Shown here in pieces: positions 1 to 64,000 of a stretch of 64,000 nucleotides of DNA; position 1 is the first letter of the stretch, and each line of letters begins with the position of its first letter. The notes beneath the pieces were generated by a model, which saw nothing but the letters and a program-made list of their open reading frames with translations, was not told where the DNA came from and searched no databases. Source of the stretch: Strigamia acuminata (lineage: Eukaryota); NCBI GenBank assembly GCA_949358305.1, contig OX442314.1, positions 26,102,001 to 26,166,000 of the forward strand, written 5' to 3'. Made by a program: the position numbers and the translations under genes.

Positions 1-337
1 TTTAATTGAGTCAAAATATTTAAAATTTAATTTTTCATAAATTCCCCATCGCCGTAATAGATAAAAATTACTCCGTACTTTTTTATTAAATTTTAGCTCC
101 TGAATATGAAAGGCTTTAAAAACCATTATTTATGCTTAAGCTTGATACCAGTGCTTCTCAAACTATGTAATGTAGTAAACCGGTATATTTTTGTCGCAAT
201 GTGTTATAAAACGTTATTTTTTTGTTCTAATGTCTTACGGACCAGTATCTTTTGTCCAAATGTGTTGCGGACTATACCTCGTTAAAACGGATCGCAAGAA
301 ACCCGAAAAATCGATTCGTTATAACGAAAGTTCGCTA

Positions 338-663
338 TAGTAGAACCTCGATTATCCGGACTAATTGAGAGACATGGGTGTTCATAAAACCGAATTGTTC
401 AAATAATCGAACATTAGGATTATACACGTACTGCACTGCATATAAAAATAAAAAAACAACATTAAAATATTGTTAAAAAGCATTAAAACCGACCAAAAAC
501 TGTCAAAAAAAAACATTAAAAACTGATTAAAAGTATTTGAAAATCGTAAAAACACATTAAAAACCGATTAAAAGTAGGTGAAAATCGTAAAAACACATTA
601 AAAATCGATTAAAAAATCGATAAAAAATCACCTACTGCTTTTCCGATAATCGAGCTTCTACTG
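338..663 (+). mobile_element. Tc1/pogo-type MITE family A; other copies 12901-13057, 25630-~26097, 31585-31805, 46557-46837
   Basis: TIR CAGTAGAACCTCGATTATCCG..CGATAATCGAGCTTCTACTG, TA target duplication, internal ~41-bp tandem repeats. Confidence 0.85.
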
Positions 664-952
664 TATATCAAAATTTTTTAACACGGTGTTCTATGGCCAG
701 CCAACCAACAAAATCCTTATTGTCCCAATGTGTTACGGGCATGCGCAATAAAAATAGTTCCGAGTTCACTCGAATTAAACAACCTTCTGCGAGGGATTAT
801 TCACTACTCGAATAATCCTTGTCAGCCCTGTTTACATGACAGTTGTGCACACCGAATATTCCACCTCACTCGAAATATTGCATGCATGTAAACATAGTAT
901 GTGAAGCGCTGTTTTAAATTTTAAAGACAAACCCCCAAGACAAACCTCTTAC

Positions 953-994
953 CTTTAAAACCCAATGGAGCAAACCTACTTTTAATAACTTCAT
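953..994 (-). CDS. Possible alternative first coding exon (MKLLKVGLLHWVLK)
   Basis: ATG at 994, AAG|GTAAGA donor at 952. Ends in phase 0, like the micro-exon. Confidence 0.35.
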
Positions 995-3900
995 AAGATC
1001 AAATTAAATTTCAAACCTGGAAATGCCTCCCATTTCTTTTTTAATTTTTAAATTTTTAAATTTTTTTTGGAACTTGGCCATCTTTTTTTCATTCAAAAAT
1101 TTCTCTTTCTTCAACTACCTACCTGAAGGTGTTTCACTCATCAAATTACACAAGTCAAGTCTAATTAAAAACGAATTTATATTAATGTACAAAGCTGTTT
1201 TTCATGCAATAAAATATCATTCCTAGCTTCCCCCTCACAACCCACACTTTAAATTTTCAGATGCCTCCCAACTACTAACCTTATGTGGGTGTTCCATTGT
1301 ATTTATGGCTGTACAGGGGGTTTTTAGAAGCCAAAACTACCCGCGCCAAGCTGTGCTGATACTATTTTATGTTATAATAAGTTATACACAACTTGTATCA
1401 CAAACTTTCTTACAACTTTTGTATCCCTAAAAAATATGGATACAAAATAACAAACATTTTTCAAAAAAATAAAAAAAAATAATAATAATAAAAAAAAAAT
1501 GGTCGCCATATTTATTAAAACAGACCTATTTTATTTTTATGCCTATTTTCGTCTTTTTTCTTATTAAAAAATAGGAGAGGGAAAAAAAAAGATATATTTT
1601 CAGTTTGCCAAATGTGTCTCTGGTTTCCTTACATCACAGGTGTGAGTAATAACTGGGAGAAATCATAAAAAAAAGTTGGATGGTTTTGTGACAAGCACGA
1701 AGAGTGTTTTTCAATTTCACTCTTGGGATTAGAGACAGAGAAATGTGGGAGAAAAAAGTGGAGTTGGAGGAAATAAAAATAGAAAAAAAACGAAATTACT
1801 AAATAGAGAAACGGCGAGTAAAATATTATTTAGGATTTATGTATACGCATTTTAAAACGGAGCGACAATTTCAAAATTAAACTAAACTATAAAGCAAACA
1901 CAAAAAGGCGGACTTTAAAAACCAAAAGCCCAATCGTATTTCACTTTTTAGTGCAGCAGTTTTTCAGTTTCCTTTACACCGATCAAATAACCCACAACAA
2001 AGCAAATAAATTGAGTAAACTTGATACATTTGACCTTAAAACATCGTGAACACAAGTCATAAATAGCTGCCCATTAATCCATGGAGATAAATAAAGAGTA
2101 TAGAGAGAGAAACTTGTCAATTGCGTGCGGTACGCCATTTTTTTTCTTTGCTTTTCACAATGCATTGGCAAATCTAAGCATCGACACACATGGACAGCTG
2201 GAGGTTTTGCGGCGCCTCGGAAAAAAATTATTAATGAGAACGCCAAATATTTGCAAAAAAGATTTGTTTTATCGAAAAATCATATAATGTTAAAAAACAT
2301 TAAATACACATAGTTACATACCTCGACAAAGAATTCTATTATCAAATTTTCTTAGATATTTGAAAATGTGAAGCCTCGATCTAAGGCCCGAAAAACCGAC
2401 GGAAAGATTAAAATATTTTGTTATTTTACTTCAATTTTAAAACAAAAATGACATTATTTCCTCTCCTATTTGTCCCCCTAGTGTCTCTGGCACGAACACG
2501 ACCAATAGACCAACAATTGGGTCAAACCTGATCAGTGCATAGTTTTATGTAAAATGCAAATCAAAATTGACATTTTCTCGCGACATCTCGTTCTATTCTC
2601 GCCGATGTGCGTGCAAGTAATCACGACAATGAAATTTCTACTCCTCCTTGTTTACCTCCATGATTAATCTAAAGATTGAATAATGACATTAATGGTGCTA
2701 ATTATCTAACAAAATACAAAACAAATAGTTTTTATACTAAAAAGGCGTTTCGATCTTGCGATCATAATCCATGATTATATGTGTTTTCCAGATTGCCCCC
2801 GTCACACAGGGCAATTGGTCGCCATTTTGTTGAAAACATTAGTTGCATACATTCAGTCCAATCGACTGAGGTGAGTTATCACTAAAGGCTACTTTACATT
2901 GTTTGCAATCACACGAAACTTTTTCGTATATTTGTACATTTAGATTTTAGAATTAGTATATTTAAAATAAATTTAAAAAACAAATTAATAACAAATGAAA
3001 ATGAATAAATTCGAATCATGTTGGCAGCTGTTGTAGCGAGATGTTCCTAAAACCTGTTGCTACTAAAACCCGGTTTAGTTTGATTGAATCAACTTTTTGG
3101 TGTGAACATAACATAATTCCGAGTGAATATTGGAACATATTGGAACATATTGGATCAGATTCCGTCAAACTAAATCCGTTGGTGTAAACAAGGTATTATC
3201 GTTCTACAAGTAGTTGGACCACTTTCTCAGCGAAGTAGCCATGTTATATTAGATTCTTCTCCTTCCACTTTTCTATACCAACAGAAATCTATTCAATTAT
3301 TCTGGCAGAGCAACAAACACAACTACCAAACTGCTTTGCCAAAAAAACCAAATTGCAATAAAACCCTCCCTAAAATCTCATGTAATAAAAAAAGGAAAAA
3401 AAAAAAATGAAGTCAACTTTCAAAGTGTTGAATGGAAAATGAAGACGAGGCAAATTACTGATCTAATACCTTCAGGTTGCCATGCAGATTGTCTGTCCAT
3501 TAGACTAAATCTGCAAATGATGTTTTTCCAGCGCACAATAGGCTCCATGGCTGACATCCTCTCCTGCTTCAAATCTCTCGTTTAATTTAGAGATTTCTCT
3601 TCTTTTGACAGCAGCTCAAAGAGATGTGTTCAAAAAAGGAGATGAGAAAATGGAACAGGTGGTAAATTTCCCAAATGACAAATTTTCCCAATCTCTAATT
3701 CTGTCTTCGCCGAACATCAATGAATAAAAAGAACCAACAAATAAACTCCTTTGTGTGTACTCAAACTAATTATACCGCAAGCTAGCAAAAATGCCTCACT
3801 CTTAAAACAGTTGAATTGCAATTTACTTGTAAAGCCGTACGGTAAAAATAAACCTCGATATAATAGAGAGTTTGCGGGATGCATTTTTCCCTTACAATTA

Positions 3901-6900
3901 AACACTATACGGTATAAAAATAGTGTAAGGGAAAAATGATAAATTTAGTTTTTGCGGGCTGCACTTTTTCGTTATCACTACACTATTTCAGCCAACTACT
4001 GACAGTTAGTAATTTTGGGCCTAAAAATTCAATTTGGGGGCGTAAAGGTGCAAATTTCTGCATAAAATTCCATTATTATGCTTATAACGTATGGTTTTGA
4101 GCCTAAAATTCAATTTTAGGCCTCACTTATCATTCAATCTACGTACCTATGACTGATGTGTTTGATCGGGACAACAAAATAATCGCCATTTGCAATGGGC
4201 GGAGCTAACAATATAGTGTTCTCAATTCTGATTGGCTGCGCTATATTTTAATTTAGTGTTGAAAACGATACACTAAAGATTTTTCCCTTACGATATGGCA
4301 CTAAAATAGTGTAACGTAGAGAAAAATAAGGGAAAAATGCATCCCGCAAACTCTCTATTGAGTTTTTTGTTGTAACGAATACCGTATTTCATCGATTAAG
4401 AGCCGGGGTTCTAATTCAAAACTGCCATTTTTGTCAGCAATAACAATTTCGGTTTTTCGTTTGTTACATTTGTTTAATGTATAAATGCAAAACTATGAAA
4501 GCACCTATAGTTGCACAGCTATTCTGTGTATTGTACATTCTCTACATTACATTTTTTCAAAAAGAACTTATGAGCAGTAATACAAATTAAGCCGTTGTTG
4601 GGAAATCCATACAAATGCTGCCAACAGTAATTGTCCATCTGGCACAGCTATGCATTATAGATATCATCACATATCTACCAATAATTGTTTTTCCCTCCCC
4701 CAACAACTATTTGCTACTGGTATTCGTGTCAATTTCGTTGATTAATCCATAAAAAAAATCTGCTTCCAGTAATAGATTCACTAAATCCAAGCTAAAATAA
4801 TTGATTTTAGATAATAATGTAATATAAATTTAATTTTGCTTCGCATGTTTATTTCTATTCCTTACAAATTGAACAAAACATGATTCTTGCATAAGCTGCA
4901 CTGAACAGCTTCATAAAAACATGAAAACCCAAGAATTATATTATTTTCAAGCCGCTTTAATACAATAACAAAATAAATAAATAAAAAAAAAAAAAAAAAA
5001 AAAGCTACATTACTCCCAAGTCACATCCAATTTAAAACTTCACTTTAAAATGCACATAACTTACGCCAACCGAGATTTAATCATTCAATACATACGTTAA
5101 AGTCTTCACGGATCCACTATCTAAATGAGTGCAGGCCAAAATAAACTTTTTTAAAGCTCACATCAAGTGAATGTCCATTTCAATTTTGTCAACTCTGGCA
5201 ACTGGAGAATTGTTGTTCCAAACATTTCCCACTTAATTTAGTGTTGTTGTTATTAAGTTAAGTTATTGACCAAACCCATAAAACCAATAATAAAATGTAC
5301 AGCGCTGCACCATACAGCTCCTTTAAAATGATGTATGGGAACTGCAAAAACCAGATTAAAAGGCAGATAAAATGAAGCAAGATGGTTGTGGCTTGTGATA
5401 GTCCAATTTTGTCCACCGGCGACACTTCACTGCAATGCCACAAAAAAAAACATGCACTTCCAATTCTTCCATGCCCAAGTATATAGTAAATCAATAGATG
5501 CGTTCGATTTGTAAAAGGAAAAGTCACTTCTCCTTTTCTTCCTTTTTAAGTCACTTATCAATGAACGCATTAATTTGACAACCCAATGTGTAAACATCGG
5601 TTAATATCCAAAATGTCTAGACTGAAAGAAAAAGACACAAATGCACACTTCTGTAAGGAAGATCAGGTCAATAGATGCCTTATGTATACAGTCTTCGACA
5701 AAATGATAAGCGAACCCCATTTTTTCATCACTTCTCTGCAATGCGCGCGTGTAGAAAGTTGAAATTTAAATCAATAGTGCAAAATTGCGATACAAACAAA
5801 CACTGAAACGTTGTGGGGCAATTGAGAAACAAACACAAAATTTATTACAAAAAAATAAAAATACGGGTGCGACAAAATGAGAGTTTTAATGAAATGTTCG
5901 TCACTTCCGTCTTCTACGAGAACAATAAAGTCACTCCTCGTGATTGGATCCACCAAATTGACAACTTTTCTCTATCTCTCAGTTTGAAGTTGATTGAAAC
6001 AGATCCCAACTTCAAAGGTCACTTTTCCACCAAATTTCCCATCCACTAAAAAAAAAAAAATTTAAAAAAAAAAAAAAACATTTTGATAAAATTTGTTCAA
6101 AATAATGCAACCTCATCTCCCATCACACAAAACGCAATACAAATTCCTTCCACACATTGTCAGCAAACCTGCCAATAATACAATAACAACAAACCCATCC
6201 ATTTCTCCACCTATTACTCATCCCTTTCCATATTCAACTCGTGTTAAAATTCAAAAACCATTTCACAAACCATTTTTTCCCCTTCACTTCTCTTCATTTT
6301 TTCATTCATGCGACATTCCAAAGATCATAAACTTATTGAAATCAAAAGGCTGTCACATTTGTAAAAAAGAAAAAAAAAAAAAAACCAAAGATAAAAAGAA
6401 ATGAGGAAAGAAAAAAAAAAAAAGATGAGGGAAAGGGTGAGGGGTGTTGGGTGTGTAGAAGAAAGAAAAAGAGAGAGAAAGAGAGCGAGGGAGAAAATGC
6501 GTCTCATTTTCGATGCAAACGACACGACCCGCGTTAAGCCTTTTGCAGTCACGTCTCGTTACCCAACAACCCTCCTCGAGACCCCCATCACCCCTTTCAA
6601 ATACTGACATTATGATTCCTCCAATTGATGATAATGGAGTGGAACTCGAGTGATCACAGTCCGTTTCCAATTACGAGAGCCGAAAAAGAGACCGAATCAA
6701 ATTCCCGCGACCAACACGTGTTCGACATCAAAAACCCATCAATTAAGAAACCTCCCCCTGCATCATCCCACGAATGATCGGCAAAAATATTGAATATAAA
6801 TGGCTTTTCTTCCTCGCCCTTTTTATTTCAATCTAACCTTTCCATTTGCTAAGTAAATATCGGGCTAGAAATTAGTTTGATGCGCGTTTCTAATAACCAC

Positions 6901-9434
6901 TGATCCGTTCACTTCACCGTTAACTAAAAGCGGTGAAAGGCGGCTCTTTTTAAGAGGTGCAGATCAATGAGAATGAATTCCTCAAACGGTGAATTACATT
7001 AGTTGAAATTCTTAGAGAATTTTGCAACTTCGGTAAAAGAAATTTTAACGGTGCAATTTGGCCCGGAATTATTCTGTCCTCCACAACAAAGCATTTCAAT
7101 TTCCAAGACGGGAAATAGGTAATGAGTTGTTCTTACTTCTTCAGACAATACAGAATAAAAGATGTAATAAAATAGCCTCTTAAAGAACAACGTAAATGGC
7201 TCTCGAAAATTCATTTAGCCACGTTTATCTTCTTTAAACCAGACCAAACGCCTATTTTAGACATCTAACTGCAATATATAGACATTTAAAAAGCTCTCGA
7301 TGCAATCATCAAGTCATTTAAACTAAACAACTGTTTTAAACAACCATCTATACTCGAGTTGCACTCAAAAAGGCACCTCACAATGTGTACTCCCATTGGT
7401 CGAGCCAGTTTACTACTAACTCCAGACCTGTATACTACTACTAGAAGAAGTAGTTTTGTTTTTTATTTATTGTTGTGATTGTTATGACTAATTTAGTTTA
7501 TGTTATTTTGATTTTATTTAATAAAAAATGTTATTTCCATCATTAAAATGAAGTTTTACACATTAAAAAATGTCAAACTCATGTTTGTTGTGTTTATTGC
7601 TTACATCGTCTGAAAGTTTGAATTTTAAGCCGTTGCCTAGGCAATAGATTGCAATGTCTGTACATTGTAATGCAATTCTGGTGTTTGGGTCTATATAATT
7701 ATACTTATAAAATAAATAATTAATATAGTTTAATTTAATAAATAGGAGAGCAAATGATGTCATTTTTGTTTTAAAATTGAAGTAAAACACAAAATATTTT
7801 AATTTTTGAACGCATTAGTGCTTCGTGCGATTCCTGTGTAACATTTTCAAATTGAAAAATCCGAACATTCATGTAAAAAGCAAAACAAACAAGGAAAACA
7901 CTTTTAGATATATCAGCAACAGTGATTTTTATTTTGTATTTTTATCTTCCAAAATCTCATGTTTTTGGACTCGTATCAACAATAAACTCGAAATTCAATT
8001 TGAAATCCACATCAAAATAGGATTTATTAAAAATAAAAACGACAATCATACAGGCCTTGTTTTGACGGATATGAGAATTCTGGGCGGCTATAAATGACAA
8101 AATAGCGGATATTCGAACAACATTCGAACACAACCTACAAATTTACCGTAATCGCTCCAATAGAACGCGGGATTCCCATTCAACGCGATATCTATAACAA
8201 TGCGGGTCTAAACTGACCAAAACAACCGAAGTCCACATCTAAATTGAACAAACGACTAAAATAAATGTCTAAAATTGATCAAAAACGCGGAAAAAATCTA
8301 CGTTTTCTCAATAAAACACCCGCATTCTATTAGAGTATTTAAAATACACTTATTTTTCTAAATATGAAAATATTTTTATCTTAATTTCAAGTTAAATTCA
8401 GTTCTATCCCTTATTTCATCAGCTGGCGAATTGAATTTCAATGCTTCATTTAAAGCTTTTCTGCCTCTCTAGTTTTCCTCACATAACCAATGAACTAAAT
8501 TTAAAAAACAAACTTAATAGTGCCAACAAAAAATAATCAACTTATATAAGCAGTTAGTAAACTCTTTAGCCGTAAAAACCAAGTGAAAATCAATGCAAAG
8601 AATGTGAGTAGCTTTCTGAATTTAATTAATCTCACATAGCACGTGCCAAAGTCACAATCAAATTCCAACTCATCTGTTTTATTTCTTAGGCAAAGAAAAT
8701 GGAGAGAAGAGAGAGAAAGAGAGAGAGCGAGAGCGAGAACTTAAAGAAGATGAAAAAATTTTAAAACAAAATTCCTCAGACAGAGTCAAGACAGACATTC
8801 CTAATTTAGCACATAAACCAGAAGGAAAAAAGAGTGGTTTGCAGAAAACGTACAAGTAAAGGCTTCACATCCTCTCCCTTAAGTCTCATCTCATATAATT
8901 CAAAAGAAAAATAACGCCCCAAACTCCCACAGGAAATTAACAAAAATTATCAATTAATTTTAGCAAAACTCATTCATAACTAAACTCACTGCCACCAGGG
9001 AATAGTGGAAAAAAGTTGGTGATTCTAAATCCATTCAGATGAGCTGGAGCAACATTGATTAGATACTGGACCAGTTTCATCACCAAGTTTGTCCAACTAC
9101 TTTTTCATTATAATCACTGGGTGCATTTAAATTGGTGAAGCAAACATTTAAAGTTTGCTTAAATGACTAAAATATAAGTCACTGACTTATTACTGAATGC
9201 TCCTACTTAAATTCTATTACTACTAATGCGCATGCTTGTGCACAGCTGAGATCTGAATGAGTTCAAGTGAGCATGCGCAATGAATAGCATCATTGCTGCT
9301 AGAGGAAAGTTAAAGAGAATAAGTGGCACAACCACTTGCTAAAAGAATAAATGGGCTAACCTAAGTAAAATATGATGTGGAAACGCGAGAATACAGCTTA
9401 ACCAATGAAGAATTTTAGTCACACGCACATATCT

Positions 9435-9804
9435 AGGACGATCAACTACAGGACTTCACATCTAGCACAAAATGACGTTATTTTGCGGGCAAATGGCGGA
9501 CAACTGACATGACATCCCGCATTTGCATTTTTAGCGGACATTTATATTTTATGTTTAAGTTAAAAATAATATCTGAAAATTATTTACTACATTTTTAGGT
9601 ATTATTTTTAAATCTAACGTTAAATAAAATTGAACTACGTTATAACATCCGCCAAAAATGTAAATGCGAGATGTCAATTGTCCGCCATTTGCCCACAAAA
9701 AAGTTTTAACATTGCAACGACAGATGGCTCCTTCTTCGCATTTGTACGGGACAACTTAGATTACAAAAAAATGGCGGATGTGAAGTCCTGCAGTTGATCG
9801 TCCT
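9435..9804. mobile_element. Foldback MITE with nested inverted repeats
   Basis: AGGACGATCAACT.CAGGACTTCACATC TIR plus an inner TTTG.GGGCAAATGGCGGACAA inverted pair. Confidence 0.75.
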
Positions 9805-11019
9805 CGCTTCGATGAAGTGGTGAATTGCAAATGGCATCGATGTGAAGTGACATACCTTACGTGACGTACATAGTGGAAAACTACCAGACTGCTACCGTAC
9901 AGTCGAACCTTATAACAAACCGCAATATAACGAATTATATTACAGCTTAGGCAATAAATGTTGTTAACTATAGGCTTGTCCAATTATTAAAGTATTAAAA
10001 TACTTTAAAGAAAAAATACCAGGTGGAGGGCTTGACCTCTACTTTTGTTATGACAAATACTTAAAAATGACGTGGTTGGTTAATTGGCCATAGAACACCA
10101 TGTTAAAAAATTCTGATGTAACGACCTTTCGTTATAACGAAAATGAACCGATTTCTTGGGTCCCTTGCGATTCGTTATAAGCTTAACACGGGTTTTACCT
10201 GAACCATTTCTTGATAAATAAACACATGCTTCGTATTTCCATTTTCTTTTAATAACCTCACCCGATCCCGTCTGTAACCACCTTTAATAGAATGAGGAGC
10301 GTATGCCTTTATTGCAGTCAAATATTAACAATATTACCACACCATGCCTTCCAGCAAAAAAAGAAAATATTAAAATATTTAATTGAATAATAAATTTTTA
10401 TTTCACGTTGTAGCTCCCATGCACAGCTAGGTATAGTACAATGTCACCATACAAAAATCAATATTGGTGTTCAAAAACTGCCACGCACTTCGATTCGAAC
10501 CTCATTAAAACCCACAGAATTGTCATTCCGAATTCAATGTTCGTATATTTTCAGCAAAAAATTCACCACGAAGTAAAACAACAACCACTTACTTAGTGTC
10601 CAAAAAAATTGTATAACCCTATTTGACCCTGCACCTTTACTCCATTGGAGTGTTCAATAAAATAATAATAATAATAATAATAATAAAATTTGGATATTTG
10701 GCTGACCGGAATAAATAAATATAAATTTACATTCAAAATTTGTAGTTTAAACAAGCATTTTAACTGTTTAAACACGTCGTTTAGTCTAAATGACTCTTCA
10801 AATGCAGCTAGTTTTGTTCTAGTTCCGCACAAATAACCCTGGAAACACCTGCAATTACAAATTAAAAACCAAACGCCTGCAAACCCATTATCACCATCAT
10901 AACCCACAATTAAGAATCAATCAATTGCAACAATCGATCCATTACTAACTGTCATGATCAAGATAATAAACATAAATATAAAATCTGAACATAAGAATGT
11001 ATTGTAAATGATAAATAAT

Positions 11020-11566
11020 AGTGAGTTTGCGGTTGCCAATTGTTCCTTATAATTATGAGTTACAAGCTCATAATTATAATTATAATTCCTTCTTGAAATA
11101 GGCACTTGCGGTACAATAAACATTTTATAAATTATACTTATAAATACCATGTGAACAGTACAAATCTCTTGCATGTAATGGTAGAACAAATCCATATGCA
11201 AAAGAAAATGAAAATCTGTAGTTTTACTAATTTGACAGTTTTCAGACATGAAATTGTCTTCCAGTTCATTTATTTGCTTACCTGGAATGATTTTAGTTGT
11301 TTCTATCCTTCGATGGCAGAAAGAAATTGTGATTGAGGCTGATTGTTGAAACAGGTCAGGCAGCCATTTTGAATTTCTATTAGCACCATCAGCGCCATTT
11401 GCAATAGTGGGAGGAGCTTAAAATAGTGTTAAGCGATCTGATTGGCTCCCTTATTTTACAAAATAGTGTAAAAATTGAGGAGTTACGTTATGTTATAAGT
11501 CCAATTTTATAATTATGAGCTTGTAACTCATAATTATAAGGAACAATTGGCAACCGCAAACTCACT
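11020..11566. mobile_element. MITE with ~60-bp TIR (Harbinger/ISL2EU-like); relative at 3865-4356
   Basis: AGTGAGTTTGCGGTTGCC..TAATTATAA inverted at both ends with AAT flanks. Shares an internal CGCCATTTGCAAT..GGAGCT..CTGATTGGCT block with 3865-4356. Confidence 0.8.
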
Positions 11567-11574
11567 AATGTAAA

Positions 11575-12203
11575 GCTAGGTTCACACTAATGTTCACACT
11601 ATACTCAAAACCACCACAACGTTGACCTATTCCAGCCGGTTTACGCCTTACTGTGTACGGTGTTCTACTACGTGGAAAAGTAGTTCTATTCCTTTGACAA
11701 TGAAACACTTTTGTTGATCGATCACAATGTCTGGAGTTCTTTACAAATATGGTGTTATGAGCTACTTTTTTGTGCCACTACACCAGTGATACGGCTCGAA
11801 CAATAGGTCAACGTTGTGGTGGTTTTGAGTATAGACGCAACGCAAGAAAACTGACGCAATGCAAGCTGCTTGCGTCCAAAAATTCTTGATGTTGACGCCA
11901 ATTCCTTCTTCAACTCAAAGTTTAAGTAAGCGACGCAACGCAAGGAAAGGTCTTGCGGCCAACCAACTACGATCGACTCCAACTCTCGTCGATTCACGTC
12001 TGGTTAGCGAGACTTTGCCACATGCAAACAGGCCGCCATTTTCGGATTCTGGAACTAGCTCTAGAACTAGATCCAATTCCAGGTCTCGTTGAAACCATCT
12101 GATTGGCCAGACGCAACATCAATTGTTTCAGCTCTGTTCAAACGTGCCCTACAGTGTGAACAGACTCTGTGTTGCGTCTAGTGTGAACACAAGTGCGAAC
12201 CTA
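11575..12203. mobile_element. Harbinger-like MITE (AGGTTCACACT termini) with nested TA-flanked MITE 11602-11831; partial copy 29394-29620
   Basis: Terminal inverted TAGGTTCACACT/AGTGCGAACCTA; the nested element has a ~30-bp perfect TIR. Confidence 0.7.
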
Positions 12204-15200
12204 TAATGTATATGTAACATCTCTCGAGCGGACGACATGATGTAAGATTAATTCCAAATATCGAAGCAACGTAAAAAGCGTACAAAATTGACACTTTAAA
12301 ATGCATGTAAACAACGAATCGATCAAGCTGAAATAAACACCGCAATTTCTGTTGTTTTGATCTATTTGGAGTTTATTGAAAACGTAACAATAATAACGAG
12401 TCCAACCTTTATTCCCATCCAGTAAATGGCTCACTTTTAGCTATAACCCCAAACCGCACAATGGATAGTAGCAACCCTGGGTCTTGTAAAGTGGCAATCT
12501 TCCAGCTGGTTTGACCATCTCTGCGCTTCTCTCCCCTGTCTCGTGACAGACGCGCGTCTCCCGCCCCTCCATTTCAAGGCGGGCACATCAAAAGTAAGTT
12601 GATGTGCCATATCAGTCTGTGGTGCCTTCTCTGTCTCTCTCATGACCCCGAGAAAAACACGGGAAACGGCATCACCCACAAAAGGGGCATTTTTATGAAT
12701 TTTTCATCGTCTTCGAATGGAGTAGAAAGCCTTCGCGACATATTTCATCATCTCACAAACCAAGGAGGATTCAATGAAACGCTCCAGGAAAGCGGAAATT
12801 CCGTCCAATAAAAAAAAAATAAGAGGAAAAAAAAAAAAACCTGAACTTTCATTTTAATGTTATTGGCAAATTTGAAGCAAAATAAAAATTGTATCGTATT
12901 CAGTAAAATGACGATTATCCGAACCAATTGGGAGATAGATGTTCATCGAACCGATTTATTCGCATAATTGGACATTAGGTTTATTTATATACTGAATATG
13001 TAAATAAAAAAATTAAAAATTAATCCCAATATCGTTGGGATAATCGGCGTTCTACTGTATTTTAATTCTGTACATCTGGTACACACTTATTGGGGATCTA
13101 TGTCTTCATTTTGGGTTTGTCCTTAGGGGAGAATTGTACTCTGCAATGTGCATATAGCTGGTGGGTCATCATTCATCGTAGTGGGTTCGAAATTCGAATC
13201 AATGTTCAATACAAAAGATCCGTTTCTATCTTTGGCCTTTATGAAAAGTATAGAATAAACTTCTATTTTTATTGACTGGGTTGAATGCACATATTGATTT
13301 GACAATATGCGTAGAATAAAATTTATCATCATTTCCTATACTTCCTCGATGAAATGAATTGCAAAACATCAATTCAATTTACCCCGCGAACAAAGAGAAA
13401 TAATAGGAACAAACAAGCCCCAGAAATTCGCTTTTTTCCTCCAGAATAAAATTAAAAAGTAGTTAAATTTACAACCTTGACATCAATAAAGTCTCTGCCA
13501 CACACCCGTGACCATCTTTAATCCCCACTGGTTTATACATTTAAATACAGTATACTCTGGCTCACTACAAGAGTATACCTTTTTCCCATTGGCCAAGCCT
13601 GATTACTCTTAACTGTTGACTTTGTTGACTTTGTTCAACCACCAGAAAAAGTAGTTTTGTTCTGTTTTTAATTTGTTTGATTATTATAATAGTTGAAATG
13701 ATGTTTTTTTTATAATAGATTGTTTTTTAAATTCTTAAAACAATGTTTTATGGTGTTCCTATTTCAAAATGTATTTCAACAAGTGTTTTGATCTATTTTT
13801 TGGTATCACTGCACAAGTGAAATGGCTCGAGCTAGAGTATAGAACCTACTTAAACTAAGAAACTACATTTAAGCAAAAAAGTGGAAAAATTCTGTAAAAC
13901 TACAGTCTGGATGCCAAATTCAAACATTAAATTACATTTTTTGCAAGAATAGTGCCACTACCTGTTATTATTTCTAAAAATCATGTATTTGTTGCGTTTA
14001 TGTGTGCGCAGACAGTTTGATTTAATATCAATACAAAAAAGACTACACACCGAAAACTAAATTTTAAATTTTACGACTCATTTATTCTAAAATTATTTGT
14101 CTCCAATCTTGACAGCTTAAAATAAGATCAAGAGACTTCAACAAGTCGAAGTATCCATGTCCAGTCCAGAGAGCTGTCCAGTCAAGAGGACGCCGAAAGA
14201 ATAGAAAAGTCAATTGGGACTGGGCTGGAGGGTTTGTCCGATCTCCAGGGTGTGTGGTTCAATGTAGCGAGTAACAAATAAGTATAGAAGGTCAGAGTTG
14301 TCCAAACCATCCTAAATGTGGCATTTGTTCGAGTCTCGCAACTTTTAATTCGAATGCATTAAAAGATGCAACCTATCTCGGTAGAACCTCCACTTGTGAC
14401 AATGCGATTTGATATCGCAATTTAAACCGTTATTCCGCAAGACCACTTAAGACATAACGCAACCACTGAGGTAGACTGATTACACGTGTCTGAGAAAACC
14501 CCATTGTAGGCAGAAAATGTGAACCAGGATACTTTTACATAACAATAGATATTTTAAACCAATTCTCCTGTCACCGTTTGCCTACTCACCAAAAATGTTC
14601 TATTTGTCACATAATGTCATCACAGGGTAACATGTACCTGACCTTTAACTTCCACATCTGCCAAATTATGAACAATAATAATAAAAAAAAAGGTAAAAAA
14701 AATCACTCCTTCATTCATTTTCCAAGGCACGTTTTCCCAATTTAACCTGTCAATCAAACGACACTTGCCAAGCAACTCTTTCTCAAAATATTCTCTAAAT
14801 TCAGGCAATAAAAATGTGACGAGTAAAAAGCTCACGTAATAGAAAACAATCCCCCTACCCTAAAACAAAATAAGATAAAAAATATATATAGATAAGAATA
14901 AAAAAAATGGAAAAAAAATATATTCAGCTTCCAAAACTCAACTTTTGGCACTCATCCAAGATGGCAGCCAGCACTGATGTTACGGAACACACACACCGAT
15001 GGAAAATAACATCCACCCTTCATATTTATATACAATATTACACCGTGTTTTTGAATTTTTATAGAAAAAAAATAAAAATATGAGATAAAAAAAATTGCAT
15101 AAAAATTGTAATGTTACAATTCTAATCTAATTTAACTTTTAAATTAGATCTTAATTTGAAGCTCTTCTATCATTAAGAGTAGAATAAAAAATTAGGAAAA

Positions 15201-15227
15201 AATATTTTAAAAAAAATTTTTTCTTAC

Positions 15228-15243
15228 CTTAGTGCCAGTATCT
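15228..15243 (-). CDS. 16-nt micro-exon AGATACTGGCACTAAG
   Basis: Long pyrimidine tract plus TGCAG acceptor, and an AAG|GTAAGA donor. Joins the 48955 exon in frame to give MNGDTGTK. Confidence 0.6.
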
Positions 15244-15727
15244 CTGCAAAGAGAAAAAAAGAGAAAAAAATGAGTAAAATATGAAATTAAATTGATTAAA
15301 TTTGCGGATTTAAAAATTGATGGAACGCGCTGTTTTAAAAAAAAAGGAAAAAAAATAATTTTTTTTTTTATTTTTCAATTAAAAAAACGAAATCGATTTT
15401 TGAACTTGATTAATTGAAAACCAAAAAAAAAATCAATCAAATAAAAATTACAACTAATATCATTATTTTTAAATGGATTAATTTATTTACTTTTAATAAA
15501 TTAAACAAAAAAAAAATTGTCATTTTCATAAATGATTTTATTTTCGACGGAAATCCCCCAACCTCCCAACCGCAGCAGGTCAACCTTTTCCCGCATGAAA
15601 TCACAATCACCGTTGACCTCAAAAATCAAGAATTAAAAACTCGAATCTAAAAAAAAAAATACCCATCGTCATCAGTCTTCATAAATTCGAACTTAATCGA
15701 CTTAAAAAATCGATACACATCCAAATT

Positions 15728-15761
<34 letters not shown>

Positions 15762-16928
15762 AAAACTTCACCCAACCACAATCAATAATCATTCTTCCAT
15801 CACCTTCAAGCTTAAACCCCGAGCGAGCCGTTTACACCAAGACTTAAAACTTCTTAGATCACAAGATTACTTCATGTCACTGCTGTAAACCTTACAGGCC
15901 ATTGTGTACACATCACGTACAGTCCACAGCCAACAGAATGCCAATATAGGGGCCTAATAAATGTCGCTTGAGCGCGCTACTGTCTACACAATTTCCATTT
16001 GTTTACAGCGCGCTCACACGACAGTCATTGGCCCTAAATCCGCAATCTCCAGAAACTAGGACTAACATGTCTTAAAGGGCTTAAATTTTAAATAATTTAA
16101 ATCCCACCGAACATTTTTTACGCAACCACGTCCGTCTATACTGTATAGTCTGCACTCCATTTAATATACAAATTTTGTTTCCATATTCAAAGTGCATCCG
16201 AGTGAGGAGTTCAACTGAGCAAATCGAGAGAAAAGATCAAAGAACCATAATCTCGGCTTTTATCTGAATCACAAAAAAGGCTCGTTTCAAAAGTTAAAAA
16301 TTTGATCTGGCTCGTTTCTTTGATGTTTCCTCGATTCATAAGCCGGTACAAAACGAAAACAGAGTATTCAGTGGCACTTTTTGCCTGAGGAAAGGACACA
16401 TGCAAACCTTAACAGTTTGCTATCAGGCCAATATTCAGCTAATACAGGGTGGCCCAAATAAAACCAGCTCGACAATACAAGGAGGGCTACTACTGTCGGG
16501 CCAGTTTTATTTTGGTCACCCAGTACATATATATATATACTGTATTTTGCCGATTAAGAGTCGTCCTCAAATTGTAGCCGTGGCTGAGACACCAAAAATA
16601 ACGTATTTTTGCAAAAGTACAGTATTGTTTCTGTATTTAACCTCACGTACGATGAACGTAGGCTTCGTTTGTTACATTAAACAAACGTAACAACGAAAAA
16701 CCGAAATTGTAATTGCTGACAAAAATGGCAGTTTTGAATTAGAGCCGCGGCTTAATCATCCCTAGCATGTTGTTTGTTTGTAATGACCACCCACTGGTCA
16801 TCCCCTCAACCCTTTTCCTCACTTCCTGTCCATCATTGAATAAAGTTAGTCACAGCACACGTTGCTCTGCAACTCTACTATAGCAATATCCATCATCTCA
16901 ATCCTTCACATCAACCATCAATATGTAC

Positions 16929-17238
16929 CAGGGGTGTCTAACCCGTGTCCCGCGGGCTGCATGCGACCCAGGATGGCCATAGATGCGGCCCAGCACACTA
17001 CTTAAAAATATTTTTTTCTTCAGATTTTTGTGTATAGAGACCGAACAGCATTACAATTGTTATTATGCAAGAACCTTTTGCTTATATGTGGTGGTGTGTT
17101 ATCAAGAAAATTGTCAATTGGCCTTTTTTTGCTCATTAGCTATTGTTAGTTGTTGTGGCGTTGTATCTAATGTGCAACCCAAGACAATTCCTCTTCTTCC
17201 AATGTGGCCCGGGGAAGCCGCGATGCTGGACACCCCTG
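16929..17238 (-). mobile_element. hAT-Charlie non-autonomous element (MER30-like)
   Basis: TIR CAGGGGTGTC; degenerate 8-bp TSD atatgtac/gtatatac; subterminal sequence resembles the recalled MER30 consensus. Confidence 0.8.
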
Positions 17239-19818
17239 GTATATACAGAGCCATCTTATCTTTAAGACCAACTAGACCTAGTGCCTAGGAACGTGTGCTG
17301 GACTCAGGATGTTATGTTAGCAAAGATTCAGGAGGCGTTCATTTTACTTTCAAGATAATCCATGCACGCTAATGATCAAATTTGCATAAAAATCAGTAAA
17401 AAATTCAGACATACGCCTCTAGAAATCAAAATGCCTAGGGTCTACAAACGTCTTAAAGTGGCCCTGTGTACACACAAAGGATTGGTTCATTTCATCAAAG
17501 CATTATTTACACAAATGTTAAACTCATATAAATAAAAATTACCAATAAATAAGATTATTAAACCTAAATGAGTATAAACTCTGTTATCAAAACTCAATTT
17601 TTATTGAATCAATGACTTCTGCTGGTTACGACCATGTCACGACTGAATTGTTGGTTTCAGAAAAGTTTTATTGCAGCAAAACCATGGAAATATTATCACT
17701 TAAGCTCTATCCTTCCAGAGCATTCTCTAATTCTCACTGGTCAGTGGACAAAATACTACCGGCTTCGTCGCGCATCAGAAGAAAGTCACATTGAAGAGCT
17801 CCAACTAACAATTACTTGTCCATTGCTAGATCACAATGTTCATTTCTTGTAGCGTGTAATGATTGGCTGAGATGATCACCTGATCATTTCCTTTGTATCA
17901 AAACACAGGCAAAGCAGTCAGTCAATCAGAATAAATTCTCTGAGCGGTTAGAGTTTACAATAATACAAATAGTTTGCAGCAATTTGGTGATGCCTAATCA
18001 GTACTTGAATGGATGACCTGATGGAACTCTCGATCGTTTCTCCCATATGAAAAAATATTATAGGGTATTCTTATAGTAATATCCCACACATCGACCTTAT
18101 TGCATATCCTCCCGGGTGGTCATGATCAGACCATGCTAAACATCAGAAATACAAATACAGGAAGACGCGTTTACTTGAGCGTTGGGGTTAAAATGCCATG
18201 GCAATAAATACTAAACATCTCATATGTACTGTATAGTAAACACCAGAGGTCTAACAATTTTCAACTTTCGCTAGTGACTTCAGTTTATTACGAGAACACT
18301 TAAATTCTTCAAATAAAACAGCTGTGTTCCACTGTATTTGGTTTTTATTCACTTGTTTACCGATATTATGCATCTAGCGACAAATTTGTTGTCGCAAAAT
18401 GGTTTTATCATAAAAGCTAATTTCTCCCCCCCGCATACGTGCACGCTAGAAATTCTTTTGTTCCGTAATAAATTAAAAGTTTTTAAAAAAAAGTATTAAT
18501 AAATTTTTCAATCAATTGCACTAAGTGGGAAGATTAAAGTGGTGTTCCACCCTGTAATTTAGTCACGTCATAAGCCACAAAAGTGAAGCCCAAGGGTGTC
18601 ATTGGGTGAAAAGGGCTCCTGTGGGCGGGAATGCGAGTCCATGATACAATGCATCAGTCGATAACGACCTGCTACCGCGGCTACTAAATCACATCAAGTC
18701 ATGACACAGTGAGCACACAATTCCCTTCAACACTTCCATTTTTTACATTTAAAAATAAAAAAATAAAAAATAAAAAATAAAAATATTGATTAAAATGGAA
18801 TAATACATACAAATTAAGGTTTTTATTGATTTTTTTCCCACCACCCATTTACTTTTTAAAATAATGAGCTGATTATTTTGGAATTTATTGCTCATTAGTC
18901 ATGAAATATGAGATGATTATCAACTACAAGCTGTAACTTGATGTATTAAAATTAAAAGTGCAAAAAAACACACAAAAAAAAACCATTGAAACTTTATCAG
19001 AAACAAAATCATGTTGTGTGTATTTTCAAATTCCAACTTACACTTGTTCTGAATTGCAATAAACATTTTAATTCTCTTCATGTGTGGCGTAATTCCACTT
19101 GACTTGACCATGATCCCTTGCATCACATTTCACAATTTCGATGCTACACTGCAAATGGGACTCATAAATTCATCAAAACCTCTTGGTGGGTAAAAGGATA
19201 TTAGTGGACAGAAATTTTTGGTCAATATCCAGAGTCTTCGCGACATTAGCTGTATGAACATTTAATGAGCTCTAGAGACTCAGGTGATGATAAAATTTTG
19301 TAAACAAGTAAATAATAGAATGCAATAAGTTAGTAATGAATTTAGCTGTAAGTTTCGTCAACAAGAATTACTGTTATTTTAATATTAATAATTTTCACCG
19401 GCCGCAGTCGAAAAGCCTCTTCGTCTGCTGTATCTTCTTTAAACCAGTCTAAATGCATGTTTTAGACAGCCATTTGATCGGGGGTAAAGGTCAAGCCCTC
19501 CCCCTGGTATTTTTTCTTTAAAGTACTAGTTTTTATTAATTAAATTGGACAAGCCTATAGTTAACAACATTTATTGCCTAGCTGTAATATAATTGTTTAG
19601 CTGCAATAGAAATGCTAGAATGTGTGTTTAGAATTTCAGTTTAACACTTTGTGTTGATTAAATGTTATGGCATGCCCATTTACATTATATTGTTGTCAAG
19701 ACAATGTAAATCTCTAGCTGCTCAAACCTACACAATTCCTTGTGGTGCAAATACACCACACAACTGAAAGCAGACTAATTCGACCGTCATTTTATAAGAT
19801 AGAACGGCATTAGATCAC

Positions 19819-19959
19819 TAGCTGCATTCAAAAACTAAAATATTTTGTGTTTTACTTCAATTTTAAACCAAAAATGACATCGTTTCCTGTTTAAATCCAT
19901 GTTAAAACTTAAAATACACTTAAACTAAAATTGTTATTTTTATTTTTGAATGCAGCTAG
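19819..19959. mobile_element. TA-GCTGCATTCAAAA MITE family; copies 30638-30727, 23437-24095 (split), 7715-7818, 2410-2480
   Basis: TAGCTGCATTCAAAAA..TTTTGAATGCAGCTA termini. Confidence 0.8.
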
Positions 19960-20981
19960 TGTTTTCTGGGGGTGCGAGGCCACTTCAGAAAAATGTTTAA
20001 TATATAAATTGTTCAGTGACACCAGTAAAAAAATAAATAAAAAAAATAATATTTTCCTTTGGTAAGGAGTATCTTATTTTATTGTAGTACATTGCTGCGT
20101 ATCTGTGAACTCCTGCAACTATCCGTCAACGGTCAACGTCTGCACATGTATGCAAGCAGAAAGTATCAGCGCAAGGTGCCAAAAGGTTATAATTTTTTAA
20201 ATGTCATCAGCTCATTGCATGACAAAGTGGTTTCACCACACAAGTATCATTTCAACTTTCTGCTTTATTTGTAATTTGTAAGCAAGGATTACAAGCACCA
20301 CAACTTGAAATACTATAAATTATTAAAATGCATTTAAATAAAGCAATGTTTACTCCCTCTCAAAGGCCAAGGGCAAACATAATTCCATATTTAGCATGCA
20401 AGGTGTTTATAAATATACACATTATTGGTTTTTTTTTTCAGGGTTAATGATACAGGAGGTACAAACTCTATTATTCTTTATATCACTTGCAACTCCCATT
20501 AAATGCAAAATAACAATAAATTAAATAAATAAAACTGGAAACCCAATAGCAATTCAACATTGCAAATGATCAATCTGACATTTCAAAAAGATTACATCTG
20601 CCATTAAACCATTTATGACTTATTACTTCGCGTGATTCATTTTCAATTCCCACATTTCCTAAACTCACCTTCCATTCCTCCATATTTTGCTGACACTCAC
20701 ATTCCCCATGACAACTGATCTAATCTCACTAACTATCACAAATGAATCCAAAATTCAGGAAAAAATCAAAGAAAATAAATAGACTAACTCGTGTGTGAAT
20801 CATGGGTCACACATCAAAGTCCCCTTGATACTCCTGCTATAACGTTTATATGACTAAATTGTTCGTAAATACTCAAACTGTTACTGTATGTGTATCTTCA
20901 GTCTGCGCCCAGTATCTTGATGCAATAATCAAACTAAAAAATTCCTGTCTGCGCACACACAAACCCAACAAATACATGATA

Positions 20982-21169
20982 CAGTCAAAACACTATATAA
21001 CGAATCGCAAGAGACCCGAAAAATCGATTCGTTATAACGAGTATTCGTTATATAAAATTTTTTTAACATGGTGTTCTATGGCCAGCCAACCAAACCGGCT
21101 ATTTTTAGGTATTTGTTATATCGTTCGATAATTCATTAAATCGCGATTCATTATAAAGAGTTTCGATTG
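20982..21169 (+). mobile_element. Tigger/pogo-like MITE family B; other copies ~277-710 (split), 9900-10181, 45253-45418, 50179-50328
   Basis: CAGTCGAAAC..TATAACGAATCGCAAG termini with TA flanks; shared ggtgttctatggccagccaacc core. Confidence 0.85.
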
Positions 21170-21369
21170 TATTTAGAAATAAATAACCATATTACGATAT
21201 TTCTTCGATTCTAAGACGCTTTTTTTTAGCAAATAAACATCTCTAAAATAGTGGTCTGTCTTAGAATCAAAGAAATACGGTATTCACCTGTGTGGAATAC
21301 GTAATTTTAGATTTGTGACTTCGTTTGAAAAAAAACATAATTTTGTGCTTAAGTTTGGTATCAGGATAC

Positions 21370-22010
21370 CAGGCACAAGCTGTAGACTAAGCCACCTGCA
21401 GAGTCGCAATATTTCTCATCATAATGTCGGTAAAAATTGCCCAGACCATGGCAGTCAACTGTTGCCAGATGATACACGTGTAGCATCTGGAATTTCAGGG
21501 TATACTTGTGTCTGCAGAGACCCTGGGTCAGTAATTTTGTCTAAATTCTGTTTTTTTTTTTTTTTAAAAAAAACAACTTGCGAAATAATAGCTGCCGAAG
21601 AGATTGCTTGATTGTTGCAGCCATCATTGTCATCTATTCTGGCATCTTGGATGCTATTTTCTAGGCTTTTGACAGTCGATTTGCTGGTATTGTACTGATT
21701 CTTCTTCCCATGGCCGATACCGATACTGTCACACTTCTTCCTGTTTGGAACGTATTTGTTGCATTTGTGTCTAGATCTCGTGTGAACAGAGCATAGTTTC
21801 TTTCCAAAAAAATTAAAAATATTAAATCTTTTTTTCTTTCTTTCTGTGTTTGTAATTTTCTCCGCAGAAAATGTTGGCACAGGGTATTAGTGTCGGTCAA
21901 TATTCACTTGACGATGATCAATATCCAAGATACCGGAAATTTTTCACATCGGTCAAAGTGAACAATCTTCTCACCTATGTGGTGAACCAAAATCTCCTCC
22001 TGTATTCTGG
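21370..22010 (-). pseudogene. Possible highly degraded non-LTR retrotransposon coding relic
   Basis: VKNFRYLG (RT domain-7-like) at ~21925-21948 and coding-like composition downstream, but with many stops and frameshifts. Confidence 0.3.
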
Positions 22011-23525
22011 TAATTTTTGCAAAATTTTTTTTTGGTGTTGTCGCGTTACTGCGTTGTTCAGCGTTGTTGCGAAATAATGCAATTCGGTATTTTTAGAATA
22101 ATGCGTTGTTTTGGCAACGCGCACAAGCCTAACCAAAAAAGTTTGAGAACCACTGGTGTAATGACTCCTATCTAAAATTTCTGGTTGGTAAAAACAAACA
22201 GCTCGGACTCTGGCGACTCACAGTTCTATATTCTTGCTCGAGTCAAAAGAGTCCATTCTCCTATTGGCCGAGCCATTTTACTGGTTTAGTGATCCAAAAA
22301 ATTAGACCCAAACACTAGAATTGCATTACAATGTACAGACATTGTAATCGATTACCTACTGTTAAGAAATTGTTTGCTTTCCTGACAAAGCAACCAATAA
22401 ACAGAACAAACATGAGTTTTAAATTAAAAAGTGCGTAAAACTTTATTTTATAAATGGAAAAAACATTTTATAATAAAAAACAATAAAAATTATATCAATT
22501 TAAATGGTCATAATAATCTTGTTTACACCACCACACAGTTGGATATTGATGGTGTTAATAATAGTGCAAGCATTTACAATAAGTTATATTTTACTGTTAC
22601 ATAACAATTGTTTTAAGCACTATGCTAACACAGCTTATCTCCACCTCCTTTTATCAGCAACCAGAGCAGAAAAGTCGACACACAACGAATCCTTACATCT
22701 TCCTTTTTTTATTTGTCCATTTTTTTCTTCTTCTTCTTCTTCTTCTTCAATTCGAGCTCATTTTTTTCCTCCTTTCTTTGCACATGTGAATAAAGTTAGC
22801 CGTAAAATATTAGCTTTATAAGACGAAAGAGGAAAGAGTGCAAAGATAAGCTTTATCTCCTCGCTATTTCAACACCACTTTTGTTTCGTCTCCAGACGTG
22901 TGTGGAATATTACAACATTTCACGCTGACAACTTTTCTCAATCGCATCGTTTCCACTCACACATAGAAATTAAATATAAAAATATATGTAATAATTTTTT
23001 TAGATTCATTTCTTCTTTTTTGACAGGGAATTAGTACCTGACACGCCTTAAGTTTCTAATTGGAACGATAAGAGAAATACGAGTGCAGCTGGGTAAATAC
23101 CTCCCTACTAATATCGACCATAGTTCATTACTTGCTTGCTCAACAGAGTGCAATCCAAGTAAATTTAATACAAATATTGTAACTTTGAAATTCGCATTTT
23201 CTGTATGCCAATTTTTTCTTTTTCATTTGGCTTTGGTTTTCGCTATTGACAAACCCTTATAGCGGTAGCGATAGCAAAAATAGATTATTTGAACAGAGCG
23301 GTAGCATTGCACACTACTTTGCATGCGTAGTGGATCCGACTCTGAAGCTATTTAATTTAACCCTTTCACTGTCAAACCCGTAAATACACGTTGTGTCTGA
23401 CACTGAGAGTCTGTGAATGTAAAAAATACCCGACAGTAGCGACATTCAAAAATTAAAATATTTTGTGTTTTACTTCAACTTTAAAACAAAAATGACATCA
23501 TTTCCTGTCCTATTTATTAAATTAA

Positions 23526-23959
23526 CCCTTCCAACCCTGAGATGGGTCATTTTGTGACCCTGTTTTAAAAAAATCATTATTTTTATAAGAAATAATTTTT
23601 TTTTCTCTCTGATTTTTGCTGACTATTCCTTTGAAACATCACTAGACACTATACCACAGTTGAAACTTTTTTAATTTTTTAAGTTTTTCTATAATTTGAA
23701 CTCAAAGTTTAACTGGGTCAAAAAAGACCCATCTTAGGAGTCCAAAGGACATAAATCATGATCATCAGCAGGCTCCGCTAATGTCAACCATTGCCACCAG
23801 GTGTCGCGGCGGCCATCTTTGTTGTTGTCAAAAACACACGTGTTGGCCAAATTCCTTCGGAAATCTTTAAGACCCGGATTTTGCGCATGCGCAGAATCTG
23901 GGTCATATAATGCCCATCTTAGGGAGAGATGGGAAGCCAATTCTTTCGGGTTGGAAGGG
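23526..23959. mobile_element. piggyBac-like MITE
   Basis: TTAA on both sides, TIR CCCTTCCAACCC. It interrupts a repeat whose uninterrupted form is at ~7715-7750. Confidence 0.88.
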
Positions 23960-25769
23960 TTAAACTATATTAATTATTTATTTATAATTATATAATGAAA
24001 TATACTTTTTATAATTATTATAATAAATCAAAATTTAAACTTAAAATACACTTAAAAATTCATTGCATTTCTATTTCTATCTTTGAACGCAGCTAGTGAA
24101 AGGTTTAAACTACCGTATATTATCGATTACTACTAAGCCTCTAATAGCCCGCGGACCTCGAATTGCGCGTGGGGCAAATTTTATTTTTGCCAATAACGCG
24201 CAGGCCTCGAATTGCGCGCGGGTTCACAATTGAAGGCCTGAAATGTGCCAAAAAAAGATGACAAATGACACGTTTTGCATACGTTTCGACAGAAAATTAC
24301 CGAAACGTATGGAAAACGTCTCAATTGTCACATTTTTTGGTGTTTTTCGTTGCCGATCCGTTCATTTATCCTTTAATAGCGCGCGGGTCAAAATATTTTT
24401 TACAAATTTACAAATATACGATAGTTTAAATGTAAATTTTAGACAGCCATTTGAACAACAATAAAGTTGTGTACAATCTGTTTCTGCCTACTTTTTTCGG
24501 CATTCATAAAGTCATTTAAACTTGTTCATATTTTTTTAAACCAGTGTTTTTAAAATTGTGTTTTTTTTAACTTGTTCCGTAGTTTAAACTTAGTTTTCTA
24601 AGTGGTCGGCTTCTTGTACGACAAACTGACAAACCATTTTTTAAACATGGAAAAGCATGTCCTTCTTTGAGGACCAGCTTGAGACATTCAACACCACTCT
24701 GTGACTTGTGCCATATCTACTTCGTGCTGTTTATTAAATATCAACACCACCACCACACCAGATGTCACAGTCAAGAGTAGCAATATACGCTCCCCATTGA
24801 AACCTCAACTTTCCTGCAATACCTTGGGAAGCAAATATAAATTAAGAACTCACTCAAATAACAACTGCTAACTCTTAAGTACCAACTCCTCATATTCTAG
24901 TTGGATGGAAAAACCTCAGACTCTTGTTAATTTTAGCTGTAGAAATGTGACAGCACGGCAGTACACTTAGAGATTAACTCGTTTATTATAAAGGTGAAAG
25001 TGAGTGGTCATTTCGTGACCCACTTTTCAACTTTTCTGCGAATTGCCAATACCGTTAGTACTTTTTGATGACTTCATTTTTTATAGGTTTATTTATTACG
25101 CTACAAATCTTCATTATAACAAAATTTGAGCCTTGCGGTTTGGGTTGACCATAGGTCACTTTTCATAACCTCGTGGTCGTGGATTTTGAATGCACCCTAT
25201 GTTTCAGATTGCAAATATCAATAGAATGCTAAATCAATTGAAGATTGCCACAAACGTCACACCATGTGCTAATTCATTCAGAGTTGCTCATGTATGTAGA
25301 ATACTTGTGAATTCAGTGGTCGACCACTGAGTAAATTATAGAGATTACGCCATTGTAGGCAGACAAAAGTTTGTACAATATTGATCTCAAAAAGGAATCT
25401 CGGTCAAAACAATTTTAGTAATGCGTTTCTTTATACAAATAAAAAAAAAAAAAAAAATGCTCAATCAATTTAGAATTTGCTTCTTCGTGTAAGAGTTAGC
25501 AAGACAATATAAACGACTCGATTCATTTCGTCTCCGATCTTTCGTCGCCTTAATATTTTTTGGACTTCAGAATAGTTAAACAATCCCCTGCTCAGTTTGC
25601 ACTCACCACACCTTAATTGGAATACTGTACGGTAGAACCTCGATTATCCGAACTAATTGTGTACATGGGTGTTCATAAAACCAAATTGTTCGGATAATCG
25701 AACATTAGATTTATACACATACTGTACTGCATATGAAAATAAAGTCATTGAAACATAGTTAGAAACCAT

Positions 25770-26045
25770 ATTAAAACCGACCAAAAATGGATAGAAATTG
25801 TCAAAAAACATTAAAAACCGATTAAAAATATGTGAAAATCGTCAAAAAACATTAAAAACCGATTAAAAATATGTGAAAATTGTCAAAAAACATTAAAAAC
25901 CGATTAAAAATATGTGAAAATTGTCAAAAAACATTAAAAACCGATTAAAAATATGTGAAAATCGTCAAAAAATATTAAAAACCGATTAAAAATATGTGAA
26001 AATCGTCAAAAAACATTAAAAATAAATTAAGAAACCGATAAAAAT
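25770..26045. repeat. 41-bp tandem repeat inside a family A MITE
   Basis: ATTAAAAACCGATTAAAAATATGTGAAAAT[CT]GTCAAAAAAC, about 6 units. Confidence 0.92.
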
Positions 26046-26161
26046 CGATAAAAAATCGCTTGATCGTTGTTCGGATAACCGAAGGTTCGTATAATCGGTG
26101 ACGAAATGATCCGCCACCGAGACAAGCAGTTCCAAAAGCTGTTTAAATATTGTTTATATTT

Positions 26162-26345
26162 TTAAAACTTCTATTTCATATGCGCATCACTTTAGTGTTT
26201 TATTAATAAAAATTAAATAACAATTAAAATACGCTAGTCTTTCCAAAGACCTTTCAGCTGTTCCCAGCCATCTTCAGTAGTTTGCAGCCGAAAAGTCTTT
26301 GGAAAAACTAGCGTATTTTAATTGTCATTTAATACTTTTTAATCT
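26162..26345. mobile_element. Penelope-like element terminal (pLTR) relic with inverted partial copy; related copies at 36675-36847 and 42253-42373
   Basis: Shared ttaaaacttctatttcatatgcg.atcactttagtgttttattaa...aatacgctagtctttcc plus the hammerhead motif. Inverted partial duplication in two of the three copies. Confidence 0.6.
26243..26280 (-). ncRNA. Minimal hammerhead ribozyme motif, second copy
   Basis: CUA-CUGAAGA-U-GGCUG-GGAA-CAGCU-GAAA-GGUC-UU-UGG. Confidence 0.62.
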
Positions 26346-29300
26346 TTAAATATTTCTAAAAACAGAATACAATTTTGTTTAGTCTAAATTACTTTCTAAA
26401 TGCACCCACTCTTCTATTTCGCTATATCACAATATCTCAACCACATCAAGAGTAAAACAGGCGTAAAAGACCACTGAAGTTTTAGAGCGAGATAAAAAAA
26501 AAAGAGCCTGAGCCATGAGGTTCCCTCATCCTGTAAAATTCAACTACCACAGGCACGTGCAAGGTCTGGCATCTTTAAGAGATCTATCAAGAAATCCAAT
26601 ATTAACTTCTAAAAATTAAATTAAAAAATTTCAAAAACGGGAAGAAAAAAAATAATAATGATCAAATAAAGAGGGAGTTGGCGAGCAAGAGAACGCTGTA
26701 ATCACGTGTTTAATGAATTCCTACAACCTCTGGCCTAATTCTGTTAATTGTATCGTTAGAAAATTGATTTCTCTCTCTTCTCTTATTGCAATTTATCAAA
26801 TTCCTTCAAAACACAATTAACCTCTCCCCACCCCCCCCCCCCCCCCTGACTGCGCTTCGATCAAAATGTTTAACCGGTCTGCTTATAAAAATGTGCAGAA
26901 AATGTCTTGCAGAAGAATTCTGGCACTACACCACAATCCAAAGTTACGTTTTACTTTGAACGTATAGGGGGCGCATTCAAAAAGTCATTTAGACTAAACT
27001 TCATTTTAAACGGCTTCTCTCGATCTAACTTCAAAAATGGTGGCCAATTTAGTATCTTTACAACAAAAATGTTTAACAGCAAGTTAAATACCGTATTTTA
27101 CCGATTAAGAGTTGCCCTCGAATAGTAGCCGTAGCTGAGACACCAAGAATACCGTATTTTTGCAAAAGTACGGTATTGTTTCCGTATTTAAACTCACGAA
27201 CGATCAACATACGCTTCGTTCATGACGTCCAGACTTCATTTGTTACATTAAACAAAAGCAACAAACGAAAAACCGAAATTGTAATTGCTGACAAAAATGG
27301 CAGTTCTGAATAAGAGCCGCGGCTCTTAATCTATAAAATACGGTATGTATTCTTGAATGCCACCTATTGTTTTATTAAATTTAACAAAATAACCTTTTTA
27401 AATTTCAGACGCCTATTGTAATTGCATTCTTTACAAGTGTTTCCAAGTAATTAAGAACACTTTCAAACCATTTGTAGACCGTAATTACGAATGATTACAA
27501 GCGGCCAGGTCATTCCACTTGGTAGCAATAGCAACTTCGTAAACCATAATTTAGAAAACAAAACACCACACGCCTCCAAAAATACTAATTTACCCAAGAT
27601 ATGAAGCAAAATATTAATTGTATGAATAACAAATAAACGATGTTTCCTCGTGATTCCGACAAGAATTGGCGTCTCCTTTCTTGTTTATAGATTTGTCTTG
27701 ACTTCGAGCGTGCACATCAAATTAAGAAACCAAAATACCAATCCATCTTGCGTGCACTTACACTTTTCATACAGGTTGAACGCACCTTTCTTGTGTTTTG
27801 TCTATGTTTATTTTTATATTCGCATGAATTAAATACTGAGTCCTCTTTTATATTCTAACTCTGGTCTCTGTTGTTTCAAGCAAATCCCCTAGACATGCCA
27901 TGGATAAAAGTCTCTAGAGGCATTCACCTGCTTCCCATTGATAAGATCCAGTGACCTCACACTTGTGTTCAGAGCCATTTAGCACTTTTAACATTTTTCT
28001 TGCCAGATGTTATGATATTTTTGTTTTCAACTGCATTAATTGCGTACTTAAGCAATACTCTAGCTTTAAATCACCTTGCAATTCGTCCTGCACAACACTG
28101 AACCACAAATGTACTCACACAGCACTATAAAACTTGTCATCAATCTTTTGCATATCAGTCTCATAGCATGAACTGTGCCCCTTCAAGCTTAATATCACTT
28201 ATGCATTAACCTAGCAACCACGCAGAAAGTATTAGAAAAAAGAGCCAGCCATGTCTACATAATGGGAACACAACGATAAAAAACGTGAGCAAACGCAGCT
28301 GAACAAATATCCAATGCATGCACGCATGTCACAGAGTTCATTAAGTATGACGTCATCAAATTCATTTTTCAGATTAAGCAGATGGTATTAAATGGGGAGC
28401 CTCGTGATGTGCAATTAGGAGCTTGGCTTTCAAATACATTCCACACAGCAAACTTTGATGGCAGAATCCATCAAAATGCAGCAAATCAAGTGCAATCGAG
28501 TCAGGCTGCAGCCTTCAACACATAGACAAGTGGAACAAGACCCACTCTACACCCACTTTTCAAATAAACCAGTCACTTTTGATAGTCCCATTACCACTAG
28601 TTGACAAGAAACTCGACACGACACTGCAACATAAAGAAAGACAAAAAAAAGTGTCACTTTCAATAATAACTCAAACACTTGGCTTGGAGCTCACAATAAG
28701 TCATCATTTTCCTGGACCCCCAGCTCCATTTTGCATGGAAACTAAATTTACAACAGAAATCATCCAATAAGAAGAAATCTGCAAAATATAGCACAGCAAA
28801 CAACGCTGGGTTTCAAAACCACCTGCAACTTGATGTTTTTACCACCAGAACCCACAATAAGTATTTGCAAGCTTTCTAGGTTTAAAACCTTGGCAATGAT
28901 TTACATCAATGAGAAAGATTTTAAAGCTGGAAACAAATTCCAAAAGTATTTCAAGCCATGGGCATTTTTCAACCACTTGTCAAGCATATGGCACAGAAAT
29001 GAAAAAGGCAGTGATGGTTGATATTAAACCAGAAATAAACGGATGATCACACAGAAAAATGAAGTCACTTCATTTCGTCGCTGTTCATTTCGTCGCCGCT
29101 GTTTTTAGACTGAGTCCGCCTCACGTCACAGTCGTTCACAGTCTTGTATTCCTAAGAATGCCTAACAAGGGGGCTAGCGCCCCCCATTGATTAATGCGCA
29201 AGTTTAACAAAGGGTTAAAAACGTCTTATGACGTCACTTTTGTTAGAAAACTGATTCTTTGTAAACGCATGCAGTTTTCCACAAAAGTAATATTCGCATT

Positions 29301-30734
29301 TTCACTTATCTGGATAAGTGAGTACATGTAAACATGGTAAGTGTTGCAGTCGCACGATTTTCTATTTACTACCAAAAATTTAGACTGCATAATGCTAGGT
29401 TCACACTTGTGTTCACACAAGACGCAATGCAAGGAAAAATTAGTTGAACGCAATGCAGAGTCTGTTCACACTGTAGGACACGTGTGAACAGAGCTGATTG
29501 ATGTTGCGTCTGGGAAATCAGATGGTTTCAATGAAACCTGGAATTGGATCTAGTTCTAGAACTAGTTTCAGAATCAAAAAATGGCAGCCTGTTAGCATGT
29601 GGCAAAGTCTCGCCAATCACAAAATCATTTAAACTCATTTAAATTTTTTAAACAAGTGTTTTAAAAAATATACCGTAAACAAGTTTAAATACCTTTATGA
29701 ATGCACTTGCTACTTATTTTCATCATTACCAAGTGGGTACCTTTCTCCGATCGCAGTGTACATAAAACACACATTTAACTGTCTTTCCTTTCGTATAGAT
29801 TAGTCTGTACTTAAACCTGAATTGCACCACGTGCATGAGCATCACAAGTGATTTCAAATATGCGTTCAGCAAATATACTTTACTGTCTGTTCGTTCTTGA
29901 AAAAAAAATCCACCAAAATTATCCCCCGTATAAAAAAAAAATATAAAAAAGAAAAAAAGACTTCCCAAACTGCATTTTCTGCTTTACCAGCAAAAATTGA
30001 TTCCTTCTGCGCCTCGCGTCAAAACTTTTGTCATCATTAATTTCCCTCAATTTTACCTCCCGTTCCTTTCCTCCTATTTCTTTTTCCCTTCATTTCTTTC
30101 TGACCATTTTGGCACTCGATTCATCCCGTTAAACATCTTCCTCGAGGATATTACAAACTAAAGCAAAAAAAAAATTCTATTGACACAAATTGACGTCAGC
30201 AACATGTTTGAAAACAATTTAGCAAACAAGATCTTTAAGCGTGCGTTCAGAGTTTAAAAAAATATGGAAAAAGAAAAAGAAAGGAGGGACGGAAGGGAAG
30301 GGAAAAAAAGAATGAATAACGTGACAGGTTTCTTATCAAATCTTCCGAACCCACAAGCCCACTTTTACGCATGGCTACTTGTAGATTGAAGGGAAAGAAA
30401 GAAAAATGACGTATACCAACCAGCAACAAAAATAAAATGAACTTCAAACTGACAAAAAGTGTTTTATGCAATTGATCGCCGATACCGGTCCCATCATCAA
30501 TCACCTGCACATGCGATAACCAGAATCGATTACGGAATTTAGCGTATTTTCCCCTAGCAAATCGAATTTACTCTGACCGCGCCTCAAACTTTAAAAGCCA
30601 AACGACGTCTGTCAAACGACGAGTTTAGCGAGGACCCTAGCTGCATTCAAAAAGTCTAAAACGACTCGTTTCTGTGTCTGTCGTTACGTGCGACGTCATT
30701 CCCATTTAGACTTTTTGAATGCAGCTACTATTAA

Positions 30735-31122
30735 CCCTCGCATCCCCAACCTAAAAAAAATCCCTTACTCACCCAACCCGGATCATTTTTGACCCCAATC
30801 CGAAAAAAATTTTCCAAAAATGAGTGAAAATGATTTTATTCTCTGAGTATTTCATGTTTATGAAGAAATTTCAGCAATTCGGTATTTGTCGAAAGAGAGC
30901 GACAAAAATAATTGACATTGCATTCAAAAGTAGTGAGTAAACAAAGAAATTTTGTAAAAAAATTTTTTTGCGATTTTTAAATCTATTATTTTTTTTATTG
31001 TTTGTTATGATGTTAAATGAAAATACGTAAAATTTCAGAATAAAAATCCCAATAGTTTTTGAGAAAAAAAAATAAAAAGACTTTTGGAGGTCAAAATTGA
31101 CCCTAGGTTGGGGTGGGGAGGG
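30735..31122. mobile_element. piggyBac-like MITE; related copy 39742-40051
   Basis: TTAA-CCCTC..CCCCAACCTA ... TAGGTTGGGG..GAGGG-TTAA. Confidence 0.8.
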
Positions 31123-33584
31123 TTAAAAAAAAAGGCCGAAAAACCGAACGGCTAAAGCACATTGAACACGACGAGAATTAATTCGAAACAGATGCAACTT
31201 GGCTAAATTTAGTTCCAGCACACGCAACCCCTTGGCGTGTCAATACAATTTGTACGTGATGAAGAGTCAACGGCATTTTTATGTTCACTTTATGAGCAGT
31301 GACTTTACTTCAAGAACTTTAAACAAGAAGCAATGACTAATTCTCACAGCACACGCAAACTAACAAAACAATCACACTATTAAAAATTGCTCGATAGATT
31401 TTTGTTGGAATTCTTCGATAGACTTCATCACGATTTCGATTCACTTTCTCGACAACAAAAAGTGTCTTATTTTTTGTCTGCCAAGAATGTTTTCATTAAT
31501 CAAGAACAAAAGTTAGAGGTTCAAAGAAGATCGGACCCAGCACCTTATGCCAAAATCAAACTGACGAATTCCTGCCTGCACATACAGTAGTGTGTCCGAA
31601 CATCGGTCATTCGAACGACCGGTTAACCAAACAGCAATGATCAATGAATAATCGACTTTTTATTCGATTTTTTTATTTCGTTTTTAATTTTTTGGATGGG
31701 CATAAAGCTAATGATTATGTACAATATAATGTCCAATTATGCAAACAAATCGGTTTTATGAACACCCATGACCCCTGATCAGTTCGAATAATCAACGTTC
31801 TACTGAATTTGATTTTTCGAAATACAATTAGGGAAAAATGGCACTATTCACTTGTGTGTAATAAAAAATTTTAGACTTTCGTGTTTTCCTGTGCAAAAAA
31901 ATGGTATTTAATGCATGAATTTAGCATTAAGATCTCGAGCCCAGTAGGTGCATTTCCAAACATTCATTCCGTTGTCCCAGTTTTACATGTATTTTCGCTT
32001 CTGCAGTAACTGATGTGACACTTACGAATGCAATTATGAATGCACTCATCAAGTTTTCGGTCAGTTGGATACTAACATTTAAATCAGTTAAATCAATTAA
32101 CTCGATGCCAAATTCAAACTGTGCGTCACATTCTGCTTAATTGTCAAGCTTGTTGCACAACGAAAATAAAGCAATAATATTTCGGCACCATGCTGTAATG
32201 AGCATACCATATATCTTCCAATAGCGCCCCGTGCGCTATTTGCCAAATTATTTTTTTTACTCCGCGCGCAATTGGAGACTCGCGCGGTATTAGAGGCCGT
32301 GGGTTATTATTTATATATTGCGCACAAAATTATACAAGTAAATCGTTAAGAAAAAAGTGAATTGAAAATTTTCAATTCTGAATTCGCTGAATGCATTGTG
32401 AACAGAAACTTCGCTCAAAAATTAAATTTCGCAACATTGTAAACTAGCCTTTAGGCTTAATACCGCTAAACAACGACAAAAATTAGGAAATCATCTGTGC
32501 AGAATGTGATGTGCAGAATAAATTTGGCATCAAGATCCCCGGCGCAAACTAGATTGGCGAATCGAGTTGTTTGGCACACAGATCTAGATCGGATAATCGA
32601 GATCAGTGTTGACCCCAAGCATGGCTCTAACAAGTGCAAACAGTTAATAACAATTGTATTCAACTGCAGCAGTGACAAATAACAACACTTATGTAACAAA
32701 TATATGCAGACTCATCATTCTATCTATAAAAATCTGCAGACAAAAATAAATCATCACAAACCAAATTGGATTGCAGAAAATAAATGCAGATACAATGCAG
32801 CAAAACATGTCATTATAAAAAGATTTCCAACTCCAACCGTCAATTTACACGTGAAACCAACCCCAGAAAGCATGCCATTGCAATCTGTCCAATCACCTCT
32901 CGTATTGATTTTTCATGCAGAGGGAAAGAGCATTTATCTAATGCACACGCCATCCATGTCATTCAATAATCTGTTATTTATTTATCTTTTTACCTGCATT
33001 CATATTCATATCGGAAGTAAGGTAAGAACAGAAACACCAGCACACAAAATCGATTTTTCCCACCTCTGTGTCATCATATCCGGGGCTGCCTTTGCTCTAC
33101 TCAACTGTCTTCATTCTTCAACATCACGTCAATTTGCACTGCAAGTTACTGGAGCAATTCAAAATTGCACGTTTGCCTTTATTAATCCGGCCGTGTTGTT
33201 ATTTTCCAATTTCATACCTGCGTTCAAGATGTAAACACCCGAGAAATGCAGTCTCATTCCGAAATTAATTAACAACGTCCTCGAGTTTTTAATGCGGAAT
33301 AAATTGATAATCATCAATTTGTTGCCATGTAGGCTTGCCGTCAGTGTTTTTGAGAATAACAACTTCTCGGTCCTTGCAAAGTATAATGCAGTTGCTTATA
33401 TCTGTCGTATCACAAAACGATTTAATTCGTATAATACGATTGTAAATCCTCCAAAAGCACTAGTTTACATTTGTCACACTGAGGCGCACGGGTCGTGTCG
33501 CCCATAGAGGGCTAACTCGAGGGGCCAACAATCTAGCAAATCCTCGTGCACTCTTTGTGATTTGCAAATCGGCAAATTTAATGC

Positions 33585-34150
33585 AAATCAGCTGCAAATA
33601 CAACTAATCAACTGCAAATCCATTCAATCAGTTGCAAATTCAATAAATCAGTTGCAAATTCAGTAAATCACCAGCAAATTCAGTAAATCACCAGCAAATT
33701 CAGTAAATCACCAGCAAATTCAGTAAATCACCAGCAAATTCAGTAAATCACCAGTTATTTCAGTAAATCACCAGTTATTTCAGTAAATCACCAGTTATTT
33801 CAGTAAATCACCAGTTATTTCAGTAAATCACCAGTTATTTCAGTAAATCACCAGTTATTTCAGTAAATCACCAGTTATTTCAGTAAATCACCAGTTATTT
33901 CAGTAAATCACCAGTTATTTTAGTAAATCACCAGTTATTTCAGTAAATCACCAGTTATTTCAGTAAATCACCAGTTATTTCAGTAAATCACCAGTTATTT
34001 CAGTAAATCACCAGTATATTCAGTAAATGACTAGCAAATTCAGTAAATCACCAGCAACTTCTGTAAATCATTAGCAAATTCAGTAAAATCACCAGCAAAT
34101 TCAATAAATTAGCTGCACATTCATTAAATTAGCTGCAAATTCAATAAATT
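33585..34150. repeat. 20-bp minisatellite (CAGTAAATCACCAGTTATTT / ...GCAAATT), over 20 units
   Basis: Direct reading: homogeneous core 33661-34020 with degenerate flanks. Confidence 0.97.
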
Positions 34151-36716
34151 TTGATGCACATCTTGTTGCAAATCTGCAATTCATACTTAACAAATCAGCC
34201 TACTATTACTGGGGTTGCTGATTTGTGATTTGCTATTTGCAAGCCAAGTTAATGATTTAATGCCCCTTGATCTGCTTAACATGATGATAAAAATGCATTA
34301 ACATCTAAAAGATGACATTAGATCACCAAACTGAAATGCAGTCTCAAATCATTATGCTGGTCGAAAACTTGGTTTTACTTTGTAAACAATCATCAAGAAA
34401 TTTTTGTTTTAGTTCTACAAAATGAAAAATCGATGTTGTTTAATCTGCTCCTGACAGTTCAATCACCAACATTGCTTTTGTTTGTTTTCCATTCTGTATT
34501 TCAACTATTTTGAAGAACACCTTAAATTTTTCATACAAAGTTTCTTCGCTTGTTTTTATTTAGGTCAGCCACTTCTTGGGTGATTTATTGTGTTTCCTGT
34601 CTTCGGAAATTTTTTTACATGTATAATTCACAGTCGATAATGCACATCCTACAGCTTCGTGCAACTTCTCTCTGTTTTTCCCACTTTTATTTAGACTTAC
34701 ACTATTTCTTTTTTAATGTATTTGCTCCTTAATCGGTGCCATTTTACAAAATGTGTTCAGAATAACAGTAGGTTTGGTCAAAGTTAAGGTTTATACCGTT
34801 TATGCAGCTTATATAAACGGCCAAAATAGTACGCAAAACGTGAGTACTCTGTAGATTCGTTTTTAGGCCCGTTTACTTGTGCCATTTTTGCATCGCATGG
34901 TGCATACAAATTAATTTTCTTTTTCTCATTTAACCAACGAATTGTGATTGTGACCCTCTTATTTGAACACAATTTAGTATTAACTCCCATTTTTGGAGGT
35001 GAATGCTTCGGATGAACGTATTTATGACACTTGAATGTCTGATCCGTCGATTTAACTTTCGAGGCGGACATTCTGAATTTGATTGTAAAAACCAAATCCT
35101 GGCATAAATCGATTCATAAACCAATCCAGTCGTGGTTTTGGTTTTTGCGATTTTTGGTGATAGTTTTTAGCTGTTTTTGACGAGACTCTATAATATGCAC
35201 GACATTCATATGCGTGACGTCATAGTATTCCCATATGGGTATGTGACATATACAGGTGCACCCCCAGTAAGAGTAGACTAGTCAAATTGATTTTACTACT
35301 AAAAATTTCATTTTAGAAAACCTTTTTCCAACTTTCTCATATTCAAATATTTACTGTTGGACAAATGACTTCAGTTATTTCATTGAATATTTGGCCGTAG
35401 ATTATCAATACCCAAAATAGATAAAATGTGTATTTTGAATTTTATGTATTATATGTTTAGAGCGAAAGTCCCTAATGCAATATTACACAAACCGTGGAAC
35501 ATATTCTAAAACTTTTTGCCAAGGGGTGTACTATAGAAAAATTTAGGCCAGCTGCAATGTAAATAATAAATAGGTGGATAATCCACCATGTGCATGACTG
35601 TATTTTATTCATACAAGCCACACATTTCTGACTAACCCCATCAGATCATTATATTAAAATTTTAATATTTTACAAGTGTATAAACTCTTATTTAAATCAA
35701 TTCTGTTTAAGAACCTGATAATGACTCTAATACCAATTTTTTAAAAAAAAGAATCCCACGATATGGGCATAAACTGCACATTCTCCACTACTTCTCTTTT
35801 GGTGCTTCATTAATACTGCAATTTTGAAATTTGAAATTCAACTGGCACAATACCATTCATATTCTGCATACAAATGGCACAATTTCTTTTTGCTCGACTA
35901 AACATCGTCGAAAAGCGAAATAACCTATCCTTCCAACTAAAAATTAAATATCTTTTCTTCTCCAATTCTCTCCACATGTTACATAAGCCTTGCAAGTTGT
36001 TTCACAACAGGTAATTGCCCATATTGCATATCTTCTGCAAATTGCCAAACCATCAGCTTAAAGGAATGACAACTTGATCAAAAGCCAAAACACAGTTCAA
36101 TTCGAATTCCATTTCACCATCAAATGAGATAATCCAAAGTCAAGTGCTTTTTAAACAACTTTCTTCGCTTCTCTTTAAAATCAAACTGCATATTCCATCC
36201 TGCTAACATGTAAACACAACAGCTAAAAATGGCTCGTTACACACAAGATATTAGGTTTACTGCCGGTTGTTTGTTGTGAGGAGAAAAAAAATCATTATTT
36301 GTTGTTTTTATGTGCGTCAGAAAGGAATGTGCACTTTCAGTTTGGCATCAAGATACCAGGCGCAAAGTACAGACATAAGCATCATCCAAGTAATCCTGCA
36401 TAAGCAGTTGAAAAATTACTACTTAAAAGACCGGTCCCTCTTAAGTAGACATTTCACTGCTGTCTGAACACATGAAAAGGTCTAAGGGCCCTTTTCATAA
36501 TGGTCAACAAGGTCGAAAAGCTTTCTTTCTTAATATCCATGTTTGTACATGCGTTAAAATATAGTCGCTTGAGCCACTTTCTTGAAACAACGAGCCGATT
36601 CCCACTAGCCAGAAAGAATAGCTCAAAAGTAAGCAAACAAGCAAGAACACCGATGATACTTCACACTAACAATCTTTAAAAGAATTTAAATTATAATTAA
36701 AATACAACTAGTCTTT

Positions 36717-36755
36717 CCAAAGGCCTTTCGGCTATTCCCCAGCCATCTTTAGTGG
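36717..36755 (-). ncRNA. Minimal hammerhead ribozyme motif, third copy (core mutated CUGA>CUAA)
   Basis: CCA-CUAAAGA-U-GGCU..AGCC-GAAA-GGCC-UU-UGG. Confidence 0.55.
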
Positions 36756-38914
36756 TTTGTAATAGTAAGACTAGCGTATTTTAATTGTCATTTAAATTCT
36801 TTTTAATAAAACACCAAAGTGATACGTATATGAAATAGAAGTTTTAAATACACTGACAATCTTACTTCAAATTTACTTGCTACCGTCTTCCCCTGAAAAT
36901 AACACCATGGTGTTGTATTCGAGTTTCTTGTGAAACATTGTTGAAAAAATTGAATGTAACACCACTTCAGCTGTAACACCATGGTGTTATATTCGAATAC
37001 AACACCAAGGTCTTATTTTCGGAGGAAGGTGGCAGTACAGCCAATGATAATGCTTGATCAGCATGAAGGTGGTACGGCTTCAACATAGTGACACTATCCC
37101 AAAGTTAGCTATTCCAACCTTGTTGCTGCATGGCAAAAAGTTCAATGCAGCAAAACTCCAAGACCGAGAACCAGGCACCCCTCTCCACCTGGCAAAACCA
37201 TTCTAGTGGTACAAGGACCACAATTGCCTTTCTCTGGACCAGGCAAACTTAAACATGACCAAAACATTACTCTTTTTTCTATTCTACTAGTGATGGAACA
37301 ATGTGCAACAGTGAAATTTTGTTTCCTAATGCAGCCTTTTGTTGAAAAAAATCAGTTTGTGCGCCCACAGATGCCGCCCCTAGAAATATGCCTCCTCACC
37401 CCTCGCCCCGGCCCTGTGACATCCCTCTAGACCGAGTGCTTTCTCCCGCACCCGCCTAATGCCCATTCTAAAGCGGTTATAGTCATTTTAGCAACGCTCA
37501 TTTTAGCAATTTTTACCAAAAAAGTCCCATTTTAGCGAACATGTCATTTTAGGTTTTTGTGTCGCGACACGATTTACCGTGACAAACCGGCTCAAAAAAG
37601 TGGTTTTCATCAAAAAACCAGTAAGGTTAAGTTCGCGGGTTGTTAGCCCTTCTTGGGAATTAAACCTAGGTTTTTGTGTCGCTAAAATGACATGTTCGCT
37701 AAAATGGTGTTTCGCTAAAATAAAATCGCTAAAATGAAATCGCTAAAATGAAGTACATCCTTCTAAAGTTCACTGTACTGTTCTTTAAGGTTTGAAATTC
37801 CTCAAGAAAGGAGTGACCAGCCTGTGAGAAAGGCTTACTTTCTGAACTTTCCTCCTACTGGGAATTAGACTAATGAAGCGAGAAGTATGACAATCGGAAA
37901 TTCTAGTGAGAAGATTCGACACAATGTTAGATGAACCAAGCTGTAACTAATGGAAAATTCAGAACTTTCCCCTTTTTTGTTTCCTTAATTATAGTGTAAA
38001 TCCCGTCATAATTATAAGGAAAAACTTGATGCAGCAACAAAACATTCAATGACAACTTCCATTCACTCACTTTGGCATCCACAAAGCAAATAATAAAACT
38101 TTGAATAACCGTCTGTCAGTCAAGCAGTGCCAGAGTCGATGTAATGAATAACCGCGGCCGAATCTATTTAATTATTTACTCCCGCTTTAATCTTCCAATA
38201 GTAATTTAAATACAAAATCCTGCGAAATTTTGCACCTGTCTATTATTGCCTCACTTCCCATTCACTTCAACAGTAATTTACCTTAACACAACAGCATTTT
38301 CCCTTTAATTCTATTATTCACGTGCTTAGGTTTGTTCAAAGAACAAGTTTCTACTTAAGATGGTCGAAAAGAAGCAACAGAAATAAAAAAAAAATAAAAA
38401 AAAAATAAAAAAAATTTAAAAATAAAATAAAATAAAGGAACGTTTAGTGAAGCGTTGTTTCTGCGAAGATTCTCTTTTCACACGGTCGAATGAAGGCGAG
38501 TTTGAGGAGGAGGCGACCGGTGAAGATTCGCAATGACCACCGAGCCCAATATCCCATTTCGGAGTCTGAGACCTCCAAACCACTCGGGCCATGACCGCTC
38601 AAATTACCCATAACTCCACTTTCACCACTACCGACGCCATAAATCGACACTAGAACCAATTGACAACCATCTAATTCAATATTTCAAGTGTATACTTGGT
38701 TGGCCCTATCAAATTAATAGATAAGAGCAAAATTTATTTTGCTTTCAAAACCGTTAATAAATTGTGTTTATGGATTTCACACTAGGAAATTGTTTTAGTG
38801 GCTGCAATCAAAAGTTGTCTTTAAACATTTTTCCCCCGTTGTAAATCTACCGTAAATGCTCTAGGTTGAGCGGGGGATGCCGATTGAACCTGTATAACAC
38901 GACTGAAAAGTGCC

Positions 38915-39135
38915 CAAAATGCACTTTTTAGGGTACAAAATGCACTTTTTAGTGTACAAAATGCACTTTTTGTGTGCAAAAATGCAGTTTTATGTGCAAA
39001 AATGCAGTTTTATGTGCAAAAATGCAGTTGTATGTGCAAAAATGCACTTTTATGTGCAAAAATGCAGTTTTATGTGCAAAAATGCACTTCTATGTGCAAA
39101 AATGCACTTTTATGTGCAAAAATATACTTTTTGTG
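38915..39135. repeat. 21/20-bp minisatellite (AAAAATGCA[CG]TTTTATGTGC)
   Basis: About 10 tandem units. Confidence 0.92.
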
Positions 39136-40085
39136 ATTGAAAACCTATATTAATTATAGCTTAAACATTTCGGTTAAGTTAGGGGAATCTAGGTTCTGTC
39201 AATAGAGCGCGGGTGTTCCACGAGAGCATTCACGGTATAAATCTTCTTAAATTTTTCAAAAAATCTTCTCGAGTGCAATTCAAATTAGAGAGCACAAAGT
39301 GGCTGCTTTGATGACAGGTCCAAAACACAAATTCGTCTAAAACACTTCTGGTTGTTTGCTAAAATGCTACATTTTCAAGTGTTTGTGTTTTGGCATGTTT
39401 TAAGATCGTAAACCCAAACAAAAATAAAAATAAGTAAAAACATTTCTGAATGCAGCTAGTGTTTTATACAGTTTCTAGTTTCAACTTTTATGTTATGTTG
39501 AAAGAAATTAAATCCTGTTTTTTTTTTTTTTTTTTTTTTTTTTACTAGAAATTAATGAAACGCGCAATGTCTTGTAGCGTTTTAATGTCAGAAATATTAA
39601 GTAGCTGCGAAAGTCATTAATTCACAGAGTTCAACATTACTCATTAATTATTAGGATAATAAATTAGAAACTTTTCTAAAATTTTCATAAAAATTTATTT
39701 ATTTCCATTTTTTAAACTTCGATGGAAGTGGATAATATTAACCCTCACCTAGCACCGACTTAAAAATAAAATTTCTTTCTCACCCAAAGAAAATTTACTG
39801 TTTGATTCCTCCAATTTTATGTTGAAATTGAACTACCTTTTTTATTACTGGCAAGACAATGAGAAAAATATTGAACATTGAATTCCAAGGCGATGAGCAA
39901 TAAATAGTACAATACCAGCAACAAAACGATTTAAATGTTCGATTCTTTTTTATTGCTTGTTAAGAAAAAATACATGAATTTTCAGATCGAAAAACAACAG
40001 ATAAAAACAATTTTCTAGGTCAAAATTGATCCTTGGTCGATTATGCAAGGGTTAACCCAGCGAAAAAGTTTGACGATGCTAAAGT

Positions 40086-40433
40086 CTATACTCTTGTTCG
40101 ACTCAAGAGTGTACCCTTCTCCGAGCCGTATCACTGGTGTAGTAATCCAAAAATGTAGACCCAAACACCAGAAATGCATTCCAGTGTGCAGCCATTTTGT
40201 AATCGAGTATGAGTTTTTGATTTATATCTTCATAAAACTTCATTTATTCAAAGGAAGTATCATTTATGCATACAAATAATCTAAATTATATTAACCTAAA
40301 TGGTTATAGCAATCACAAATAATAAAAAAAATAAAACTACTTCTCCTAGTGGTAGTAATACAAGCTTGAGGTAGGAATAATGCGGCTCGGCCAATAAGAG
40401 AAGGGTACACTCTTGAGTCGAACAAGAGTATAG
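40086..40433. mobile_element. MITE with ~35-bp TIR; degenerate copies ~7348-7700, 13549-13843, 22226-22500
   Basis: CTATACTCTTGTTCGACTCAAGAGTGTACCCTTCT inverted at both ends. Confidence 0.85.
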
Positions 40434-41375
40434 TTGTATTTCTTGAGGACCCAACCTTCGATTCGCACTGGGTGGCAGATTTTCTTGCCGTAGTAACAGT
40501 ACTTAAACCAGACGAGAATGAAGAACAACCGTGATTCTCTACACGTCATCCATCCAATTCTAAGAATGTTTATGCTTAAATAATACATTTAACAAGCAAT
40601 AAAATAACCATCCTCTGCTACCAATGACTAGGCCCAATGCTGGTTAACTTGTGTGTTTTAACGGAAACAGGTGATCAGCATGGTGCCAGAAATTGGTACA
40701 AAGCTGTCGATAAAAATATTTCGATGCACGCAATAACGTAATAAAATAACATTCTCACTTTATTCACCAAAGAATTTTCATTTTTCTTATCGGCTCTGCT
40801 TGCACGTCAACTTGTAAACTTGACAATTAGTAGACTCTACAACTTTGTAATTGATAATTTTCTTCCAACTCTTACGATTTGTCAATTAGAAATTCGCAGG
40901 CTCTGAATATACACCCTTTCCGGTCGGTCGAAACAATACCAATGAATTGGTCACATGCATTTTCTTATTGCATTCCGCCTCGAAGAAACTACACCGAAAA
41001 AATGTTGTGCGACAACCGGCGAAGCTGTTTGGTCAGGTATTCACGCAGTCACCCCCCAGGTTAGACATGGCTTGTGGTAAAGTTGACCGGACAGGCATGT
41101 CACATACACCTCATGGGCCGCAGTAGCCAGCAAAGTGACCCACAAGGACAAGAGGATTGATAAGATGGTGATCCATACACTTCAAGTAGATTAAATGATA
41201 ATTAGCATACACAGTCATCATATTAGCTTATAAGCTTCCGTAGCAGCACATCTTCAATGTTAATTTGCGATTATTGACCTCAGATATCTCGATAAATACT
41301 AACGTCCCATAAAATTTCCCATACATTTTCCATACCGGAAACCTCACTTTTTTTGCAGTGCAATTAATTATAGAC

Positions 41376-41674
41376 AGTGGCTACGTTCATGTCCGACGTG
41401 AACGTATTATTTTCATGACGCGCTGTGATTGGCCGAGACCCATTGATGTCGATTCGTTTCCTCAACCTAAGTTATCTCAAATTCTATGTTCTCGACGTTT
41501 TAGCTTCTCTTTTTCTTACAAGGGGGGTCTACGACCCCCCCAGACCTAACCTTATCCGTTTTTAGCAAAGTCGACGAAATGAAGATTTTCATCAATGTAT
41601 TTCAATGCATCTCTCAACCAATCACAGCGCGTCATGAACATAATACGTTCACGTCGGACATGAACATAGCCACT
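41376..41674. mobile_element. MITE with ~55-bp TIR
   Basis: AGTGGCTA.GTTCATGTCCGACGTGAACGTATTAT.TTCATGACGCGCTGTGATTGG inverted at both ends. Confidence 0.85.
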
Positions 41675-42335
41675 TCGTTAATTATAATTATTTTTTCTTG
41701 ATTCAGGACACCGAGATCATTATTTGTTCACTTAGTCGACAATCGTTGTTGACGAAGTAGAATTTGTATTCATTTTCTGCATTGGATCCATTTTATTCAA
41801 CATGTTTCTGTTACATACAACCACGGACGTCCCTTTCGGTCATTTCTTCCTATGGATCATCTTCAGGTTGATGCCTCTCATTCACTTTACCACATGGAAT
41901 CCTCAGAAGTAAAAACCAATAACATCAAACTGTTGTGCCTCTTTTATTCGTTGTGTGTATTGGGCCTTACGCTCCCCACTGGTTAACCCCGATCCTTGGA
42001 GACGAAGCTAGATCACATGTATCATTCACGCTACAAAAAATCAATCAGAGTATGCAAAATTGAATTTACATGCAACAATTTATCAGGGCAAGTCCATAGT
42101 ACCTGAACAGCATCCTAAGTGAAAACAGACAAGCTTTTGATGGATTGCGGTCCCAAGTCTTTAACACCGTCATTCAGCTTATCAGGACAAATTGCAGCAA
42201 GCAAGCGGTACTCACTTAAAAGTTCTACGTATACTTAACGCACAAGCCGAGTTTTAAAACTTCTATTTCATATGCGTATCACTTTAGTGTTTTATTAAAA
42301 AAGAATTAAATGACAATAAAAATACGCTAATCTTT

Positions 42336-42373
42336 CCATAGGCCTTTCGGCTGTTCCCAGCCATCTTCAGTGC
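42336..42373 (-). ncRNA. Minimal type I hammerhead ribozyme motif in a Penelope-like relic (intact core)
   Basis: GCA-CUGAAGA-U-GGCUG-GGAA-CAGCC-GAAA-GGCC-UA-UGG: conserved core, 5-bp stem II, palindromic GGCC at stem III, short stem I. Confidence 0.72.
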
Positions 42374-42939
42374 AAAATGGTTGTCCGTCTAAATTAAAGA
42401 CAAAGTAATTTTTTGTTTTGTTTAAATCACTTTAATAAATCAACTTATTAAAGCCACATATTCTAAACCATAAAATGGCAACTTAAAACGTATGGTTTCA
42501 AAGATTTAATAAAAGATATGCAATATTTAGCGTGCTCTTCGTTCATAACTAACTTCTATAAAGCAGTCCATAGAGCCTTTTGTTACCGTGACTATTCAAG
42601 CTTGACTTCGAAAAGGCGTGAGGATATTTTCATCATTTCCGCCTTCTGAAACGCATTTAAGGAGGATAAGTCACTTATCCTCCTACGATTGAAACCACCT
42701 ATTTATTTGACAACCAATTTCCAAAATGGTTGCCGATATAACTCGAAAGCAACTGCACCAGCACAATGAATAAGTCATTTCTACAGGGAAGATAAGGAGG
42801 TCAATTGGTGCATTATCTTTAAGTGAATTCTGAAGCAGACTTATATAAGTCTTGACAAAATTTTCTTCACATCCCCTTGGGTCAGAGATTTAATGAGAAT
42901 AAGCCACTTATCCTCACAGACTTGAATGCACCTAATATA

Positions 42940-43192
42940 CCGTATTTTACCGATTAAGAGCCGCCGCTCTTATTCAAAACTGCCATTTTTGTCAGCAATT
43001 ACAATTTTGGTTTTTCGTCCGTTACATTTGTTCAATATGACAAACAAAATCTGAACGTCACAAACGAAGCGTACGTTCATCGTTCGTGAGGTTAAATACG
43101 GAAACAATACCATACTTTTGCAAAAATACGGTATTCTTGGTGTCTCAGCCGCGGCTACTATTCGAGGGCGACTCTTAATCAGTAAAATGTGG
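42940..43192. mobile_element. Tc1/mariner-type MITE family (TA-CCGTATTTT..); copies 27091-27343, 16540-16757, 4382-4480, related 47379-47693
   Basis: TIR CCGTATTTTACCGATTAAGAG with TA flanks and near-identical interiors. Confidence 0.85.
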
Positions 43193-46100
43193 TACGTCTA
43201 CCTTACCAAAAAATTGTATAATTCTAACTGTAACTGTCATTAATATTTCCATTGTGCATCAAATGAAAAAAAAATCTAATGCTGCCTTGCTTATAAAATA
43301 CTTGCAAAGCATGCCTCTGCAAGTGAAAAAGAGCCTATTCATACTTAAAGCTGAATGATGCATTAGTTATGTTCTTTTGTTGATCCCCTGCTTTGTTTCT
43401 GTTTACAACTTGCAAGGTACAGCAAAATTAAAGACTTAAAAGATAAACACCACACAGAAAGCCAAAATTTCAACGCAACAATAAATAAAAAAATCAGCTA
43501 AACTAAAGCAAACTTCTTCTTCTATTAGGAATCTTACAAAACCCAACAAGAAATAACGAATTTTCATTATACCGAGGTCATTTTCACGGTCCCCAGACTT
43601 GTTGAAACAAGATTTCTTTCTGCACTCACTGTCTCGACGCGAAGCAACAGGAAATCCACGCACGAAGCGCCGCGCATATATTTATGCGCATCGGAAACAA
43701 TTGAAAATTTTCAATTTGCTCACACGTATGTGTGAGGATGACACGTTTTGCCTGTTCGCATTGCACCAATGTAAACCAGTCTGCAAACTCGCACTTTTGA
43801 TTTCACAAAGACCAAAATTACACATTTTCTTCTTCGGTGCCTACACCAGCTTCAAAATTCTCAAGATGATTACAAAAATTGAATATTTAGCTACGAAATG
43901 ATGCAAAACATCAATCGTACAAATTAGGTGACGTGGTTCTTAACCTTTACGAAGTCAAGCACCCCTAAGATTCTCAAAAACGTTTCACGCAACCCTGTAA
44001 AAAAATGTTAAATATTTACGTACCCTAGATAATTACTATGTTTACATGTACCCAGTTATCTGGAGAAGTAAAAATGCAAATTTTACTTTTCTGGAAAACT
44101 GATCATGTAAACGAAACAGTTTTCCTGAAAAGACAGACTCAGCAAACAAAATTCCAGTTGTACGAGGTAGATTTTGGATGTTTAGCGCATTAATAACTGC
44201 ATGTAAACAGTCGTGCATGCAAAAATTAAAAACTTCAATCGGAATATCATGAATCGTTGTAGTAACGGTACCAACAACACTTAGTACCAAAAACGAGCTA
44301 AAAACACGATTTCCTTGGTCAGAATTTGATTTGTTTAGGGGCTGAAATAGATCAACAACCATTTTGTTGTTCCAGATAATCAAAATGCATTATGGGTAAT
44401 TCACAAGTGGCGTCATGTTTACCAGAAAACTACGGACATGTAAACATGGTAAATGACTTTATTTGTTACTTTAAAAACGTCAAATAGATGTTATTTAATG
44501 TTTTAAACCAAAAAAAGTGATAATATCAGAAATGCTAAGTTTTTAGCACAACTGCTCGCGCCATGTAACCCTGGTTAAAAACCACTGTCATACAGCATCT
44601 ACCAATAAATGCCGTTGCTTATGGTTCGACCAATTACGGTACCATAAATTCAGTACTTTAAAGAAAAAACCGTCAGGTGGCGTGCCGAAAATTGGGGCTT
44701 TTTGCAACATTAACAATTCTCGCTGTTCGGGTCTGCCATATTATTTAAAAGTGCATGGCTGTTGCATAAATTCAAACCACAATAGGTGCATTTAAAACCA
44801 GTTGACTTTAGTGCTTTTTTTCCTTTCTTTTCTGCTTCATTTCCCAACACAGGAAGTGAAGTCATCATCATTAAGTGACTTGACTTAAAAACTGGGGAGC
44901 TGTTTTTTCATCCATTTTTATTTACATCACTATCATTCTTGTATTTAAATCTGACATTTGCAATTTCTTTGAAAACAATCCAGTCTTTTAAATTAACTGC
45001 AATTTTTTCTCTTCTTTTTTTTCTTCTCATTAAAAGCATCAACTCATTCCACCCACTTACTGTCATCTCTTCAATGTTTCATGAGATTTAAATGATGTTT
45101 GATGTTTTCATTTGCCTTTTTTAAAATTCATATTACCTTACCTTTCTCTTCCCATCGTACATTCCAAGCAATTTAAAGTGAAAATTAGACTCATAAATAA
45201 ATTAACTTTCTGCTGCCATGTTATTCTTAATTTTCTCCATTCTTTTCTCCAAACGAATCGCGATATAACGAATTATCAATATAACGAATACCTAAAACTG
45301 CCTGGTTTGGTTGGCTGGCCATAGAACACCATGTTAAAAAATTTCAATATAATGAATTCTCGTTATAACAAATCGATTTTCCGTGTCCCTTGCGATTCGC
45401 TATAAAGAGTCTCGACTGTATTTCCATATTTCTTTGATTCTAAGACTCCATGGATTGTAAGACGCACAACATTTTTAGAGATCTTTACTTGAAGAAAAAG
45501 TTCGTCTTAGAATCGAAAAAATACGGTTGTAGGTATTTTCTCAGACTACAAACTATCATTCTCCAGTCACACACAACTTGTGTTGTCAATAAGTTACAAA
45601 ATATAATGGGCTTCTTAAAACACCAAGGGAGTTCCTGACATGTGTGGCATGCTATTGGTTAACTAATCCAAAGTACAAACTGCTGTCTTTGATAAGTCCA
45701 CCATTTGGTCTACTACAAGGTCAGACTACCAATTAATAAATAAATCATAGATAAGACGATTCATCTCAATCTCATCCACAAAACAAACTGTAAAGAAAGA
45801 TTTGAATAAAGCTGAAATTTCTCAAATTAGTAGCATCAAATGAAAAGGTCTGTAGTTAATGACGGTCTATCAGCGATTTGCTCTTGGCATCCCACGCATT
45901 AAACGATTACAGTGAACCCTGTATCGGCAACCACCTGTCAAACAGACTGTTGTCGTTTTCCCCATAAGGGTAATGCATAAGCGCCCTCTATTCATATTGA
46001 CAGGGATGCATTCAAAAATGATTAATTTCAATTAAAATTAAAAAAAATTAATGCTTTTATTTATTTTCGCCTTCAATTAGGAATTTCAAACCCTAATTAC

Positions 46101-48954
46101 ATAACTCAATAACACATATGCTGATTAAGACAATCTCTCATGTTGTATTGTTATCCTGGCGCTGAGACATTGTTCATCATGAATTCAAATAAACAATAAA
46201 CCGATTCACATTCATTCTGGATCAAAAAACCTTGCGTTTGCATTTTCTACCTAAAATCTCTTTTAAGGCTGACAACTGTATGAAACCTAGAGTTCACGCC
46301 CAGTTTCTTGAAGCCAAACTCAAACTGTACATCACATTCTGCACATGCATTTAACGTGGCAATTCCCAAGCTTGTTGCACACAAAGGAAATAACGCAACA
46401 ATATTTTGCTACCATGTTGCAAATTACTTTCGCTAATTTGTTTATTGTTGTTTGTGTATACATTTTAGCATTATTGGACTTAATATTAGGCTTAGTACTG
46501 CTAAATAATAACTGGAATTTAGAAAATCATCTGCGCAGAATGAGATGCCCGTACCACAGTAGAGCGTTGATTATCCGAACGTCAGTCATGCGAACGACTG
46601 ATTAACCGAACAGCGATGTTCGATTTTTTTACTCAACTTTATTCAATTTTTTACTATTTTATTCAATTTTTTATTCGGAATTCATTCAATTTGTACCTTG
46701 ATTTTATAAGTTTTAAATCGATCTTATGTTTTCATATACCTTACACTATGTTTTAACCTAAGGACCAATTATGTGAACAAATCAGTTTTATGAACACCCA
46801 TCTCTCCCCATCAGTTCAGATAATCGACACTCTACTGTACTGTTACTTCTAAGCTAGTTTGTTGCCACTAAATTTGGAGCGGCTAATAATTAGATTCTTT
46901 CAAAATTCAAGTAACGAGCTGCTTATTTCGATTTCTTTGCTTACGCTAACATTTTGCATATAAAAAAATGCAATTTCTGTAAACAAACACGTAAATCAAA
47001 AAAATCAAAATAAAGCATTAGGATTGAAATTAGGAATGCACATGTTATCAACAACAAGTGAAATCAAATGGTGAAACATAAAAATAAAGATTCAAAGATT
47101 AATCTTAACGATACCTAGCTGGCAAAAAGCTAAACATGCAACAGGAAACAGATGTACATAAAATTCTATCTGCAACCTGGCAATGGGAGATCCCAATTAC
47201 ACATAAAACACCGGTTTAGCAGGTCAACGACAAAATACAAAATTTTAACAGTCGAAGAAGACTGGCTGACTTGGCGGAGATGCAAAGTTTAACTGCTTTC
47301 TGGACAATTTTCCCGAAATATAAAATCCTATCAACAATCATTCGATGTAATCACCAAAGTTTAAACTGGACTATGATACAGTATTACTTCGATTAAAAGC
47401 TACAGTTCTTATTCCAAATCACCGCTGTCGGCAGCCGACAGATGACAATAATCCCAGCGAGATACTGGGAATTTCCAGGTATAAATTTGTTCCCGTGGCC
47501 CGACCTGCCCAGATTTCTCGGTACTAAATTTGTTCCCAGTCCAGCCCTGTTCAAATACTAACCCCAGGTAAAAAAAAAAAAAATTGAAATGCATCGAATA
47601 ATAGCCTGAAAGTGTAGGCACCCTCGAATTACAGCCGCAGCTATTATTCGAGCAACTACAAATCGAGTGCGACTCTTAATCGAAGAAATACGGTATTAAG
47701 TTTTAAAGCTAGTATCGAAGAATGAGAAAACATTTCAACTTCAAATTGTTTTCCTAAATAAGCAAAAATATTGCTATCATGTGATGTTCGGGGTCAAAAT
47801 AAAATCCTGCAGTCAGCACTCTCTATTTGCAAAGTCGTAAACAACTTTTATTTCTCTGCTAGAAGCCAGTCTTAGCCAATCTTAAAAAATAAAAATATAA
47901 AAATTATGAAAATTAATTTTTTTTCAGATAAAATATTAGCACTACTTAATAACTTTCTTAGAGGATCCTTATCTAGACTTTCAATAAACTTTAGTTATGA
48001 GTCAAAATCTAAAAATATAAAATTATATATAAAAAAAATTATTACCTTAGAGGTTATGTTAATACCATAAATTCAACACTAAAGCCACAACCATCACATT
48101 TCAAACTTTATAACCTGTCTTAAAATTGTTATTTCACCCACAAGAAAATATTAAATTTTTTTTTTCAACTCAGAAATTCCATTCATCATATATCAACAAA
48201 AAGGAATTTCTTATTTTTATTATTTTTCTATTTTTTTTTTATTTTTATTTATTTATTAATTTTTTTTTTGAAAATTTAATTGGGAAATAAATTAAATCTT
48301 AGACTTTCTTCCTCCACCAACCCAAAAAAATGACCTGCAAACCTGATAACTAAGTTTCCTCATTTCTCTCCACCAAATTGCATATTTATACACATAAAAA
48401 AAATAATAATTAAAAAATAAAAAATAAAAATTCATTACCAACTCCCTACTTATTATGTAAGAAACACAAACTAACTTTCACGGCCAAAATTCAAATTTCC
48501 CAACTTTTTCCAACCCCCACCAACAAAACCCCCCAAAAAAATAATAAACAAAACTTTTCCACCTCTAAATACAACCACAAACCCAAAAAAAACCAAACAA
48601 ATCCAAATTTAAATGACAAAACATGGAAACAAGTGAAAATAAAAACTAAAACAAAAAATAAATTTCTAAACAAAAATTCGAATTTTTCATTTCCCCAACA
48701 TTTCTCACAGAAACCCTCTAAAATTCCATGCCAGACCACATTCTTAAAAAATCTCCCACTTATCTGTCAGAACAAGTTCAAACAAAAGTTATTTTCACCG
48801 TGAAATAATAAATAAAAGTCAGATACGAAGCGAATCGTGCGTTAACCGTCGAGTACTAATACTAAACACAACACGCGCACTGCTTTTGTCAACAAGCACA
48901 AAAACCAGCATTTCTCACTAAAACAGGCGTTACACCTCGTCCATTTCCACTTAC

Positions 48955-49200
48955 CCGTTCATTTTACGTTTCACTCTGCTAACGTGGCCACGATTCGAAG
49001 CTGGAATCACAAAAAGAAGAAGAAAGTCCGTATGACTGCCACTAACAGCCCCCACAATGTCCACAGCCTGGCTCCAAGATGGCAGGAAATGTGAATGACA
49101 CCGACCTCCGGTGATAAGTTTCGCAATTAACACGAATGGGCGGGATTTTATGACGTCCTATGACGTTGCGCTACATGATTGGTTGGAAATCGCATGATGT
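48955..49200 (-). promoter_or_regulatory. Putative promoter and first exon of a large minus-strand gene
   Basis: CCAAT, two TGACGT and GGGCGGGA at 49137-49192; Inr-like TCATTC at 49093-49098; YY1-like GCCATCTT just downstream; aaaATGAACGG|GTAAGT donor at 48954. Confidence 0.6.
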
Positions 49201-49593
49201 AACCGTTTGAGATTTTTAAAGTGCATTTTTCTGTGAATTCGCGAAGAAATAAAAAGATATTTGAATGAGTACTTGTTTATTTCCACTTGGACGATTTATA
49301 CTTCCACTTTTTAAATGCATGACGTACCAAAGGCGATCAATTACATCGAAAACAAAAAAGTTGAACCTAAATCCACTCATCTACATGTCTCGAAAATTCA
49401 TCTAAAGAGATCTGCGAACTGACCATTCAACGACTTAAAAAATGTACAATTTAAGTATTGCATCGAGCATTTGCCACGAAAACCATAACAGCGAACAATA
49501 AATTAAACTACAAAAAAAAGATTTATCACAAAAAAAAACCAAAAAAAAAAGAAAAACCAAAAAAAATCCAGTTATTATTTTTGCACAAAATTT

Positions 49594-52593
49594 TCAAGAT
49601 TCAGACGAACTAGTCCACCTCATCAACGCAACTTTCATTCGATCGTAAACAGCTTCCCACGAATCCAGAGCGGGTCTTACGTCGAGGATGGTAAAATGAC
49701 CAGTTTCTACGTTAACTGGTCCTCCGTCGTAATAATCGATCACGTATCGCACTTCTTTGCCACAACGATCGATGACCCAGTCGTGTCGATCAAACGGCAG
49801 CTCATACCTAATAAAAAATAAATAAAATTGATAAATAAGTACACAAATAATTAACAGGAGCATTCATAAAGTCTTAACTCGCAATTAGACAATTTTTGTG
49901 GTTTAAATGTCCACTATACAACTGAAAACAGACTAAATCGGCCGCCATGTTTTAAGTTACCGTATATACTCGCATGTAATGCAAACTTGTAGTTTTCTAA
50001 GAAATAAGCTCGAAAATGGCATGTCCACTTATAATGCAAACTTTTAATCTTGTTCCGTAACATTCTTAATAATGCAAAACAAATTAGCGAAAGGAAAATT
50101 TATCTATTTAAAATAAAACGTAAAATGTTGGCTCATTTTCAGGTTTATTTATCGAATAACTGTATTAATATCCACATACAGTCGAAACTCTTTATACCGA
50201 ATCGCAAAGGACTCGAAAAATTGATTCGTTATTACGAGAATTCGTTATCTCAAAATTTTTCAACATTTTTAGGTATTCGTTACATCGATAATTCGTTAAT
50301 TGCGATTCGTTATAGAGAGTTACGACTGTATATCCATATTTGAGCACTACGTGTAATGCAACCCCCTAACTTTAATGCGAGTATATACGGTAGATCGCGA
50401 TAAGCGATTGAAATTTGTTGCTTAAACATAAAAATGCTGTTTAGTCTAGATGACTTTATGAATGCTTCTAGTTCAAACGACAAATCGGGATAAATTACCC
50501 CAACCAGGATCGGATTCTGGCCCTGGGCGAGTATTCCTTCGCTTTTCCGCCAAATCTCTTGAGTTGTGGTGACATGCATTCCCTGGAATTGAATTTTAGA
50601 AATTAATATAAAATTTTATTTCACTTTTTAATTTATTTCTGTTTTTTATCAATTTGTGCTCTGCCACGCTGCAAGTATTCGGAATTTGTTTTATACCACC
50701 CGTTGGAATTCTCCATTTCATATTTCAATGGAGGATACATGGCATTAATTAAAGACGATCGATTAAACAAAACTGTGGAGACGTATTATGATAATTTGGC
50801 ACTTGGTGCGGAACATAAATAAGGAGCCTCGAGGTGCAATGGCCATTGAGTACGTGGCAGATTTTTCCTCGAAATAAATGATGCATTTTTAGGCATAAAA
50901 CTGTCCGAAATAGCTGCAAAAATGTACAATTTAAAACAAAACAAAATTCATTTTAGAAGAAATTCTTTCAGTATTAAAACAAATTTTTAAAAAATTTAAA
51001 TTTTTGGCATAAAAATCTATTTTTAAGCGCAGAAACAGCCTGTTTAGGTGTCTAAATGCATCAGTTGTTGACAAAAATGTATCTTTGCAGCCATAATAAA
51101 TCGGACTCTACTGAAATTGCATTTTCTAGTTGCAAAATTGCATTTACTACCATAGTTGCAAAAATGCATTTACTAGATGTAAAAATGCATTTACTAGTTG
51201 TAAAAATGCATTTACTAGTTGTAAAAATGCATTTACTAGTTGTAAAAATGCATTTATTAATTGAAAAAAATGCATTTATTACTTGAAAAATGCATTTGTT
51301 GCAATTTATTACATTTTTTAGTTGCAAATAATGTACCTGAAAGTACAAATAAGCTCAAGGGACAATAAAATAAAATAAAATATCATTAATAAACAAACAT
51401 TTGATATTTTCCCGTCTGCCCAAAAAGCGCCACAGCAGCAACTGCCAGAGACACATTGGTCATTTGCCTGATCAACACGAATGATGCCACTGTTTAACTC
51501 CTCACCTGCAACGAGCATGCTTCAAACTAAACCTCAATTCCTTATCAGAAGCAAGACCGTCGAAAATTATAAACACAGCGAACTAATTTCGCTCATTTAA
51601 AACAAAACGTCAAAACAATTCCCACAGGTCTCCCATTTTTGTACGTAAATGTGACGCTTTAGCAATAATATTATTTAAAAAACATGCCTCATTCATGTCT
51701 GAATAATATTAAAATTCAGCGAATTTAAAATACCAAATAAATTTTCCTTTTCATTAATTAAATAATCATAAATTTCTTTCTGACAAAAAAACAAATTTCA
51801 GACAAAAATGAATCACACTCGACACATTGCAAAACAATCTAACAAAATTAACGAAAACGAAACGTTAAAACACCACTAATCCTCCGAAAACATCATCAAA
51901 ATTGCCAAACCAAACCACCAAAATCGTGAATATTAACTTTGCATGAAGCGCCTCCCATTTCAAGACTTCTCTCCACGCCAATTCATTATTCACGTTGTGT
52001 ATTCGAACGATGTGCGCCATGTCATCCGGAGTAATATCGCTCGTTTGCCAGCGCCAACCTTTTCGCAACATTGCATTCCAAAACATCTATAAAAAATAAA
52101 AAAAAAATCACCCATCAACACCCGATTTTTATCCACAACAATATTTACCTGTTGCGAAGGATATACCCACGTGTCATCAGTTCCTGCTCTAGGAATATTC
52201 GACACTTCTCGTTCCACGGGTAAAGTAAACGGTTGTCCGGGACTGGGTCGTTGGTTTGGCGCCGGCATCTAAAAAAAAATAAAAAATGTAAAATTAAAAA
52301 TTAATTTTTTAGTAAAATAATTTTCTCGATTTATTCTGTGCGATTGATATTACCATGTTGGAGAGGTTGATGTCATCACCCGATTCTAATTGTTGTCCTT
52401 TGGCCATGTGGATGGGGCATCCGCTCGGTACTTGCCCACTGGATTCGTATTGTTGGAAGGATTTGTTCATGGGACATTGCGATGCTGCGTGTTTTTGAGG
52501 TTGAGTTGGTTTTGAATCGTTTGGTTTTATACCGTGAATTATATCGGTAGCTGTAGAATGAGCTGTTGCAGCCGTCGAAACGTTCGCTCCCAT
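49594..52593 (-). CDS. HCCS: Holocytochrome c-type synthase (cytochrome c heme lyase), 5 coding exons: 52354-52593, 52149-52268, 51938-52086, 50499-50582, 49594-49807; 807 nt, 268 aa
   Basis: Spliced translation gives the family motifs [93 protein letters not shown] and LDVRPALDS. All four introns are GT..AG with compatible phases (0,0,2,2). AATAAA on the minus strand at 49276-49281. Confidence 0.97.
49960..50390. mobile_element. MITE in the last HCCS intron, with a nested family B MITE (50179-50328)
   Basis: Perfect 16-bp TIR CCGTATATACTCGCAT with TA flanks. Confidence 0.85.
51110..51330. repeat. 21-bp minisatellite (AAAAATGCATTTACTAGTTGT) in HCCS intron 3
   Basis: Tandem units read directly. 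Confidence 0.92.
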
Positions 52594-52862
52594 TTTGCTT
52601 TTGGTGATCGCGGATGATCTCGGGATCCGGAACTTGTTCTAGTTTATGTTCGGGCTCGGTTTGTTGAAAAGGTGAAGTTTGAAACGAAATCGATTTGTAC
52701 TTGTGGCGCTAATTTTAAATCACGCATTTATAGTATTGATTTGGTTTATTTTTTTGTGAACAGTCAAAAAAAAATAATATAATAATAATATCCAAGAACT
52801 AAACGAATTTTTTTTTTTATAAATTTAAAATTTCAATATTATGAATAATCAATTTAAACAAA

Positions 52863-53601
52863 TCAGTCTTCATCCTCTTCAGTGTCTGTACGAACTCTGA
52901 CATTTAGGTATGGAACAGAGGTTCGGTCTAAAATCGATGGAACGTTGACAAATATCTAAAAAAAACAATTTTTTAAAAAAAAAATCAAGATTTTGAAGTA
53001 AATCAATAATCACCCGTACTACATTCATTAACACAACTACAGATGGAAGATGGGAGGCATGACCAGGAGAAAATGGCCTCAGGCAAAGAATGAGTACACT
53101 AAAAATGAAACAAACGTTAATTCAATCAAACCAAATCAATTTAATTTTTATGAACTCCATACCTCTTCAGCATCTGTACGAACCCTCTGACAATTACGTG
53201 TGGAACAGAGGTTCGGTCTAAAATCGATCGAACGTTGACAAATATCTAAAAAAAACAATTTTTTAAAAAAAAAATCAAGATTTTGAAGTAAATCAATAAT
53301 CACCCGTACCACATTCATTATCGCAACTACAGATGGAAGATGGGAGGTACGGCCAGGAGAAATTCAATCAAACCGAATCAATTTAATTTTTATGAACTCC
53401 ATACCTCTTCAGCGTCTGTCTGAACTGAAAAGAGGTTCGGCGGTTCGGCCTAAAATCCATGAATGTTAAAATATATGTTTTCGGCTGGTTTGCGATGTGT
53501 TGTTGGATTCCCGCTGTTTTTACTAATAGTACCATGCCATGTGACTTTAATGAAAATTTGTTGATGTTTGCACCAAATACGTCAGTTATTGGGGTTGCCA
53601 T
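52863..53601 (-). pseudogene. Decayed tandem exon array encoding a Cys-rich repeat (~290-bp period)
   Basis: Exons 53405-53601, (53304-~53362), 53163-53245, 53014-53098, 52879-52955, separated by 58-64 nt GT-AG introns with matching phases (0/1). Three lesions: an 8-nt duplication, a deleted acceptor and a 2-nt deletion. Confidence 0.6.
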
Positions 53602-54114
53602 CTAGTGATAAAATTGAATAAGTTCTAATTTAACTTGGTTTTTATTTTTAAAATTTTAATTTTGTTTTTAATGGATCAATTAAAGACTTAAAAACTGGCT
53701 TTAATGATTTATAAACTTTATTTAATCATTAAGAAACGTGATTTAGTGATTTAGAACTTGATTTAAAAGATTTAAAAAGTGCATTTTGAAGAAATGATTT
53801 AGAAACGGCACTTGATGATTTTGTTGCTTCAATGACTCTGAAACAGCATTTTTCCTATTTTAAATTTAGCCACTGCATCTGTTTATTTTTATGTAAACAA
53901 GTTACAGGCGTCGACTTCCGCATTCGGCATGCATTATTTACATTACGGCGTGACATCTAGTGTTTTAATACTCAATTACCTGTATTGTAAATCCCACTTC
54001 TCTGACCTAGATAAAAGAACGAATTTGAAACTAATAATAATAACAATAATAACGCCATCCAAAAAATCAAATAAAAAATGCAGCCCAGTTAGCCCAATGG
54101 TAAAGATGGCCCTG

Positions 54115-54378
54115 GCAACCGGAAGTAACCGCGGATACGACGAACTAGTCCCACACCACGTAACGAAATAAATTCTAAAAAAAAATGATTTTAATTGAAT
54201 TTTGACTGATTTTTAACTCTAAAAGATCCACGTCGTGAACGAAATTCGAATGTACCCATCGTGGCTCGACGAACCAAACCCGGACCGGAAGTTCATGAGC
54301 TCAAAAACCGGCATCGTTGCAGGAAAACGTGCCCTAAATCTGTTGCATAGCGAGTTGGGACGGAGCGGCTTTAACCAA
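54115..54378 (+). pseudogene. AGL: Orphan two-exon fragment of glycogen debranching enzyme (exons ~54115-54159 and 54226-54378)
   Basis: Spliced peptide [28 protein letters not shown]...[25 protein letters not shown]| matches the conserved AGL segment recalled as SGSTRGYDELVPHQISVV.E.R.Y..W...SGII.A..A...LH.ELG..GF.Q. 66-nt GT-AG phase-0 intron. No flanking AGL exons recognised. Confidence 0.8.
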
Positions 54379-54755
54379 GTAAATTAGGGAAAATGTAATT
54401 TTTGACGTAAAGCGGCGTGCAGGCGTGACATACCCTATATTTCCTCCTTTTCGAGTGAAAATGCGGTCTATCGGGACTAAAATCCATGAAATGTTCAAAA
54501 CAAAAGTTGATTTTCTAGATGAGTGTTTTGAAGATGTCATGGATTTTAGTCTATCGCTGAACGACGTGTTATTCCACGCGCGATATGCCGTTGCGCGACG
54601 TCGCACTCGGTCATACGCGCAGTAGTTGCAACTGCGACGCCGCGCGTAGACGTGTTATCAGTATTTCCTGGTGCACAATAATGATTTCAACAACAAAACC
54701 TCATGCTAGTATACTGCTATTCGCGTCACGTTTGGACAATGTATTCTATGGACTG

Positions 54756-54864
54756 TGCTTTTGGTGATCGTAGATGATCCCGGGATCCAGATCTTGTTCT
54801 AGTTTATGTTCGGGCTCGGTTTGTTGAAAATGTGATTCGTACTTGTGGCGCTAATTTTAAATCA
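54756..54864. repeat. Direct duplicate of HCCS 5' leader (52596-52722)
   Basis: tgcttttggtgatcg..gatgatc.cgggatcc.ga.cttgttctagtttatgttcgggctcggtttgttgaaaa..gtacttgtggcgctaattttaaatca is present at both sites. The distal copy has an internal deletion of ~18 nt. Confidence 0.92.
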
Positions 54865-55780
54865 TGTGTCGTATGGCAACTGTTGGCTGCTCATACATTT
54901 CTGTGGGGCAACTGTTGGCCATCCATACATCTCTGTGGGACACTTCAGTGAGGCACTTTGATTGGTCAGCCTCGTTTTGAACATTCAGATACCTGCTGTG
55001 ACACCTGTGATGTGACTAAGTGATGAGTCACCAATTCCAGGAATACATGGAACCAATCGGCAAAAGGGATTAAGCAGAGGAGGAGCTTGGTGAGTCATCA
55101 ACTCTCTGTTAAGCATGGAAAATGGCATTGGTGATGACACTATTGGGATTAACAAGGGTGGGAACTAACATTCCTGCACTTGTGAAAGAGATAGTGGAAA
55201 CACAGTGTGTGCAGAACAAGTTTGCAGTTAGATGTTGTCTTGACCAGTTCACCCAGAGAGCAGTTCCAAGCAGCCCAGACCAAGCAGTAGAAGTTAGGCC
55301 ACTTCAACCTGTTCCAAGCCAATTCTAAAGACCAACTAGAATTATGGATCCAGAGAAGACCTTCCTGAAACTTCAAGGAACCTTGGCTAAGAATCCAGAA
55401 TGCCACATCTAAGTAGAACATTGGAACATTCAGGGAGAAGCAGTGTGAAGTGTGTGTCTTTGTGTGTGAAGCAGACAAAGGAAAAGATCTGTGAGTACCA
55501 AATTTGCCACCATTTGCAATTTTTCTGTTTCTTGAATGTGTTAGATTTAACCAATGTTAGCTTTGTGTATTTGTAGTTTAGTTAGTATGGTATTATGTCT
55601 TGTAATTACATATACCATTTGGTAGTATTTGATAGTATTGTGTTAGGAATTTTGGTGTGAACCAGCCTTTTGTATAAAGGCAAATTAAATAAACTTTTGT
55701 TCTTTTCTATTTTCAACTTTCAATGTGTTTGCTTTATTTGAATCTAATTTCCACCGAGCCAAAGAACCCACTTTGCCACA
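54865..55780 (+). repeat. 5' LTR (~915 bp; start at 54865 or 54867)
   Basis: Begins TGT where similarity to the HCCS-leader duplicate stops. Ends ...GCCACA one base before the PBS. Contains CCAAT boxes, two TGAGTCA, AATAAA at ~55688 and a ~32-bp tandem duplication near its start. Boundary cannot be confirmed without the 3' LTR. Confidence 0.8.
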
Positions 55781-55781
55781 A

Positions 55782-55793
55782 TGGTGCCGTGAC
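55782..55793 (+). promoter_or_regulatory. Primer-binding site complementary to tRNA-His 3' end
   Basis: TGGTGCCGTGAC is the reverse complement of GUCACGGCA-CCA, the 3' end of animal tRNA-His(GUG). It lies 1 nt after the LTR-terminal CA. Confidence 0.9.
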
Positions 55794-56591
55794 ATTGGAA
55801 CTGATTGTTAAAGTAAAATTTTCTTTTTGATAAATTTTAGGGTTAAAAATTGAAAATTTAGGGGTCAAAATTGCTAATTTTTGAATAATGAGTTTTCTTT
55901 TATGCTATTTTTGGCCAGGGTTGGATTTTAATATGTTAAATCAACTAGTTTCAATCAGTATGGTTCCGAAATTGGAAAATAAATTTGGCAAAAATTCTTC
56001 AACTTTTGGGGTAAAAAGTGTGGTTTAAAAACCAAGTTATTTTGTTGGAATTTCCAAGAAACTGGAATTCCTTTGTGTTATATTTTACCCAGCAGATGCT
56101 CTATTGTCTTGTGAGCTGTTGAGGAATTTGAAAAATATTGAAAGGATTATGAACAGGATACAGCTGCACCTGTTCAAACACCTGTTTGCATGACTCATAG
56201 ATAGTGCATTGGAATTTGGCACAGTTAAGATTTTGTTAAGAATAATTTTTTTTGGATTTTAATTGGGTTAAAATATTTTTGGGAATGCATTTAGAGAGTC
56301 TTTGATTTTTGGAAGTTGAGATTTTGGAGGGAAATTTTAAATTTTGAATAGAATTTTTTTTTTGAATTTTAACTTTGGAATTCTTTTGAATTCTTGATTT
56401 TGTTTGGTGGTTTGGCACAGTATTGGAATAATTTAAGTACAATTCTGTTGTTATAAACTACTGTTTCTATTGGTTGTACTAGCCTTTGTTGCTAAGATAC
56501 CAAAGTAAGTTTAGGCATTTCCTGTGTGCATTTATTGCTAGAAAGAGATTTGATTTCATTTTTTTTCCCAACTTTTGTTCATTCATTCAAC

Positions 56592-57572
56592 ATGGCTGAA
56601 GAGAAGGGAGAAATAACACCTTCAATGATGCAGAGCCTAGTGCCCAAGTTCTCAGGCAATGGGAAAGGTGCCAAGGTAGAAGGCTTCATAAAGAATGCCA
56701 AGGCTGCTGCTAAGCTAGGCAGGTGGAGTGAAAGCTTCACTTGTAGTTTGATGAGATCAAAATTCCACGATGAAGCGAGGGTTTGGGTCGACGAGCATAC
56801 ACTAGCTATGGACTGTGAGATAGTGGCCGACTTGGAGAAGATGTTATTGGCGAGGTTCGGAGTCAGAGAAACAAGACACGCCAAGTTTGATAAGTTTAGC
56901 CAGGCTACCCAAAAGAAAGGGGAGTCGGCTACAACTTTTGCCTCAAGGATCAAGGGGCTTTGGGAACTTTGTTTTGAAGAAGGGGAAAAAGCGGGTGAGC
57001 GCGACGATTTTCAACTGCAGTCGAGGTTCATTGCGGGACTCACTGGTGAACTATCCAAACAAGTCATTTTGGCTGAGGACTTTGACACCTTTGACGAATG
57101 TGTGGCCTGGGCAGCAAAGCAGGAGCTGGGACTCTCATTCTATTCTAGTAGAGGGAACTCAGGGCTTGCTAAGTTGGAATTGGCAAGTGCAACGCCAAAA
57201 CCCAAAACTGAGGAACCGGACAAGCTAGATGGCATTTTGAAGGCAATTAGGGAACTCACAGTAGCAATGCAGCAGAAACAAACTGCACATGTAAGCAATG
57301 TAGGAAATTCTTCTAGTACATGTTTTAAATGCGGGAAAGAGGGTCATTGGAGTAAGGACTGCAAAGTTCAGAAACAAGACTGGAAATGTAGTTCATGTGG
57401 TGGAAAGGGTCATAATAGCTTTAGATGTGCCAACAATGAAAGTAGGCAGCAGAATTTTAAGCCTAGGTATGAGAAAAAGCCATGGACTAGAGGGCCACAC
57501 ATGGAAAAGAAGGGCGACTCAGAGGAAAAAGAAAAGAGTCAGCCAAAACAGGAAGATCCTCCGTTAAAATAG
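56592..57572 (+). CDS. gag: Gag (capsid plus two CCHC zinc knuckles), 326 aa
   Basis: caacATGG start; VPKFSG..., Q..GES...FA.R major-homology-like region, RFIAGL; knuckles CFKCGKEGHWSKDC and CSSCGGKGHNSFRC. Confidence 0.93.
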   Translation: MAEEKGEITPSMMQSLVPKFSGNGKGAKVEGFIKNAKAAAKLGRWSESFTCSLMRSKFHDEARVWVDEHTLAMDCEIVADLEKMLLARFGVRETRHAKFDKFSQATQKKGESATTFASRIKGLWELCFEEGEKAGERDDFQLQSRFIAGLTGELSKQVILAEDFDTFDECVAWAAKQELGLSFYSSRGNSGLAKLELASATPKPKTEEPDKLDGILKAIRELTVAMQQKQTAHVSNVGNSSSTCFKCGKEGHWSKDCKVQKQDWKCSSCGGKGHNSFRCANNESRQQNFKPRYEKKPWTRGPHMEKKGDSEEKEKSQPKQEDPPLK

Positions 57573-57611
57573 AAGGGCAGATGGGACAAGGACCAAGTCC
57601 CATCACAGCCC
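57563..57611 (+). promoter_or_regulatory. Putative -1 programmed ribosomal frameshift signal (G_UUA_AAA plus hairpin)
   Basis: pol is in the -1 frame and open from 57491. The heptamer GTTAAAA directly precedes the gag TAG. After a 5-nt spacer comes GGGC-A-GATGGGAC-(9 nt)-GTCCCATC-ACA-GCCC. Confidence 0.75.
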
Positions 57612-60600
57612 AAATCGTGGTAAAAACGGGTCTAGAGGATTTTGAGAGTTATGGAGTAGAGAAATTGGAAGATGATGACAGTTTGCAACCAGAGGAATGG
57701 CAACAGATTTTTGAGACTTTTGGTTCATCCATAGGGACATTGGTACAGGAGGGGGAAACTGAGATGAACAGAAGGGAAAACACGCCGAATTTACAGGACA
57801 TTCCCCGCCATCTCGACCTCTGTAAAATGGAAAAGGGAGAAGACACGCCTAATGAAGGGGACATTCTCATTCACTGTGATCTCTATGAGGGGGAATTATT
57901 GGAAGCAGAAGTTAACTATTATTCTGAGGTTGTAGATGTCAAGGTGGAAGATTCAGTATTGGGAATAAGTGACACGCCAAAGGGTACACAGGTCACCGAC
58001 TTCTCAGCACAATGGGTCGACCAGCAGATACAGGACGGAGAATTTGAGCGCACTGTTAATTACGATCACATAGTAGACACAACGCAATGGGTTAAGCAGT
58101 GGCCATATTTTCTGCATATGTTTTTCCTGTATAGTGTAGTATTTGCAGTGGTGATTGCTGAACTTTCCGCAGGATTTTTGGTCAGGGTGGGATCCAAGAT
58201 AGGACTCACAGCCAGAAATCTCTGTTTAGTATGGTTTTATTCACTCCAGGGCCTAGTGATGCAAGGGACAAGATTTTTGTCAGCAGCTGGGAAAATGAGG
58301 GAATTAGGGAAGTCACAAGTCAACCATTGGAATACATTGGGAACTAGATTTTGGTTCAAATTAAGGTTTTTAGTCGTAAGGGTAGGGCGACCTTTGGTGC
58401 ATTTCGCAATTGTTAGTCGGAAGGTATCAAGGAAGTTCTATAAAAGGGTGGCTCAGATATTGGGATCCCTAAGCACAGGAAGTGCAACGACATTGAGGCT
58501 TTTAGTCGTAAGAGTTGGACGAGCTTTGGTGCAATTCGCAATTGTAAGTCGGAAGGTATCAGGGAAGTTCTATAACAGGGTGGCTCAGATATTGGGATCC
58601 CTAAGCACAGGAAGTGCAACGACTTTAAAGTTTTTGGTCAAAAGAATGGGACAAACTTGGAAGCATTTCGCAATTGTAAGTCGGAAGGTGGCAAGGAGGT
58701 TCTATAAAAGGGTGGGACGAACTAGGGTGCATTTCGCAATTGTAAGTCGGAAGGCGTCAAGGGGGTTCTACAAAAAGTTGAAAACTCTAGGTATAGCCAA
58801 TGTTAAGGCAATAAATGGGTGGGTGAGTGGAGTTCAGATAATACACCAGGTTGGTGGGTTAAAGGCCCTGAAGATTAATTCCGGCATTCATCCGTATTGG
58901 ATTTCAACAAGCTTAAAGGAAGTGGGACGAACTGTGGTGCAATTCACAAGACAAAGATGGAGGGCATCAAGGGGGTTCTACAATAGTTGGAAGGATTTAG
59001 GTATGGTCAGTGCAAAGATCTTAGATGAGGGGAAGTACAGAAATCAGATAATACACCAAGTGGGTGGGTTAAAGGCCCTGAAGTACAAGGAGCAGATAAT
59101 ACACCAGGTTGGTGGGTTAAAGGCCCTGCGAATTAGTCCCATTACTCATCTGTATTGGATTGCAGCGAGCATAGGAGAAGTGGAAGTCAAATTGATGATA
59201 GACACAGGAGCCTCTGCTAGCTTGCTAGCTATTGGAGTGTGGCAAGAGTTGCTTAGGAATAATGTAGCCTATGAGGAGGATAAGATCGATTGTGTTTTAG
59301 TGGGTGCAACGGGAGATGACGTACAACTAATTAAAAAAGTCAGGTTACACATCACAGTCGGAGACACAAGCGTTCATCATTGGATTTACATTTACACCAC
59401 CACCACGGAGAACAGAGCAATGTTGAGTGGGATAATGGGGTTGGACTTAATGCAACAATTCAAGGCAAAGATTGACACGGAAACTCACATAATAAATTTT
59501 CCAGACTCAACTATACCTGTACACACATTAGCTAATGTAACATATCGGAGGGGTAAACCTAAAGAAAGTAGTTTTCCCCAAGTGCAAAAGAGTTGCGATG
59601 AGTTCCTGTTGGCACTACAAAATAAAACTAGTGTTGAAGGGGAATTGCCATGGCAACAAATCCCAAGGGAACTGGTATTAAATGTGGAAAATTGGTGGGA
59701 CAACCAAAAAGGGGGCGATTCATTTTTTAATTATATAGAGGAGATGGACTCGCTAATACAGGCTAACCCTTTTAAAATGGGAGAAATAGATGGGTATTCA
59801 ATCACGTCTGTTAACCCACCAAAGACCGCCATTGCAGTAGATAATTTCAAACTGGACCATTTGACAGAATTGAACAAGTTGCTAGTTGAGGAATTAATAA
59901 CTGAATATATTGATGTGTTTGCAATGGACATTTTTGGGTTGGGATGTACGGATAAGATGGAACACCGGATACACCTAACTGATGATGTACCAGTGTGTAA
60001 GCGACCTTACACAGTGCCAGCGGCACAAGTTCAGGTTTTACAAGGATTGATTGATCAATTACTGGAGGCAGGAATTATTGAGCATAGTAATTCACCTTAT
60101 GCAGCACCGTGCATGTTGGTCAATGCACCAGGCAAAGCACCACGCTTGGTAATTGATTATAGAGGGTTAAATGTGAAGATCGTATCAGATCAATATCCAC
60201 TACTGTTGATTGAAATCTTACTGTCACAATTAGGGGACGGGAGGATCTTCTCTTCAATGGATTGTAGCAACGGATTTTGGCAGGTACCCGTAGCAGTGGG
60301 AGATCGAGGCAAAACAGCTTTCATCACTCCTTTTGGGTTGTACCAATGGACAAGGGTACCCATGGGGTTAAAAACCTCACCTGCAGGATTTCAGCGGTTG
60401 TTAAGCAAAACCTTAGATGGTATAAGGAATAGTGGAGTATTTGTAGATGATGTATTGGGGTGGACAGCTATATTTTTAGAGCATCCATCACTATTGCGTC
60501 AGATTTTTCAACGGTTCAGAGAGTCCAAGTTAAAGCTGAAGCCGCCAAAATGTCAATTGGGGGTAACAGAGGTTACATATTTGGGACATGTAATTGGGGA

Positions 60601-62890
60601 AGGAACAATTAGACCGATTGAATCTAAAGTCCAAGCCTTGGAAAAGTGTCGAGCACCAAAGAATGTGCCAGAAGTACGGAGTTATTTGGGGATGACGGGT
60701 TACTATAGACGGTTCATAAAGAATTTTTCAACTATAGCTTCACCCCTTACCAATTTACTCAAGAAGGATACAGTGTTCGACTGGGGAGAAGCCCAACAGT
60801 TAGCCTATGAGACATTAAAAGGACAGCTGATTAAGGGGCCGATCTTGATTTTGCCAGACTGGAAAGAGAAGTTTTTTTTAGAAACAGATGCTAGTGGACA
60901 GGGGTTAGGAGCTATTTTACAACAACAGGTAAATGGTAGAATGCACCCCGTAGCATTTGCGAGTCGGAGGTTAAACAAAGCAGAACAATGTTACCCCGCA
61001 GTGCATTTGGAAGCGATGGGATGTGTGTTCGGTGTAAAGCATTTCACCTACTACTTGATGGGCAGAAAATTTACGCTTATCACGGATCACGCACCTCTCA
61101 CCTTCCTTTTGCAAAACTCGCATGCGAAAGCACAGTTTACTAGATGGAGTATGAAACTCCAAGAATACGACTACGACATTGTATACAAGCCAGGGCCCCA
61201 GAACAAAGCGGATTTTCTATCACGGTTGTTACCACCGGATAGCGAGGGCGAAATGAATAAAGTTAATGTTCTCAACACGAGGGATATGTCATTGATTGAT
61301 TGGTGTCCAGAAAGGATAGCGGAAGCCCAATTGGCTGACCCTAAGTTAGAATTTCTAATTGAAGCCGCTAGAGGCAGGACAGCGCAGTTTAAAAGTAAAT
61401 TTCCGACCTGGGACTCCTATTATTTGACAGATGATGACATGCTTTATTTGGCTAGAAGTATACATGGGGAAGTAATTTCGATTTTAGTCGTGCCAGAAAC
61501 CATGGTACCGGCAGTGCTAGTGCACGAACACAACCGGGAAGGAGCGGGTCATTTTGGCATCGAGAAAATGTTTGAAACTATTAGACAGAAGTACTATTGG
61601 CCGGGCATTTACAAAGACATAAAGCAGCATGTCAAGTCATGTGACCAATGCAATGCAAGAAAGGGACCAACAGCGAAGGCCCCGATTCAGATGTTCCAGC
61701 CAGTGGGAGTACCATTAGAGCGAATGGGTTGTGATATTTTGGGTCCTTTGAAAATAACTGAGAGAGGCAACCAGTTCATTATCGTGGCAGTTGACTATTT
61801 CAGCAAATGGCCAGAAGCCATGCCCCTGAAAGATCAGAGAGCTGAAACAATTGTTGCGGCATTGGATGTAATGCTTATTCAACGTTATGGACCAATGAAA
61901 ACAGTCTTAACAGACCAAGGAACCCCATTTATGTCTGCAGTTTTTAATGATTGGTGCAAAAGTTTGGGTGTAGAGCACGTCAACACCACCTCTTACAGGC
62001 CCCAGTGTAATGGGCAGGTTGAAAGATTCAATGCAACAATAGCTGCTGCATTGTCACATCTTTTGACAGAGGGACACGGGGATTGGGATTTGCAAATTGG
62101 CAAAGTATTGATGGCATATAGATTTGCGGTTCACAAAGTAACAGGGCACACACCAGTGTTTTTGTTTACATCGCGTGATCCATTTGGAACAATAGATATG
62201 TTCACTAGAGATAATTCCAGCTCTGTCAGATACATTGCACACCGCAGTGAGGCAATGCAGAATACATTTGGAAGGGTTAGGAAAGCGTTGAATGATTTTG
62301 CTGAGCACCAGCAATTGCAAAGTTTGTCCAAATCAAGGGATAAACAGATAGAAGTAGGAGATTTGGTTTATCTAAAGCATGTGAGGATCAAGCCAGGTGA
62401 CATAAGAAAATTGGCACAACCACATCAGGGTCCATTCAGGGTAATTACAAAAATCAATGATGTGAATTATCGGATTAGACTGATGGAGGATCCTTCAAAG
62501 GAACAGACAGTTCATGTGGATAGACTAAATAAGATAATGGAGCCAAGGATATATCCATATTTGGAATTTGAAAATGAAGAAGCGGAAGCATCTGGGGAGA
62601 GTGAAATACACTCAGAGTCGGATTCTGATGCCGAATTAAACTGGGAAGAGGAAAGAATTTCCCAGAAGAAATGCGCGAGGCAAACAAAAAGGCCGCATGT
62701 AGAGGAAGAATTAGTCGAAGTAGAGGAAGCACAAGGCAATGAGCAATTGGTCGACATACAGACTCAGCCATTGACTGAAAATAAGTTTGGTGGGGGCAGA
62801 TATCCGCAACGAAATAGGGAACCCACACGACAGTTCAACGAGTATCACTTGACTAAAATATTGTGGAAAATTTTCGGGGAAAAAGAGTAG
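57581..62890 (+). CDS. pol: Pol polyprotein (long N-terminal insert, aspartic protease, RT, RNase H, integrase with GPY/F); probably expressed as Gag-Pol
   Basis: LMIDTGASAS (aa ~541); SPYAAP..RLVIDYRGLN, GFWQVP, KTAFITPFGLYQWTRVPMGL, FVDD, YLGHVI; ETDASGQGLGAIL, ADFLSR; H..GHFG..C..C, D..GP, VDYFSKW, TDQG, NGQVERFN; GPFRV; acidic tail. Confidence 0.97.
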   Translation: MGQGPSPITAQIVVKTGLEDFESYGVEKLEDDDSLQPEEWQQIFETFGSSIGTLVQEGETEMNRRENTPNLQDIPRHLDLCKMEKGEDTPNEGDILIHCDLYEGELLEAEVNYYSEVVDVKVEDSVLGISDTPKGTQVTDFSAQWVDQQIQDGEFERTVNYDHIVDTTQWVKQWPYFLHMFFLYSVVFAVVIAELSAGFLVRVGSKIGLTARNLCLVWFYSLQGLVMQGTRFLSAAGKMRELGKSQVNHWNTLGTRFWFKLRFLVVRVGRPLVHFAIVSRKVSRKFYKRVAQILGSLSTGSATTLRLLVVRVGRALVQFAIVSRKVSGKFYNRVAQILGSLSTGSATTLKFLVKRMGQTWKHFAIVSRKVARRFYKRVGRTRVHFAIVSRKASRGFYKKLKTLGIANVKAINGWVSGVQIIHQVGGLKALKINSGIHPYWISTSLKEVGRTVVQFTRQRWRASRGFYNSWKDLGMVSAKILDEGKYRNQIIHQVGGLKALKYKEQIIHQVGGLKALRISPITHLYWIAASIGEVEVKLMIDTGASASLLAIGVWQELLRNNVAYEEDKIDCVLVGATGDDVQLIKKVRLHITVGDTSVHHWIYIYTTTTENRAMLSGIMGLDLMQQFKAKIDTETHIINFPDSTIPVHTLANVTYRRGKPKESSFPQVQKSCDEFLLALQNKTSVEGELPWQQIPRELVLNVENWWDNQKGGDSFFNYIEEMDSLIQANPFKMGEIDGYSITSVNPPKTAIAVDNFKLDHLTELNKLLVEELITEYIDVFAMDIFGLGCTDKMEHRIHLTDDVPVCKRPYTVPAAQVQVLQGLIDQLLEAGIIEHSNSPYAAPCMLVNAPGKAPRLVIDYRGLNVKIVSDQYPLLLIEILLSQLGDGRIFSSMDCSNGFWQVPVAVGDRGKTAFITPFGLYQWTRVPMGLKTSPAGFQRLLSKTLDGIRNSGVFVDDVLGWTAIFLEHPSLLRQIFQRFRESKLKLKPPKCQLGVTEVTYLGHVIGEGTIRPIESKVQALEKCRAPKNVPEVRSYLGMTGYYRRFIKNFSTIASPLTNLLKKDTVFDWGEAQQLAYETLKGQLIKGPILILPDWKEKFFLETDASGQGLGAILQQQVNGRMHPVAFASRRLNKAEQCYPAVHLEAMGCVFGVKHFTYYLMGRKFTLITDHAPLTFLLQNSHAKAQFTRWSMKLQEYDYDIVYKPGPQNKADFLSRLLPPDSEGEMNKVNVLNTRDMSLIDWCPERIAEAQLADPKLEFLIEAARGRTAQFKSKFPTWDSYYLTDDDMLYLARSIHGEVISILVVPETMVPAVLVHEHNREGAGHFGIEKMFETIRQKYYWPGIYKDIKQHVKSCDQCNARKGPTAKAPIQMFQPVGVPLERMGCDILGPLKITERGNQFIIVAVDYFSKWPEAMPLKDQRAETIVAALDVMLIQRYGPMKTVLTDQGTPFMSAVFNDWCKSLGVEHVNTTSYRPQCNGQVERFNATIAAALSHLLTEGHGDWDLQIGKVLMAYRFAVHKVTGHTPVFLFTSRDPFGTIDMFTRDNSSSVRYIAHRSEAMQNTFGRVRKALNDFAEHQQLQSLSKSRDKQIEVGDLVYLKHVRIKPGDIRKLAQPHQGPFRVITKINDVNYRIRLMEDPSKEQTVHVDRLNKIMEPRIYPYLEFENEEAEASGESEIHSESDSDAELNWEEERISQKKCARQTKRPHVEEELVEVEEAQGNEQLVDIQTQPLTENKFGGGRYPQRNREPTRQFNEYHLTKILWKIFGEKE

Positions 62891-63388
62891 ACAATAGTCC
62901 AAAATTGTTGACTAAGAATTCGGAAAAATTCGGGTGTTATTGAAGAAATTAATTGTGAGGATGGTTTAAAAATTTTTCTCCTCCCTCTCCATTTTTTTTT
63001 TAAAAATTAATTTTGTAATTAGGATTTGGATAACGGATTATATGTGTATAAATCTTTTCGTATAAATAGGAATGAAGTTGTTTTGTCAAATGGGGCGAGA
63101 AAGAATTTTCTCTCCTCCTTGTTGTGTATATGTCTAGAAATACTATTAATCTTGGTATTAATCTTGGTGTTAATTTTAGTGTTAATTTTAGTGTTAATTT
63201 TGTTCTGGTTAATTTTGGTAGAATTATTTAAAACATTAAAGGATTGCAAATTTTTGGCGATTCGAAATATATGGTTGAGCGAGCATTGACGGAGCAACTA
63301 CGGCAAGAATGTCGTAATGATGATAGGAGTTAGGCACGGAAAAGAGTCTTTTTTTTTGTGTATGATTCGATGTAAATTTTATTCGAAT

Positions 63389-63977
63389 TTATTCAGGTTT
63401 GTTTGGGTTAAGGGAATCTACGAGACAGTCGGGGTCTCGGATCGTCATCTGCTGACGAAAATGCTCCACGAGAGCGGCTACGTCGTCATCGGCGGCAATG
63501 CCGGGCGCGCTGCAAAGGGAAAGGTTGGAATTGGTTAAATTCGAGAGAAGGAAAAATTTGATTTGATTCTACTTACGGGTTGGAGCTGATGGCGTGTTCG
63601 ACCTCGATGGCAGAATACATGTTTAGGACAAATCCGGGCGGGTCCACGAGCTCAATGGTCGGGGAGAGCGGGCGGTAAATCTCGGCCAAAACCTCGAGTT
63701 CGTCATCGGACGATAAGTAGCACAATGACGGAAAGAAGGTATATTCAAAGTAGTCGGGGAGCGGCGGCTCTTCCATGCCGGCAGGCAAGCGGATCGGGCC
63801 AGCCGTGAGGCTGTGGCCATCGACACTCACGTCCATATGGTCAATGTCGCGAGGAAGTCGCTCGTTGTCCGACGATTCGTCGTCGGCATCGTAGGTTGTC
63901 GTCTCGTCACGGGCGCCATCGTCGTCGTGGTTTTTGCGGCATTGTCGGTTCAAGTCAAAATCACGGGGAAAAACCAT
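63389..63977 (-). CDS. Antisense two-exon gene of unknown function (exons 63577-63977+ and 63389-63509; at least 173 aa, acidic and Pro-rich)
   Basis: The ORF-track stop lies inside a CC|GTAAGT donor. A 67-nt intron (63510-63576) ends in tttccctttgcag. The spliced frame continues 39 codons (APGIAADDDVAALVEHFRQQMTIRDPDCLVDSLNPNKPE*), then two AATAAA. Both exons are GC-rich and the intron is AT-rich. The frame stays open to the window edge. Confidence 0.75.
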
Positions 63978-64000
63978 TGTTGGTTGGATTGGCGGCGATG

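Follow-up and report, generated by a model that had tools for sequence, protein, structure and literature searches.

Does a reading frame that lies antisense behind the pol gene of a retrotransposon, and whose stop codon falls inside a splice donor, represent a real gene and, if so, to whom does it belong? The question is raised by the end of the 64-kb stretch of Strigamia acuminata DNA analyzed here (the window), whose last 9 kb are occupied by a Ty3/Gypsy LTR retrotransposon. The original prediction was that of a spliced antisense accessory gene of this element, driven from its 3' side.

The Ty3/Gypsy element and its surroundings

The element displays the order LTR, primer-binding site (PBS), gag and pol, followed by a spacer:

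54865..55780, plus strand: 5' LTR (916 nt, TG...CA ends, CpG observed/expected ratio 0.11)
55782..55793, plus strand: primer-binding site, directly after the LTR
56592..57572, plus strand: gag (Retrotrans_gag and zf-CCHC, uninterrupted)
57491..62890, plus strand: pol frame (1799 codons without a stop)
62891..63377, no strand assigned: AT-rich spacer from the pol stop to the antisense poly(A) signals, without LTR

The edges of the 5' LTR were set by its end motifs and composition, because the window contains no partner LTR, and the PBS presumably pairs with the 3' end of tRNA-His. In pol, an N-terminal part of about 550 aa without assigned family precedes the order PR-RT-RH-IN and an SH3/p58-type C-terminus; RT, RH and IN score above the Pfam cut-off and the protease matches below it. 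The closest relatives of pol that we found, mostly unnamed proteins, are 37-38% identical over the 867 residues searched. The end of gag and the start of the pol frame share about 80 nt (57491-57572) of purine-rich sequence, an arrangement suggestive of a ribosomal frameshift. In the part of pol located before the protease (57491-59160), an acidic stretch and a single membrane-like segment (about aa 203-233) are followed by basic amphipathic repeats of 44 aa (132-nt unit, 2.7 copies) and 70 aa (210-nt spacing). This part has no match in Pfam or the Atlas and a best E-value of 0.39 in PHROGs, and it may serve as a membrane anchor or represent a fusogen-like portion fused to Pol.

The spacer contains a tandem repeat (12-nt unit, 4.8 copies, 63146-63202), and Rfam gave no match across 54000-64000. 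As had been claimed, no LTR separates pol from the antisense frame: the 1.1 kb behind pol are LTR-free, blastn found no second match to the 5' LTR in the window, and the purine runs from pol to the window end are short, the two longest being the pyrimidine tract of the predicted intron (see below) read on the opposite strand.

On the host side, a holocytochrome c synthase (HCCS) gene extends on the minus strand from 52593 to about 50500, with introns of 85 and 62 nt. Its start codon is separated by about 2.3 kb from the beginning of the 5' LTR, which lies upstream and is oriented away from the gene. A 49-residue HCCS exon is 98% identical to a Strigamia maritima protein, the other 119 of the 120 matches listed reaching at most 86%, and the first exon differs from Strigamia maritima at 10 of 80 positions (counted by eye), in keeping with a probable Strigamia-like centipede as host. 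Minisatellites are found at 33505-34144, 38911-39152, 51153-51290 and 25732-26059, with units of 20, 20, 21 and 41 nt, respectively. The core of the element (54865-62500) is CpG-poor, with ratios of 0.0-0.3 in the LTR and leader and mostly 0.3-0.7 in gag-pol, unlike the host flanks where they are mostly near or above 1; this depletion may reflect avoidance of, or erosion by, methylation.

An antisense gene model with a predicted intron

The gene model comprises the following features:

63577..64000, minus strand: upstream coding exon (exon 1), candidate ATG at 63977
63510..63576, minus strand: intron predicted from sequence (67 nt, GT-AG, phase 2)
63389..63509, minus strand: last coding exon (exon 2), 39 codons and the stop
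63378..63393, minus strand: two AATAAA signals beginning at 63393 and 63383, the first overlapping the stop codon

The minus-strand frame is free of stops from 63998 to 63576 (141 codons) and open at the window edge, so that the true start may lie further out. Its first ATG, at 63977 (context ACAATGG), gives 134 aa for the unspliced frame. The length of this frame is a weak argument alone, since 141 codons stay open in 6.5% of 5000 shuffles of 63300-64000. The TAA that closes the unspliced frame (63575-63573) is located inside the donor CCC/GTAAGT, and splicing extends the frame by 39 codons to a TAA at 63391-63389, giving a product of 173 aa counted from ATG 63977. The intron, with 34% GC, ends with a pyrimidine tract and then CAG, while the exons have 56-57% GC. 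In the 54-kb host part of the window, none of the eight minus-strand GTAAGT sites is followed by a strong acceptor within 50-120 nt. Moreover, GC by codon position is 0.64, 0.40 and 0.67, and the minimum at second positions (0.40 in exon 1, 0.38 in exon 2) shifts by the exact register for removal of a 67-nt intron. The antisense gene is thus predicted to be spliced, and all coordinates first given for the frame stopping in its donor, the intron, the 39 further codons and the overlap of TAA with AATAAA proved exact.

Several versions of the gene and selection on its protein

The versions of the region come from contigs of two DNA runs (X1 and X2) of one study, which may be the window's own source. 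Nineteen and 23 contigs were placed on 63330-64000 in the two runs, among which 6 of 19 and 7 of 23 are less than 95% identical to the window. The region exists in at least three versions, three of them overlapping at 63395, 63717 and 63792, and the gene is not single-copy.

The samples are small: 66 differences in total, 40 of them listed, including 36 in exons. Among these 36, 20 are synonymous against 30% expected (p=0.0014), which corresponds to a crude dN/dS of about 0.35; 21 affect third positions and none creates a stop. Leaving out CpG-context changes does not abolish the excess (14 of 24 at third positions, p=0.01). It is observed in both exons, with 15 of 29 listed differences synonymous in exon 1, none creating a stop, and 5 of 7 in exon 2 when read in the spliced register, against 1 of 7 in the unspliced one; the third-position bias, 5 of 7 in exon 2, likewise changes register across the intron. 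The three listed indels all fall outside the exons, two of them, totalling 4 bases, in the intron and the third in the 3' UTR; in a contig spanning the intron, both indel events are inside it. The mirror frames on the plus strand contain 4 and 1 stops.

As a yardstick, the listed differences in pol are synonymous in 9 of 9 cases for RT-IN and in 7 of 19 for the part before the protease, so that constraint on the antisense gene, as judged from these comparisons, is moderate and weaker than on RT-IN. CpG-context transitions are not in excess among copies (12 of 29 versus 34% expected, p=0.27); therefore the gene bears no sign of methylation-driven decay, yet this is no proof of its absence.

Altogether, the synonymous excess, the register shift across the intron and the confinement of indels outside the exons support the view that this is a real multi-copy protein-coding gene, probably kept under purifying selection and lying antisense about 500 nt behind pol. 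The claim that its frame is kept among copies stands for the listed differences, and the original prediction holds for a real, constrained, intron-split and multi-copy gene; for its membership in the element and its 3'-side drive, we can go as far as likely.

Relationship of the gene to the element

The contigs that match the window exactly allow pol and the gene to be compared through their depths, which are not copy numbers and stand here without a single-copy baseline: 172 for pol against 174 and 158 for the gene in X1, 375 and 405 against 373 and 419 in X2. A further exact-match contig (62697-63135, depth 302) joins the end of pol to the spacer, 245 nt of which it covers, and two short ones are shallower (129 and 133; 266 and 167). 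As for the other versions, three of nine depth classes of gene contigs match a listed gag or pol class within 3% in both runs, with a chance of about 5% each, a post hoc comparison in which one of the three was derived by subtraction. In both runs, two diverged gene classes have counterparts among the diverged pol classes; classes near 81-83 (X1) have no partner among the listed core rows, and no contig among those listed joins a diverged gene to a diverged pol.

A separate observation concerns a contig found in both runs that joins the leader (56342) to the spacer behind pol (62973), with 17 letters between. If real, it would represent an internally deleted copy tying the spacer to the element; both places are AT-rich and it may be spurious.

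The gene differs strongly from the element in composition. Its CpG ratio is 1.4, against 0.11 in the LTR, 0.43 in gag and 0.55 in pol, and its GC at third positions (GC3) is 0.67, against 0.47-0.49 in the element core and 0.42-0.53 in two HCCS exons. Among the 128 bins that make up the window, the 500-nt one at 63501-64000 ranks first in both GC and CpG, in line with the claim that the gene is GC-rich beyond pol and host, and GC, GC3 and CpG all change sharply at about 63250. The contrast in CpG and GC3 means that the history or regime of the gene differs from that of the core. This foreign composition fits a cassette acquired later and kept under its own regime and, equally, a different element inserted backwards.

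The gene is probably inside the Gypsy element. Its membership is made likely by the absence of an LTR between pol and the gene and by the continuous depth of exact copies, and it is weakened by the absence from the window of a 3' LTR, PPT and target-site duplication, which would lie beyond its end, and by a CpG content unlike that of the core. The reading that we favor, with a fair degree of confidence, is thus that of a real accessory gene that this Gypsy family carries in its 3' internal region.

On the other hand, the gene could be real yet come from another element, mobile or derived from a virus, that had landed in reverse orientation in the 3' part of the Gypsy copy and would end in the AT-rich spacer. 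The sharp change near 63250 and the gene classes without a listed core partner would be expected in this case, the short tandem repeat of the spacer resembles an element end, and multiple copies under purifying selection fit any active element. However, no transposase, RT or viral family was matched in Pfam, PHROGs or the protein searches, the depth of exact copies shows no step from pol through the spacer to the gene, and the two diverged classes shared with pol would have to be accounted for. We consider such an insertion unlikely, although it deserves to be kept in mind. It is also improbable, to a greater extent, that the gene belongs to a host family specific to the lineage and is merely abutted by a Gypsy copy cut off at its 3' end. 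The intron is of the size of those of HCCS, the CpG ratio is host-like and no 3' LTR is present within the window, but the GC3 of the gene exceeds that of the two HCCS exons, its bin is the richest of the window, and no annotated protein was returned from Strigamia maritima or any other species. Furthermore, the unbroken gag-pol, the 5' LTR and the PBS suggest a young copy, whose 3' end should therefore still be present. Finally, we give very little credit to a gene that would lie inside the element and act mainly via RNA, with convergent transcription or dsRNA tuning the element down and a loosely constrained protein: a dN/dS of about 0.35, looser than RT-IN, and the non-coding antisense RNAs of micropia, for which a parallel has been proposed with additional open reading frames (aORFs) (PMC7264820), would suit it, but the synonymous excess in both exons and the lack of stops and exon indels among the listed differences indicate selection on the protein, and with these poly(A) signals the transcript would end some 490 nt before reaching pol.

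The protein and its possible role

The product is acidic and proline-rich, as had been noticed, with a net charge of -26, 22% D+E, 10% P, 7% K+R and 3 cysteines in 173 aa. It possesses neither a membrane segment (top 19-residue hydropathy 0.84) nor a basic DNA-binding stretch, and short aromatic or hydrophobic motifs are scattered in the acidic background. In the aromatic cluster that follows the LPDY motif, three of the listed differences are synonymous changes at Tyr or Phe codons. Such acidic chains, punctuated by short patches rich in aromatic residues or leucine, are commonly seen in activation domains and adaptors.

The exons were submitted to the databases individually and not as a spliced protein, and the impression that the protein is not recognizable was borne out by sequence, profile and structure-database searches, none of which gave a relative. 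For exon 1, there was no match among 55 candidates of 77-247 aa; three weak matches (E 1.6e-4 to 5.8e-4 against 1.84 billion representatives) were dismissed, all being long repeat proteins. No locus was confirmed for this exon in contigs from metagenomes or viruses, the Atlas gave no usable match and the PDB a single one (E 1.3). Neither exon has a Pfam match at E<=1 or a PHROGs family, and the best tblastn E-value of the two was 3.6 in 91 loci fetched by pol alignment, which are distant (top RT 42% identical). AlphaFold2 run on the single exon-1 sequence gave a pLDDT of 37 and a pTM of 0.18, a low score that could be due to the missing alignment no less than to disorder. Apart from this, 1.8-2.8 kb behind the integrase of three of the distant metagenome Gypsy loci (L037, L044 and L063) lie antisense stop-free frames of 410, 266 and 714 codons, respectively, which have no similarity to the gene and may be neighboring genes or elements.

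Several roles could be set aside. The reading of LPxY and YxxL as late-domain motifs has to be abandoned: about 0.5 YxxL and 0.1 [LP]PxY are expected by chance at this composition; moreover, we are not dealing with a Gag or a membrane-bound protein. The antisense orientation and the absence of a membrane segment both speak against an env or an sORF2/FAST-like fusogen, sORF2 candidates being all in forward orientation in the passages of bioRxiv 2025.03.14.642691 that describe them. Being acidic, almost devoid of basic residues and without any membrane segment, the product is also unlikely to bind DNA.

What would be the benefit for a Gypsy element to carry such a gene? Within our favored reading of an element-borne accessory gene, transcription would start from a promoter on the 3' LTR side and polyadenylation would take place before pol. 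The intron would survive copying, the genomic RNA carrying its reverse, which the spliceosome would not see. The acidic protein could then act in trans on proteins of the host or of the element, as an adaptor or in the manner of an activation domain, and help expression of the element. Strigamia methylates LTR elements wherever they are located (PMC6673714), which would provide a motive for a helper of expression; such methylation is unusual for an arthropod. We put forward this activation-domain-like or adaptor role, in a lineage that methylates LTR elements, as a tentative possibility. A more precise scenario, in which the spliced antisense gene would be the animal counterpart of HBZ or of Grande GENE23 and encode an acidic trans-acting factor that counters silencing by DNA methylation, seems to us rather doubtful.

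Comparison with known systems

HBZ is spliced and contains a bZIP domain. A parallel can be drawn with HBZ and APH-2 of deltaretroviruses, antisense accessory genes driven from the 3' side and thought to be regulatory in the passages of PMC11963269 concerned. The gene studied here would likewise be an antisense accessory gene, with a 3'-side drive that is predicted. Unlike them, it shows no bZIP or basic region, and it is located in an LTR retrotransposon without env seen rather than in a retrovirus; an HBZ-like protein was rejected on the absence of a Pfam match and on the low K+R content (7%).

Closer in host is CopiaMBD from Strigamia maritima, a Copia element with a host-derived domain in sense orientation inside Pol and under purifying selection, as described in passages of PMC6673714 from which the word 'antisense' is absent. 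Both systems concern an LTR element of the same host group that has a supplementary coding part subject to purifying selection. The present one differs by a separate antisense gene of unassigned origin and by belonging to Gypsy and not to Copia.

Our literature search, which was made without most subscription journals, Repbase and supplements, turned up no animal Gypsy element described as having an antisense gene that codes for a protein, nor was any present in the passages considered from PMC13524379, PMC6431247, PMC5408684, PMC8220671 and PMC4402516. The closest layout is that of the antisense aORFs of the plant elements Grande, RIRE2 and Retand and of the fungal Boty. The precedent invoked in the original prediction, that of plant gypsy elements, is correct, and its range is wider since Boty is also concerned (PMC7264820). 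In plants, antisense aORFs located between pol and the 3' LTR (aORF-3R) include maize Grande gene23, rice RIRE2, Silene Retand and bean PvRetro13 (PMC7264820; passages of PMC11963269); Grande GENE23 has its own promoter and a nuclear product (PMC7264820). The gene described here resembles them in being antisense, downstream of pol and without an LTR in between, in having no homologue outside the element family, and in the short tandem repeat of the pol-distal spacer. Its protein sequence is also conserved among copies as far as the listed differences show (20 of 36 synonymous, no stops or exon indels), another feature expected of an aORF-3R. It differs from them by its animal host, by a strongly acidic product where theirs are predicted to bind DNA, by its predicted intron, and by the absence of a 3' LTR from the window. 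As neither exon contains the TRP28 domain (PF04195) of the Retand/Grande protein or any other Pfam domain, and the host is an animal, the gene does not encode a Retand protein. In fungi, the Boty-like (BcGypsy1) elements of Botrytis cinerea carry an extra antisense gene, brtn (PMC7264820; PMC8365987, in the passages that treat it). It is thus another extra antisense gene in a non-plant Ty3/Gypsy element, compared here by description; in contrast to fungal brtn, our animal protein has only 3 cysteines.

The origin and function of antisense aORFs are open questions (PMC7264820; passages of PMC11963269). A constrained and intron-split example from an arthropod would extend the antisense-gene design to animals and add a protein without known relative. 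Since the host group has published methylomes and a retrotransposon that exploits methylation, CopiaMBD, the function of this gene could be tested with types of data that already exist.
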